A DNA stretch of 64,000 nucleotides from Somniosus microcephalus (Eukaryota). The notes below the pieces were generated by a model that saw only the letters and a list, made by a program, of their open reading frames with translations, was not told the DNA's origin and searched no databases. The number at the start of each line of letters is the position of its first letter. Positions within the stretch are counted from its first letter, which is position 1. Below, piece by piece: positions 1 to 64,000 of the stretch. The translations under genes and the position numbers were made by a program. The stretch spans positions 11,098,001 through 11,162,000 of the forward strand of contig CM126220.1 in assembly GCA_052327205.1 (NCBI GenBank), written 5' to 3'.

Positions 1-72
1 TGAAACGTTAACTCTGTTTCTCTCTCCACGGATGCTGCCTGGCCTGCTGAGTATTTCCAGCATTTTCTGTTA
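1..72 (+). mobile_element. Penelope-like element terminal fragment (shark repeat tail), truncated by the window start
   Basis: TGAAACGTTAACTCTGTTTCTCTCTCCACGGATGCTGCCTG...CCAGCATTTTCTG; the same tail recurs at about 35590-35718(-), 48121-48296, 54733-54910 and 58040-58138. Confidence 0.6.
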
Positions 73-75
73 TTT

Positions 76-746
76 CACAAAGTTAACATGCCGGTACAGC
101 AAGCAATTGGGAAGGCAAAACGTCTATTGCAAAGGGGTTGGAGTATAAGAGTAAGGAAGTCTTGCTGCAATTATATAGGGCTTGGTGAGGCCGCACCTGG
201 AGCACTGTGCACAGTTTTGGTCTCCTTGCCTAAGGAAGGATATACTTGCCTTAGAGGGGATGCAACAAAGGTTCACGAGATTGATTCCTGGGATGAGAGA
301 GTTGTCCTATGAGGAGAGATTGAGCAGATTGGGCCAATACTCTCTGGAGTTTAGAAGAATGAGAGGTGATCTCATTGAAACGTATAAAATTCTTAGAGGG
401 CTTGGCGGGGTAGATGCTGAGAGGTTGTTTCCCCTGGCTGGAGAGTGTAGAACTAGGGGGGCATAGTCTCAGGATAAGGGGCCGGCCATTTTGGACTGAG
501 AGGAGGCGAAACCTCTTCACTCAGAGGATTGTGAATCTTTGTAATTCTCCACCCCAGAGGGCTGTGGAGGCTCAGCCGATGGGTGTGTTCAAGACCGAGA
601 TCGATAGATATTTGGGCACAAAGAGAACCAAGGGATAGGGCGGGAAAGTGGAGTTGATGTAGAAGTTCAGACATGAGCTTATTGAATGGTGGAGCAGGCT
701 CGATGGGCCATGTGGCCTACTCCTGCTCCTATTTCTTATGTCCTTA
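76..746 (+). mobile_element. CR1 LINE 3' fragment (RT C-terminus plus 3' UTR)
   Basis: ORF 182-466 VRPHLEHCAQFWSP...LEFRRMRGDLIETYKI is the typical CR1 RT end; frameshifted continuation; tail CTCCTGCTCCTATTTCTTATG. Confidence 0.9.
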
Positions 747-1451
747 AGACACCACTCTCATACTCCTAATGAAGCAGCATTGATGGTAGTTATGATAATG
801 TCAGAAGAGGACAGTGTGGATCGGGGACAAAATGGGGCAGTGCTGTTTATACTGACATGTTTGACTTGCTGTCAATTACAGAGATGGTTGTTGCCATAGG
901 CCATGTTGGTTCTGAAAGGGGCAAATCAGTAATATTACTACTCCTGTACTGTGAAATATCGCAGAAACAAATGCTTTACTCTTTTTTTTAAAAAGCTGGT
1001 TTTGAAGCCGTGGATCAGTATGGGATGCTGGTGCTCACAAAACTGATTCTCGTACTGTCAGGATAGAAATTGAGAGACTGTTTTGTGAGCAAATAATTAT
1101 CTTGTTTGCCTAGAGAGAGCAACTGTCTGACCTTGCCTGGTTTCCCCATTCTGAATTAATAGCAGATCAGGGCTGGGGGATAGGAGAATTTGGGCTAATC
1201 TACTACACACATTGCAGCCTGACCTCATTTTTCTGTTGATATATAGTCATGTTAAATATAATGGTCTCACTCAACTCTCGGAGACTTACTGATTTTTGTC
1301 TGGAGCACAGTGGAATTCATCGTATAATACCCTGCAAGCATTTTATTGAAAAAATATTTAATTCCACCGGAACCAGAGCAAAGAATTTTTTTTTACATCA
1401 GCTTCAATTCCTTTTCATTTGATTATAACTTGACATATGTTCAAACTAACA

Positions 1452-2310
1452 GTTGCATGCATTTATATAGCATCTTTAACAAGAACATACATTTATAACA
1501 CAGCAAAACATTTCAAAGGGCTCCACAGGTGTAGATTGGACCTAGACAGGGGGAAGGGTGAAGGTGGCCAAAGGCATGGTTGAAGGGGTGTGTTTTCAGG
1601 ATGTTTTTAAAGGGGAGAGTGCAAACAAGGCAGAGAATTCCAGAGTGTGAAAGCAAGATGGCCAACGGCTGTGCTATTCCTGGGAGAATGGAGGAAGGAG
1701 GATTGCACAATACAGCAGAGTCTGAATTGTGGAATATATAAGTGGGGACATAGGGTTTGTGGGGGAGTGGCGAGTTGGTTTGCAGAGTTGGGCATCATCA
1801 GCATACGTATAAAAGCTGGCCCCCGTGCTTACATTTATGTCACCAAGAAACAGCGTAAAGATGAATTAAGGATGGGGAGTAAGATTGAATCTTGGAGCAC
1901 ACAGATGACCACGAGAGGGTGAAAGGAAAGCCTATTGGTGAGTTGACTTCATTAGGACAGGTAGGAATGGAAGAGTATGTCAGGTCAAGAGTTGAAGGCC
2001 ACAAAAAAGGACAAGGAGGGTAGTGATTGAAAATGTTATTAATAATTTTGACCACGGTGGTCTCGGTGCTGAGTGTGTAAAGAAGCCCAAACGAAGGGAG
2101 TGATGGGAGAGGCAAGCATAGAGTTGGGTGGCAGCCATACACTTTGGAACCGAAGAGATGAAGAGGAGGCTGGACAGGTGCAGTAATTGGAGATGACAGT
2201 GGAATTGTGGTTGGGCTTTTTAAGAACGGAGCTGTTTGGAGTTTAGGAAGGAGGGGGGAAATGGTGTCCATAGGGGGATAACAGTTGACAATGTTGGTAA
2301 GAATTGAGCC
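1452..2310 (-). mobile_element. Highly decayed L2-like LINE fragment(s)
   Basis: Purine-rich + strand; reverse-strand remnants LWNSLP...LKTHPFNHAF and STETTVVKIINNI resemble L2 RT; L2-type tail TTGCATGCATTTATATAGCA. Confidence 0.55.
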
Positions 2311-4369
2311 AATGAGGATCTGTTTTATAACTTGGACTGAAATAGTGTGACTTCAAAGGATGAAGTTACTGTATTGTGGCTTCCAAAAACCTGAGGGTTT
2401 TTGTTTTCCTCTTTTAATAAAAAAGGACAGTTCCAATGGGTCCTCTGGGAATGTCTGAATAAATGAAAAGGGGGCCTGAGCTTGGGCAGCAAGCTAAAAC
2501 TCCGCCAACGCCATGAAGAAAACAACCAATTCAACGCTTGATGTGTTTTCTGTTAACACGAGAAATAATTCACCATAGATTGGGATTGATTGTTGTGAAA
2601 TAGGCAAAGGACAAAGTTAACCAAATCGTTTTAATATGAAAATCAAATGCAGGTACAGTAGTGCTTAACTCTATTTAATCTCAGTTAAATGTGATTGAAT
2701 GCAGCCAAAGAGCAGGGATTTGAGAGTATTAGCACATATATCAGTGCATCAGGGTCTTTAGGAAAGAACATAGCTGGTGTTCATTAATTCAATAGAAAAG
2801 TTCGTGAAGCGCCTTGAGATTAGGGATTTCAAAGGCTTTAGCCAAGGCTGTTAATAAATAAAATAAATATATACGGTCTGTTTGTGGAATACTGATAAGA
2901 AAATTCAAGGCTGAAGAAAATAGCTCTCTAGTTACTGTGCAATACAGCAAATAAAAACTATATATAAATAATTCATTGTGATATTATCTGTCTTTATCGA
3001 ACTGCAGTCTGAAACCAAGCATTTATACTTCACATTTTAGCAACTGAGGTGATGCCTGGTTTCATTTTAATGCTTCTTTTCCCTAAACATATTTCAGGAA
3101 GTTATGCATGACTGTATTTAATATATGCAAAAGACAAATAATTGTCAAACACATTTGCATTACAGCAACAATATTGTGTGTTCACCTAATGCTTAGTCAT
3201 TGAGTGTGTGCCTCTGGGAAACATTTCATAATTATTTCCACATCATAATCCTTTCAAATTTTACATATGGAAGATATACCTGTCAGTGTCGGCCTGTTTG
3301 AGAAAAATGCTTAAGTGTTCTCATTAAAAAGGAATGCCTCCTTTTTAGCCTTATGTGCATTGCCAATCAGATCTGGTGTTCGATTATGTAAATCTTTTTG
3401 TATCTGACCAGTAAAAATATTAGAATATCGAGTACTGTTCTGTAGTGCAAATGGAAGGCCAGTGAAGTTTGAGATCTTGCATATTTTGGCTTTTACATAA
3501 TGAAATGTTAATTGTTCTTTTTGTCTTGGAGCTCTTTGTTACATTTCAAATCAAGCACCACTCTAGTCAAAACTAGGTTTCCAGTAATATACTCACACTA
3601 AAGCTGAAAATAGTGCTTCTACGTTCTAATCTAATACTTGCACCAGTCCCCTAAAGCTCACTGTGGTCCATGTTGTCTTTTGTATTAAGGCCTACAAGTC
3701 TTGGTGCTGCATGCAGCATTCTTGCCCATTTATGTGCCGCATTCTCGCTCGCTCGCAATGTATTTTAGTAGATCTCTCATTGCATTGCTTAGAGCATTAT
3801 AACGTATGCACAGCGTATTCTACTGCTAAGAAGAAACTGTCCCTTTAAGGTTAACTGCTATTCAGCCTGCAGATCAGTATTCCAGTTTTCTTTGTGGAAA
3901 GGTCAGTTGAAGGTTTGTAGACATTGTAGCTCTGGTATTTTCGCTTCTTGGAGTTTGACTGCCAAAAGATGGAATAGATTAATTTTATATATAATATAAG
4001 CCTATAGGAAATGTGACGTTGACATAATGGGGAAGTGCACTCAGGTGCTCCTATATCCCTTCCCCTGATTTCCCCCCCACCCGTATATGATGTATAGAAA
4101 TATTAATATCACTCAGTGTACCCTGCACTGTCCCTGTGCTACAGTTTTGATTCCATGACTAACAAAAAGGCAGGCACAAATTGAGTGGGGGGTGGATTAG
4201 CACAGTGTCCTTTCACTTCTAGCTTAACCTAGCCAAGATGTAACCCACGAGAAACAAGTCTGGGCCATCTCAACCCAATTCCTAGCGCTTGTGGACACGC
4301 TGTTAAAATTGCCCTAATACAGGACAATATTGGTAGTCTCACTTGGGCTACAGGGAACAGAAAAATCAC

Positions 4370-4700
4370 ATGTTCAGTCCCCAGTCTGTGCTGAGTTAAT
4401 TGATCTGAGCCAGGGCAGTAGCAAGGGTACTCAGAGAATCATAGAAATTTACGGCACAGAAGGAGGCCATTCGGCCCATCGTATATTATAATTGACCTCA
4501 ATACCCTTGGCTGGGGAAGGGATAAATTAGCTCGAGTTCCCACTCCAGGGAGCTACCCAGAGACTCCTGTTGGAAAATGCACATATAGACACCAGATGAG
4601 AACAGGTGCATACTTGACTGTGATGCCTCAATAGTCAAATATCCTGCTAACATTTACTACCAAGGCAAGGGGCCACTTGAACAAGGTACCAGAAGGCTCC
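4370..4700 (+). mobile_element. Old tRNA-derived SINE-like repeat, interrupted by a short CR1 tail (about 4435-4482, minus strand)
   Basis: TCTGTGCTGAGTTAATTGATCTGAGCC...CACCAGATGAGAACAGG is similar to 51915-52310; the inserted AGAATCATAGAAATTTACGGCACAGAAGGAGGCCATTCGGCCCATCG is a reverse-complemented CR1 3' end. Confidence 0.55.
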
Positions 4701-5069
4701 TGGAGGCTGCGGCACCATAGCCCAACCACAGTTGGAGCCTTCAGGAGCGAATTGGTGGTACGTCGTCAAAGACGCATTGTAAGAAAAACTATTATTTTCC
4801 ACTGTGTACTTTTGTATTTCGAAGCACACTTTGTTTTGAATTGTTTTTATTTTGTGCGACTTCCAGTATGTATGGGGCCATCATATAGTTATGTGAATGA
4901 GAGAGTCTGTTTGAAATTCTCTTACCTTTCAGACCATTGTTATCCAAAAAATTGGTTCACCCCACTCTTCCATGCTTTGAAGAATTTGGACTTCTCTTTA
5001 AAGAAATGACTTAATGTGAAGTATATTGTGCACTTTGTGATACAAGGAGGCTTATTGTTTAAAGGTATT

Positions 5070-5829
5070 GGCCCAGAAATTCGGGTCGGGGGCTTCCCGC
5101 GGGTGCAAGCCTCCGACCTGCACTTACCTAGCGCGCCGGCCGTTGAGCTGTGGGCCCGCGTGGGATTCCGATCCTGGGCCTGCTCCAACTGCTGGCGCGC
5201 AGTGCTTGCATATCCCAGGGGCGCAGTTAGTTCGATGCGTCCCCTGGGATCTCGTGGGCCATGGAGAGCCAATGGTAGCAGGGACTGCTTCATTCATAAG
5301 TTTGACAGGAAGACCTGTCAAACTTACAAATACTATAAGCCCCAAAACATCACTAAATCTTCAAATACATTTTTTTTAAATCACATTTTTTAAATAAACT
5401 ATAAATTACATGAAATAACTATTTTAAATAATTTAAATTTTTGAAAAAAGTAATTTTATTTTCTAACTGGGCTAAAAATAAACTTACCTTTCTTTAAAGT
5501 ATTTAAAAATAATAAACCTGTGGAAAAAATGTTTTAATTTTAATTAATTCACCACTTACCTTGTAAAAAGCAGGCCTTGCGACTGCTTTTTACATGTCTA
5601 ACTTCTGGAGACTTACCCTCCCAGGAAAATCTGCAAAAAAAACGTAAATTCAATGCACACGCGCTGCCTCTCCTGCGCACGCGTTCGACCTCTGAACCCC
5701 TCCTTTCAGGGGAACAGAAGTGCCGGTTTCCCGCGCATGCGCAGTGCATGCAGGAAACCGGCACTTCCATTGGGCTTACGGGTGAGTACCCCGTGCGTAC
5801 TCACCCGTGGAGCCCCGAATTTCTGGGCC
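5070..5829. mobile_element. Non-autonomous DNA transposon with perfect 16-bp terminal inverted repeats
   Basis: GGCCCAGAAATTCGGG (5070-5085) and CCCGAATTTCTGGGCC (5814-5829); GC-rich arms around an AT-rich core; no transposase ORF. Confidence 0.8.
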
Positions 5830-5855
5830 TATATCTTCATAATAGTCTGTACAAG

Positions 5856-5994
5856 CAATATTCCCATTAAGCTGCGCGGGCCGCTCACCGGCTTTTAAAT
5901 GGGGGGGAAAAAAAGCGCATGCACGATAATTTCAATGGGCCGTGCAGCCCATTAAACGGGCCACGCACCCAAAAGAAAATTAAAGGGAACATTG
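5856..5994. mobile_element. hAT-type MITE (CAATGTTCCC family), copy 1
   Basis: TIRs CAATATTCCC...GGGAACATTG; 8-bp TSD TGTACAAG at 5848-5855 and 5995-6002. Confidence 0.9.
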
Positions 5995-6344
5995 TGTACA
6001 AGTAAATAATCCTGACTGATCCACCATAGTTTCTGCAGTATTTCATTAGTAACTTCTTCTATCCTTCCACCAGGCCTCCCCCAAAGATGTAATATATTTT
6101 GGAAAACTACTGGATTTCCTGCTGTGTTGCTCAGTGAGCTAAGAGGGAGGGCAGGCTAACACTGCTAACCAGCACCACGGCCTGGACACGAGAGAGAGAG
6201 AGGCCCTGTGCTGAGGCAAGGGGAGGACCAAAGCATTGCAAAATGTCTAGGGACAAACTTTAAACAAGAACACTTCAGAAACCTTAATGCTCTCCAAAAA
6301 AAGCGCATCTAAGCATGAAAAACTGCAATAATGTTAACAGATAA

Positions 6345-6580
6345 ATCAAAAGATCCAGACGGGAGATGAGAAGATTTTTTTTTACGCAGCGAGTTGTTAT
6401 GATCTGGAATGCACTGCCAGAAAGGGTGGTGGCAGATTCAAAGTAACTTTCAAAAGGGAATTGGATAAATACTTGAAAAATTTGCAGAAAGAGCATGGGG
6501 AGTGGGACTAATTGGATAACTCTTTCAAAAAATCGGCACAGGTGCAATGGGCCGAATGGTCTCCTTCTGTGCTGTAAGAT
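6345..6580 (+). mobile_element. CR1 LINE 3' end
   Basis: TTTTTTACGCAGCGAGTTGTTATGATCTGGAATGCACTGCC...ATGGGCCGAATGGTCTCCTTCTGTGCTGTAA. Confidence 0.85.
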
Positions 6581-6599
6581 GCAGAATAGAGTAATACTT

Positions 6600-6915
6600 A
6601 GCCATAGAGTCATAACGGCACAGAAGGAGGCCATTCGGCCCATCGAGTCCATGCTGGCTCTCTGTAGAGCAATTCAGTCAGCCCCATTACCCCGCTCTAT
6701 CCCTGTAGCCTTACAAATCCAGCTTCTCCAACCTGTCCTTGAAGCTAAGATACCCCATCCCTGGAACCATTCTGGTAAATCTCCTCTGCACCCTCTCGAG
6801 GGCTTTCACATCCTTCCTAAAGTGTGGTGACCTGAACTGGACGCAATACTCCAGTGGTTTAGCGTAACTTCTCTACTTTTGTACTCAATACTTTTATTTA
6901 TGAAGCCCAAGATCC
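6600..6915 (-). mobile_element. CR1 LINE 3' fragment in opposite orientation (tail-to-tail with the previous copy)
   Basis: CATAACGGCACAGAAGGAGGCCATTCGGCCCATCG start; later TGGTGACCTGAACTGGACGCAATACTCCAG is the reverse complement of LEYCVQF. Confidence 0.8.
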
Positions 6916-7522
6916 TTGTCTCTTGGAAACACAGTGATTGGCATCACCCAGTTGCTGGAAGAGCTAAGACAGGCAGATCTCTTCAGTCTGGAAAAGAGAT
7001 CCCATCACATCACCTCAGCGTCCTGCCATAAAATGCACGCCAGGGGAAAAAATCCAATAAAAACTGTGTACGCACGCGCTACACGGTCTTAACATAAGCG
7101 GGAAATCGTTAGGCAGCAGGACCTGAATAACCCAATCTAAAAAAGGAATCAAACTTGACATTTTTAATAATATAGATTAGAGATTCTAATCTACAATGTC
7201 TACTCTGTAGAAAACTGACCACGCTCCACATCAGACCTGACTTACTTCACTTCAGTCCTTAGTGACCTTTACATCCAGACAAAATGCCGTGCCCTTTTTA
7301 ACACTAGCTTATTTGGAAAGTGTTTAAAACCAATGGAGCTTAATCTTGTGTTACAGTGGAAATGTATGCAAGCTTTTGTTGAAAGCACCTTTTTCATGAT
7401 GTGCTGTAGATGCAGTAGCACTGGTTTAAAATGAAAAGGATTGAGAGAAGAGAGCAGCACATTTATTACTGGAATGCGGCAGCTAAAGCCAAGGATACAA
7501 CTTAAATATGGTAATGGTGTAA

Positions 7523-8265
7523 TAATAACTTGTATTTATATAGCGCCTTTAACGTAGTAAAACATCCCAAGGCGCTTCACAGGAGCGTTATCAAACAAAA
7601 TTTGACACCGAGTCACATAAGGAGATATTTGGGCAGAAAGAGGTAGGTTTTAAGGAGCGTCTTAAGGAGGAAAGAGAGGTAGAGAGGCGGAGAGGTTTAG
7701 GGAGGGAATTCCAGAGCTGAGGGTCCAGGCAACAGAAGGCACGGTCGCCAATGGTGGAGCAATTAAAATTGAAGATATTGAAGAGGCCAGAATTAGAGGA
7801 ACACAGAGATCTCAGAGGGTCGTAGGGCTGGAGGAGATTAGAGATAGGGAGGGGCAGGAGGTCATGGAGGGATTTGAAAACAAGGATGAGAATTTTAAAA
7901 TCGGTGTGTTGCTTATCCAGGAGCCAATATAGGTCAGCGAGCACAGGGGTGATGGGTGAACGGGTCTTGGGACACGGGCAGCAGAGTTTTGGATGACCTC
8001 AAGTTTACGACCAGAAGCGCGTTGGAATAGTTAAGCTTCGAGGTAACAAAGACATGGCTGAGGGTTTCAGCAGCAATTGAGCTGAAGTAGGAGCAGAGTT
8101 GGGCGATGTTCCGGGGGTGGAAATAGGCGGTCTTGGTGATGGCGCGGACATGTCGTCAGAAGCTCATCTTGGGGTCAAATATGACACCAAGTTTGAGAAC
8201 AGTCTGGCTCAGCCTCAGGCAGTTGACAGAGAGAGGGATGGAGTCAGTGGCTAGGGAACGGAGTA
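7523..8265 (-). mobile_element. L2 LINE 3' fragment
   Basis: ORF 7591-7944(-) LADLYWL...FKILILVFKSLH...IGDRAFC...LWNSLP is the L2 RT C-terminus; tail GGCGCTATATAAATACAAG on the minus strand. Confidence 0.9.
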
Positions 8266-11200
8266 AATAAAAATGCTGGTATACTGAAGTGCTGCAGGTG
8301 TGTGGTTATTAACTGGGCACCAAATCATTCCCATAAGAGTGTAAAATGTGTGTGCAGATACAGGCGTAGCTTTCAAAAGTATTCCTGTCATTAAGGTTTT
8401 CTGAACATGCTGGAGGGCTCTGCCCCTCAACTATTCCTAAATGAATCCAGTGCAGTTAAAAATGGGTGTGCATTGTGATGCAGTGAATGCCTTTGATGGC
8501 AATGCCCTAATATTCTGTGAGTAATGAAAAGATGGAGTGGTGTCAAGCTGTGTAAACCAGGAGCATCACTGGTTGAGTCCATGCTGTCGCTGTGGGGGAG
8601 GGGCAGTACAGTTTGCCTCTGCATCTTGGTCCTAAGGAGGGGAAAAATGAGCTAGTGTCCATGCTCCTGATAACTATCCAGTGACTTCTGCCAGACATTG
8701 GATGATGGGGTCTGGATTGTGATGGTCCCAGTTGTGGAATAGCCCACTACCCTCGCTCTCTGGATACTCGCATGAAAATGGTCAGTTGGGTGAAGTATCA
8801 CCTGAGCCACCGGCTCCCAGTCCATATCCCTGGCATGAGTTTCTGCTTTCAAGAAAGTTAACGTGAGGGGAAATTGGCATAAGAATTGCAAGTGTAAAGA
8901 GAGCAGCATCATAGAGGGTTAACATGGAGGGAGATGCATATCTTGGTTATTTGTCCAAATCTATTTTCTACAAGGTAAAAATGCTAATAAGCTAAAATTG
9001 TATGTAGTGCATTTGAGAAGTCTGGGCACACCACCACAAGTTTTGCTGAGTGACTAATGCTCCAAAGGTTTTGACTAAGATCAAAGGAAGAGGAGGCCTC
9101 AAGTCTCGTGTGACCTTCAATTTTTGTATTTTAAATGACAAGTTAGGAGCTCTTTTTCTCAAATATATTGAGACTATTTTGCTGTTTAAAGATGTTGAAG
9201 ATAAATCATAAAAGCCTGTATGGAGACCCACCGATTTAGTTTTAATTCCATAGATGTGCAAGTTCTCCAAAAGCTGGGGACGGTTGCAGCAGTTTGAGGA
9301 TGTGTTGGGCAGAAGTTGCTGAAGACTGTGCATTGTCAGCATGTCAGATATCCATTCGGCTAATCAGAACCTCATCAAGGAGATTACAATTGCTTTTATC
9401 CTGGATTTAGTGGCACTGGCTCCTGACACATGGGTCTCGAACAACTGGAGACAACCCCTAAGTAAACTCTGCAGATTTGCTAAAACCGGCAATCAAGAAA
9501 ACACACTTTTTATTTTTTTAAAAAGTCGGCCTGGCTGTTCGGCCTTGGTGAATTCACCAACTTTGGTTTGCCTGCAGCTGTGTGCGACCCGTGTGTCGGG
9601 AACCGGCAACACTAGCATGCCATTAAACCAAAGCAGCTTTAATTAAGCCTACAGGCCACCTTTTTAAGACATCTGATTATAGGATCTCTTTACTAGTGTC
9701 ATCTAATGCCGTTCATGTTAATGGTAAAACGTTGCTAAAATAAGAATGTTTCGCCTTTACTTGAAAGCTCTTGCTGACTAGCTTTGTCAATCAAATAAGT
9801 TCTTCAACATATTGTAGTTTTTTCTCCCCTGTAACAGTAAAATAATGTAAAGCCTTTGTAAATGAAATAAAATGTCAAAGGGATCATTTCTACAAGAGGT
9901 TTGTTCAAAGATTTTTTTTTAAAAGTAGTCAGATATTGATATAGTGAGCAGACGGTAGATTCAAGGACTTTTAAGTACACATTGAGCTCGGCCTCCTACA
10001 TTAGATACAACAGCAGACAGAATAATGTGCTGTTTATTTTGTGGCAGGTGCATTCGAAGGAAAATATGCTCTAATATTATATTTAATGGCAAGTGAACAT
10101 CTGTGTCTTCCCACAATTGTTTACAAACGCTTTTGCGCTCAAACCGTCAATAGTTGAATTTATTTATCGCTCCGCAAATGAAAAGTAAAATGTCTTCATG
10201 CCATCAGGGCAGCACATGTCACGTTTCTTATGGTCCTTCAGTTAAGCCAATACTTTGGTTCCTTAGATGCTTGCTTCCTTGCACACTCCCCCTATTTGCC
10301 ACTGTCACTACAGCATTACTCTGATTTGGTTCCAAATCCATTTTGACAGCTTATAGAATGGGTTGTTTATAGAGAAGGAAACCAGATGTGACAGTCCTCA
10401 GTGGCGAAATCCAGTTGCCTGCAGCCTGAAGGTTGGAAGATGAACTGATCCTGATTTGTTTCACGGCTCGGGCCCTCTCCAGTTAATTGGCTGCCAATAG
10501 CTTTCCTAATGAATGATGATGGATGGAATGCAGGTTGCCTGAGCAGGGCACTTAGAGCAATGAAAGCATCATACGTGCAGATATCACCTGCAGACAGCCG
10601 CAGTGGTAGCAAAGAAGGCAGCGATCGATGTCTGTGCTCTCTCTTTCTTCCCTTTAGAGCCCCTTCAGAGGCAGTGTAGGATAGCATTGCTTGTTTTGGC
10701 AAACTGACACAAACTGCTTTGATATGTTACCTGTTGCTGGCCAGAGAGTGTACATCTTCAGCGGGCCGTAAAAAACGGGACAATGTGTGACACGTAATTT
10801 ATTGAGTCGGTCGATGAGCATCTATTTGATCCAGCCTAAGCAACAGCTTCTATAAACCCATCTCCCTGCAGAATTTGCCCATTGAAGTGAGGAGGAATAG
10901 AGGTTTGCTTATCTTTATTCTTCCTACAGCGCTGGAACAAATCTATCTGCCTCTGCTTCAAAGCATAGTACTCAGGTAAATGATTTCTAAAATGACTGGA
11001 TTTTTTTATGGTGAAGTTTTTCAAATCCAGATTCCATCAACTCATATTTATAGAGACCAGCTACATATATTCAAGTAAAAAGTTTAAACAATATGAACTT
11101 AATGTGTTGTACATCAGTTTGTTATCAATTTCTAGAATAAGCATAATTTAGCGCAAGATCATTGTGAAATAAAATCATTTCAATTATAGTCTTTAGAAAT

Positions 11201-13280
11201 TCAAGCAGCTTCATAAGAATACAGCAGTAACTATAATTTGATTACAGTAAGATGCAAGGAATTAATTTAGAAGTCTTTGTGATGAAGTAACTGGTTTTGT
11301 TCTATGTTTCTTTTATGGTTTTGTTCATAGTGGATGTTCATACTGCAAACAAGCAGTGTAGTGATCAGAGAGAGCAGGCATGGACATTAGAAATTGTAGG
11401 TTTTGTCTTGGTAACAGGAAGAGATTGCTGTGCTTCATCCTTTTCCATTTTGATTGCTTTCACCAGAAAAGCTACTCAGAAGGTGCTGTCATTGATTGAT
11501 AGAACAAGATTAGCCAGTTGCAAGCAAATGCTTGGATCTTGTTTCAGATTGTATTTTACTCATTAATGTTGTATTGTAGTTCTAGTTGGACTGTTAAACA
11601 TCAGCATTGCCAGTTTCTTAGGAATGTGTTTTTACATCCATCAAGTTGAATTGCTGCCCAGCCACACTGGCTGGAGGAAAACAATCAACTGGAACCTGCA
11701 CGTAATTATTGCAATGAATATTATAAATAGTAGTAGTTTAAAGATTAATATAACATTATATCTCATAACAATTTCACAGTTGGTCAACTTAAACCACCTG
11801 GCCTGAAATGTGGCTGAAAGCTGGTCAGCTATTTCTGATCTTAATCATGGAACCAGTTTTCAGTGTGTCAAACAAACCTCTCTGAACACCTATCTCCGAG
11901 CATCACTCTGCATATATGACTGGAAAATGGATTAAAGAATGAATCCCATTCAACCATGCTAGTATATCAAGGAGTGACTCGCCAAAAAGTATATGTAGTT
12001 AGTTGAGAACAAATGGTATCTTCATGATGGTGGCATGTCATAAGGGCTTTGTAAACAAAGTTGTGTTTCGTAATGAAGTTCATATAAAATTGAAAGCAAC
12101 TTTAAGATTCGATTGAATAGTAGCAGTGAACTTTTATATTTACTGTCTCACCATAATAAAGAAAGCGGAAAGACTGCTGGACATGACCATTGCTCATCCT
12201 TCAGCTGTCCATTCTTGCCTCACTTTTTGCAAGGCTGCCTGTATACAAAACCATTAATGCTTAATTTGCTAATATCACACGCAAACTACATTGTGAATTC
12301 AGTATACACTGAGCAAATATTGTGCAGTGGAGATACAGGCATTTGGGAACTAGTGATAACATGGTGTTACACATTTAGGATTACGGTTTATGTATTTTGG
12401 AACATTAAATAGATCTGGTGCATTTAATAAAACTGGTTGCTTCAATGTTTAAGAGCCCTAATGTCGTCAATGGACTTTGTGGTACCTGCAGGTACAGTAT
12501 ATACAGTAATTGCATGCCACAATAATACTCTAAGGGCACAACTATCGATCTAATGGTTTGGTTTCTGCATTAGGGAGCTGTGTGCATGCATTAATTGGAA
12601 TGATTAATAACTTGCTGTTTAGGGAATGGGAAAGGAAAATCAATGCTTCTGCTTCAGAATGGGAAATGTGTACTGTTGCCTCGCATTCATTTCCGACCCT
12701 ATTATCCTGCCACTTTGGTACAGTTTAAGTATAAACTGTTTTCTTGAGCTACAATTTAGTTAAGTACCACAATAAATTACAGTAGAAGTTTGTGTTGTTT
12801 TCATAACCATCAGGATTTGGCAAGCTACATCGGATGCAGTCAAATATTTTGAAAGGAATACTTCAAATTCAAATGCCCAAGAAGGTTAAGGACAAGACTC
12901 TTTGTCTAAAATCTTGTCTGAAATCAGTTAATCCGACTATGTCCATTGCGAGACAGGCTTCATAATTTCAGAGCATTAATCAATACTTTTCAGTCAGAAA
13001 AATTTCTAATCAGAGCTCTCTTTTATTGCCACTCACTGGGGAAATGTGGGCTGAATCGTACAATGCTCTGTTTCCGATGGATTGCGAGTGAGATGTTTCA
13101 TAGTCCTGTGTTAATATTTCATAGGAGTGGACCTCTGTAATGCATTTTTTTAATGTTTCCAGCATTCACTTTGCACATTCATGTCGATACATAAAGCAAT
13201 CTGGTACTGTTCCTAATAAACAGTTGAATGTGTATCAGTAGACAAAATTCAAAACTGAGCAGAGCATTATTTTCCTTGTT

Positions 13281-13536
13281 CCCACTCCAGGGACTTGAGC
13301 ACACTGTTTTGAAGTTATCCCCAGTGTCCTGTCCAATATTTATCCCGCAATCCACATCACTAAAACAGATTATCTGGTCATTATCACATTGCTGTTTGTG
13401 GGAGCTTGCTGTGCACAAATTGGCTGCCGCGTTTCCTACATTACAACAGTGACTACACTTCAAAAAATACCTTATTGGCTGTAAGTGCTTTGGGATGTCT
13501 GGTGGTCGTGAAAGGCACTATATAAATGCAAGTCTG
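13281..13536 (+). mobile_element. SacSINE1/DeuSINE-like SINE, internally deleted
   Basis: CCCACTCCAGGGACTTGAGCAC joined to GTTATCCCCAGTGTCCTGTCCAATATTTATCCC and the L2-type tail GAAAGGCACTATATAAATGCAAGTC; matches 25243-25698. Confidence 0.85.
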
Positions 13537-16159
13537 TCTGCCTTATGGTGTTACAATTTTGTCAAAGCACAGATTGTGAAATCCTCAATCTGATTGGCCT
13601 GGCATCATCCTATACGCCTACCATACCAAATAATGCCGATTTGTGCACATCATTGATTCTTTTGCTCCTTTCTTGGAGTTGGGTTTGGAACTCCACGTTT
13701 GCCATTTCTATTCTGTATTGTAAGGTAATGCATTGCGTGGTCCTTCACCCGTGTGGTCTTGATTGATGGTTAAACACGGACTGGAGTTAGTCAAACTGCC
13801 AGCGGTTTAGGGAAGATGCAGTCAACTTGGGGGGAGGAAAAGAACTAAACTACCAGGAAAACCTGCTCAGAAAAGAATATCATGCCAATGAATGTTACAT
13901 TTATATTGTAAACATTATTGTGTAGGTGCTGATATTTTGCAATGAAATTACTCAAGTAAGTCTTTTAGCAATCGTGTCTCTTGAAGTATTCTACCAGCAT
14001 TTGGCCCTTAAAAAATAATTTGCAAGTAAGTTATATTATTACCTAGTATTGTTTTAACAGGATATCAAAATAGTGTTTTTTTTTAAAAATTGGCAGTGGG
14101 CTGAAAACAAATTCAAAGCTCCCTACAGTAGTTCTCCATATTTTCCTGCATGCCAGACACTTCTTAACAATAAGTGGTTGTGGCAGCTGTTCTCAGGACA
14201 TTTAAATTGTTAGCTGGCTGGCTGGCTGACTAACTATTCGAAGGCCATGAAAAGGATGACAAGACCGGATTGCAGCTGTTGTATAATAGATGGCTTGATG
14301 CACTGATTCACAACAGAACAGATGCATTTTAAATGCGAACCCTCCGTAAAGATGTGGACTAAGGGCAAAGGTTATGGAAAGGATCATTAATTGTTGCATC
14401 AAAGTTAAGCTTGTCCCCTGATCTTTCTCCATATGATCAATACTGGGAATCTGCAAAGTTTGAACCAGCTAATTACGATGAGCAGAAATGGCCTGGTGCT
14501 TAATGTTGGATATGCTGCAACTGTAATGTGCAGTCAGTGGTTAAAATAAACTGGTGTTTGGACTTCACACTTCACTTTCAAGGCGGTTTAGATCTCTTGG
14601 ATACATTGGGGGGGGTTTTCAGATCCTGTGTATTTCTCTCATTTTCTATTCTCTCTATATTTCTATTGCTTATTTTGGAAGAAAAATACATATCGTCTGC
14701 CGATGTAATTTTATAGAAAGTACAGAATGTATTTTGGAAATTGCATAGGTCATTGAGTTTGCATAGGATGCATGGTCTGAAATGTTGCCAAACTTTGCAC
14801 TATCTTGAAAAATTAACACAGCATTGTAAACAGAACAATATGTATTTGGGGCACATGTTCCAGTTTGCAAGAGTTTTCTGACAGAAGATAATACTTGGTA
14901 TCAGTATGATATATGCAGTGTACAGATATTGTTTTGGTAAGCCAGTACCATTGGCAGAAGTGCTGTAAAGCATATGGGACATTAAAAACTGTGAATGGCA
15001 GCTAAATGTACGCACAGTGCCGAGATTCAGGTATGCACCTGAGATTGCCCAAGTGCCAAGTCCTTATCTCAGTCAGAGATTGTCTACAAAAGTTGCTGTT
15101 CCAAACAAGAGAATTGGAAGGGAGAGAATGGATTCATGTCAGTCAGTCACACTCCAGGTAGAATGGGAATGCCATAAGTTGACAGTAAGATGGCACCTGC
15201 CCTCTTAGTTGGAAGGGGCCATGTAGCATTAGAGGGTAATGGAAATTTAACAAAAACTATTGTGATTAGTAATCACTTGAAAATGTGGAAAGAATAAATT
15301 AAAAGTGAACCTAAATCTTGCACTAAATGGTGAACTTGTTAACCTAAATAAGCTTTGTTGCAAATTCCCTTAATACCTGAAGTTTAACTCTTGTCTCAAA
15401 GATGTTTTTCATTCCGCTTGGCTTTGTGTATTTAGGATTCTCTAATTCAGACCGTGCTAAGCCAGCTGGAATGTGATTTCTATTGAGTGAAGAGATTAGG
15501 CCCGGGGATGTAAATACAGGCCTCGCTGCCTGTTGGTTCCTCTTTTAGACTATTACTGCAGAAGCGAGGCCGGCAAAGCTGGCTTGATGCATGCATTCAT
15601 TGAGATAAAGAGAACAGTGTCAAAGCAATTAAACTAAACAGATTTTCATTAAGTAAATTGCAGCAAGGCTGTGCTGTTTGCAGCTAGACAACAATTAGTG
15701 TTAATATCCATGCCACTTTGCCTCCCTCATATTCATTTGATTGTAATTTGTGCAAATGGATTATGCTTGGACCGCGGGGCTGTGAGATTGGCCTCTTTGA
15801 CGGTTTAAACAGGTAGATTTTCTTTAATAAATTGTGGGAAATGCTATTAAGTTTGCGATAAAACCCCTACATTTAATTAATCCTTAAATATTAACAGGCA
15901 TGAATGAGCTGAGGATTTTGATCAGTGCACAGTGGGAAAAGGCTGTGAACTTTTCAGAGCTCGACTGCAACATAATCATTTTATGCTAGAATGTGTGCTT
16001 GGCGAAGACCTGAATCGACAGGCGTTTAACAATAATTAGGAGTGAGTTATTAAAGCTGACTTTATTCCTCAGAGAGGTGGAATCAGCTGATGATGGTTAA
16101 GCATGGAAATGTACTGCATAAACACTTCAAAAAGGTTTTGCTTTTCTCTAATTTCCTAG

Positions 16160-16523
16160 GTTTAAGCTTCACTGGAAGCAATCTGACGTCGAATGAGAAA
16201 CCTGAAACAAAGGGACCAGGTGTTTCCAAGGTATCTGGACTAGAGCGTAGCCAGGAACAGAGCAAGGAGACACCCTTTGTGCCGCTGGTGTCAAGCCCTC
16301 CAGCTGCTGTGGTACCTCCGGCTTCTTCAGCGTGTGCTTCCAATAGCACAGCGAGCCCAACCGTAAAGGAGGCCATATACCAGGCACAGCCACAACCAAG
16401 ACAGCCAACGCCACAGTTACAGCCGCAACTACAGCATTACTCTCTGCCTCAGATTCACACGCAGCCTCCTGTACATCACCAGATTCACCACCAGATACCT
16501 TTCAGCAGTCTTAATAGTATCAG
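16160..16523 (+). CDS. FBRSL1: FBRSL1 coding exon (KVSGLERSQE motif, Pro/Gln-rich), phase 1 to 2
   Basis: Acceptor ttttctctaatttcctag; donor AG|gtaagc; the SGLERSQE motif is shared by AUTS2 and FBRSL1; frame joins the next exon. Confidence 0.9.
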
Positions 16524-16784
16524 GTAAGCAGGGAGGATATTACATTACTTTCAGAATCCACGTGGGTGATTTTTTTTTGTACTGTAGGTGAGGAGTGTTA
16601 GTGCTAAGGACTAGACCACTTTCTATTTTGGCACAGTATCGTCAACAAGCGCTCCCAGGTCAGGTGTAGTACAACTCTGCCCCAGTATAGTGCCACAACC
16701 TCTACTGTGCTGTACTGTGACTGCGTGACATTTTCCCCATTTCCTACACGAGTTATTCTGTGACCTCTGAATGGAATTGCAAAA

Positions 16785-16950
16785 TTAGGGGCAGTTTTGG
16801 GTTGTGGGCAATGCTCACTATGGACTGGGTTGAGATGCAAAACTCATTTCACGTAGGAACTTTAACTGAGAGACTTCCATTCTATCAATCTGGGCTGGAT
16901 TTGAACCGAGGTCCCAGAAATAAAAGGCCAGTGTCTTATCAACTCTTCAC
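16785..16950 (-). mobile_element. Decayed tRNA-derived SINE resembling the LF-SINE 5' part
   Basis: Minus strand reads GCCTTTTATTTCTGGGACCTCGGTTCAAATCCAGCCCAG...CCTACGTGAAATGAGTTTTGCATCTCAACCCAGTCC: a B-box plus motifs I recall from LF-SINE. Confidence 0.5.
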
Positions 16951-17384
16951 TCCATGTGTGGATGAAGATTTACTAAAGTCAAAACTTGCTAAATTTCTTA
17001 ACACGCATGCACTTGAGATTTTAATTAATAAACCTGATGCTTTAAACCCCAGCACAAGACCTGCTTTTTTCTTCTCCGTCCATTTGTTCTTTGTAAAGCT
17101 GTATTATTAGCTACAGGTTTAATATTGAACCCTAGAATAAATGTTGATTTCATACAGTGCTTTGGTGAAACCTAACACACAAGAAATGACATTTCTTCCA
17201 GGTCCATAGGGAACTGCTATTGCCAGTCTCCCATCACCACCCAAAAAGCTGAAATGTTAAGTATAACTTAAATAGCAAGATTGGAAAAAACTATTCACCT
17301 ATTAGGTTGTTAATAAACTGTAAATATTGCTTAAGGAACAGTGATGCTTGTCAGATCAGATTGGCAATGGCGTAGTTGACTGCT

Positions 17385-17810
17385 CACTGACCTTTATTGG
17401 GTCCCAGTTAAGCAACGCCTTGACTTTAAAATTTTCATCCTTGTTTTCAAATCACCTCCATGGCCTCGCCTCTCCCAATCTCTGTAATCTCCTCCGGCCC
17501 AACAACCCTCCGAGATCTCTGCACTCCTCCAAATCTGGCCTCTTGAGCATCCCCAATTTTAATCACTCCACCATTGGCAACCGTGCCTTCGCTGCCTAGG
17601 CCCTAAGCTCTGGAATTTCCTGCCTAAACCTCTTTGCCTCTCTTGCTCTCTCTCCTCCATTAAGACGTTCCTTAAAACCTACCTCTGACCAAGCTTTTGG
17701 TCATCTGCCCTAATATCCCCTTATGCGGCTCGGTGTCAAATTTTGTTCGATAATCGCTCCTGTGAAGCACCTTGGGAAGTTTTACTAAAGGTGCTATATA
17801 AATACAAGTA
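17385..17810 (+). mobile_element. L2 LINE 3' fragment
   Basis: LHGLASPNLCNLL...PRSLHSS...IGNRAF; tail GGTGCTATATAAATACAAGT. Confidence 0.9.
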
Positions 17811-18809
17811 CAGTAGTTGTTAATTTTAATTATTGTTAACCAAAATTTCTTAGGGGGGAACGTATATTATAATTAATGACCATCATAGACTAATCTAAAT
17901 TTAATATTGTTGGTATGTCCAGTTATCTTCATCCACGGGGATTTTCACCCAGTTGTACTGATGCAAGTAATACTGCATGATGGGTTAAGAAAGAGAAAGA
18001 ACCTGCATTGATATGACATCCTGTCGTATCCCTCGGGAATCCCCTAGAACACATCACATACCATTGCTTTTGAAGTTCTCCGTTAGGTAGGGTATTTTTG
18101 AAGCACAATTATTTTTCTCCCCTCATTCCTTTATTTTAATCTCCCTACCTGAAATAACATCTGAGAAGCTAGACGAGCAATATTTCATCTGCTAGGCAAC
18201 ATGTGAGTGCAGTCTGGAGTGACTCACTCAATTTAATCCACAATTTGTGAGGAAGCACCTGGCCTCATGGTGTAACTGCCTAACCAGAGTTTGGAGTTCA
18301 CATCATGGCGATCATATCTACAGTAACTCCAGTGAAATGTGTCGCCATGTTTCATTTTTAAAAGCACATTAAATCCGTGAGCACTGCTTATGTTGCTAAA
18401 GTTCAGTGTTTCCTGTAGCTAGCGAAAGGGAAACTCTCCATCAATGTTCTTCGCAAATTCAGGATAATCATGAATGTCTTTTCTTTCCCTAAATATAATA
18501 AACTTTGTGCTGATGTAGCACGATTCATACAGCATTAGAAATATTGAGTACATTGTACAAATGGTGAATGTGTGATTAAAAATAAGATGCCAGGTCTTTA
18601 TGCCCACATTTGTTATATAAAGAACAACGGGGGAGTGCTGCTTCTGGTCATATGCCTCATACTGTACACGTCGACATCACTGGGTTTGTTCAATGGAGGA
18701 CCACAGCTATTGCAGTGGTTATATTCGGTATGTGTCCTGAATCACCAGGAATTTTCCTCAATTAATCCTCAGCCAAAAATATATTTCCCTGCCACAACTC
18801 CATTCCCTA

Positions 18810-19522
18810 GCCACTGACTCCATCCCCCTCCTGGCCACTGTCTGAGGCTGAACCAGACTGTTCGCAACCTCAGCGTCCTATTTGACCCCGTGCCGAGCTT
18901 CTGACACCATCTCCTCTCCATCACCAAGACCGCCTACTCCCACCTCTGTAATATCGCCCGTCTCTGCCCTGCCTCAGCCTATCTGCTGCTGAAACCCTCA
19001 TCCATGCTTTTGTTACCCCCCCCCAGACTCGACTGTTCCAACGCTCTCCTGGCCAGCTTCCCATCTTCCACCTTCCATAAACTTGAGCTCGTCCAGACCT
19101 CGCACCAAGTCCCGTTCACCCATCACCCCTGTGCTTGCCGATCTACATTGGTTCCCGGTCCAGCAGTGCCTCAAATTAATAATTCTTATCTTTGTGTTCA
19201 AATCCCTCCATGGTCTTGCCCTTCCCTATCTCTGTAACCTCCTACAACCCTCCAATACCTCTGCGTTCCTCCAATTCTGGCCTCTTGTGCATTCCCGATT
19301 GCCTTCGCCCCACCATTGGTAGTTGTGCCTTCAGCTGCCTAGGTCCTAAGCTCTGGAGTTCCCTCCCTAAACATCACCACCTCTCTCTCCTTTTAAGATG
19401 CTCCTTCACCTGTTCTAATATCTCTATGTGACTCGGTGTCCAATTTTGTTTGATAATGCTCCCGTGAAGCGCCTTGGGATGTTTTACAATGTTAAAGGCA
19501 CTATATAAATGCTAATTGTCAT
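18810..19522 (+). mobile_element. L2 LINE 3' fragment
   Basis: RLDCSNALLA...ITPVLADLHWFPV...LIFVFKSLHGLALPYL; tail AAAGGCACTATATAAATGC. Confidence 0.9.
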
Positions 19523-20385
19523 AATTATGCAGCAGCTCCATTGCATGTTGCACCCATATGGTGCAGCAAGTAATGGGCCTGTTCCATAGTTATAACATGC
19601 AGACAGATACATTTTTAGCAGATAGTAATTTGTGCCCACCACTTGTGATATGCTCCAACTTGACTCATCTGTCCATTTATAATGCGCATCTAATGTAGAC
19701 CGCAACCTTATATACATTGTAAAATTTTTGAAACATTAAGTCCAAGAACTGTGCTTCATAGAGTAAGTGTTGTGCCTTCCTGATTAACAAGCATCAGTAC
19801 ACCTTTTGCAAACAAACCTTTATGAGCAACTTTTTAAAAACATTGAGTGGTGATGCTGAGTGTGAAATTAGCACAATTAGTTAAATGGACTCAATTGCTG
19901 GAGCAATACTGGCAGCAGAAAGACTGTTAATTTTCTTCCCTCACATTACAGCTCTTCCCAGTCTTTTCTCCAGATAATGTTGTCAGCGGTCACTGCTTTA
20001 AACCAAGGGGGCAGAAGTTCATGTTGGCCTGAATGTTTCTCCTTTTGATTGACCAGTGCTACACTGAACATAAATGCAAGCAGTTTAGTTGATTGACATT
20101 CCCGAATCACCAATGAGCGAGCTGGCATCCATGCTTGTCTGTGCTCTATACTTTCAGATATGGTTTTGCAGGCTGAGATCATATTGGATAGTGGAAAACC
20201 ATGAAGCTAAATTTGTCTGTCAACAACTAAATTACTGCAGCCCAATTAACTTCAGAAAGGAAAGTAGTTGTCCAAATAAAAGAATTGCAGAACTTTATAC
20301 AATGAAGCAGCCCTACACTTTTTTTCCAGCAAATTAACTGCAAAATGATTTAGCTTTTCATTACGATGGCAGCATTAAAGTAATA

Positions 20386-21185
20386 CAGGAAACTCTCGTT
20401 TAAATGGCACCTAAATATCCAGAATTCTCTAATAACCGGCAAAATTCATACTCCGAAAACAGCACCTCAATAACCGGCAATGTTGCTGAGTCCGAGTCTC
20501 CTGCGGTGGCCGAGTTAGTCAGTGGGGGTAGTTCTCCAAACTGCCACTACTCGGCTCCTTGGCGCTGTCGGAAGTCTCTTCCGATCTGAACACCTCAATA
20601 ACAGGGGTCTGACTCTCCCGTGCTGCCGGTAGTCTCTTCCGATCCGAGTTATGGATTACCCGCATCTTCCACCATCCATTTAACACACTACAGGAAACTT
20701 TGTGCTATCCGGCACCGACGGGACCGAGCTGTTGCCGTCCCATCAAAACTGCCGGACAAACCAGCGCTAATGTTGAAACATACAGAGATTTTGAGCTCCA
20801 TATCTGGCAACAAACCCTGTTGCTTAGCAACAGCTTCTAAACAGTCGGCCGTACCTTGCAAGTGTCTCTGTAGCTTAGCAACAGCTTCAGCGAGACCTTG
20901 CAGAGCCTGACTGGTGGAAAAAAAAAAGCAACGAAAAGAAAAAAAAACTAACGAAACGGCTCCTGATTTTTGCCGGTGGCTTGAGCATTCCGGACAGTTA
21001 ACCTCCGGACAAACCAAACTTTCCTGTATTCTGTGAGTACCCAATTTTACTGCACATTTCTTGATTTTTTAAAATTTTTGTTTGTTAAAAATAGCCTCGG
21101 TTGATATACCTCTCCGTCATCCGGAATTTTTAATCAACCGGCACCATCTCAGTCCCATCGGTGCCGGATACCAAAGAGTTTCCTG
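20386..21185. mobile_element. Tc1/mariner (Tigger-like) non-autonomous element, TA TSD
   Basis: TA|CAGGAAACTCT...AGAGTTTCCTG|TA, with subterminal GGCACC/GGTGCC symmetry. Confidence 0.85.
20691..21026. mobile_element. Related Tc1/mariner-type MITE nested inside the previous element
   Basis: TA|CAGGAAACTTTG...CAAACTTTCCTG|TA; an inverted homolog starts at 40706. Confidence 0.85.
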
Positions 21186-22074
21186 TAGTAGAAAATGACC
21201 CTTCATCTGGGGACATGCCATCTTCGATTTCCTTGAATACGTCTAGAAGTTGGAAGTATATTTAAGATGTAACATTCTTGGCCATATGTTTGTTTTAAAT
21301 AGCTACATTTGAAAGTTATTAATGCATATTTCAGTTAAATGTTGTATTGTTTGCACAGCATGTTTAACTGCCATGTTGCTGTTAATAGTTGCCTCATGTC
21401 TCAAACCACATAACTGTGGAGATGAGTCATCCTGATTTAAGAACTGATGCCAGTTTCCAGATTTTCAGTTTAGAGTCACCAAGTAGGCCAAAAAGTGCAA
21501 GGACATTTCAGCCTAGATCTTCCAGGAGATGGATGATGTTTATCTAAATGTAAACAGGCTATCTCAACCTAACCCTTTAATTTACCTTCAAAACATCCCA
21601 ATACTGCAGTGAAGAGAAGGTACTTTCAAATGTACTGGGAATAAACACAGGATGGACTGTCCACATTAACTTGACCTAACTTCTTATAACCATACTTCTC
21701 CAGTACTAAAGATTACGAGATCACAAAAAAATTGTCACTGAAATGTTTAATTCATTTTCCTACCATAGTTCTTTAAGTGAAAAATGGCTCCATTTTATCA
21801 AAAATAACCATCAAAATAAATATTATTGTCCTTTGTAATGAGAAAAAAACAAGAGATCAGGGAGTCTGAATTCTTATACATATAAATGTAACTGTTTACC
21901 AGTTTTGGTTAAATGTGAAATTATTTGACTCTGGATTGCTTAACACATCTGCAGTAGAGATTACCCTGGAAATACCACTGCTTTGTTTTAGTCGCAGTAC
22001 ATGGGATGTATTTTTATTGTCCTGAGTTATGTTTTGTGCAGTATGTTATCTAATGATCAAATTTTCTTCCCCAG

Positions 22075-22346
22075 CAGCCGGAGTAGCAGCGCCAGCAGTG
22101 CTGCAAGCATCAGCCTACCCAAACACTTGCCTTCATCCCCCCAAATCCACCCCCATCATTCATCCACTCCAGTCCTGCCCCTATCTATTCCAAACCTTGC
22201 TACCTCACATAATTTCTCCCTGCGGCCTCAGACTCACCCTCATCACCACGCCATGTTTGCAACACCAGCTACCTTACCACCACCACCTCCTTTAACGTCA
22301 AGCAGCCTTGTTGTACCGGGTCACCCTGCAGGACCTGGCTATTCAG
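22075..22346 (+). CDS. FBRSL1: FBRSL1 coding exon (SSRSSS...HHAMFATPATLPPPPPL...VPGHPAG), phase 2 to 1
   Basis: Acceptor ttttcttccccag|cag (NAGNAG); donor G|gtaggt; the MFAxPxTLPPPPxL motif is typical of the AUTS2 family. Confidence 0.92.
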
Positions 22347-24478
22347 GTAGGTGCAGATTCTTATTCCCCCTGAGTATTTCAGATATTGTTCAGTTGTGTT
22401 TGTCATAGAGGATTTTGCTTGTTAATATTTTTAATTCCTTTTGAAATCCCTAAAATGCCAATTTCTTTTTGTTTAATTTTGAGGGTTTATAGTGTTTCAT
22501 TTAAAAATTGTCTTTTTTTTAAAGTGAGCAGTGTATTTGCTCAGTTCATAGCCCAACAGTACGGAAATGTCCTTGAGAGAGTTAAGGGAAAGTTATTGCA
22601 TGAAGAAAGTCCGAACTCTCACTTTATTCATGACATTCCTTGATGTTCAGAAGCCAGCCTGATCTGTTATGTAACTGAAGCATGTACAAAAAGAAATAAT
22701 GTAATGCGATCAAAGTTCAATTTCATTCATTTATGTAAACATGTCATTTTTTGTTTGACTTGAATGTTTCAGATGTTTTAACATCTCAAAGCAGCATTAT
22801 TAGCAGAATTGTTTTGAGTTAAGATAATTGCACATATCTTGGCCATTACAGACGTAGCCTTCAGAACTGACAAATTGAAGAAATGGCAACACACCCAGAT
22901 CTAGTCGTGGTTTAAAACGTCCACTTAATGAGCAATCTGGCGGTATAGTGGATTGATACACCAACAGACGATGCCGTTGAGAAATAGATGTAGGATTTGA
23001 CCAGTGACCTTCACCACTTCCCTTCCCTCTCTTCACCTCACCGTGCCACCCTCCCAACCAGAAGGGCCTGCACTTGTCAGATTGCGGGGGGGGCGGGATA
23101 ATCAAAGGATTAGATAAATGCTTCTAGACCTTAGTTAAAAAGTGGCATTGGCAAAGCCTGAGAGCAGATCATCTGCCCTCCCTGTCGAGAGAAAATGCAT
23201 ACCACATTTGGGGAGGCCCTACAGAACAGAGAATGTTTTACTACAATCCTGTCAGTTGTAGATTTGAGTTGGAAGGGAGGGAGAAATTGATGGTGCGTAC
23301 CTCGCCTTTCAGGAAGCATGCCTTCTCTTGGCCTTGTTGGTCTAGTGAAATAGGCTGTTACTTGCTTACCCTCCTCCCAGCAAAAGACTAGCTTAATACG
23401 AAATCCTTGTTTGTCTACTTGGGTATTCAAAATCAAATTCCCTCTGTATTTCATTTCCTGGAAACCTTGAATGCTGTAATGATGTTTAACAGTCCTTATT
23501 TAACAAGCTGAATTGATTTTTGTAATATAGCTGCCATGTTTGAATAATTATACAGAAAGCCACTTCAAAGAAGATTTTTTTGGAAATGTAAAATAAAATC
23601 ATCTGTATGCTTCATTGTAAGTTTTCAAGTCCTGCCCAAAAATGTCAGAGAAACATTTGGCCAAGATGTTTTTATTGCTAATTACAGTAACAAGAATGTT
23701 GTGTTTCATCCTTTGAATTACACTTGTACTTAACCATTCCATTCATTTTAACTCAAAGGGTAAGGACATTTAATGAGTAGTATTTCAAATGTGTTTATCT
23801 TTCAAGGAAACATAATTCAAACTGATTTTTTTTCTTGAAGCTGTATTGAATGCAATTGTCTGAATGGTGTCAAGAAACATGTCCTCATAAGAGCATATAA
23901 TGATTTTGTTTCATTAAAAATGTATGCTTTCAGCATGCTGCTGATGTTGCTATGCTACCAGCAGTGAAGGTGATTCAGAGTATTCGTAAGTGTTGGCTGC
24001 TTGAAGCAACACGAACGAGCTCTGAAACGCCTGTGTAACAGTAATCAAATGGTTATTGCTGCAGACCTTCCCATTTAAAGCCCACAATGCCCCTTTCCAA
24101 TTCGGATGAATAGGAAATGATATCTTGCAAAGGTGCCAACTTCATCGATGGCCACAGGACACATTTCAAACAGCGGTATTGCTGCCTGCTCTTATGGAGA
24201 CAAGTACAGTGTCTTAGCTATCTCCCTTGGGAGGTGGACTGTATGTGTGTGGTTCTCATTTCCCCAGTTTGTTTTCTGCTGGGATGACTCATATGGTTCT
24301 CTTCTGTCTTTAGATACCAGCCTGTTGATATCATTCAACCAACCAATCATGTATTGTCAGCCTCAGTCGGGAATTCTGATTGGTGCTTTGTCACAGGCAT
24401 CTCTGTTACCTCCACCAATGAGTCCTCACGTAGAAAACCACCACAGCATGACCTGCAGAAACAGGGAATGCCAGGTGA

Positions 24479-24877
<399 letters not shown>

Positions 24878-25242
24878 TGATTCTTAAAAAGAAAAACACC
24901 AGTGGCACTTATTTTTCTATTCCAACTCTCCTGTGATATCTTTTGACCATACAACCAATTAAGGCAAACGGTCATATGTCTGTATTGAGATACTTTATGT
25001 ACATTCTAATATATCGGACTTCAAACGTTTGGCAGTCACCAAAAATTAATATTTAAAGAGAATAGTATCCTAAAACATGTTTAATATTTGATGACTGTTA
25101 AGTTAATACTGTCCTGCTATTTTAAAATACCACAAACTGACAACGGTTGTAAGAAGAGTTGTTTTGGAACTTGATCAACAACAACTACTTGCATATATAT
25201 AGCGCCTTTAACATAATAAAATGTTCCAAGGCGCTTGATAGT

Positions 25243-25698
25243 GCAGTGGCTCAGTTGGTAGCACCCTCGCCTCTGAGTCAGTAGGTTATGTATTCAAGTC
25301 CCACTCCAGGGACTTGAGCACAAAAACCCAGGCTGACATTCCAGTGCGGTACTGAGGGAGTGCTGCACTGTCGGAGGTGCCATCTTTCGGATGAGACGTT
25401 AAACCGAGGCCCCGTCTGCTCTCTCAGCTGGATGTAAAAGATCCCATGGCACTATTTCGAAGAAGAGCAGAGGAGTTATCCCCGGTGTCCTGGCCAATAT
25501 TTATCCCTCAATCAACATCACTAAAAAATAGATTGTCTGGTCATTATCACATTGCTATTTGCGGGAGCTTGCTGTGCGCAAATTGGCTGCTGCATTTCCT
25601 ACATTACAACAGTGACTACACTTCAAAAAATACCTTTCTAAAGCGCTTTGGGACATCCAGTGGTCATGAAAGGTGCTATATAAATGCAAGCCTTTCTT
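25243..25698 (+). mobile_element. SacSINE1/DeuSINE-like SINE, near full length
   Basis: tRNA-like head TGGCTCAGTTGG...TTCAAGTCC; Deu-domain-like GGTGCCATCTTTCGGATGAGACGTTAAACCGAGGCCCCG; L2-type tail. Preceded by an inverted L2 tail at about 25181-25237. Confidence 0.9.
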
Positions 25699-26806
25699 TA
25701 AAGTGTTGTGTGGTCAAAAGATGGAGAAATGACATATCCTTTCTAGCCCTTGGGACACATTTGTTCTGTGCTTATTAGAGTGTTGTGGATTTAAATATTA
25801 GTGCACTAAACGGTTTTTATTTATCAGTATATGAATATGACCTTAAATATATGCTATATGGGCACTGCGTACTAGCCAAAATGAAATACCACAGTAGTCA
25901 AGTGTGGAAGAGTAAAGTAAAAATATATCCACAGTGCTGTTTTTATACATATTCTTTCTGTGAACTGAAAACAATAGCATTCCTATAACTTCTGACACAC
26001 AAACGCTGTTTTTGTAGCATAGTTAGAGTTGAGAATGTATGATTAAAATCACCTTATACCCACAGAATCTGGCTCATAAATGCTCAGTTGGCTATTGTTT
26101 CTTTACTCTGACTAGTGTTTAAAAACAGTTAATGTAATTTGCTCTGGTTTACACACCCTCGCCGCATTGCCTGTGCAAGCTGCATGCATATCTGCTCCCT
26201 TTTAAGTACCATTTCCAAATTTTCCCAAAAAATATATTTAAAAAAAAAAGAGAAGCAGTTTAACTGCTTGTTGCAGAATGTGTTTTCAATATTTTTAATG
26301 CAAAAAAATGTACCATGTGGTCTAATTACAGTCATAAAGAAGTGTGTGTATAATCTACCTAGTGTATGTTTTTGTGATTAATGTTGTTTATGCTGACTAA
26401 GTGGCAGACATCTGGTAATGGCTATAATTAATGAAATTATGCATGTGTTCTGTATACATAGTTATTATATTCAGCAGCAGCTGCCATGCCAAATGGCTGT
26501 GTGTGGAGACTTTCCATTTCTTAATGTCCCTTAATTGTTTAAAGATGAAATATGTAGAAGTAATTATTAAAAGCTGTTTATCGATTTTTCAAAAAAAATT
26601 TGTAAGTAGTTCATGACGGGTTGAAAATGATTAGCAGCTAATAATATTGATCAATCATTAGCCTATTTTGATTGTACAGTTATTTTATGATGATCAGAGG
26701 ATGTGTTTAACTTATTTTGACAGCCTCCGAGCTTCACAATGACAGAGTGACTTCTATGTTGGGCAAAACAAAATCTGTTACAACTTGTTTTTCCTCTTCC
26801 TTTCAG

Positions 26807-26857
26807 TTTGAAAAGTATACACCAAAAATAGAAAATCCTTTCTATCGACATTCTAGT
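26807..26857 (+). CDS. FBRSL1: FBRSL1 coding exon FEKYTPKIENPFYRHSS (51 nt)
   Basis: Acceptor ttcctcttcctttcag; donor gtgagt; homologous to the F(D/E)KY..K.D..YRHS exon of the family. Confidence 0.93.
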
Positions 26858-27884
26858 GTGAGTGTCCTCTGTTTCTCGAGAGCTCATTGTGCGTGTGCTT
26901 CAGCTCGCACCCACGGTTTTTAAAAATATCATTTTGATCAAGCATCATTTCATGCGTTCAATTTGGGGTTTCTACTCTTGTGGTTTCCAACACATCTGCA
27001 GTTCATCAAATTAGCTTCAATTTGCATTTCGAACAGACTCTAGCCAGATATAGATTAGGTGATTTTGAACTTCAAATTTAAGGTAGAATGCACTTTGGAA
27101 AGTCTCTCCCTTTGGGTTGCTGAAGCCATAGTTTAATGCCATTGTGCATCCAGGACATGCTTATTTGATAGCAGAGGCATTCTCTCACCCATGCAGATTA
27201 AGCGTCTCCGCGTTCATGCTGGCAGCTCTGGTGTAGTATGAAAAATATTGCACATTTACAACACTTTCCCATAGAATGCAGAAATAGCTGTTCACTTATT
27301 TAGATTAGAGGTGCACTATCAACCAGGATGCAACTGCCGAAAAACTGAATTGCAATTCTGTTTAATAAAAATATTTCACTTTATTTGCTTTCACTGAAGA
27401 TAAACATGTATTGTTGGGCAGTTAGGGGGCAGTTGCCTTGGACAGATGCTGCAAGAACACAGCAGTAATTTAATTTGCTAATACAAAAATTCAGGAGGGA
27501 GAAGACAACTGACATCACCAGGCCTTTTTCCAGTCTTCAGTGAAGTTGGAAATGAAATGTTAAATGCTTCAGGAGGAAGACTTACTTTTGTGAGTCTTCC
27601 ATACTGTGAAATCATTTTAATGTTGCATCCTTTAGATATTTGTTACACACAGTTAAGACACTTCGCCATATCCTGTAGCTGGTTAAGTGCCTGTTGTAAA
27701 CAATACCTGATACTGTACAGTTTTTAGATGGTGGCAAAGATACAACAGCCAGGTGTAAACAATTGATGTTCATTTGTTCGTGAATAGCTGAATTGCATAG
27801 CTTGTGCTTGGCTTGTATGCGCCCTGTGCATTATATGACTGATTCTCATTCTGAATGTAACTCTTCATATCTTGTTAATTTTAG

Positions 27885-27998
<114 letters not shown>

Positions 27999-30518
27999 TA
28001 GATGTTAAAAATGACTTTTGTAAGTATGTTCTCTGGGTGATGATGGCAGCACTGGAAAGGGAGACCTTCCACGCCAGTTCTCTTTCTTTCCCGCCCCCTC
28101 CTCAATTTTAGCAATGGCAAATTAAATTACTGTTGAGTAATTGTGCAAGATTTGTCAGCTGACTGAGGCAACTGTGCTCTAACTGCCCAAAAGTATTAAA
28201 GGAAAGTAGCAAAGAATTGTAAATTTATAATTATCAGATCTGAAGTTGAGATTTGCTCTGTGCTTTCTGCATAACCTTTGCTAACAAATGGTTACTGTAA
28301 ACCGGCTGTGATTGATGTGGTTAACCTATGATTATACCAGGGATCAGTAAGTACAGCATTTTCTAGGCATATAACTCGAGAAAAAAATGTATCTGTCAAA
28401 AGGAGACCGGTTTGATCTGCAAATTTCCACATAATTTACATGCCAACTTGAGTAGACGAGGAGGCCCTGAGGGTAAACTGCACAAGGTTAATAATACTTG
28501 ACCCATCTTTGGAGTCAAAAATCCTGTGGCTGATGCATTGTAATGGTAGGAACCATTTCAAACAAGCAAATTACCCTGTTCTGTAGAGCAGATGATTTTT
28601 TTGCCCTGAAGGCCTGACTTACGTGTGCTCATGCTGACTGAGCACAATGCCTTTCACTGGGCTGCCATGATCAGTCAGGGTTATTAAGTTTGCCTGGGTC
28701 GGCACTGCTGAGTGCTCCTCCATTTTTCAGACTGAAGCGTCTGTCACTGAGGTAGGGAGAGACAGATTACCTCAGTCAATTTCACTGTCTTTGCACTCCA
28801 CTTTGCTGAGCTGGGAGCCAGTTAAAGGCATAACAGGTTATTCATTATCTGACTGTCTTAGTGTAGGCAAATGGCAGTTTCATGGACCGGCGTGTAGTAT
28901 CCTTAACTCAAGGTCACAGGAAGGAGAACGGAATGAAACTTAAAGTTTTTCAGCAACATATAATCAATAACTTTCAATTTTTGATATATATATATATTAC
29001 AGTATAATATATATATATAGTAAATTTAAACCTCAGTGCAGTAAACACTTTGCAGTCTGCAGAATGAGCAGTATGTAAAGAATAGTAATGAATACCTGTG
29101 AGTGGAATCCAGGGCAGTAACTCAATCAAGCACTTATATGACATCATAACCCCCAAAGTAATTCTTCAGCAGCTCATGAATGCTCTCTGGGTAGATTCTA
29201 AGAAACTGCTGTCTGTTTATATAAATATTTTTATTGGGTGAGACATTTTCATATTTTAGTTTTTGTGTAAGTTCCTGGTTTCTTGTCATTTTCAGGAGTA
29301 TTCAAGTCTCAGTGCAAAGGCAAATGTCATTCAAGGAAAGGTCCCTCTGCAGGTTTATCAGAATATAGCTTACAGGAAAATTACAAACATCGAATATAAG
29401 TTGTGATTCCATATGGAGATTTTATATAGAAATACAGTGTTGATTTGATTTTTTTTTAAATTTCATAGTTGTTTCTTGCCCAGGGTTATATTAGACAGCT
29501 GCTTGTATGGTTCATGAACTCAATTGTTGAAGAAAGCAAAGGTTATACATGCCTGGAACTTCACATAACAGCCTTTAGAATTGTGGTGTGAACATCCTTA
29601 AGTCAGTTTCACAACAGCAGTTCAAACCTCAAAGCCTGTGATAAACAATCACTTTTATAACTTGAATATTCTGCATATACTGATAAAGAAAAGGAAGAAT
29701 TACTTGCATTTATGTAGCACCTTTCACAACCTCAGGACGTCCCAAACCACTTCACAGCCAGTGAAGTAGTTTTGAGGTGTAGTCACTGTGGAAATATTGT
29801 GGTTTCTGTTAGCACAAGTCAGTCAGCATCTGTGTGTGGATGTGTGCCAAAGTGTAACTTTTGACAAAATATAAATTAATATTGTGTGTGCACCTTCAGC
29901 TAGCTTAAGTCTATAAGGAACATTACTTGAAATGGCAGCTGTAGCTGTTAGTCCAGTTTTGACAATTTCATCATGAATATCCTAATTTTAAAGGTATTAG
30001 CAATGTTGACGGTTCTAAATATTATAGCATTTTTTAATGTAATAGTGAAATCATTAAAACCATGAAATAGTGTAGGGATGGGCAGGCAGGTTGTACCCAC
30101 ACTCCTCCTCCAGTTACCATTCTGTGACCGGGAGGGCAGATGGCTGTGAACTCCTCTCCATACATGGTGGGGAAGTGGCTGGCTTCAGCACTCTGCCCAT
30201 AGGTACAGCCAAAATTAAGAACTTTCTAACTAAGGGATCACAGCTGCAGAACTGTGCCCTGCTGCACCTCCTGATATATATTTTTGCAGTTCACAGTAAT
30301 CATCTCAGAATCTAATATCGTTGTACTTGAGTTACAAATAATGGCTACAGAAAGTATTCTCTACTCTAAAAATATTAATGTCGTTTTTCATAAATTCAGA
30401 ATCTTTTAGGCCCAGTGGCTTCTCCATGACTCTGTGGCCTTTTCATTGCACTGCAGCAATTTCAGTGGACCAGACCAGTTATTTTTAATGATATGAATGC
30501 GGTGTTGTCTTTCCCCAG

Positions 30519-30590
30519 ACTTCCAATCCAATTGATGTAGCAAGCAGACAAGGAGCAGTTCCTCACACTCTACTTCAGAAGGACCCCAGG
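30519..30590 (+). CDS. FBRSL1: FBRSL1 coding exon [24 protein letters not shown]
   Basis: Acceptor tctttccccag; donor gtaaat; 72 nt; matches the family motif. Confidence 0.95.
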
Positions 30591-30688
30591 GTAAATGAAC
30601 TAATAACTTTCAACCCTGAAATCTTCAGCCATGATTGCATTACATACATGTTAAACTGCGCAGGACCAAAGTTCCTTATACTGCCAAG

Positions 30689-30852
30689 CAATGTTCCCTT
30701 TAAGCTGGGCAGCCGCACAGCGCTCTGGACCTCCTGTGCAGCCGGCTCACCGGCTTTTAAATAGAAAAGCCACACAGGCACAGAATTTTGAATGGGCCGC
30801 ACAGCCCGTTAAAGGGGCCGCACGGCCCCAAAAAAAATTAAAGGGAACATTG
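30689..30852. mobile_element. hAT-type MITE, copy 2
   Basis: CAATGTTCCCTTTAA...TTAAAGGGAACATTG; perfect 8-bp TSD CTGCCAAG (30681-30688 and 30853-30860). Confidence 0.92.
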
Positions 30853-33193
30853 CTGCCAAGTACATTTCTGACTTGCCCCATAACTTTGTTCATGACTGCT
30901 TATGAAGATGCCTATTTAGCAGAATCTGTGAGGTTCTTGCTGTTAATACTATTCCAAGCTAAGTTTTATTAAATAAACTCCCTGAGCTTGTTCAATCTGT
31001 CATCCTATTCCAAACAAGCTATTTCATAACATCATCTTCATGTGGCATTTTTCATCAAAAATCTCTTCCTTGAAAGATAGCATCTTGGTAACAGTGTTTG
31101 ACAAGACCAAGCAGCCAGAACCATTCAGTGGGTGGAAATACAGAAGCAAGACCAGGCTTAATCATCAAATCTATTAAACTTTTGTTTACTAGCCCTTTAT
31201 CTGACTTTGATCCTTAAAATTATTGATTCCTCCCTGATAATAGCAATGACTGCATCATCTTTGCATCCATATTGCTAGTCAACAAAGCAATGTAAGTAGA
31301 TAGGACTTCAAGCTTGGTTCTCACGGCTATTTAGTACCCCATTTACATTTACAGAACTAGTTCAATTAGAATATAACCCAGGTCGCTGAATTTGTCCCAT
31401 TTATACTGCGACGTGAATTCAAGAACAGCAGATAACTACACAAGTGCAAGGTCCAGACACGAGCAGATAGTGCAGAGTCCTGACTGCCAGTTTAGTCAGG
31501 ATCTGCCCAATATTGGGGAAAGGTCTGTGCAGACCAGCAATGTGTACATCACCTGAGAGATAAATCCACCCACAGGTCACAACCAAAATGGCAGCTATGT
31601 GACTATGGTGGTCAATATCTTTTATTTACAACAGAGAGCCCCTCCCAAGGGAAGTCTTGCTGCGTTCAGCATAGTTTTGTTTACAGGGTTGCCTCTGGTG
31701 CATTTTCTGCATTGCATGAGATACCATATTCCAGGTCATTTGTTTGGGGTTATCCAATATTAACCCATACCTGGATTTGGAAATGGATGTCTACAAAATG
31801 ATATAAATAGCAGCTTTTGAGCTTTGCTAATCATCAGATGTATTAAGTAGTAACCTTTTAATAGCTTTGCAGTTTCTTGTGCTGCGATCTTGATAAATCG
31901 CAATTCTCTGAGCCATTATTTTTGACCTAGTTTTATCGAGAGAGCTTTCATGCCCAGAGGGATGCTGATCAACTGAAACGAAGGAAAGGATTTGCATTTA
32001 TGTAACGCCTTTCACGACCTCAGCATGTCCCAAAGCGCTTTACAGTTAATGAAGTACTTCTGAAGTGTAGTCACTGTTGTAATGTAGGGAAACATACTGG
32101 TGTGGGGGCCATCATTTAGGCAAAAAAGGGTTGTAATGAATAAGAATTGCACTGATATTCCACTTCACTGCATGGGGAAAACCAGTTGGGAGTGTTGTGT
32201 CTTTTTGTTTTGTTAATTAAATGCAGAGCTGATTTCAATACATTTGAAAGGCCATTTTCATTCTGGGATATGTGGATTGCAAAAATGGTTTATTTAGATG
32301 GATTCTGATGGGGACAATAAGCATCACTTCCAAAAGTCTTGAGTAAAGGCTTTGGTAATGCTGATTGTTGGAGGTGTTCCTTTTCCCATTTTTAATCTTT
32401 TTAAAACAAGTCAAGTAACATAAAAGTGCAGATACAACTGGTCCAGGGAATTAAGGAAACTAGAGACGATAATTATTTGTGGTACCTAACACTGAAATCT
32501 TCTAGTATTTACATCTACTGAGTTCTCGGCTAGTGCAGGAGCTGAGATGCCTTGTTGCAGAAAGCTGGTATATTTCTGTCACAAACTATACCAACTTTCA
32601 ACCAAATGAAAGGTGAAATTTAGTTCAAAATCCATGGAGACAAGCTAGCTCAAAATGAATCGGGATGATTAAATGAAAAAAAACTCAGAGACCGATGATA
32701 AAAACATCTTGAGCACAAAATTCGTTCAGAGCTCATATTTCAAAAAAGTCTCTATAATATAGATAGGGTGCACAGTAATCTATAGCAGCAATGCACCATA
32801 TATTTTGGCTGGTGATGAATATGAGCAGTGACACACAGCCAACATAGATAATGTGCTGCGTATTAGTTTAGCTTCTTTGAGAAAATGTTTGCATTATTTT
32901 GCTATCTGTAAGTGCTGTTACAAAGAATAATTTACCCTTTTACTGATGGTGACATGAGTATTTGATTTGTATCTGATGTTTTTAAAAAAAAAAAAAAAAA
33001 AAATGAATTGCATGTATCCCAAGAATCCTTTGAATTACCGCTGAGTGATTACGTTTGGGTGAATTTAATGCATTAGACACTGACAGCAGTCTTATTAGTT
33101 TATCCAAGATGGTTTTTATATTGTCAGTTCCCATTAATATTTTGCTTCTATCAATATAATTGTACAACCTTTCTGCCTCATCTTTTCTAGCAG

Positions 33194-33223
33194 TTGTCAG
33201 ACCCCTACAGGCAGTCAATAAGA
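33194..33223 (+). CDS. FBRSL1: FBRSL1 30-nt exon LSDPYRQSIR (alternative start 33191 adds Q)
   Basis: Acceptor tcttttctag-cag; donor gtaagt; homologous to LTDPFR/VSDPYR. Confidence 0.9.
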
Positions 33224-35587
33224 GTAAGTGAGATCTACCTTTTTTAATGGTTAATCATTTTATAAAACCATTTCACACATTTTAAGTTGCAGTATGTTTT
33301 TATTCCAAAACATCTAGTTTATAATGGAATCTATAAAAGTGTGCACATTGCAAGTCACAAGTTATTTTACTGCAATGGTTATAATATTTTTAATACCCAT
33401 TTATAATGTTGGGTCTAAATTTCAAATGGGCTGCTCACTCTGCCGCCTACTACTTGGTTTCTGGATCTTTTTTGGCAGGATCCCATTGAATTACTTGATT
33501 CTCGTGCGTGATCTATTTCTGCTCTGACATGCTGGTGTATGGATATTCATGCACCTGATTCTCCAATTCAACCTCGAGGTCCAGAAGGAATGGGGCAAGA
33601 GGACTTACTTTCTTTTCCTCCATGTGGGAGCGAGGGCTGGGCGAGTTAACCCAGGCTGAGCAGCATTTATGGATGCTTGGGCATGATTTTTGACACATTT
33701 CCTTTCACGTTGGGGAAGTGTCTAATTAGAAGACTCCCTTGGGGGGGATTGTGTGTGATGTCAGAAAACTTCAAAGGAAAAGAGTAAATTATTTTTGTAA
33801 TGAAGAGGCATTTTTTTAATTGAATTTATTTTGTAGATGTCCTGCCTTGTTGAATCCAGTCTTCATGGTTCTAATTGGCCAGACATGAGCTTAGGACACA
33901 TTCTGAAGTATGGATATCATCTTGGTTCAGTTACTTCTAAACCATCACATTTTACAGACCATGGTGTTTCTAATTCAGTCACCAGTATAAGGAAGTGACA
34001 AATTTACTCATTCATGAACATTGTAAAGAAAAGGCAAGGCAGGGACACTGCTGGTCTTTGCAAACTGTGGTTAAACGTTTCAATAAAATTAAAGATTTCT
34101 GTAATCAAATGACTATGTTTGCTCTTGCGGGTTGTGAGATTGTAACGATGTTTGCATTTGCATGCATATTATTTTGGAGACTTAATTGAGTACTTTGGGA
34201 CAAGTTAACTTGGTGGTGGCTCCCCTCCCAAGTGCTACAAATGAATAAACATGGCAAGTGCATTTACAATTAAAATTATTACAGAATGTTCAAGATGCTT
34301 AGATTCTCCGCCATCTGGCTTGTGGCATAGTTCCAACCAACCAAATTATATGGAAGCTTTTAGTGAACCTGCTCTATCTCCTTCCTGTGGTCTATATAGG
34401 GCCCCATCTTCAGGTCTTGTTTGCTTGTTAGCATCAATTGAGAGTTTGTTGTGGTCACCCACACATCAAAATGGTTTATTTCTGTAGTGGTACATCCATT
34501 TTGAATACAACCTTTCTTTGAAACATGTTGAAGTTCCTTCGCTTTCTGGCAACTTAAGATCGCAAATAATGGAGTTATCGCAAAGTTCTGGCTTGACAAA
34601 TCTGTATGTGCTCCAGCAAGGCTTTCTGTCTTCCCACTGAACACTTCTCTGCAGTCTGCAAGTTCTGTAACCAGTTCCATGGAAGGCCAAGGGAAAAACT
34701 TATGGATCAGATTGTTAAAAAATCAAGACGTCTATTTTTGACATGGTTTCATCCATGAAGAGTTCAGTGTTTCATTTGTGTTTACTGTTTTCTTCCAGCT
34801 CCCACTCAAAAGGGTAAATCTACCTCAAAAACCACTGGGCGTAAGTATAATTTGAGTAAAAGTATTAGTTCAGACCCTAGCACACCTGGAGATGCATCTT
34901 TCCCAGGGCTTCAGTTTCATAGAAGCCAGGTTCAAGGCTGTCCTGGAAATATTCTGCCTCTGAAGAACTTTTTCTGGAAATTCAAAATCAAATAACATCC
35001 TTTACTGCCAGAAACAGAAAATTGGCTGGATTCTATAGCTAGACCTTCAGATTGGTGGCACCAAACACTTTTGTGGTTCCACACATCAGGCTCTTTTGGA
35101 AGTTTCACAATGAGCCTGCTAGCTCTTTGGTTACCTGAACATCTAATTCATCTCCCCTTCCCCTCTGAATTGCCAGAGAATTAATGATAGAAGCCCAGAA
35201 TACATATGTTTACAACCACTATTATCTTCTCTATTCTTAAACTTGACTAGCTCCCAAATTACTCCCTATTCAGTCACGGAAGCCCAGTTATCCTACTGAA
35301 CTCTACTTCTTGCATTATCCTCAAAATATACTCTCGCCAACTATTTATCTTTTTTGGGGGGTCAGGATGGGAAGAGAGAGTTGGTTCACAGTGCTGTGCT
35401 TCTCTGACTGGTTTGGGAACAAGTTTGGGCCATTGTTGAGAAAGGCGTGCAATGTATTTCTTTCTCTTCTCTTCCCCCTCCAGCCTCCCAGAAAAGGAAG
35501 CAGATTGTAATAACAAATTGGCAGGCTCTCGCTCCTTGAGTGCCAAAGTAATTGGTCATTCTCTAGGCAGACACCACCACAATAGTA

Positions 35588-35718
35588 CAATAGCAAAATA
35601 CTGCGGATGCTGGAAATCTGAAATAACAACAGAAAACGCTGGAAAAACTCAGCAGGCCAGGCAGCATCCGTGGAGAGAGAAACAGAGTTAACGTTTCAGA
35701 TCGAAGACCTTTCGTCAC
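35588..35718 (-). mobile_element. Penelope-like terminal fragment with a hammerhead-like core
   Basis: Minus strand gTGACGA-AAGGTC-TTC-GATCT-GAAA-CGTT-AACTCTG followed by the common tail. Confidence 0.65.
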
Positions 35719-37268
35719 CACAATAGTGATGTTTATCAGCAGGGAGGTTCAAATTACTTCAACCGCCACAGAATTTGTTAATGGTGCTAAGCACAGAATG
35801 CTTTCCTAAGGGTCTAACATTATACAATACCTTCTGAGTAAGGACTTGGTGTGCCCTCGCCAGTGCTCCTGTCACTAATATGTGGTGAAATAGATATTCT
35901 GGGGTGTGGGAGGGGGGAGCAAAATGCCTGATTCCTGCTTGTGAGTAGTATTTAGCCTTGCACAAATGTTTGTGTCCTTTTGAGCCTATTGCCCTATACA
36001 AGTTAATGCTGTTGGTCTGAAGATAATAACGTTGAAGGCTTTGGTCTCGGTCAGAGAGATAGCTCAGCTGTGTACTCTAATGACTTGACTGCCTTATCTA
36101 GGATAGATACATTCTCAGACCTCATCTTAATTTCATGCCAGACTTGGTATCCAAATATCATTGGGCTCAGGAGATAATCATTCTGTAATTCTATGCCCTC
36201 AAGTATGAAGGAGAACTTAGATTCTACCTTATGGATGTACGGATAATCGTCTGCTGCTATGCACATAGGAAATCCAGTCAACTGTGAAGACAAGACATTG
36301 GGTCATTTTATCAGAAAGCAAAGAATGGCTAAGTGGATTATGGAATATATCCAACTAGCATGGAGAGATTGTCCTCCATTCCATCCCAAAATAATAATTC
36401 ACCACCCTGGGAAAGATTAACGGTCATTCAAGAAGAACTGTGCCCCAAATACGCATTAATTTTTTGAAATGGAAGATGTCTACAAGGCAGCCACAAGAAG
36501 TAATCCACATATTAACATTGCCTTTTGGACCTACCTCCCTTTCGCGACATGTAGTTTGACGGGGTCATTTTGGCATCTGCTGTAGTTCCTAGTCAAACAG
36601 ATCTTTCCTGCTCATTAAAAAAGAACATCTGTGTAGGAATGAGCTGCGACATGTGGAGAAGATTGCTCACCATAGTTGCAATAATTCCCATTCTTCAAAT
36701 TAAGTTCTCCTTTACATACCCAAACCTCCATTACCTGGATTGAGGAAGGGTGCTTTTGATTGCTTATTCTCCACGATGAGAAAAGGAGCCTAAACTCTTT
36801 CAGTAAATGAAGAACAGAGGATGTACCTCAGCGGTTTCTAATTCAGCTGAAATGCAAATTGTTATGGTTTCTTCAAAGCCAAAGTAGCACTTTCATAAAA
36901 TCAAAACCGTTTTTTCATCCATATGTGTCATCCTGGCATCCCACTCCCAAATATGGGAGCAGTAAACCAGTTCAAATACAATGTGCAAGGCTCAGGATTA
37001 CATATCTTTGTTCTAGTCTGCGTTCGTCTGCATATTTGTCTACTTACAACCAGCTCTTGCCGTATAATTGAAAAGGATTTCTGCATTCATGCTCTCAGCT
37101 CACCTGTGTCAGATATTTGCTTCGAGCTTCACCACGTACATATTTGGCTACCGTCCATTCAGAATTATTTTTTTTGCTTGCTATTTTATGCGGGTGCTTT
37201 GCATTTTGTTTCTGTAGGCCTATAGATTGGCATGCTTTTGTTGCTGCGGGTTGAAATGTGTCTGCTAA

Positions 37269-37451
<183 letters not shown>

Positions 37452-37754
37452 TGAGGATGTGTTTAAATAGTCAATGTTAAAACCTGCTATGTGTGTTAGA
37501 GCAGTGAGGTACATCCTCTGTCCTAACCCCCTAACTAGTATGAGTGACCATTGCTTTTAAGCAATTCTGTCCAAAATTCTTTGCCAGTATTTCCCGTGGA
37601 GGTTCTTGAGACTGGCGGACGATCAGCAGAAACACCATTTACGCTGTGTAAATGGAGTTTAAGCCAAATTTATGGTCCTCGATCAACAGGACCCCTGAGG
37701 GATTTCCCGGCCCGTGTATCTCCATTTTAACAACAGCTTCATTTTAATATCTAG

Positions 37755-37973
<219 letters not shown>

Positions 37974-39704
37974 TGATTAATTCCCCTTTTTTTTGTTTAT
38001 GTTTCCTTGTATTTTGAGTATTTTCATCCAGTGGTGGCCTCCCACACTGCAACCTGGGACCCAAGACAGTGGGCAAGTGCGATCATCTTCGTCGCTTCTA
38101 CCAGCGCCACGCTGGAGGAGTGGTGAATTGCAACCAGAGAAAGGAGACCTTTGGATTTTTCATTCCTCCCATTAGCAAAGCACCTGCTGAGTTTATTGCC
38201 TGACTACGAAGCTGAGATCAGCAACTTATCTGTGGGAAGCCTGCTTGTTAAATGTCAGCTGAATGTTTCATCCAAACTAGGTGATTCAGCCTGTGGAGTT
38301 TACCTGGTGCTTAAGGCTCCCACCACATCCCTATGGTCCTGGGTTAAAGTTCCACCTGTGCTTGATGTTCTAATTCACTCCAGCCATGCTTGTAATCATC
38401 TTCATTAGTTCTTGGCGCAGCCACTTGGCAAGGGAGATTACAATCCAAACTTCCTCATTTTTTTCCTGATCTTGTTAGTGGCAGTGTTGCATTACATATG
38501 TTAATTACACCTGGGTCTGAATTAAATTGTTAAAATCGGCATTAAAATGGTGTGTCTAGATTAAAACTGATAATTTAAAATAATGAGTTGGCCTTACTCC
38601 AACAGTATGGCATGGATTTTGATGACTGTCACCCGACATAAACTGCCAACTCATCCAAAACTCGCCTGCACTTGGTTCCACTTACCTATCACCCCATCTC
38701 CAACACATTGAATTCAAAATCCTCTTCCTCATTTACCCGAATAGTCTTGCCCCATCTTACCTCTGACATCTCCTTCATCTCTTTAGACTCTGACCTCTTG
38801 CGCATCCCCGCCACTCAACCATCAATGAACCGAGCCTCCTTCCGTTTCAGCCCTACTTTCAGAACTTCCTAACTCCCTCCATTTTGCTACTTAAGTTATC
38901 ACTGCTTTCAAGCATCTCTCCTAATGTTTCTAATACTGCTCACCGCCTGTAATTGTCTCGGGGTATTTACTACGTTGAAGGCATGACATAAATGCAAGTC
39001 GCTGGACATCTTCTGCACTGGATATTTGATGAGGGTTTCTTGAAAATCAATAAAATACAGCAACACAAAAAGCATTAAATAAATTGCCATCAGATGAAAA
39101 GTTCACTGATGTGTATAGCTTTTATCCCACCGCTGCTGGCACATTGAACAGTACCTCGCTCCTTCCAGGCACTGTAGATGTGCTGATATTCCTGGTACTG
39201 TAGGAGGTGTGCATGTTAACTTTGACTGGCTGTCCACAAGACAGATGGTTGGCTGCCCAGCCAACACTATGTTCAATAACAATCTGCCACTTTGCAGCAT
39301 TTCTCCTAGTTTCTCTGGTGGATCTTCATTATCGCCTGGCTGCTGTCCTGTGCATTACAAAAGTTTGTAAGCGATCTCATTTAAAACCCGTCACTGGGGC
39401 TCTCATCTGTTAGATGTGTCCTGAAATCTTGGTGGATTGGAAAATGACAGTCTCCATCAGTCATGTGGAAGTAGAGTAGTGGATATGTTTCAATGGATTT
39501 CCATTTCAACAGAAAGACGCCTCCTGGGTTGATGATATAGTAATAATTTGAACTGTATGTACGTGTTCACTGAAATGACCCTATGTATCTCTATCCTCTG
39601 ATGACTAGTTAACAGTATTGATGGATTGTTGCTTTCATCTTTCCTTGACTCCTTTATCCTTCATTTAACCGAGAAGCTGTTTTTTTTTTGTCTTTACCTT
39701 GTAG

Positions 39705-39785
39705 GTAATGCACATCCGGCTGCAACCTCCTTTGGGCCTCCACCTCATCACCACAGCAGCTATTTACCCACTGGTCACCTGGCAG
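39705..39785 (+). CDS. FBRSL1: FBRSL1 coding exon GNAHPAATSFGPPPHHHSSYLPTGHLA
   Basis: Acceptor tctttaccttgtag; donor G|gtaaga; 81 nt, phase 1 to 1. Confidence 0.93.
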
Positions 39786-40705
39786 GTAAGAACTGGGAGG
39801 CAGATTCTTGCAACCTTAGACTTTTAATGGTATTTGACATAGCAGTTGTTCACCTTGTATCCAGCCGCAGCTAAATCCAGTTATGATCAGCTTTTTTTTG
39901 TATTTAACTGTTCCCTCAGCTGCTTTTCTTTCCAGGGGTGGTGTTAACACAGTTCCTGCTGCAGCTCACAGGATAGATAACCAGGCCAATCTCAGCATCA
40001 CGTAAAGCCAATGCTGCTTCCCGGCTTTAATAACAGAAGCCCCACTCAGTGCAATGACGGCCCAACCAACATTTCAACATCAAGTTACAAGATGCCGGCT
40101 CGGTCGATTGCATCAGCTGGATCTGCCTCTTGGATTTCAAAAAAATTCTTGTGCTGTTCTAGTGAAAAGAGCCATGGAAAATCCTGGGTAAATGGCACCG
40201 CAGCCTGAAGGAAGCAGCCAAGCCAGAATCTTGCCTGGGTTGGCACCCCCACCCTCTATATATAAAAAAAAAATTAAATCGCTCCTTGCTTTAGTTGAAG
40301 AAATAGGGTTGTTTCGCAACCACAGATTACGTTGGGTAAAGACATCCTCCATTGCTGCTGCGTAAAGAAACTTGACGGCAACGTTTTTTTTCAAATTTTA
40401 TTGCAGTCACAAAATTTTTTTTTTTTAATATACATTTGTAATGACCTATTTCTGGCTCTGACAGAGATCTGCCTGAGCCAGGTCCAGGTTGAATCCACAT
40501 TGCAGCCACACACCTCCATTAAAATGAACCAAGGGACTGTGTAGTCTAATGAGGTTTGCCAGTGAAACGCCATTCTTGAGCAGCATGCAATAAACGCTGG
40601 CCTTGCCAGCGATGCCCACATCCCGAGAACGAATGTGGGGGGGTTGAGGGGGCATGGAAGGAGCAGCCATTGCAAGCAATGGTACTAGTCTAGTTCACAC
40701 ATATA

Positions 40706-41168
40706 CAGGAAACTTTGGTTTATCCGGAGGTTGAATGTCCAGAAACCTCGATCCACCGGCAGAAATCAGGAGCCGTTTTGTTAGTTTTTTTTTTCTTCTT
40801 GTGACTTTTTTTTTCAACAGTCAGGCTCTGCAAAGTCTCTCTGAAGCTGTTGCTAAGCTACAGAGACGCTTCCAAGGTACAGGCCGACTGTTTAGAAGCT
40901 GTTGCTAAGCAACAATGTTTGTTGCCAGATACGGAGGTTTTTTTTCTTCTCGTGGCTTTTTTTTCCAACAGTCAGGCTCTGCAAAGTCTCTCTGAAGCTG
41001 TTGCTAAGCTACAGAGACGCTTCCAAGGTACGGGCCGACTGTGTAGAAGCTGTTGCTAAGCAACAGTGTTTGTTGCCAGATACGGAGCTGAAAACCTCCG
41101 TATGCTTCAACATTAGCGCTGGTTTGTCCGGCAGTTTTGATAGATCGGCAACAGCTCAGTCCCATCGG
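40706..41168. mobile_element. Tc1/mariner-type MITE (inverted homolog of 20691-21026) with an internal 151-bp duplication, running into the gap
   Basis: TA|CAGGAAACTTTGG start; repeated block at 40815 and 40966. Confidence 0.85.
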
Positions 41169-41298
41169 NNNNNNNNNNNNNNNNNNNNNNNNNNNNNNNN
41201 NNNNNNNNNNNNNNNNNNNNNNNNNNNNNNNNNNNNNNNNNNNNNNNNNNNNNNNNNNNNNNNNNNNNNNNNNNNNNNNNNNNNNNNNNNNNNNNNNN
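41169..41298. other. Assembly gap (130 N)
   Basis: Run of N. Confidence 1.
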
Positions 41299-41570
41299 TA
41301 GAAGTGATCAAATGGTAGCATTGTGAGAGAGTGTGAATGGGACCTGCATGTATGTGAGTGAGAGAATGTCCATGGATGGGAGCACCATGTGAGTGAGTGT
41401 GAGTGCATGAATAGTACTGCAGTGAGAATGAGTGCGTGAGAGTGACTACGAATGGGAGGACCAAGTGCGTGTGTAGCAGAACCTTGACAGTGAGTTGGCG
41501 TGCTGTGTCCGTGCATGTGACTGCGGGGGTGGGAGTGAGTACACTTTTACTGGCAATCGCACAAGAGTGC
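41299..41570. repeat. Degenerate GAGTGT/TG-rich low-complexity repeat
   Basis: Recurrent GTGAGTGAG/GTGTGA units next to the gap. Confidence 0.6.
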
Positions 41571-41910
41571 ATAGTTTAATGGAAGAGTGGAGACTTCAAC
41601 ATGGAACCAACTTGGAGCCAGAACAGGTCTCCGTAGAGGCCAGACATTTAAATATATATATATATATTTTCCCCGATCCATTAAAATTTTGACAAAAAAA
41701 CCCTTTCATTCAGTATCTTACGGTTGCAATGATGGGACTATTCCTCAATCCACATCTCTGCAACAGACTTGCTCTTTTCACTGAAGCAAAGAGAATTTTT
41801 TTCCCCCAAAGAGCAAGGCTGCGGTCTTGCCCGGCCCCCTCCCGCCACGTGCATGGGGGTGAGGGAGGCTGAGCTAGTCATATTCTTCCCTTCCCCAATT
41901 AAAGAGAAAA

Positions 41911-42380
41911 GAAAAAAAGATAGACTTGCATTTCTATAGCGCCTTTCATGAACACCAGACATCCCAAAGCGCTTTACAGCCAATTGAAGTGTAGTCACTG
42001 TTGTAATGTAGGAAACACAGCAGCCAATTTGTGCACAGCAAGCTCCCACAAACAGCAGTGTGATAATGGCCAGATCATCTACTTTACTGATGTTGATTGA
42101 GGGATTACTATTGGCCAGGACACCGGGGAGAACTCCCCTGCTCTTCTTCGAAATAGTGGCCATGGGTTCTTTTACGTCCCACCTGAGAGGGCAGACGGGG
42201 CCTCGGTTTAACGTCTCACCCGAAAATGGCACCTCTGATAGTGCAGCACTCCCTCAGCACTGCACTGGAGTGTCAGCCTGGATTTTTTTTGTGCTCCAGT
42301 TTCTGGAGTGGGACTTTAAACCCACAACCTTCTGACTCAGAGGAGAGAGAGAGCGTTACCCACTGAGCCATGGCTGACAC
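41911..42380 (-). mobile_element. SacSINE1/DeuSINE-like SINE, full length
   Basis: Reverse complement of the 25243 and 53843 copies, from GACTTGCATTTCTATAGCGCC to CCACTGAGCCATGGCTGACAC. Confidence 0.92.
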
Positions 42381-44375
42381 CCCCAATTTTAGATATCGGC
42401 TTGGCCATTTCCTGCAGGCCACAGTAAGACCAGCTTTCTATTCACACAATCCTGGATGTAAAACAGCCCCATTATTTTCACTGAGCAGCACAAAAATTGT
42501 TTCTGAAGAAAGAGGCTTCGCTGCTCGGGACTGATTGACGCTCAAATTCTGGTCGGGCTTCCTGACTGTCAGGGCAGTGAGGACACCACTGGAATGCTCT
42601 GCACATGTACAGAATCAAGTGAATGGAAAACACCAAAGTCCGAATGCAGTTGAAGCTTGCAGTCTATAAAATGGGTGCTCCAACCGTTCCAATTCATGAT
42701 TTTGAACTCCTAGTCATCCTCTGCCCACATGGGAAATCCAGGACCAAGCTGTGTGGTGGATCAGTTGGAAATGATTGCTAGTCGCTGGGATTCCTCCCAC
42801 TGAGCTCCATATAACTGTACAAGCCAATGGCCTAATGGTTAGGGTGACCACAGCTAAGTTCCATGTATGTTGGACCATTTTAAAGTAGGACTGTATTTGC
42901 ACTGTTGGTGACTGTGGTCTGAATAATATTAGAAGGTGTGGGCAGGACAGGGTGCTTGTGGTGTTACTTCACGGGGTTGCACGCATGGCCACATTTCTAT
43001 ATCTAAGTGAAGTGTTTGTAGGTCCCTGAATGTGACCACACTACCTGAATGAGCTGGTTGCAAACCTTGGGCAGGATAGGTGATGTCCTTGGAAGGCATT
43101 TTTTAGACTGAACACCATTTAACAAAACCTCTTCACTATCCTGCCCACACCCATCTGATGCTGCAACATGTTTGCCTGCCAGGAGGACAAAGAGACAACC
43201 TGTTTTGTGGGTTCGTCAGTCAGCTACTAGGAGGCATGTGCCAGTGACCTTGCTGGTGGTTTTTCCCCCTAGTAAGGAAGTGGCAAGCATTGGAAATTAC
43301 AGACGTAAACCTACATCCCTCTGCACCATGATGCTGCGAGTTGCTCTTGTGCAGCCATTCTAAGAACACTTCCGTTTGTTAAAGTGCGTGTGGAAGTGTG
43401 AGTGCGCCACTTCCCTTTGCCTTCCACCATGCTAGTTTGTGCCATCTGCCATGCTAACCGTACAAAGACTAATAGTCACACATTAATTCCTGATTGCACA
43501 TTGTAATTCCCAAGCAGCTGTCCCGGAGGTGCTGCCACATTCATAGTCGCGCTTTTTTTTTTTTACACGCACATAACCTGCACAGAATCTGAACCCCACA
43601 CACTGCAGAGGAATTTCCCAGAGATTTTCCTGAATTGGCCACAGGTTTCTTTTGCTGTTCTTGCTGCTCTCGGGAGGTAGTGTGGTTGGGGGTGAGTCAG
43701 GAGTCTACGTGTTTGCACCCTGTCTGGATGGGCCTGATGGTCTTTTTCCGCCCTTTTCATACATTTGTGTGTATGAATATTCTAAGTTCATGTGAAATTT
43801 AAACCTTATCAAAACACAAGTATTGGAATGCTTTATAGATTGAGAGGAAATGAGAAACACACCAGTTAACGACATGCTTAAGAAAATTATTGTCACATGT
43901 TAGATTTTAGTAACTTGAAGCTAGCCATAGCTCCTTTAATTAACCTTACTATTGAAGCCATGCTAATATTTTTACCCTGTAATGTCTTGAGGTATATATA
44001 AAGTATATATTGCAGCTGCTTTTTTCCCCCAAATTATTTAATCATTTTAACTTCCTGAAGATAAAGTTATGTAGAAGTAAAGCAGCAGATGCGACGGGTT
44101 TTGCAAAAGCTTAGATTGTTGTTTGTCTGGGCATATTTTAACGTTTATTTACATACATTAAAGATGCAGTGGCCTCCTTATATTTTTTTCGAAGAGGTAA
44201 GAGCTGAAGAAATTTGCCTGTGGGGGAAAAACGAACCTCGCACCATTCATTTTGAACACTCTTAACTTTTTGCAGCAGTGTGTATGGACTGCGCAGTATC
44301 TACACAGGCCCGCACAATGCTGCAGCTTTCTACTGTAGCAATTGTAAATATCTTCAAGATGGACGCGGTGACAAC

Positions 44376-44539
44376 CAATGTTCCCTCTAAATAAATTCTT
44401 TTGTGCCCGGTACCTTTAGGTTTGTTGGAGACAGCCGCACTCGCGCAGTATCTTAGAGGGAACAGCCTGTGAGCGACCTGCGCGGTACCTTCCCAATTGC
44501 TGTGCGGCAGCACATGTGCACAGCTTAGAGGGAACATTG
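44376..44539. mobile_element. hAT-type MITE, related subfamily, copy 3
   Basis: CAATGTTCCCTCTAA...TTAGAGGGAACATTG; TSD GTGACAAC / GTGACGGC (6 of 8 match). Confidence 0.85.
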
Positions 44540-45304
44540 GTGACGGCCCCTTTCTCTAAACCTATATATATGGAAGAAATATTGGCTGCTGTAGCTTTAA
44601 TTTGAATGACAGTTACAATATACCTAAATTAATTTTCCCCATAGTTTTCGTGTGTTTCCAGTAAATGGGGAGAAATATGAGGCATTTCACTTAAATTCGT
44701 CACAATGCAGCATTAAATCCCGGCGAGTTAGGTTAAAATTACCCCCTAAATGTCGGGGGGAAAATGGAAGTTCGACACGGGGGCATTCTTTCAACCCTGT
44801 GAGAATAAGAAACCCGTGAGAGATAAATTGAGCATGAAATCATAAGGGCTAGGTGTTCCGCCCTTGCATTGACAATGGATGGTAAATCTAGCTCTGGGAT
44901 CTGAAAACCAGCTTAACCAAAAAGTCTGGATATTTTCAGTTGCAGCATTTGAATAAATGAACAGGTGCAGAACAAAAACACCTGCTCTCTCATCTTTGGA
45001 CTTTATTTTTTAAGTGACATATAAATGTTCTTTTTGACCAGTTTTTGAAAGGATTGTATTCATTGAGACAAGTTTTATTAGGAAGCTGATTTTGTAGTTT
45101 TGAGCGTCGGGAGAGGAAACAAGATGCTGCCTGGTTTTAAAGTGAGCTGTTTCTGCAAGTAAGCCTTCATAAAGAAAGATCAGCACCAGCTCTGGGTAAA
45201 TCCCACCTAGATTCAGCCTGCAAAATGCAATGTGTGTTCTCAGACCTCAAAGATGGGCTTTTCTACAAGTGGCTGAATACATGTTAAATCCATGTTTTTT
45301 TCAG

Positions 45305-45388
45305 ATCCATTCAGTAGATCAAACACCTACGGTGGCCTTGGAAACCTCAGCACCAGTGCCTTTGGAGGATTAGGCAATCCAGCACTTG
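45305..45388 (+). CDS. FBRSL1: FBRSL1 coding exon DPFSRSNTYGGLGNLSTSAFGGLGNPAL
   Basis: AFGGLG family motif; acceptor tttttttcag; donor G|gttagt. Confidence 0.95.
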
Positions 45389-46119
45389 GTTAGTACTTGT
45401 TTGTGTTGTAAATCTAAAGTACCATTATTCTTTGTGCTGTCAAAACAGTTGCTTAAGATAATGTATTTATTTAGGCAGCTGCACAGTTGCTTGTTTTGAC
45501 CGGCTTTGGCTGTTTGCCAGCGCATTTTCTTCATGCAAAATTTAGGTATTTTAATGGGCCGTTGCTATCTGAACATGTCTTGGCTGACATTTTGCCAAGT
45601 TTTTTTAAAAACGGAAGCATGCAATTGACGATGTGATGATATTGCATTGCTACTCCTGCCATCTAAATCTGGCGACTGTCGTCGCAGGGCAGATCACGTA
45701 GCAGCTGCCCCGTCAGTGTGAACACTCTTTGTCAACCAACACGGCAGGCGTTAGACGGACTTTTTACAGTTGACTGTGTTTCAGGAAGTCGACCTATCTG
45801 GGTGTAACCCAGCCTTTCAGGCTGCATGAGTGCAGGCCTTCACTGGTGTTGCTGTGTGGTAGAAATTGCGGTGAGATAGTGTATCTCCTATCTAGGCTAG
45901 CTGCCTCATCGGATGACCCCATTACAAATGAGCAACTCTGCATCTGTGGAAAGCCCAAGTATGAATGCCAGCTTGAGGCTGGAGTTCAAACCCAGCTCCC
46001 AAGAGTGTTTTTTTTTTGGTTTTTACAAATATAACATTTTGACTTGTACTTCATGTTATTTTTAAAAGGTCTGCCAACTACTTGATCGGTGTGCTTTCCT
46101 CCCTATTCCACTTTCTCAG

Positions 46120-46345
46120 CTTCCAACAGCATGTTTGGTCACAAAGAAGGTCCAGGTATACAGAGCCTCAACAACGCTCACGAGCCGTGGAACCGCCTCC
46201 ATCGAACGCCACCTTCATTTCCAACGCCACCACAGTGGCCAAAGCCAGGGGATTCTGAACGAAGCTCCTCAGTAACTAATCACGACAGAGATCGAGATTT
46301 GGAAAAAAGAGAATCTTCACTTAAAAGTGACAGAGAGAAAGAAAG
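46120..46345 (+). CDS. FBRSL1: FBRSL1 coding exon [10 protein letters not shown]...[22 protein letters not shown]...REKER
   Basis: [12 protein letters not shown] motif; acceptor ctttctcag; donor AG|gtacct. Confidence 0.95.
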
Positions 46346-47469
46346 GTACCTGCCCAACTAAAACTGCTCACCTGTTCAGTCGGAGTTTTCTAAAGGTAGC
46401 CTTCCCTGTGTGAACACTCGGCCTCCTCACTCCACCCGCTTCCTCCAGATATTAAAAGGTTAAATCCTGTTGACTCTTTGCGTGTTCCTCCTCTTCTGAC
46501 TCATGCTTTTGGGATGGTGCCCACCAGCACCCAAGTGGCCACTATGTGAGCATGGACAGGAACCTGTTGTGAGGGATTTAACCATGGGGGTTATCACAGC
46601 ACAGCTTGATCCAATCCTTGGGCAGTGTTCAGACTGTGCACTTGTAACAGATTTTTGGGTAGCAGTCAGCAAAGCCTAAATGACGAGCACTCCCTCTCTT
46701 CCCATCCCCGGCTTAACACATTAGGACCAATTGTAATGCCTCTGATGTTGATCTAATTCAACATAGAACATGAACAGAAACTAGATCCACCACGCTCAGT
46801 TATTTAGGACTAGACCATCTGGAATCTTTAGTCACTGATATGGTCACATGGTCCTGAGTTTATTTGACAATTCTGCCAGACTCTTGCCTTGACTCCGGAA
46901 TAGCCTAAAATTAGGTCAATACCTAGAACGTGAGGAGGTCCCAGCCTATGCTCGGAACCCCCACTCGGCCTGGTAAGGGGCGGAGCCTAGCCTACTTCTT
47001 CCAAGGCCAGTGACACAAAGGGGACATGGACTCCCTGCACTGGGACTTCCCGCTTCTCCGATCACAGTGGGACCCAGCGTTCATTCGGAAGAAGGGCATG
47101 AGTGGGCCCCATATTGGTGTGTGGAACCAAGCAGCTGTGAGCTGGAGTTTCCAGCAGGTTGAGGCTGCCAGTGGCCTGTGATGTGCCCGTACTGGCCTGG
47201 ATGCCCATGCTAATGGGATACCCTCTCAATGATCCTGCATATTGCAGCAAGTCAGAGCTGCAGGGCACGATTCCGGCCCGTGTAAAATCAGTAATGTGGA
47301 AGAGAATGTTAATGGTACAGAAATAATCCCTTAATTTGTAACGTTTTTTACAAGGAAGATAGGCAATGCAAATCTGGAAAGAAACAGAATATAAAAGTAT
47401 AAGATTAGTTTTAGAATAATGCCTCGCAAAATGCAGAGGTCTTTGGGAATCCCAACTCCAGGATATTCG

Positions 47470-47752
47470 TTAGAATCATAAGAATCTTATAGCACAGAAG
47501 GAGAATCTTATAACACAGAAGGAGGCCATTCAGCCCATCGTGCCTGTGCCGGCTCTTTGAAAGAGCTCTCCAATTTGTCCCGCTCCCCTGCTCTTTCCCC
47601 ATAGCCCTGCAATTTTTTCCTTTTCAAGTGTACGGCCAATTCCTTTTGGAAGGTTACTATTGAATCTGCTTCCACCATTCTTGCAGGCAGTGCATTCCAA
47701 ATCGTAACAACCCACTGCATAAAAGAAATTCTCCTCATCTCCCCTCTGGTTC
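47470..47752 (-). mobile_element. CR1 LINE 3' end
   Basis: Reverse complement of the 6345-6580 type; duplicated tail AGAATCTTATA(G/A)CACAGAAGGAG. Confidence 0.85.
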
Positions 47753-48120
47753 TTTATCCAAATGGTTTCTTTCTCTTTGTGGTATTTCTGACTTAACGAT
47801 ACTGGTATGCTTTGCCCACTGATGAAATCCAGCTAATGCTCAGTTATTTGTAAGTTTTAAAGCTTTGCATAGTTGCAAGACGGAAAATTTAATTCTGGGA
47901 ATATGCAGCTGTCCGTCAGCATCTGTAAAGAGAAAAGACAGCTTAACTTCCTGAAGGGGCTGCACCCAACATTTCTCTTTAAAAGTGCAGACTGACCTGC
48001 TGGACATTACCAGCATTTTATAGGAAAGATGGCTTGCCTAAAAACCTTGCAGAGTTCCCGCACTTGTCAGGTTCACTAGATTTGGAGTCGATAGCCAGAT
48101 TACCAGATACATTTGAAATG

Positions 48121-48296
48121 AAAACAGAAAATGCTGGAAATACTCAGCCGGTCAGGCAGCATCTGTGGAGAGAGAAACAGAGTTAACGCTTCAGGTCTGT
48201 TTCTCTCTCCACAGATGCTGCCTGACCTGAGTATTTCCAGCACTTTCTGTTTTTATTTCAGATTTCCAGCATCCGCACTATTTTGCTTTTGTATCA
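48121..48296. repeat. Inverted pair of Penelope-like tails (fold-back)
   Basis: AAAACAGAAAATGCTGGAAATACTCAG...GCAGCATCTGTGGAGAGAGAAACAGA followed by its near reverse complement TCTGTTTCTCTCTCCACAGATGCTGCC...CTGAGTATTTCCAGCACTTTCTGTTTT. Confidence 0.85.
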
Positions 48297-48352
48297 GATA
48301 CATTTGTTTGCAGTATTACGCAGTTTGAAATAATTGGCATGTGTTTTTCTAG

Positions 48353-49571
48353 GGATGGAGTGGAAAAAAACAGGCACTCCAACAGATCGTCACCAGCGTC
48401 TGCCCCAGTCAACCACCAAATCAACAACCTCATCCACAGCAACAGCCGAAGCACTAATGATCCAAACCGACATCACAGCAGCGCTGAGCGAGATCGGTCA
48501 AAGGAGCTGGAGAGAGAGCACCTGGACCCACTGAGGGAGTTACCTGGCACCGAGCATAAAATCAAGGAGAACCGGTCACCAATAAAGGAAGGACAGAGCC
48601 ATGAGAGGAGGCTACCTGAGGACAACGCAAAGCCAGTTGTGAGACCCAATTCTCCATACAACAGAGCTGCACTGAGTGAAAGCATGAAGCTCAGCAATTC
48701 TATGAGCAAAGACATCGAAAGGAAGGCAGAGCCCTCCTGCGACCTTCAGAAAATAAAGAACGACGTAAAGATAAAAGAGGAGCGAAAGGAAGATAACGAG
48801 GTGATGGTGATCGGTTCGGACTCTTCGCAGCATTCCAGGAGCAGCGAGCCACCTCACCATACATCTATACACGGACTTCCACTGGGTCATTCTGTGGGCC
48901 CCATGCCCATTACGATGAGCAGCATCCACCAGATGAACAACATGAATGTGCTTGACCGTGCTCGGATGGTGACGCCCTTCATAGGTATGAACCCGCTGGC
49001 GGGAAGAGAACGACTAGCCCATCCCGGATTCTCTTGGGATCCTGTCCGAGATGCATACCGGAGCTTCGATTTGCACCGGAGGATGGAGTTCCCACTACGC
49101 ACAGATCCCATGCACAGATTCCCAACGGCGGCTGGTTACTATGAGCACGATCGGTCGTACAGAGACAGGGAGCCTCACGACTACAACCATGAGCACGTTC
49201 TGGAGGTCCGGCGTGAGCAGGAGCGCTTACGGCATGCAGACGAAAGAGAACGCTTACACCTACGGGAAGAGTTTGACCGTGCCAGGTTGCATGCCTTGCA
49301 TACATCAGCCATGGACAGTCACTTGGCACATGTGCCATCCTTTATGCCTCATTTAAGCGGAATGCACTACCCGAGGCTAAGTCCATCCACTGCCAATCAC
49401 AATGGGATTTTGAACAGGACCCCACCAACTGCAGCGTTGAGTGCCCCACCTCCTCTCGTACCAGCAGGCAGTGCTCGGTCTGTGTCTCCCCGTAGGACTA
49501 CCCCACTCACTAACTCAGAGTCCCGGGACTACTCCCCTTCTCGTAATCCCAAAGAAGTCGAGGCACGGTAG
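48353..49571 (+). CDS. FBRSL1: FBRSL1 terminal coding exon
   Basis: Long ORF with VKIKEERKED, YRDREPHDY, HYPRLSP and LSAPPPLV; C-terminus RDYSPSRNPKEVEAR* is the FBRSL1-type ending; acceptor tttttctag. Confidence 0.97.
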
Positions 49572-50200
49572 TTCTTGGACCTGTGAGAGCTGTCCTGTGT
49601 ATGAGATCTTTTGATTCAAACAATGCACTGCAACAAGAAGAGAACGCTGTAAATTTATAGAATTGAAGCACAGTTGGGAGGGTTAAAACGTCTGAACTTT
49701 GATACCATAAAATTGCTTATAATTGGAATTAATATATTATCAATTATAAATCTCTAGATTTCTTTGTGCAGAGAAGAATTCTGAAATCATGTTTGTACAT
49801 TTTTCCAATATTTGAAATCTAATTTGTATGGATTTGTAATTTTATTGTTTCACTTTTATTTGTTTGCTTTTAAGTTTTGTGTTCTGTTTTCCAGCAGTTC
49901 CAGGCCTCAGACTATTTTAATAATACCCAGGGTTTGCTATGGTATTATTTATCAAGATACCAATTTACAATGAATCCACTGTGAGGTTCCATATTGAGGC
50001 CAAAAAAATGACTTTCCTTTATTTGGTTCCCAAAAATGTCTGTGTACTCTGAGAAATGTACAAATCTGAATTTGTTTTGCCTTATTAACGATTACAAGAT
50101 ATGCAGAAGAGGTCCTTGTGGTTCCTGTACAAATGTAAATACTCTGTTGATACTCAGAACATGCTAATTAAATTCTTTACTTAGGTAGCCTTTATAAAGG
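49572..50200 (+). other. FBRSL1: Probable FBRSL1 3' UTR; candidate poly(A) signal ATTAAA at 50167-50172
   Basis: U-rich and repeat-free; Pumilio-type TGTAAATA at 50134-50141. The true 3' end cannot be determined here. Confidence 0.55.
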
Positions 50201-51510
50201 GTTTCTGAAACCAGAACAGCTCACTGGATATTTGTAACACACAGTTATTCCTATAGTCTCACGTGGAAGTGTGCTTGAAGCTCAGTTTCAGAGAAGCATA
50301 TTCAATTCAAACTATGCAAGAACCGCAGGCAGGTCTTTCACAAAGGCTGCGCATCCAAACGAATGGCAACACACAGTGGGGGAACACCGCTGCGTGCAAC
50401 AGGGGGACAAAATATAAATCCATTAAGCAGACACGGAACAGACTGCATTTACGAGAGAGGGAGGGAGAGAAGAAAACTGTTGGACCAATGAGGCACCAGT
50501 TCAGAGAGAGGCTTTATTTCTCGATCCACAACACAGACAGTAATGATCAACATTGTATTGGGCAGAAATTCTTAGTGGCTGGCAAGGACATTCAGTGTGG
50601 GCCTTGTGTAATTGTGCAGTGTTTTTATGGAATCTGTATACAAGACAAAGTAGTATTTTAGGAATCAAAAATCTCATGGTAACATTTCTGATAAAATACT
50701 GTTAGCAATTAAGTCCTTAAACAGATGTTTCTTGCAGTGTGGTTCTGGCTGAACTACTCTGCATGACTCTTTATTTCTTGGTCATATGTAAATTTTGCCA
50801 TGTTTTACTTGCTGGACAAAAAAAGCAGCATCTGTGTTTATATATCTGGGCTTTTACTCTGTAGTTACTTCATACATCAAGCTGCCATTTCCTCCTTTCT
50901 GCTCTGTACTTTGGTTTCTGTATTTTAAACAGACTTGATTCCTGTAGATCAATGAGACAAATACAGCATTGATTTTGGACAAAATGGTTTTGTTTGTTTG
51001 TTGTGTCCGAGATCGCACCGATTGTTAACACTACCACTTGTGAGCTGTTGATGCCAAGTTGTTTTGACAATCCCCGCGCAGTGATTCTGTCTGCCTGTGA
51101 CAATTTTTTTTTAATCTTCAGAGAAATATATGGTCGGCAGTTGCAATAGAGGCTCTGGAGTAGGGGGCGGGGGGGGAAGCCTCAACAGTAACGCTGGCTC
51201 TTGTTTCTCTGCTCATTCCCTATGTGAAATAAGCCAGTATTGCATTCGCAGTCTCTCTTCCTGTTTCACGTTGTGAGACATAATATATTGTGAATCTCGC
51301 TGCAATTCTCTCAACACAACTTATGACAGGTCCCATCATCTATCCAACCTACACCAAGCTCACAAGGTAACTGTGTGAAGAAGCAGTACTGCCCATCCTC
51401 TGTTTCATTGTCTTCAGCATTCACAAAGACTTCCTTGTTATTGATGCATTTGTACCAAGACCTTATTCCCCCTCCATCCTGTAAAAACCAGCATGTGTTC
51501 ATTTCCTTTT

Positions 51511-51738
51511 AGATGCGGAGAGGCCGTTTCCCCTGGCTGGAGAGTCGAGGATTAAGGGGCCGGCTGTTTACACTCAAGACTGAGATCAATAGATTTTTGG
51601 GCACAAAGGGAATCGAGGGATATGGGAATAGGGTGGAAAAGTGGAGTTGAGGTAGAAGATTAGCCATGATCTTATTGAATGGCGGAGCAGGCTCGAGGGG
51701 CCGAATGGCCTACTGCTGTTATTTCTTATGTTCTTATG
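51511..51738 (+). mobile_element. CR1 LINE 3' fragment, internally deleted (same family as 76-746)
   Basis: AGATGCGGAGAGGCCGTTTCCCCTGGCTGGAGAGT...GAATGGCCTACTGCTGTTATTTCTTATGTTCTTATG. Confidence 0.85.
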
Positions 51739-51914
51739 AATATTTAAACCAAGTCTGCATTCACTGACGATTGGCTCTAACATATTGTGAAGTAGTTGCT
51801 CATGGTTTTGGTGTGTTTTTATTTTTGAAAAAAAGGTTCTATTGGTTATACCACGCAAAGAACGTCTATATGCATCGCACTGACGATTTCGTGCTTTAAA
51901 AGCCTGGAATATGG

Positions 51915-52310
51915 AGCCCAGTAGCGCAGCTAGTCAAGTCAGTGAGTTGCTAAACCATGTAGACCTCAGATTCGATCCCCATTCTATGCTGAGTTAGCTG
52001 ATGTCAGCTCGTGCAACATCAAGGAAGGCTGCAATTGGCCTCAACGCTCCTGGGTTAGAGAGGGGAAAATCAGCCATGCTTTCCACTCCTTATAGCACAA
52101 CCATCTGCTCGAAATATGCATTTGGACACCAGGTGAGGATAGTATCTGACTCCTCCATGACTCCCCAAGCAGTCACGTAACCCAACGATGCTCACTGTAA
52201 CCCAATAATATTTGCTGTCCAGGCTCGCATATGGAGAATGGCCACTTGATTGAGGTGCTCAAGCATGGAACTGCAAGAAAAGTCCATGTCTTCAGCAGCA
52301 GGGAAGAGAA
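51915..52310 (+). mobile_element. Old tRNA-derived SINE-like repeat
   Basis: TAGCGCAGCTAG (A-box-like), GATTCGATCCCC (B-box-like), then TGCTGAGTTAGCTGAT...GGGGAAAATCAGCC; similar pieces at about 4370, 46460-46800(-) and 52420-52640(-). Confidence 0.55.
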
Positions 52311-52691
52311 TTGGCAGATAGAGAGAGGTGAACCTCCATCACGATCCCCTCAGGTCTGCTTCTTGACATAATCTAAATGCATTTAACTCCCTTAAATTAA
52401 CTTGAAAGTTCATACCCACCAGCAGATCCAGTCTCTGCTCAGCTGACTGCAGTGGGGTAAAAGTAAGGATGCCATAGTTGCCTTCAGCACCCTTGGTTTT
52501 GGGGGTGGGAGAAATAAACCAGCCAGGATTTCCGCTCCTGATCGCTGCAGAATAACCCTGGCTAGGAACTGCGCTCTTGTGAACGTCATATGAGGACAGC
52601 ACCGGGCTTGCCTGTCGTGGCTCTCCATAGTCAACAGGCCACTGATACACAGGAAGAATGATTTCTTGAGTTATGTACTGGATAATGAATC

Positions 52692-53530
52692 AGTCCGTGC
52701 CTGCAGCAGCACGACCTGGACAACATTCAGGCTTGGGCTGATAAGTAGCAAGTAACATTTGCGCCACGGATGTGCCAGGCAATGACCATCTCCAACAAGA
52801 GAAGGTCTAACCATCTCCCCCTGACATTCAATGGCATTACCATCGTCGAAACCCCTACCATCAACATCCTGGGGGTCACCATTGACCGGAAACGTAAGTG
52901 GATCAGCCACATAAATACTGTGGCTACAAGAGCAGGTCAGAGGCTGCGTATTCTGCAGCAAATGGCTCACCTGACTCCCCAAAGCCTTTCACCATATACA
53001 AGGCACAAGTAAGTTGTGTGATGGAATACTCTCAACTTGCCTGGATGAGTGAAGCTCCAACAACACTTGGAAGTTCTACACCATCCAGGACAAAGCAGTC
53101 CGCTTGATTGGCACCCCAACCACTGCCTTAAACATTCACTCCCTCCACCACCGACGTACCGTGGCTGCAGTGTGTACCATCTACAAGATGCACTGCAGTA
53201 ACTCGCCAAGGCTTCTTCGGCAGCACCTCCCAAACCCGCAACCTCTACCACCTAGAAGGACCAGAGCAGCAGGCACATGGGAACACCACCACCTCCAAGT
53301 TCCCCTCCCAAATCGCACACCATCCTGACTTGGAAATATCGGACGTTCCTTCATCGCCGCTGGGACAAAATCCTGGAACTCCCTCCCTAACAGCACTGTG
53401 GGAGTACCTTCACCACATAGACTGCAGTGATTCAAGAAGACGGTTCACCACCGCCTTCTCGAGAGCAATTAGGGATGGGCAATGTTGACCTTGCCAGCAA
53501 CGCCCACATCCCACGGATGAATAGAAAGAA
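52692..53530 (+). mobile_element. CR1-group non-LTR retrotransposon 3' fragment (second family)
   Basis: DLDNIQAWADK...NILGVTID...IYKAQV..VMEYS RT C-terminus with stops and frameshifts; tail GCCAGCAACGCCCACATCCC also seen at about 40590-40630. Confidence 0.85.
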
Positions 53531-53842
53531 GACAGCTGCTGACCACTGTGAGACAGCCTTCAGGAGAGGAATAACGCTCTGCCATCTTGCCTCTTCCAAT
53601 GTCTCTGCCTCTTTAGAAGGACTGCGGTCAGGTCTTGGATTTTCTGAAGTGTTGCTAACATTTCCTTGGACTGAAATCTCTGAATCAAGTTATAAATGCC
53701 CTAATGCTCCATTTGCCCTGGTAATTGCTGCTGTTCAACATCTTTAGAATTTTGTCAACTTTCTGTTTTATCTCATTTATCCATATATTGTGTATATTTG
53801 TAATTTTGGATCAATATGCACCAGCTATGCTCTTCACGTCTT

Positions 53843-54308
53843 GTGTCAGCTGTGGCTCAGTGGGCAGCACCCTCGCCTCTGAATCAGAAGGTTGAGAGTT
53901 CAAGTCCTACTCCAGGGACTTGAGCACAAAAATCTAGGCTGACACTCCAGTGCAGTGCCAAGGGAGTGCTGCACTGTCGGAGGTGCCATCTTTCGGATGA
54001 GAAGTTAAACCGAGGCCCCGTCTGCTCTCTCAGGTGGATGTAAAAGATCCCATGGCACTATTTCAAAGAAGAGCAGGGGAGTTCTCCCCAGTGTCCTGGC
54101 CAATATTTATCCCTCAACCAACATAACAAAAACAGATTATCCGGTCATTATCACATTGCTGTTTGTGGGACCTTGCTTTGCGCTAATTGGCTGCCGCGTT
54201 TCCCACATTACAACAGTGACTACACTTCAAAAGTACTTTATTGGCTGTAAAGTGCTTTGAGACGTCCGGTGGTCATGAAAGATACTATATAAATGCAAGT
54301 CTTTCTTT
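53843..54308 (+). mobile_element. SacSINE1/DeuSINE-like SINE, full length
   Basis: Same head, Deu-like body and L2-type tail as the 25243 copy. Confidence 0.92.
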
Positions 54309-54732
54309 AAATCGTGAATCCAGGACATCTTCCGGTTCCTGTGCAATTGATAGTAACTGTCCTGCACCAGTGCTTCATTTTCATAGTGTCAAATAACCCG
54401 CATCAAATGTCACAATGGTAAGAAAAACTATTTTAAAATAAATTACTAACCTATTTATTTTAAACAAGAAAATGCCTCCTAGTTTACAAATTTTGCAATT
54501 ATATACTTCAAACTCAGTTGGGTTGCAACCTTGTAATTTACTTAGAGCTATCCATTATTCACAACTTGAGAAATTCATCACCAGCAAACGTGGAAATTCT
54601 GCTAGCCTAGGGCTGACGTGTCCACTTGTGTTGCAAGGTAAGGCACTAATCCAAGGGGAGAGAGAAAGATGATTAGCTGGGCCAGTGTGGTGGGGGAGGG
54701 GTTCTCTTTACACTTGTGTTTGAAGAAACATA

Positions 54733-54910
54733 GGGTTAACTTATCAGGTCGATGACCTTTCGTCAGGGTTCTGACAAACAAGTCATCAACCTGAAACGTT
54801 AACCCCACGTGTCTCTCGCTCCACAGATGCTGCCTGACCTGCTGAGTGTTTCCAGCACACTTCAGTTTTTATATCCGATTTCCAGCATCCGCAGTGTTTT
54901 GTTTTTTGTA
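54733..54910 (+). mobile_element. Penelope-like terminal fragment with two opposed hammerhead-like motifs
   Basis: GTTAACTTATCAGGTCGATGACCTTTCGTCAG-GGTT-CTGACAAACAAGTCATCAACCTGAAACGTTAAC plus the common tail. Confidence 0.65.
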
Positions 54911-55839
54911 GCGGTGTACGGGGTTGATTTAAAGTTAAGTTTTTTAATTAATCAATTTTTTTTTTAATGCTAACTTTTTAGTTGTTTGGTGAAATGTTAG
55001 ATGAATACATCATCTGTTACAGGTGGGATTAAGTGAAAAATGTAATGTGAGGATTCACTAAAATAGTGCCAGAAATGAAAGGTTGTAATTGCAAAGGAAG
55101 ACTTTGGAAAAATTGGAGTTCTTTTCACTGGAAGAGAAGAGGTTAGGGGGATAGGTACCAAAAGGTTTACAAAATTCTGTAAGATTTTGGTTGGATAGGT
55201 AGTTTTCACTGACTACCCGGTAACAAGGGGACATAAATTCAGGATTATCACTATTAGTGAGCTCTCTCTGGCTTCACTAATGGGACCTTTTATTTCTGTC
55301 CTACACATTGTGCTTCAGAGCAAAGTTGTGAGAATGTTTCAAACGTTTGCAATCCATTTGAACATTTTGCTTGATGCATCAAAGTAAAATTTGCACATCA
55401 AGTGTCAAACCTTACGAACTGCACTTGTTGTTACGTGTGAACAGCAGCTCATTAAAAACAAGATGCAGCTCTGTGAATCTATGAGCAAAAATTAGACTTG
55501 GAAGCCTAACATTCTGAAACTTCTCTGAAGTATGTGTTTCACTCTACATTTAAACATTGCAAAATCTCACCTAAACATGACGAGACATATTCTGAATAAT
55601 TAAGAATTTTGCAATACTGCAAAGCAATGTGTATGTTTTCCAGCACATCTCTTGGAATTTAATTGAAGAGCTTTAATTTATTTGCTTTAGTGCTCCCCGT
55701 AATTGGACTCGAGTAAACAGGATCAGAGCAACCATTTCCACATCACTTTTCTGATCAGTAGCCAAGTCAAGACGCACATTCAAATGTGACCTAGCTTCAC
55801 TATTCTAAATCACATTTACTTTCTAATTTATAGCTTTGT

Positions 55840-56250
55840 AAAAAATACAGCACAGGAGGAAGCCATTCGGCCCATCAAGCCTGTGCTGGTACTAGCTCTT
55901 CAACTGGAGGTATCTACTGCAATCCCATTTCCCTGCCCTTTCCCCATATCCCTTGGTCTTCCCTTTCATATACTTATCCAATTCCCTTTTCAATAAGAGA
56001 TTCTGCCTCAGTAGTTCCCTGTAATTAATTCCATGTTCTAATACCCTCTATGATAAATATTTGTACCTTGCCCTTTTGTTCTCTTAATAATAATCCTGAG
56101 TACCTGCCCTGTAGCTACCGACGTGCCAACCAGCAGAATCAATCACCGTTCACTCAACAAAATCTTAAATTTCAATTTTTATCCCCATTCACTATTTCTA
56201 TTCCAGTGGAAAAACGATCCAATTTATCAAGTCTTTGTGCATAACTATAT
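55840..56250 (-). mobile_element. Decayed CR1 3' fragment
   Basis: ACAGCACAGGAGGAAGCCATTCGGCCCATC start followed by a pyrimidine-rich CR1 antisense body. Confidence 0.65.
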
Positions 56251-56254
56251 CTAG

Positions 56255-56590
56255 TTCGCCTTCTCCCATCCTGGTCGTCGCATGACACAACGATAATGGA
56301 ATTGTTGACAAATCACAGCGATCAATTCATCTACAACAGACCCAGACATGAGGTGAGGAAAACCCCCAGTGGTGGAGAGCTTTGGGAACCTGAGGTTCAA
56401 AGTCACCTGTTCCTCCCGAGCTCGCTACGCTCACCCCATGTCATGTCTCACATTACTCATATACTGGATCCCAAAGTGTTAATTTCTGAAAGAAATCTAT
56501 TTAATTTGCATTTGAACGAGTCAATACTAACTTGCCATTGTCTCCCTAGGGAGCCTGTTCCATAGATTGACCCCTAGCTCACTGAAATAT
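56255..56590 (-). mobile_element. CR1-type 3' fragment, inverted homolog of 63190-63555
   Basis: GAGGTGAGGAAAACCCCCAGTGGTGGAGAGCTTTGGGAACC is the reverse complement of about 63376-63417. Confidence 0.8.
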
Positions 56591-56591
56591 T

Positions 56592-57529
56592 GGCCCCGAT
56601 ATTAATGGGGAGGTGTTGGGGGGGAGCGGGAAAACCCCAGCAAAGCTGGGGACGTGGAGGTCCTGCAGGACCATCTAATTTGACAGGCTGGCCGGCTGCA
56701 GAGCAGGAAAACTAGCGGTAGGCAGCCGCAGCCGGTGACCCTTGGAAACGGTCATCGGCGGGGCGGTGGGTGTGGGAGTGAGAGATCATCAGGGCTGGGT
56801 GGGGGGAGGGAGAGAAAGGCCATTGTGGCAGGGGGTTGTGTTAGGGCATGTCAGCAGAGGGAAGGCCGAAGGCTTCCTTGAGGAGCCAGGGAGGGGGTTG
56901 TGTTAGGGCATGTCAGCAGAGGGAAGGCCGAAGGCTTCCTTGAGGAGCCAGGGAGGGGGTTGTGTTAGGGCATGTCAGCAGAGGGAAGGCCGAAGGCTTC
57001 CTTGAGGAGCCAGGGAGGGGGTTGTGTTAGGGCATGTCAGCAGAGGGAAGGCCGAAGGCTTCCTTGAGGAGCCAGGGAGGGGGTTGTGTTAGGGCATGTC
57101 AGCAGAGGGAAGGCCGAAGGCTTCCTTGAGGAGCCAGGGAGGGGGTTGTGTTAGGGCATGTCAGCAGAGGGAAGGCCGAAGGCTTCCTTGAGGAGCCAGG
57201 GAGAGCATTCCTGCTCATCCTGGCCCACAAGGAGCGCTGTGAAAGACACCTTGTTGAACCGGCAGCTCCCGCCTCCTTTTCACTGCCGTGTTTCCCGAGC
57301 CTTGGGAAACCCGCGCAGCAACTGTTAAATTTAAATCGGGCTCCCAATTGCACTGCCTGAAGTGCCCCACCTCTCGACAGCAGGACACTTCCACGACACG
57401 AAACCCACCGCCATAAAAACAGCAATGGGTACGTAATGGAGTGGGTTGGGGGACGCGTTCCCCATTTCTAAATTTTTCACCCACCCGGCAACCCCCTCCG
57501 CCCATCGTGGGGCGGTTATTGTCAAGGCC
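56592..57529. mobile_element. GC-rich non-autonomous DNA transposon-like element with imperfect TIRs, hosting the 62-bp array
   Basis: att|GGCCCCGATATTAA ... TTATTGTCAAGGCC|aat; G-rich left arm, C-rich right arm. Confidence 0.5.
56831..57202 (+). repeat. Perfect tandem array, 6 x 62 bp
   Basis: Unit GGGGGTTGTGTTAGGGCATGTCAGCAGAGGGAAGGCCGAAGGCTTCCTTGAGGAGCCAGGGA; TTAGGG at 56841, 56903, 56965, 57027, 57089 and 57151. Confidence 0.97.
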
Positions 57530-58208
57530 AATGTGTCCGCAGATTATTTTTGACTTTTAACAACTTCAAGACATTAACTATAAGACCCAATTTTCTCTTG
57601 AGCAGGAAGTGCTGCCGATGTGAGATGGGTGTGCGACATTTCCCAAGGTGCGGAAGGAGGGAGGGAGTTGGTACTTGGGGTGGGGACCCTCCATCGGGAC
57701 ACCATGACGGCTGGGTGTTCTGCACCTTTGGTGTCGAACTGCTTTTTTTCTTCTCCCAGGCATCTGGACGGTTGCAACCTGCTGCACTTTGTCAGTTTCT
57801 CTGCTTCCCTGCCTCAGGCCCACCTCCTGCAGCTATTCACACGTATCTGTGCCCTGGATTTGTCTTTTATTTATTTGATTTCTCTCATTAAGCCTCCTAT
57901 TGCCTCATGTTAATATCTCTTCTGACATTTATTCACCTCCTGTTTTCCACTTTACAGAGCATTCATTTTTTTTGGTCATGCCCTTCCCCTCTACCTTTTG
58001 TTCTGTTTATTTTTTAAATGCGGTTCACCTGTAATATCTTCCAGTTTTGACAACAGGTCCGCACCCAAAACAGCGATTCCTTTGTTCTCTCCACAGATGC
58101 TGCCTGATCTCGAGTGTTTCCGGCATTTTCTGTTTCAGTGGAGTTGAACTGTTTAAAGCACAAAACCTTCATTATTTTACCTCCGGATAATAAATGGGTC
58201 GTCATTTG

Positions 58209-58343
58209 CAATGTTCCCTTTAATTTTTTCATTGGGCCGCGCAGCCCATTCAAAATTCCGCAGTTTTCCCCTTTAAAAGCCCGTGAGTTGCCGCACGGGA
58301 CTTCCAGAGCGCTGTGCGGCCGCGTGGCTTAAAGGGAACATTG
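58209..58343. mobile_element. hAT-type MITE, copy 4
   Basis: CAATGTTCCCTTTAA...TTAAAGGGAACATTG; TSD GTCATTTG / GTCGTTTG (7 of 8 match). Confidence 0.9.
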
Positions 58344-58398
58344 GTCGTTTGTGTTGGAAGCGTTGGAGCAATTCCCTTCAGAAGAATCATAAAACCAG

Positions 58399-58631
58399 TG
58401 TGGTAAACCACTGTTATTGTATATTGTTACCTCTGGGTGGCGCTGTGTACCAAGGCATGCCTCAGCTGACTCCGCCCACATGACCAGGTATAAAGGTGGG
58501 GGTTTCGCCGACTCACTTCCTTCTTGGAACCAGCCACCCACGAGAGGCATGCTCTGTTCTCTAGTTAATAAAAGCCTTTTCATCACCTTCCTGATTCATC
58601 GTCTTTTATGGAGTAATTGATAAGCGTATCA
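58399..58631 (+). repeat. 5' LTR (233 bp): GC box 58472-58477, TATAAA 58489-58494, AATAAA 58567-58572
   Basis: Identical by eye to the 3' LTR (offset 4100). Confidence 0.97.
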
Positions 58632-58632
58632 A

Positions 58633-58646
58633 TTTTATTAACTAGA
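58633..58646 (+). promoter_or_regulatory. Non-tRNA primer-binding site, complementary to the element's own LTR
   Basis: TTTTATTAACTAGA is the reverse complement of TCTAGTTAATAAAA (58560-58573); no TGG start. Confidence 0.8.
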
Positions 58647-58652
58647 AGTAAA

Positions 58653-61600
58653 ATGGCGACACCTGAACAGCAACAACAGCAGGCGTTGCTGCGAGCCCTC
58701 AGACCGGCATGCCTGGACCTCGACCCTCAAGCAGCGGGTTCATCAACCAATTTCGAACACTGGCTGAGCTGCTTTGAATCCTTCCTAGGAGCCTCCGCCG
58801 TGACATCGGAGGAGAACAAACTAAAAGTTTTGACCGCCCAGGTGAGCCCTCAAGTATATACGCTCATCCGGGACGCTACTACGTACACGGCGGCCCTCGA
58901 ACTACTAAAAGGGCAATACACACGCCGAGTGAACACGATTTACGCCAGACACCTCTTGGGATCCCGCAGGCAGCAACCGGGGGAATCGGTAGAGGCATTT
59001 TTACGGGCGTTACAGACACTCTGCAGAGACTGCGACTGTAAGGAGGTAACGGCTGCGGGGCACGCGGAGGGACTTACTTGTGATGCCTTCGTCAGGGGCC
59101 TCCAGTCCGACTACTCCCGGCAGAGACTGCTCGAAAGCAAGGAGCTCGACCTGAAGATGGCCGTAGCCCTTGCGCTCTCGCTAGATGCGGCCCACCGAAA
59201 CCTCGAAGCATACTCACGTAACGGCGCCGCGCCATGGCCATCGCGACCGTGGGACATGGGACCGCTGCCCCCGGCACCAACTGCTGCAGCGATGTCCCGA
59301 AATCAACTGGGACAGCCGCCCCCGGTAAGAACCGCAGCGATGCCCCGTAACCAGGCCCAAAAATGCTATTTCTGTGGCCAGTTAAAACACCCTAGAGCGC
59401 ACTGCCCGGCTAAGACCGCTACCTGCTCGGGCTGCGGGAAGAAAGGCCATTACGCCAATGCCTGCAGGGGGAAACCAGCGAACGCCAGCAGCGCCGCGTG
59501 CGAACCATGGGGGCAGCCATCTTATCCGCCATTTTGTGCACCTCCGGCCGCATGGCCGCCGCCATTTTATTCGCCCCACTCAACCGCCACTTCGTCTCCG
59601 GACTCGACCACCGTCTCGTCGGACGACCATACCGACTCACTAAGCCATACACTGGCCTCCGTTACGCTGGATCAAGCCCTCCCTCATCATCTATCCAGCT
59701 CCATGATGGATATCACGGTAAACGGCCGCGCCACCACTTGCCTAATCGACAGCGGGAGCACAGAGAGTTTTATTCACCCAGACACGGTACGTAGCCACTC
59801 CCTCACGGTCCTACCGACGTGCCATCGGATTTCTATGGCGTCCAAGTCCCATTCAATGGACGTCGGCGGCTACTGTGTGGTGACCCTTTCGGTTGGGGGC
59901 ACAGAATATAAAAATTTTAAACTTCTAGTCCTGCCCCGTCTCTGCGCTGCCGTGCTGCTAGGGTTGGATTTTCAGTGCCACCTTAAAAGTGTCACATTAG
60001 CATACGGTGGACCCCTCCCCCCACTCACAGTCTGCAACCAACACCTTTTAAATCGCCCGCCGCAAACCACCTGCAGCCTTTCCACACTAAAAGTCCCCCC
60101 CCCTCCCTTGTTCGCTAACCTCACCCACGACTGTAAACCCATCGCTACCAAGAGCAGGCGGTACAGCGCCGGGGACAGAGCTTTCATTAGCTCTGAGGTG
60201 GAGCGGCTCTTGAAGGAGGGCATTATCGAAGGGAGCACTAGCCCCTGGCGAGCCCAGGTTGTAGTCGTTAAAACCACTGATAAACGCCGCCTGGTCATTG
60301 ACTACAGCCAAACCATAAACCGGTACACTCAGCTGGACGCATACCCCCTTCCTCGCACATCTGATATGGTCAACCAGATTGCGCAATACAAAGTATTCTC
60401 CACCATTGACCTTAAGTCAGCATACCACCAGCTCCCCATCCGCCATGAGGACCGCCAGTATACTGCCTTCGAGGCGAACGGCCGCCTCTACCACTTCCTT
60501 AGGGTTCCCTTCGGCGTCACCAACGGGGTTTCGGTCTTCCAAAGGGAGATGGACCGGATGGTTGACGAGAACGCGCTGCAGGCCACCTTTCCCTATCTGG
60601 ATAACGTCACCATCTGTGGCAACGACCAGCAGGACCATGACGTTAATCTAGAAAAATTCCTCCGTACGGCCCAACGGCTGAACCTAACGTACAATAAAGA
60701 GAAATGTATGTTTCGCACCAAACGCCTCGCCATTCTCGGCTGCATGGTGGAGAACGGAGTCATCGGGCCCGACCCCGACAGAATGCGCCCCCTAATGGAG
60801 CTACCCCTCCCCCACTGCCAAAAAGCACTGAAGAGATGCCTGGGGTTTTTCTCCTACTATGCCCAGTGGGTTCCCCACTATGCAGACAAAGCTAGACCCC
60901 TCATCAAATCCACCTCCTTCCCCCTGACATCAGAGGCGTGTGCAGCCTTCACTCTTATCAAGAGCGATATCGCGAAGGCCACAATGCACGCAGTGGATGA
61001 GTCGATCCCCTTCCAAGTGGAGAGCGATGCATCCGACTTCGCCCTAGCTGCGACCCTTAACCAGGCGGGCAGACCCGTGGCCTTTTTCTCAAGGACCCTC
61101 CAGGGCCCCGAGACCCAACACTCCTCTGTCGAAAAGGAGGCCCAGGCTATTGTGGAAGCGGTGCGTCACTGGAGGCATTACCTGGCCGGAAAACGGTTTA
61201 CCCTGCTCACTGACCAGCGTTCAGTAGCTTTTATGTTTAATAATAAGCAGAGGGGCAAAATCAAGAACGACAAGATCTTGAGGTGGAGAATCGAACTCTC
61301 CACCTACAATTATGATATCTTGTACCGGCCCGGGAAACTAAATGAGCCCCCAGATGCCCTATCACGTGGTACATGCGCCAACGCGCAGGTTGGTAGACTG
61401 CAGACCCTCCACAATGACCTCTGCCACCCGGGGGTCACCAGGTTCTTCCATTTCATCAAATCCCGTAACCTGCCCTACTCCATCGAGGAGGTCAGGACCA
61501 TGACCAGGAACTGCCAAATCTGTGCCAAGTGCAAACCGCACTTTTATAGGCCGGACAGAGCAAGCCTGATCAAGGCCACTCGCCCCTTCGAGCGCCTGAG

Positions 61601-62456
61601 CGTCGATTTTAAAGGGCCCCTCCCCTCCTCTGACCGCAATGTGTACTCCCTCAACATAATTGATGAGTACTCCCGTTTCCCGTTTGCCATCCCTTGCCCA
61701 GACATGACCAGTACCACGGTCATCAAATGTCTGAATGACCTCTTCGCCTTGTTCGGGTTCCCTAGCTATATACATAGCGACAGGGGCTCATCTTTCATGA
61801 GCGACGAACTTCGGCAGTACCTGCTAGCGAGAGGCATTGCTACGAGCAGAACCACCAGCTACAACCCCCGGGGGAACGGCCAGGTGGAAAGAGAGAACGC
61901 GACGGTTTGGAAGGCCGTCCTCTTAGCCTTAAAATCTAAGGGCCTTCCGACCTCTCGCTGGCAGGAGGTCCTCCCTGCGGCGCTCCACTCCATCCGGTCA
62001 CTGCTTTGTACTGCCACTAATGCCACCCCTCATGAGCAAATGTTCGTTTTCCCCAGGAAGTCCACATCGGGAACCTCGCTACCGGCATGGCTGACTTCTC
62101 CTGGGCCTGTCCTACTGCGGAGGCACGTAAGGACCCATAAAACGGACCCCCTGGTCGAGAGGGTGCACCTCCTACACGCCAACCCCCGGTATGCCTGGGT
62201 GACATACCCAGACGGGCGGGAGGACACGGTCTCCATACGAGATCTCGCACCCTCGGGTACCCCTGAACTACCACCGTTATCCCCCACCACCCCTCCCAAT
62301 CCAACCCCTGTAGACGACATGCCGGAGCCCCAGGACCCTTCGTTGACCACCCAGACACCAGATCCGACGTTGGATGCTGCAACACCGCCGCCGCCACCAC
62401 GACGATCAGGACGTCAGACAAGGCCTCCTGATAGACTTAACTACACGAACTTGTAG
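58653..62456 (+). CDS. Gag-Pol polyprotein, 1267 aa, single uninterrupted ORF
   Basis: First ATG (AAAATGG) at 58653. Two CX2CX4HX4C knuckles (CYFCGQLKHPRAHC, CSGCGKKGHYANAC); protease LIDSGS; RT IDLKSAYHQ / PFG / YLDN; RNase H SDAS, EKEA, TDQ, DALSR; integrase HHCC with D (VDFKG), D (HSDRG) and E (NGQVER). No env or chromodomain. Confidence 0.97.
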   Translation: MATPEQQQQQALLRALRPACLDLDPQAAGSSTNFEHWLSCFESFLGASAVTSEENKLKVLTAQVSPQVYTLIRDATTYTAALELLKGQYTRRVNTIYARHLLGSRRQQPGESVEAFLRALQTLCRDCDCKEVTAAGHAEGLTCDAFVRGLQSDYSRQRLLESKELDLKMAVALALSLDAAHRNLEAYSRNGAAPWPSRPWDMGPLPPAPTAAAMSRNQLGQPPPVRTAAMPRNQAQKCYFCGQLKHPRAHCPAKTATCSGCGKKGHYANACRGKPANASSAACEPWGQPSYPPFCAPPAAWPPPFYSPHSTATSSPDSTTVSSDDHTDSLSHTLASVTLDQALPHHLSSSMMDITVNGRATTCLIDSGSTESFIHPDTVRSHSLTVLPTCHRISMASKSHSMDVGGYCVVTLSVGGTEYKNFKLLVLPRLCAAVLLGLDFQCHLKSVTLAYGGPLPPLTVCNQHLLNRPPQTTCSLSTLKVPPPPLFANLTHDCKPIATKSRRYSAGDRAFISSEVERLLKEGIIEGSTSPWRAQVVVVKTTDKRRLVIDYSQTINRYTQLDAYPLPRTSDMVNQIAQYKVFSTIDLKSAYHQLPIRHEDRQYTAFEANGRLYHFLRVPFGVTNGVSVFQREMDRMVDENALQATFPYLDNVTICGNDQQDHDVNLEKFLRTAQRLNLTYNKEKCMFRTKRLAILGCMVENGVIGPDPDRMRPLMELPLPHCQKALKRCLGFFSYYAQWVPHYADKARPLIKSTSFPLTSEACAAFTLIKSDIAKATMHAVDESIPFQVESDASDFALAATLNQAGRPVAFFSRTLQGPETQHSSVEKEAQAIVEAVRHWRHYLAGKRFTLLTDQRSVAFMFNNKQRGKIKNDKILRWRIELSTYNYDILYRPGKLNEPPDALSRGTCANAQVGRLQTLHNDLCHPGVTRFFHFIKSRNLPYSIEEVRTMTRNCQICAKCKPHFYRPDRASLIKATRPFERLSVDFKGPLPSSDRNVYSLNIIDEYSRFPFAIPCPDMTSTTVIKCLNDLFALFGFPSYIHSDRGSSFMSDELRQYLLARGIATSRTTSYNPRGNGQVERENATVWKAVLLALKSKGLPTSRWQEVLPAALHSIRSLLCTATNATPHEQMFVFPRKSTSGTSLPAWLTSPGPVLLRRHVRTHKTDPLVERVHLLHANPRYAWVTYPDGREDTVSIRDLAPSGTPELPPLSPTTPPNPTPVDDMPEPQDPSLTTQTPDPTLDAATPPPPPRRSGRQTRPPDRLNYTNL

Positions 62457-62484
62457 TACCCTTCACCCCGCCGGACTTAATTTT

Positions 62485-62498
62485 AAACAAGGGGTGAA
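62485..62498 (+). promoter_or_regulatory. Polypurine tract
   Basis: AAACAAGGGGTGAA immediately before the 3' LTR. Confidence 0.85.
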
Positions 62499-62731
62499 TG
62501 TGGTAAACCACTGTTATTGTATATTGTTACCTCTGGGTGGCGCTGTGTACCAAGGCATGCCTCAGCTGACTCCGCCCACATGACCAGGTATAAAGGTGGG
62601 GGTTTCGCCGACTCACTTCCTTCTTGGAACCAGCCACCCACGAGAGGCATGCTCTGTTCTCTAGTTAATAAAAGCCTTTTCATCACCTTCCTGATTCATC
62701 GTCTTTTATGGAGTAATTGATAAGCGTATCA
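62499..62731 (+). repeat. 3' LTR (233 bp)
   Basis: TGTGGTAAACC...GCGTATCA followed by TSD ACCAG. Confidence 0.97.
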
Positions 62732-63189
62732 ACCAGCTAATGTGCCCCCGACACTCCTGCGATGTCAAGTGACTCCGAGAGCAAATTGGACACTAGGCCA
62801 TTGTAAGAGGCCCCTGTGCAGTGACTGACTGAATGTACCAACCACTCTGGATAAAGTAGCAGCGACAGTTTGGGCACAACACCCAACTCCTGCTCTGCAC
62901 ATCCGATCAAACCATTGATTCAAGGGCCGGGTTATTCCACCTCCCTCCATCAAGTTTTACGGGGAAGTGGGGCAGTCAGTGGCCCCCAAAATTATTTGCG
63001 TGATGCCGGGGACCAGGATATATACGATAGACTGACCTCTCACCATCCAAAAGATTCACCTTAATTCCACAATAGCAGAAAATCTAGCCCATTTTTAGGT
63101 GCGTTAAGATTTGTACTAGAAATGGTGAAAAATCTTACCTATTCCATATTCAGTTTAATATATATATATATTTTTTTTTTACAATGTTT

Positions 63190-63555
63190 TACAAAACGAA
63201 TCTGCGGACACAATATTTTAGGGAGTGAGTGGCCAATCTATGGAACAGGCTCCCGAGGGAGACAGTGGAAGCAGTTGGTATTGATTCATTCAAATGCAAA
63301 TTAAATTTAAGTAGTGTGAGACATGAGGTGTGGGGAGTGCAGCGAGCACAGGAGCAACAGGTGACTTTGGACCTCTGGTTCCCAAAGCTCTCCACCACTG
63401 GGGGTTTTCCTCACCTCCTGTCTGGGTCTGTTGTGGACTCATTGATAGAGATTGATCGCTGTGATTAGCCAACAACTCCATTATCACATCATGTGAGTAC
63501 TAGGATGGTAGAAGATGGACCTTGGCCTTTTTTCCATCTAGCAATTCCTATTTTC
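63190..63555 (+). mobile_element. CR1-type 3' fragment with long 3' UTR
   Basis: VANLWNRLPRETVEAVGIDSFKCKL is the CR1 ORF2 end; inverted homolog at 56255-56590. Confidence 0.8.
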
Positions 63556-64000
63556 CTTTGGGTTCCTATCCGTATACGGCAGCTACTAGACGTTTCTGGG
63601 AGTGAGAAGTTTTAAAGAAGTGATGCGTGTAACAGGAGAGATTCCTCCCCTTAGGAATCCTGCTCGTCCTATCAACGTCATACTCACCTGGAGAAAAAAC
63701 TTTGGACTGCTACAAGCTGGATTTCACTGGAACAAGACCTTTAGAAAAGGGTTGTGGTGGTAAGTAACCTACGATGCATCTGTTTTTGGTTTAAATAAGA
63801 TTGAGTGTTTAAGCTATTCGAAAGCATGGGAAGATCAAGGGTTGGGTCAGCTAGCAAATGAGCTCAGTGAGTTCTGCCCTTTTCTTCCCATTTCTTTGAT
63901 TGGAAAAAATCATGTCGGGTAATCGTATCCCCCCCGAGGTCAATAATTTGGCTTTGGCAGAGAGTTTTAGGGTTACCTCATTTGCCTCTCTGTGGACACT

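Follow-up and report, generated by a model that had tools for sequence, protein, structure and literature searches.

How can an LTR retrotransposon pass over the poly(A) signal of its left repeat yet rely on the identical signal of the right one? Every LTR element must do so, and the problem has been little studied in animal retrotransposons. It is raised here by an element of Somniosus microcephalus (assembly GCA_052327205.1, contig CM126220.1), in which the segment bearing the signal is complementary to the start of the leader. A helix whose partner strand is present at the left end only is a simple solution, and in this element the partner also occupies the likely primer site. The stretch of DNA analysed, termed the window, comprises 64,000 nucleotides (positions 11,098,001 to 11,162,000 of the contig, forward strand). 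Coordinates are counted from its first letter, features of the element are given on the plus strand, and L-numbers are labels of the element copies and relatives compared.

Results

A young Ty3/gypsy element

The element at 58399-62731 is young, with intact LTRs and an intact open reading frame (ORF), and belongs to the Ty3/gypsy retrotransposons. Its 5' LTR (58399-58631) and 3' LTR (62499-62731) are identical, measure 233 bp and run from TG to CA. They are flanked by the target-site duplication ACCAG (left copy 58394-58398, right copy 62732-62736), and 5-bp duplications also flank most sister copies. A single ORF (58653-62456) encodes 1267 amino acids from its ATG, comprising Gag, protease, reverse transcriptase (RT), RNase H and integrase. 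Two CCHC motifs can be read from the translation of the Gag part, and Pfam matches at amino acids 353-440, 543-698, 759-885 and 976-1072 follow in the order protease, RT, RNase H and integrase; no chromodomain at the integrase C-terminus was among the seven Pfam families found at E<=0.001. The best solved structural relative is the RT of Ty3 (E 2e-47). A polypurine tract (62487-62498) adjoins the 3' LTR.

The family is both very young and abundant: the segment 58399-58700 was 100% identical over 302 bp in 40 of 40 scored matches, from 1839 genomic candidates. A ray, Trichinella and an aphid supply the named protein relatives, and a search of viral contigs for relatives of the element found none. 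In a quick tree, built without a Tf1/sushi reference, the clade stands apart from two distant gypsy proteins (P0027 and P0028); the branches of L126 and L160 are long and unsure. About 1.1 kb upstream of the element, the window also holds a tandem array with a 62-bp period (56765-57260).

The poly(A) signal lies within an arm complementary to the leader

AATAAA occurs once on the plus strand of the 233-bp LTR, at 58567-58572, and is its sole canonical poly(A) signal. Further copies in the element are found at 62667-62672, in the 3' LTR, and at 60693-60698, within pol and outside the LTRs; ATTAAA is found nowhere in the element. The hexamer is contained in the segment 58560-58573, which is the exact reverse complement of 58633-58646 and is followed by GCC, the putative cut site lying at the 3' end of the arm. 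The partner begins one base past the CA (58630-58631) that ends the LTR. Among 5000 dinucleotide-shuffled LTRs, none had a complement to the leader start longer than 10 nt.

The earlier note on this DNA had placed the only AATAAA of the LTR entirely inside a 14-nt segment pairing with the leader, and this proved correct, as did its claim that the partner exists only at the 5' LTR: the 3' LTR, whose AATAAA has no 14-nt partner downstream, is adjoined by ACCAG and then by host DNA. Its extent for the feature, 58567-58640, does contain helix, but the full duplex is wider and spans 58560-58646.

Between the arms lies a 59-nt loop (58574-58632), made up of the remaining R, U5 and one spacer A, with predicted inner stems and a GU/U-rich stretch near 58601-58611. 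At the end of U5, a predicted hairpin of 5-6 bp (58616-58633) adjoins the primer site and is kept in 12 of 12 own-genome copies; in the consensus fold of these copies it competes for the first base of that site. The primer-binding-site position (58633-58646) begins TTTT rather than TGG, so that, on its letters, it cannot pair with the CCA end of a tRNA, and these letters change together with the LTR arm.

The helix is conserved beyond the hexamer

Junctions of the form AATAAAA, 35-65 nt, CAATTTTATT number 30,315 in the genome, against 367 for a reversed control pattern. Among 90 loci, 21 distinct arm/site pairs keep the same register throughout, with 9-24 paired bases. When the 13 distinct arm/site types of whole copies are compared, pairs 8-13 are all Watson-Crick with two to three pair types each, pairs 1-7 being set by the search pattern. 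At the first base of the hexamer, compensated changes in the own genome are not above background (68 vs 69), and the next pairs vary freely.

Distant relatives, with 38-68% amino-acid identity, were examined without the AATAAAA pattern. In 28 of 42, an inverted repeat (11-19 bp) places its second arm at the end of the LTR; of the other 14, one has a different repeat, eight are short of upstream sequence and five have such sequence without showing the repeat. The partner begins precisely one base past the LTR both in the own-genome families, where the pattern required it, and in most of the distant elements, where it did not. The helix is conserved with double-sided changes in the own genome and in distant relatives.

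At the helix end, RCC follows in 16 of 18 distant elements, and the clade-wide invariant is TAAA/RCC (the stroke marking the helix end), not the hexamer. The arm carries AATAAA or ATTAAA in 11 of 19 distant elements; a canonical hexamer is missing from the helix in the remaining eight, which have GTTAAA (five, one with an extra A), TTTAAA, GATAAA or ACAAAT instead. Near the helix of L092, of L094 and of L144, a canonical hexamer is found in the loop only. The quick tree places the arms that lack a canonical hexamer in more than one branch, with the helix retained. Because noncanonical arms occur in different branches and hexamers are exposed in the loop, the helix outlives its overlap with the hexamer. 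The distant relative L134 has a helix that ends ACAAAT, with no TAAA/RCC end, and its only nearby canonical hexamer is 48 nt upstream.

Fold-back copies as a probable record of the transcription start and the primer

Some genomic copies fold back on themselves: past the primer site they continue with the LTR sequence that lies upstream of the arm, in reverse complement. Three junction patterns returned 326, 49 and 68 partly overlapping matches, and the controls none. The 91 copies mapped (the first 30 per search, plus L170) include 47 whose left LTR is full and whose antisense arm is short, 33 with a long arm and a shortened left side, ten with both sides long and one with neither.

Of the 47 copies with a full left LTR, 45 passed a stricter self-comparison, and 44 of those have a TATA-like box. 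The antisense arm of these 44 ends at TATA+28 to +32 in 13 copies, further downstream in 27, at +20 in one and before +7 in three; 40 arms thus end at or past TATA+28, and only four reach upstream of the inferred start. RNA polymerase II usually starts near TATA+30. The boundary tracks the TATA box and not the helix arm, with antisense arms of 52-55 nt at a spacing of 82-85 nt and arms of 63-67 nt at a spacing of 94-98 nt. In the window element, the TATA box (TATAAA, 58489-58494; 76-78 nt upstream of AATAAA in most related families) would place the start at 58517-58521 (TATA+28 to +32), a position drawn from the arm ends of sister families and not from this copy. A C after the arm, the signature of a copied cap, is found in nine of 13 start-length arms vs nine of 27 shorter ones (p 0.046); it supports a capped end as only a hint, as a C usually also fits the jump target.

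Compared with the LTR of their own copy, the arms contain 15 mismatches in 2142 nt, a near-exact match that fits priming within one molecule or one family. Six palindromic mini-elements (L221, L222, L241, L245, L273 and L277) consist of a whole LTR, the primer site and antisense R-U3 up to the LTR start, and target-site duplications of 5 bp surround them. They resemble by-product hairpins that became integrated with two U3 ends, and since the duplications stand at those two ends, the fold-back arose before integration. In the 33 long-arm copies, among them L170 (of the window family), L200, L207, L218 and L278, the arm extends to the start of the LTR and the U5 side is shortened; in L170, the copy of U5 stops exactly at the base after AATAAAA, which is the putative cut site. 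The arms of L215 and L260 go past U3 and the polypurine tract and reach the 3' internal region, one possible origin being occasional priming by the 3' copy of R.

Read most simply, the fold-backs arose when plus-strand synthesis went on into an RNA primer that had stayed attached to minus-strand DNA, and copied it up to the capped end. The primer is then likely to be a capped 5' fragment of about 55 nt ending AAUAAAA, rather than the short terminal primer of Tf1; by analogy with the sister families, it would correspond to 58517-58573 in the window element. A cut after AAUAAAA is suggested by the conserved helix end and by L170. By comparison with Tf1, the cutting enzyme would be the RNase H of the element, and the conserved TAAA/RCC end hints at a fixed cut. 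The earlier note's proposal that the helix supplies the RT primer is borne out by the lack of a tRNA-type site, by covariation across families and by antisense fold-back arms that stop where transcription is expected to begin; that the element primes itself with a long capped fragment is, in our judgement, highly probable.

Predicted folding differs between the two LTRs

In the 5' context, the hexamer is predicted to be unpaired with a probability of at most 0.05 (paired at least 0.95) for every fold start tried. The predicted cost of opening AAUAAA in this copy is 6.9 kcal/mol at the 5' end vs 0.8 kcal/mol at the 3' end. Across the own families, the corresponding ranges are 6.0-9.3 and 0-3.0 kcal/mol, with the same direction in 10 of 10, and in each of the 18 distant elements compared, opening the arm hexamer is likewise predicted to cost more at the 5' end. 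The earlier note held that the 3' signal is left free; this agrees with its low opening cost, but the minimum-free-energy structure with host flank pairs it weakly to a U5 stretch. For the loop hexamers of L092, L094 and L144, the predicted 5' opening costs are 1.5, 0.1 and 1.0 kcal/mol. Masking by the helix is, on these folds, dispensable in the three elements, because their only nearby canonical hexamer sits in the loop and is predicted to be open at the 5' end.

An invariant AATAAA is what its function in the 3' LTR would by itself lead one to expect, and the need of that LTR for the signal explains it equally well; hexamer and primer are both locked once they overlap. A poly(A) switch is plausible on the folding models, and whether the helix also lowers 5' polyadenylation measurably is an evenly balanced question. 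The idea that one helix serves both RT priming and 5' poly(A) suppression accordingly stands in unequal parts: priming is well supported, but for the switch the evidence consists only of folding asymmetry and hexamer invariance.

RNA reads and tailed copies

RNA evidence comes from two raw runs of a related species. The reads are sense-biased over gag and cross U5 into the leader and gag. Coverage of the LTR is mixed across families and strands, with much read-through into host DNA and antisense signal. Neither run shows a clear start, end or poly(A) tail, and no poly(A)-tailed loose ends are present among the best 12 of 49 loose-end rows. A pile of 11 read starts at 58588 was set aside as a start, being confined to one run and to a diverged family. 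Looking for poly(A)-tailed genomic copies gave 16 overlapping matches at six places (control 6), none of which matches the window element, and none of the metagenome loci ends in poly(A).

Discussion

A proposed mechanism

On balance we lean slightly towards the reading that the 14-bp match is a self-priming helix, which is likely in itself, and that it also masks the 5' AAUAAA as a secondary benefit, adding to promoter proximity and not acting as the sole switch. The starting point is what can be seen: the complement, its presence at one end and its conservation with double-sided changes. From the fold-backs, transcription would start about 30 nt past the TATA box, and a fragment from the cap to AAUAAAA would be joined to minus-strand DNA; as the 5' fragment ends up so joined, it would be the primer. 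By analogy with Tf1, the RNA would be cut at AAUAAAA/GCC, probably by the RNase H of the element, leaving a 3'-OH. Strong-stop DNA would then span only the 59-nt loop, so that strand transfer would have only the short segment from the cut to the 3' poly(A) site to work with, which in turn would limit how far to the 3' side the arm can lie. On nascent RNA, the partner is predicted to emerge 60-73 nt after the hexamer, whereupon the helix would close and raise the cost of opening AAUAAA by about 6 kcal/mol. As the 3' LTR has no partner, its signal is predicted to stay usable.

For this widespread non-chromovirus Ty3/gypsy clade as a whole, the leader helix may be a two-stage switch, which would hide the 5' signal on nascent RNA and would later be cut in the particle at the end of the signal, yielding a capped primer of about 55 nt; we advance this tentatively, as a proposal with a little less than an even chance of being right.

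Alternative explanations

A signal in R confronts the element with the two-LTR problem, and the helix might contribute nothing to its solution. It could serve priming only, with the 5' signal kept silent by its distance from the inferred cap (about 50 nt, which may suffice in any case) and by the lack of upstream enhancers from U3, the overlap with AAUAAA being a historical accident locked by double constraint. The helix end being the clade-wide invariant, and not the hexamer, agrees with this, as do the three relatives with an exposed loop hexamer. TGTA occurs in U3 in nine of 10 families and in R-U5 in none, but is above shuffles in U3 in just three of 10. Promoter proximity and U3 enhancers are named as causes of the inactivity of the 5' signal in the accessible text on HIV-1 (PMC2645353); against this, retroviruses with the signal in R also use active suppression, according to the available part of PMC3694450. 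The gap in opening cost between the two ends is moreover large and has the same direction in every family tested. Priming alone is a real possibility, if a rather doubtful one. U1 snRNP, sitting on a splice-donor-like site further downstream, could also be the suppressor, as it is in HIV-1 and foamy viruses, and the helix would then be uninvolved. This copy does have such a site, CAG/GTGAGC at 58839-58847, about 270 nt past AATAAA, and the HIV-1 donor is 195 nt past its signal in the accessible text of PMC3694450. The site encodes Val-Ser in Gag, however, and is not conserved across families, and no joint starting at it is among those listed in the RNA reads. A strong downstream donor is present in three of 10 families and the other seven lack one up to 450 nt from the end of the LTR, so that the U1 route is not general; as the explanation here it is very improbable.

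The 5' signal might instead be used. A short capped RNA, prematurely cleaved and trimmed to the helix end, or cut with the help of host 3'-end factors, would then be the primer, possibly in trans on another genome molecule. An RNA reaching from the cap to the poly(A) site would indeed contain the whole arm. Cleavage by CPSF normally falls 10-30 nt downstream of the hexamer, however, and not at the helix end; relatives that lack a canonical hexamer share the same helix end, and the fold-back arms are nearly exact to their own LTR. Priming of this kind is quite unlikely. Less probable still is that the helix is not a primer at all but controls polyadenylation or translation, with a host RNA priming and the fold-backs arising from template switching at the inverted repeat during host DNA replication. 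The AUG is only 6 nt past the helix, inverted repeats can promote template switching, and a tRNA primer is excluded for its 3' CCA end only, so that a non-terminal tRNA fragment may yet serve. Such an origin would have to account for a partner that starts one base past the LTR end, also in most distant elements found without that requirement, for fold-back arms that stop at TATA+30, and for palindromic copies with target-site duplications at two U3 ends; it deserves very little credence.

Comparison with known systems

The fold-back copies amount to a DNA record of the transcription start and of the primer. They speak for a long capped self-primer outside the Tf1/sushi group; the clade concerned has about 30,000 junctions of this kind in the genome. 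If masking is true as well, the 5' LTR signal would be silenced in a way outside the three listed retroviral types and physically coupled to priming.

The earlier note had likened the helix to the poly(A) hairpin of HIV-1, an analogy that holds loosely. In both, AAUAAA lies in a paired structure, a predicted one here, which in HIV-1 would block CPSF at the 5' LTR (PMC2645353, as far as its accessible text goes). The HIV-1 hairpin, however, can fold at both ends and draws on balanced stability as well as on a U3 enhancer, on promoter proximity and on U1 at the splice donor, whereas the partner strand here is the primer-binding site at 58633-58646, outside the LTR and present at the 5' end only. 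Retroviruses share the problem of two identical LTRs, and three strategies are set out in the accessible part of PMC3694450: U1-dependent suppression (HIV-1 and foamy viruses), a weak site (MoMLV) and a signal in U3 (RSV, MMTV and HTLV-1). Here the signal is in R and most families are without a strong donor; the three types in that part of the source do not include masking by a helix specific to the leader. A literature search over titles and abstract openings, outside subscription journals and Repbase reports, returned no description of a retrotransposon whose primer-binding site pairs over the element's own poly(A) signal.

Self-priming has been tied to chromoviruses and some plant lineages in the available portions of PMC3601003, PMC6317226 and PMC6934838. 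For the plant elements Tcn1 (gypsy) and TAR (copia), the prediction likewise came from complementarity, over at least 10 bp, of the LTR to the first bases past it; these are plant lineages, and the accessible text of PMC6317226 draws no link to a poly(A) signal or to primer length. The closest likeness is to Tf1/Tf2 of S. pombe, Tj1 and the Tf1/sushi group, where, from the accessible parts of bioRxiv 2022.12.06.519325 and PMC4600332, the primer-binding-site position is also complementary to the element's own LTR-derived RNA, no tRNA is used and extra stems are predicted beside the central helix. Those parts do not mention a polyadenylation role of the Tf1 self-primer. Of the three-duplex 'pretzel' of that group, the central helix and inner U5 stems are predicted here, but the third helix, with post-site sequence, is absent from the 12-copy consensus fold. 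In the Tf1/sushi elements, as the accessible text describes them, the mRNA has its self-primer right at the 5' end and a chromodomain is part of the integrase, whereas here the arm starts about 40 nt past the inferred cap and ends on the poly(A) signal; the integrase here has no detected chromodomain. As far as its sequence reveals, the element works like Tf1 in priming itself, and it departs from the Tf1/sushi group in two defining features, the arm at the 5' end and the chromodomain.

Follow-up and report, generated by a model that had tools for sequence, protein, structure and literature searches.

Reverse transcriptases (RTs) are all stated to have three spaced aspartates (PMC2148107). What the third one does is not settled: in Ty1, the Asp-to-Asn enzyme polymerises and does not transpose. 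According to the Ty1 report, D211N is active in vitro, whereas D211E and changes at the other two aspartates abolish polymerisation; the kpol of D211N is 223-fold lower and the enzyme prefers Mn2+, and its transposition is lost unless RNase H suppressors are present, which restore 5-10%. In that report the residue is linked with the A-site metal and with the release of pyrophosphate (PMC2148107). A further study deals with double aspartate mutants only (PMC10415136). Natural asparagines have been described in motif C of viral RNA-dependent RNA polymerases (RdRps), as ADN in birnaviruses and GDN in negative-strand viruses (PMC9752661). As to priming, the Tf1/Tf2 and Tj1 elements of fission yeasts have been reported to carry a primer site complementary to their own LTR-derived RNA and not to a tRNA (PMC4600332).

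Here we describe a Ty3/gypsy retrotransposon from Somniosus microcephalus whose RT reads YLDN where YxDD is expected, and compare it with its relatives in this and other genomes. A full-text literature search, with Repbase and GyDB outside it, so that the motif may be in print, returned no paper on a YLDN or YxDN RT.

Results

An intact Ty3/gypsy element with a YLDN motif

All coordinates refer to the window, that is, the whole 64-kb stretch of DNA that was analysed. The YLDN-bearing element is an intact Ty3/gypsy retrotransposon of 4.3 kb (58399-62731) with the following features.

58394..58398, strand not applicable: left target-site duplication ACCAG (window letters)
58399..58631, + strand: 5' LTR, 233 bp, TG...CA ends, identical to the 3' LTR
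58489 and 58567, + strand: TATAAA and AATAAA signals, respectively, of the 5' LTR
58560..58573, + strand: LTR segment with the poly(A) signal at its end, candidate self-primer, perfect complement of 58633-58646
58633..58646, + strand: primer-binding-site position, 1 base past the LTR, not of the TGG tRNA type, pairs with 58560-58573
58653..62456, + strand: single stop-free gag-pol ORF, 1267 aa (Gag, zinc knuckles, protease, RT, RNase H, integrase)
59364..59465, + strand: two Cys/His zinc knuckles of Gag (from the translation)
59709..59972, + strand: aspartic protease, DSG (Pfam PF13650/PF13975)
60279..60746, + strand: RT polymerase core (Pfam RVT_1)
60408..60410, + strand: motif A catalytic aspartate D586, unchanged across the clade
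60522..60530, + strand: clade-specific motif B NGV (NAP/SAP in other gypsy lineages and Ty3, QAP in CaMV)
60594..60605, + strand: motif C Y-L-D-N, residues 648-651, TAT CTG GAT AAC
60603-60605, + strand: N651, third catalytic position, codon AAC (D650 is kept)
61002..61307, + strand: RNase H, with acidic residues D792, E829 and D854 conserved, and also D901 just downstream
61578..61868, + strand: integrase core (Pfam rve), 3' of RNase H as in the Ty3/gypsy order
62485..62498, + strand: polypurine tract (window letters)
62499..62731, + strand: 3' LTR, identical to the 5' LTR
62732..62736, strand not applicable: right target-site duplication ACCAG (window letters)

The sequence-only reading of this locus had taken its identical LTRs and clean target-site duplication as signs of a recent insertion, and this stands: the two LTRs match at 233/233 bases and the 5-bp duplication ACCAG is present at both flanks. 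Direct LTRs with TG...CA ends, a short target-site duplication and a polypurine tract are traits of Metaviridae, and the pol order protease-RT-RNase H-integrase, as given by the Pfam coordinates, is that of Ty3/gypsy. Among named relatives, the nearest come from sharks and rays, with an RT identity of about 80%. A Pfam search of the 1267-aa ORF gave no match to env and none to a chromodomain (E 0.001 for the latter), the 64-kb window contains no tRNA gene, and the ESM Atlas returned generic RT/RNase H clusters only.

The tetrapeptide was also read correctly in the earlier analysis, TAT CTG GAT AAC at 60594-60605 being in frame within the intact ORF. Each of its residues has a counterpart in the aligned YLDD of Ty3 and YVDD of CaMV, and it is therefore motif C of the RT and not a chance occurrence. 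Among solved structures the top sequence match is the Ty3 RT (E 1.8e-49), and an AlphaFold model of the RT (pLDDT 85.9), which bears on the fold level only, ranks the CaMV RT first and the Ty3 RT second in a fold search.

Ty3 is primed by a tRNA and has a gag-pol frameshift. Unlike it, the element described here has one ORF and a self-complementary primer site. The RT of Ty3 (Saccharomyces cerevisiae, 4OL8) shares with ours the fold, the order PR-RT-RH-IN, the motif A aspartate and the first motif C aspartate, and differs in having YLDD with NAP in motif B in place of YLDN with NGV. Cigr-1, whose LTRs measure about 245 bp and whose single ORF measures about 3.6 kb, comes close to our element (233-bp LTRs, 3.8-kb ORF), the comparison being by description only. 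The Cigr-1 clade of Ty3/gypsy elements has been reported from tunicates (Ciona intestinalis) and molluscs (PMC6238403) and from annelids (PMC8556966); the searched text and supplements of these two papers mention neither an RT motif nor a primer site, and the available text of PMC3601003 and PMC3670739 contains nothing by which to name the clade. The Tf1/sushi chromoviruses have a self-complementary primer site in common with the element, whereas their chromodomain is missing here at the same Pfam threshold of E 0.001; as the C-terminus of the integrase gives no chromodomain match, assignment to them was not adopted.

YLDN is the state of the family and of the clade in this genome

The 150 scored genome matches are all 97-100% identical over 220 RT residues, and YLDN is found in each of the 30 copies fetched from them, namely the copy in the window and 29/29 sisters. 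This is the opposite of sisters that all carry YLDD, the outcome that had been named in advance as pointing to a single-copy change. A family-specific pattern applied to the whole genome matched 624 YLDN sites and one YLDD site, the latter in a decayed copy with several deletions. With a pattern of clade-wide motif context, 29,557 YxDN sites stand against 49 YxDD sites; if all were full length, the YxDN elements would make up, as a rough figure, some 2% of the 6.4-Gb assembly.

The control motifs, which also require one A>G change, occur at 48 (YxDS) and 135 (YxGN) sites. Thus the number of YxDD sites matches neutral decay and points to the absence of any sizeable in-clade YxDD helper family, although motif-context patterns are blind to a helper RT whose motif surroundings differ. 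Thirty of the 49 YxDD loci were fetched: 27 lie inside YxDN families and three belong to one distant in-clade YLDD family (loci L043, L044 and L057; L101-L103), which has 3 pattern matches. Two YxDD groups that had looked separate proved to be YxDN families, with asparagine in 34/36 and in the first 100 of 1,150 matches. The small YLDD family coexists in the genome with the YxDN families and has a self-complementary primer site. Four of the 20 fetched clade elements (L092, L098, L100 and L109) are located inside minisatellite arrays.

Asparagine and aspartate have switched repeatedly

Tabulated over this and other genomes, as had been proposed, the motif is YxDN in 98, Y/FxDD in 20 and degraded in 2 of the best 120 of 1,002 homologues. 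A second search, with an insect YLDD member as the query, brought the total to 222 proteins, of which 111 have Asn, 108 Asp and 3 another residue at the third catalytic position. Eight of them were too short for the tree, leaving 214 rows. The addition of metagenome loci (24/80 too short or broken) gave 277 in-clade relatives from sharks, corals, insects, a nematode and metagenomes: 153 with Asn, 122 with Asp and 2 with Lys, both of the latter being degraded records. In the RT phylogeny asparagine is a lineage-level state, and these 277 rows require at least 15 Asn/Asp switches. A single Asn clade was rejected by the AU test (p-AU 1e-5; 61 chosen rows, 36 versus 25).

On the 214-row tree, built with the motif column removed, the state changes 12 times, compared with 71 for shuffled labels. 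By the same tree, D586 is present in 213/213 rows that have a residue there, with no changes, and D650 in 211/214. Of 91 listed cluster members, 53 span the motif, and every one of these agrees with its representative, so that the Asn/Asp state is a property of families. Named carriers of Asn are five sharks and rays, Xenia and Actinostola, and stony corals fall in Asn clusters; named carriers of Asp are Ischnura, Trichuris, an ant, a spider, and several moths and butterflies. The shark and ray branch has Asn in 17/17 rows. The Asp families P0082 and P0077 nest within Asn groups on well-supported branches, and the Asn singleton P0127 nests within the arthropod Asp group. A long stem separates the clade from two other gypsy lineages of the genome, all YLDD (14/14 full-length outgroup rows); within the clade both states reach the deepest branches, so that either may be ancestral. 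By these sequence comparisons YLDN is confirmed as a lineage trait that repeatedly switches between Asn and Asp, and not a private mutation.

One arthropod sub-branch has Phe in place of the motif Tyr, as FIDD or FLDD (P0129, P0131, P0136-P0137, P0141, P0143, P0167, P0179 and P0181), and includes members from the spider Trichonephila. Two clade members, P0014 and P0038, are labelled bacterial; they come from metagenome-assembled genomes and probably represent host contamination of the bins.

Selection and transcription

The 220 RT codons of the element in the window were compared with those of seven further YLDN elements of the genome, which gave a dN/dS of 0.042-0.157 at a dS of 0.21-2.9; each element entered as a single copy, so post-insertion mutations raise dN slightly. 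RNase H and integrase are constrained to a similar degree, and the Asn codon itself varies between AAC and AAT. By these ratios, purifying selection acts on the RT between families with YLDN.

In two RNA runs of a related organism the element is covered in all 30 bins and related elements are transcribed along their length. One of the runs has a clear sense-strand excess over pol; the RNA start and poly(A) sites are not firmly placed by the two runs. Reads over the motif (depth ~990 and ~1,630) vary at third codon positions, and none of the 40 best-supported RNA differences (47 weaker ones exist besides) falls at the first two bases of the Asn codon.

Pairing between primer site and LTR

The 14 bases at 58633-58646 are perfectly complementary to 58560-58573, with a predicted duplex energy of -15.0 kcal/mol. 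Between families the letters change and the pairing persists: a perfect match of at least 10 nt was found in 13 of the 15 delimited elements among 21 genome loci (the other six have no delimited LTR pair). Of 80 metagenome loci, 53 lack a delimited LTR pair; in 19 of the remaining 27 the match is 11-19 nt, above 30 shuffles, with 13 of these 19 coming from one assembly and thus being non-independent. On its own, the 151-nt leader shows no unusual folding (z -1.47), and the evidence for the duplex lies in the conservation of pairing across families.

The pairing partner is located 69-77 nt past the TATA box and is probably inside R. From this conservation, the element likely primes on its own RNA via the duplex of primer-binding site and LTR, and a cut after the poly(A) signal would be required to free the primer. 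Masking of the 5' poly(A) signal may be an alternative or added role of the duplex. In Tf1 and Tj1, by contrast, the partner is described as the 5' end of the mRNA (PMC4600332), whereas here it is a segment ending in the poly(A) signal. The sequence-only reading had raised a link between YLDN and a self-priming group. It holds at the level of the clade and fails as a strict link, since YxDD members pair with their LTR too (L167 over 16 bp, L103 over 11 bp and L102 over 8 bp); self-priming marks the clade and does not explain the asparagine.

Discussion

A probable RT with two catalytic aspartates

We consider it highly probable, at roughly 0.87, that YLDN is the normal motif in a clade of compact Ty3/gypsy elements that is old and spread across animals, and that the RT of this clade works with two catalytic aspartates. 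The sequence-only reading had offered a functional lineage trait as one option: the census and purifying selection uphold the lineage trait, and activity is inferred from copy number, identical LTRs and purifying selection. In such an enzyme, D586 and D650 would bind the two metal ions, and all that the third position would require is what Asp and Asn have in common, the shape and the side-chain oxygen, not the charge; its residue may place the primer end or the A-site metal. Palm changes fixed in the clade, namely NAP to NGV in motif B and Thr two residues past the motif, could form a permissive background, in which case no further change would be expected to accompany each Asn/Asp switch.

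Compared with the two other gypsy lineages of the genome, Ty3 and CaMV, the clade-fixed candidates are G625-V626 in motif B (Ala-Pro in all of these), T653 (Leu elsewhere) and Q855 beside an RNase H aspartate. No residue was found to co-vary with the Asn/Asp state, the best column following it in about 4/10 independent pairs, which is not significant. This fits a background already permissive in the ancestor of the clade. Columns 680, 803 and 676, which have the largest contrast between Asn and Asp rows, were considered as compensating positions and rejected, because they follow the tree and vanish in independent pairs.

Ty1 supplies evidence on both sides. The same substitution at the same catalytic position leaves Asn, and not Glu, active in vitro (PMC2148107), which is the pattern of Asp or Asn seen here; by analogy, the drop in kpol and in transposition counts against an active YLDN RT. 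The two cases differ in that the Ty1 change is engineered and Ty1 is a copia element, whereas here the asparagine is natural, fixed and present in tens of thousands of copies. In the viral RdRps, right-hand polymerases as well, the third catalytic position is likewise a natural Asn; they are RNA-dependent RNA polymerases, and the available text on them describes no back-and-forth switching between sister lineages (PMC9752661).

Among the other explanations, a private GAC>AAC mutation or a sequencing error in a single copy has a negligible chance. The window copy does carry three private amino-acid differences from most sisters in the 220 RT residues, but none is in the motif, and the 29/29 sisters and 624/625 family pattern matches with YLDN refute this suggestion of the first reading. 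Another suggestion, that the polymerase with YLDN is inactive or severely impaired and the element is copied in trans by the YxDD RT of another element, is very unlikely. Donors could be sought in the other gypsy lineages of the genome with YLDD (the 14/14 full-length outgroup rows) or in the 3-copy in-clade YLDD family, whose primer site is similar, and a helper with a different motif context would be missed by pattern searches. Yet in-clade YxDD copies are at the mutation background, and the RT of a passenger would decay, whereas dN/dS is 0.04-0.16 and D586 and D650 are kept over saturating synonymous distance. We give little credence to a gene with Asn that yields a working enzyme with Asp, through A-to-I editing of the first base of the codon or deamidation of the protein. 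AAC and AAT are indeed one A-to-G step from Asp, and apart from degraded records only Asp or Asn is seen at the site. Edited RNA would, however, return to the genome as YxDD DNA, and YxDD (49) is no commoner than YxDS (48); no change at 60603 occurs among the 40 best-supported RNA differences, which excludes a majority-level edit only. Asparagine followed by Val or Ile deamidates slowly.

More serious, and possible though well short of an even chance, is an Asn enzyme that works more slowly or with a shifted metal preference and is kept through rebalanced rates of RNase H and polymerase; it refines the two-aspartate explanation and does not exclude it. Ty1 D211N, with its much reduced kpol, its preference for Mn2+ and its RNase H suppressors, is the model for such an enzyme (PMC2148107), the ADN motif is said to lower the activity of the birnavirus replicase (PMC9752661), and the clade-fixed residues K828 and Q855 adjoin catalytic residues of RNase H. 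On the other hand, the Asn families count about 30,000 copies against 3 pattern matches for the in-clade Asp family, chance Asp copies have not spread, CaMV likewise has Lys at the position of K828, and no RNase H column follows the Asn/Asp state. An extension of the two-aspartate reading is more speculative still, and we regard it as improbable: the clade would have rebuilt the palm so that the third aspartate exchanges freely with asparagine, and in lineages such as sharks and rays Asn would be favoured because it tunes the timing of the polymerase to the RNase H cut for tRNA-free self-priming at the poly(A) signal. If true, this would be the first natural two-carboxylate RT family and would directly explain why Ty1 D211N polymerises but cannot transpose.

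YxDN contradicts a textbook invariant, while the chemistry itself has precedents in the laboratory and in RdRps. To the extent that sequences can tell, this RT active site is both non-canonical and heritable, and the retrotransposon clade that carries it has been very successful. Within this clade Asp and Asn have replaced one another at least 15 times, and in a single vertebrate genome elements with Asn now number about 30,000. Where sister families have different residues here, they provide matched natural enzymes on which the third carboxylate and its dispensability could be tested. If annotation treats an RT with YxDN as inactive, it would be wrong about one of the commonest LTR groups in this genome.

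Other features of the locus

A run of C between protease and RT (60095-60103) is an indel hotspot, as seen in sister loci L005, L025, L026, L029, L009 and L019. Owing to indels in this run, an 822-aa open frame is common to many sister copies; the cause may be true slippage or an error of the assembly. Elsewhere in the window there is a run of 130 N (41169-41298), and at 56830-57203 a 62-bp unit is repeated in six perfect tandem copies. The retrotransposon is flanked by inverted repeats of about 300 bp (56292-56592 / 63211-63485, and also 57532-57552 / 63192-63212), which form four blocks with 86-91% complementarity at a spacing of ~6.7-7.1 kb. They may be a short repeat present twice in opposite orientation, or else the termini of a DNA transposon that hosts the inserted element.
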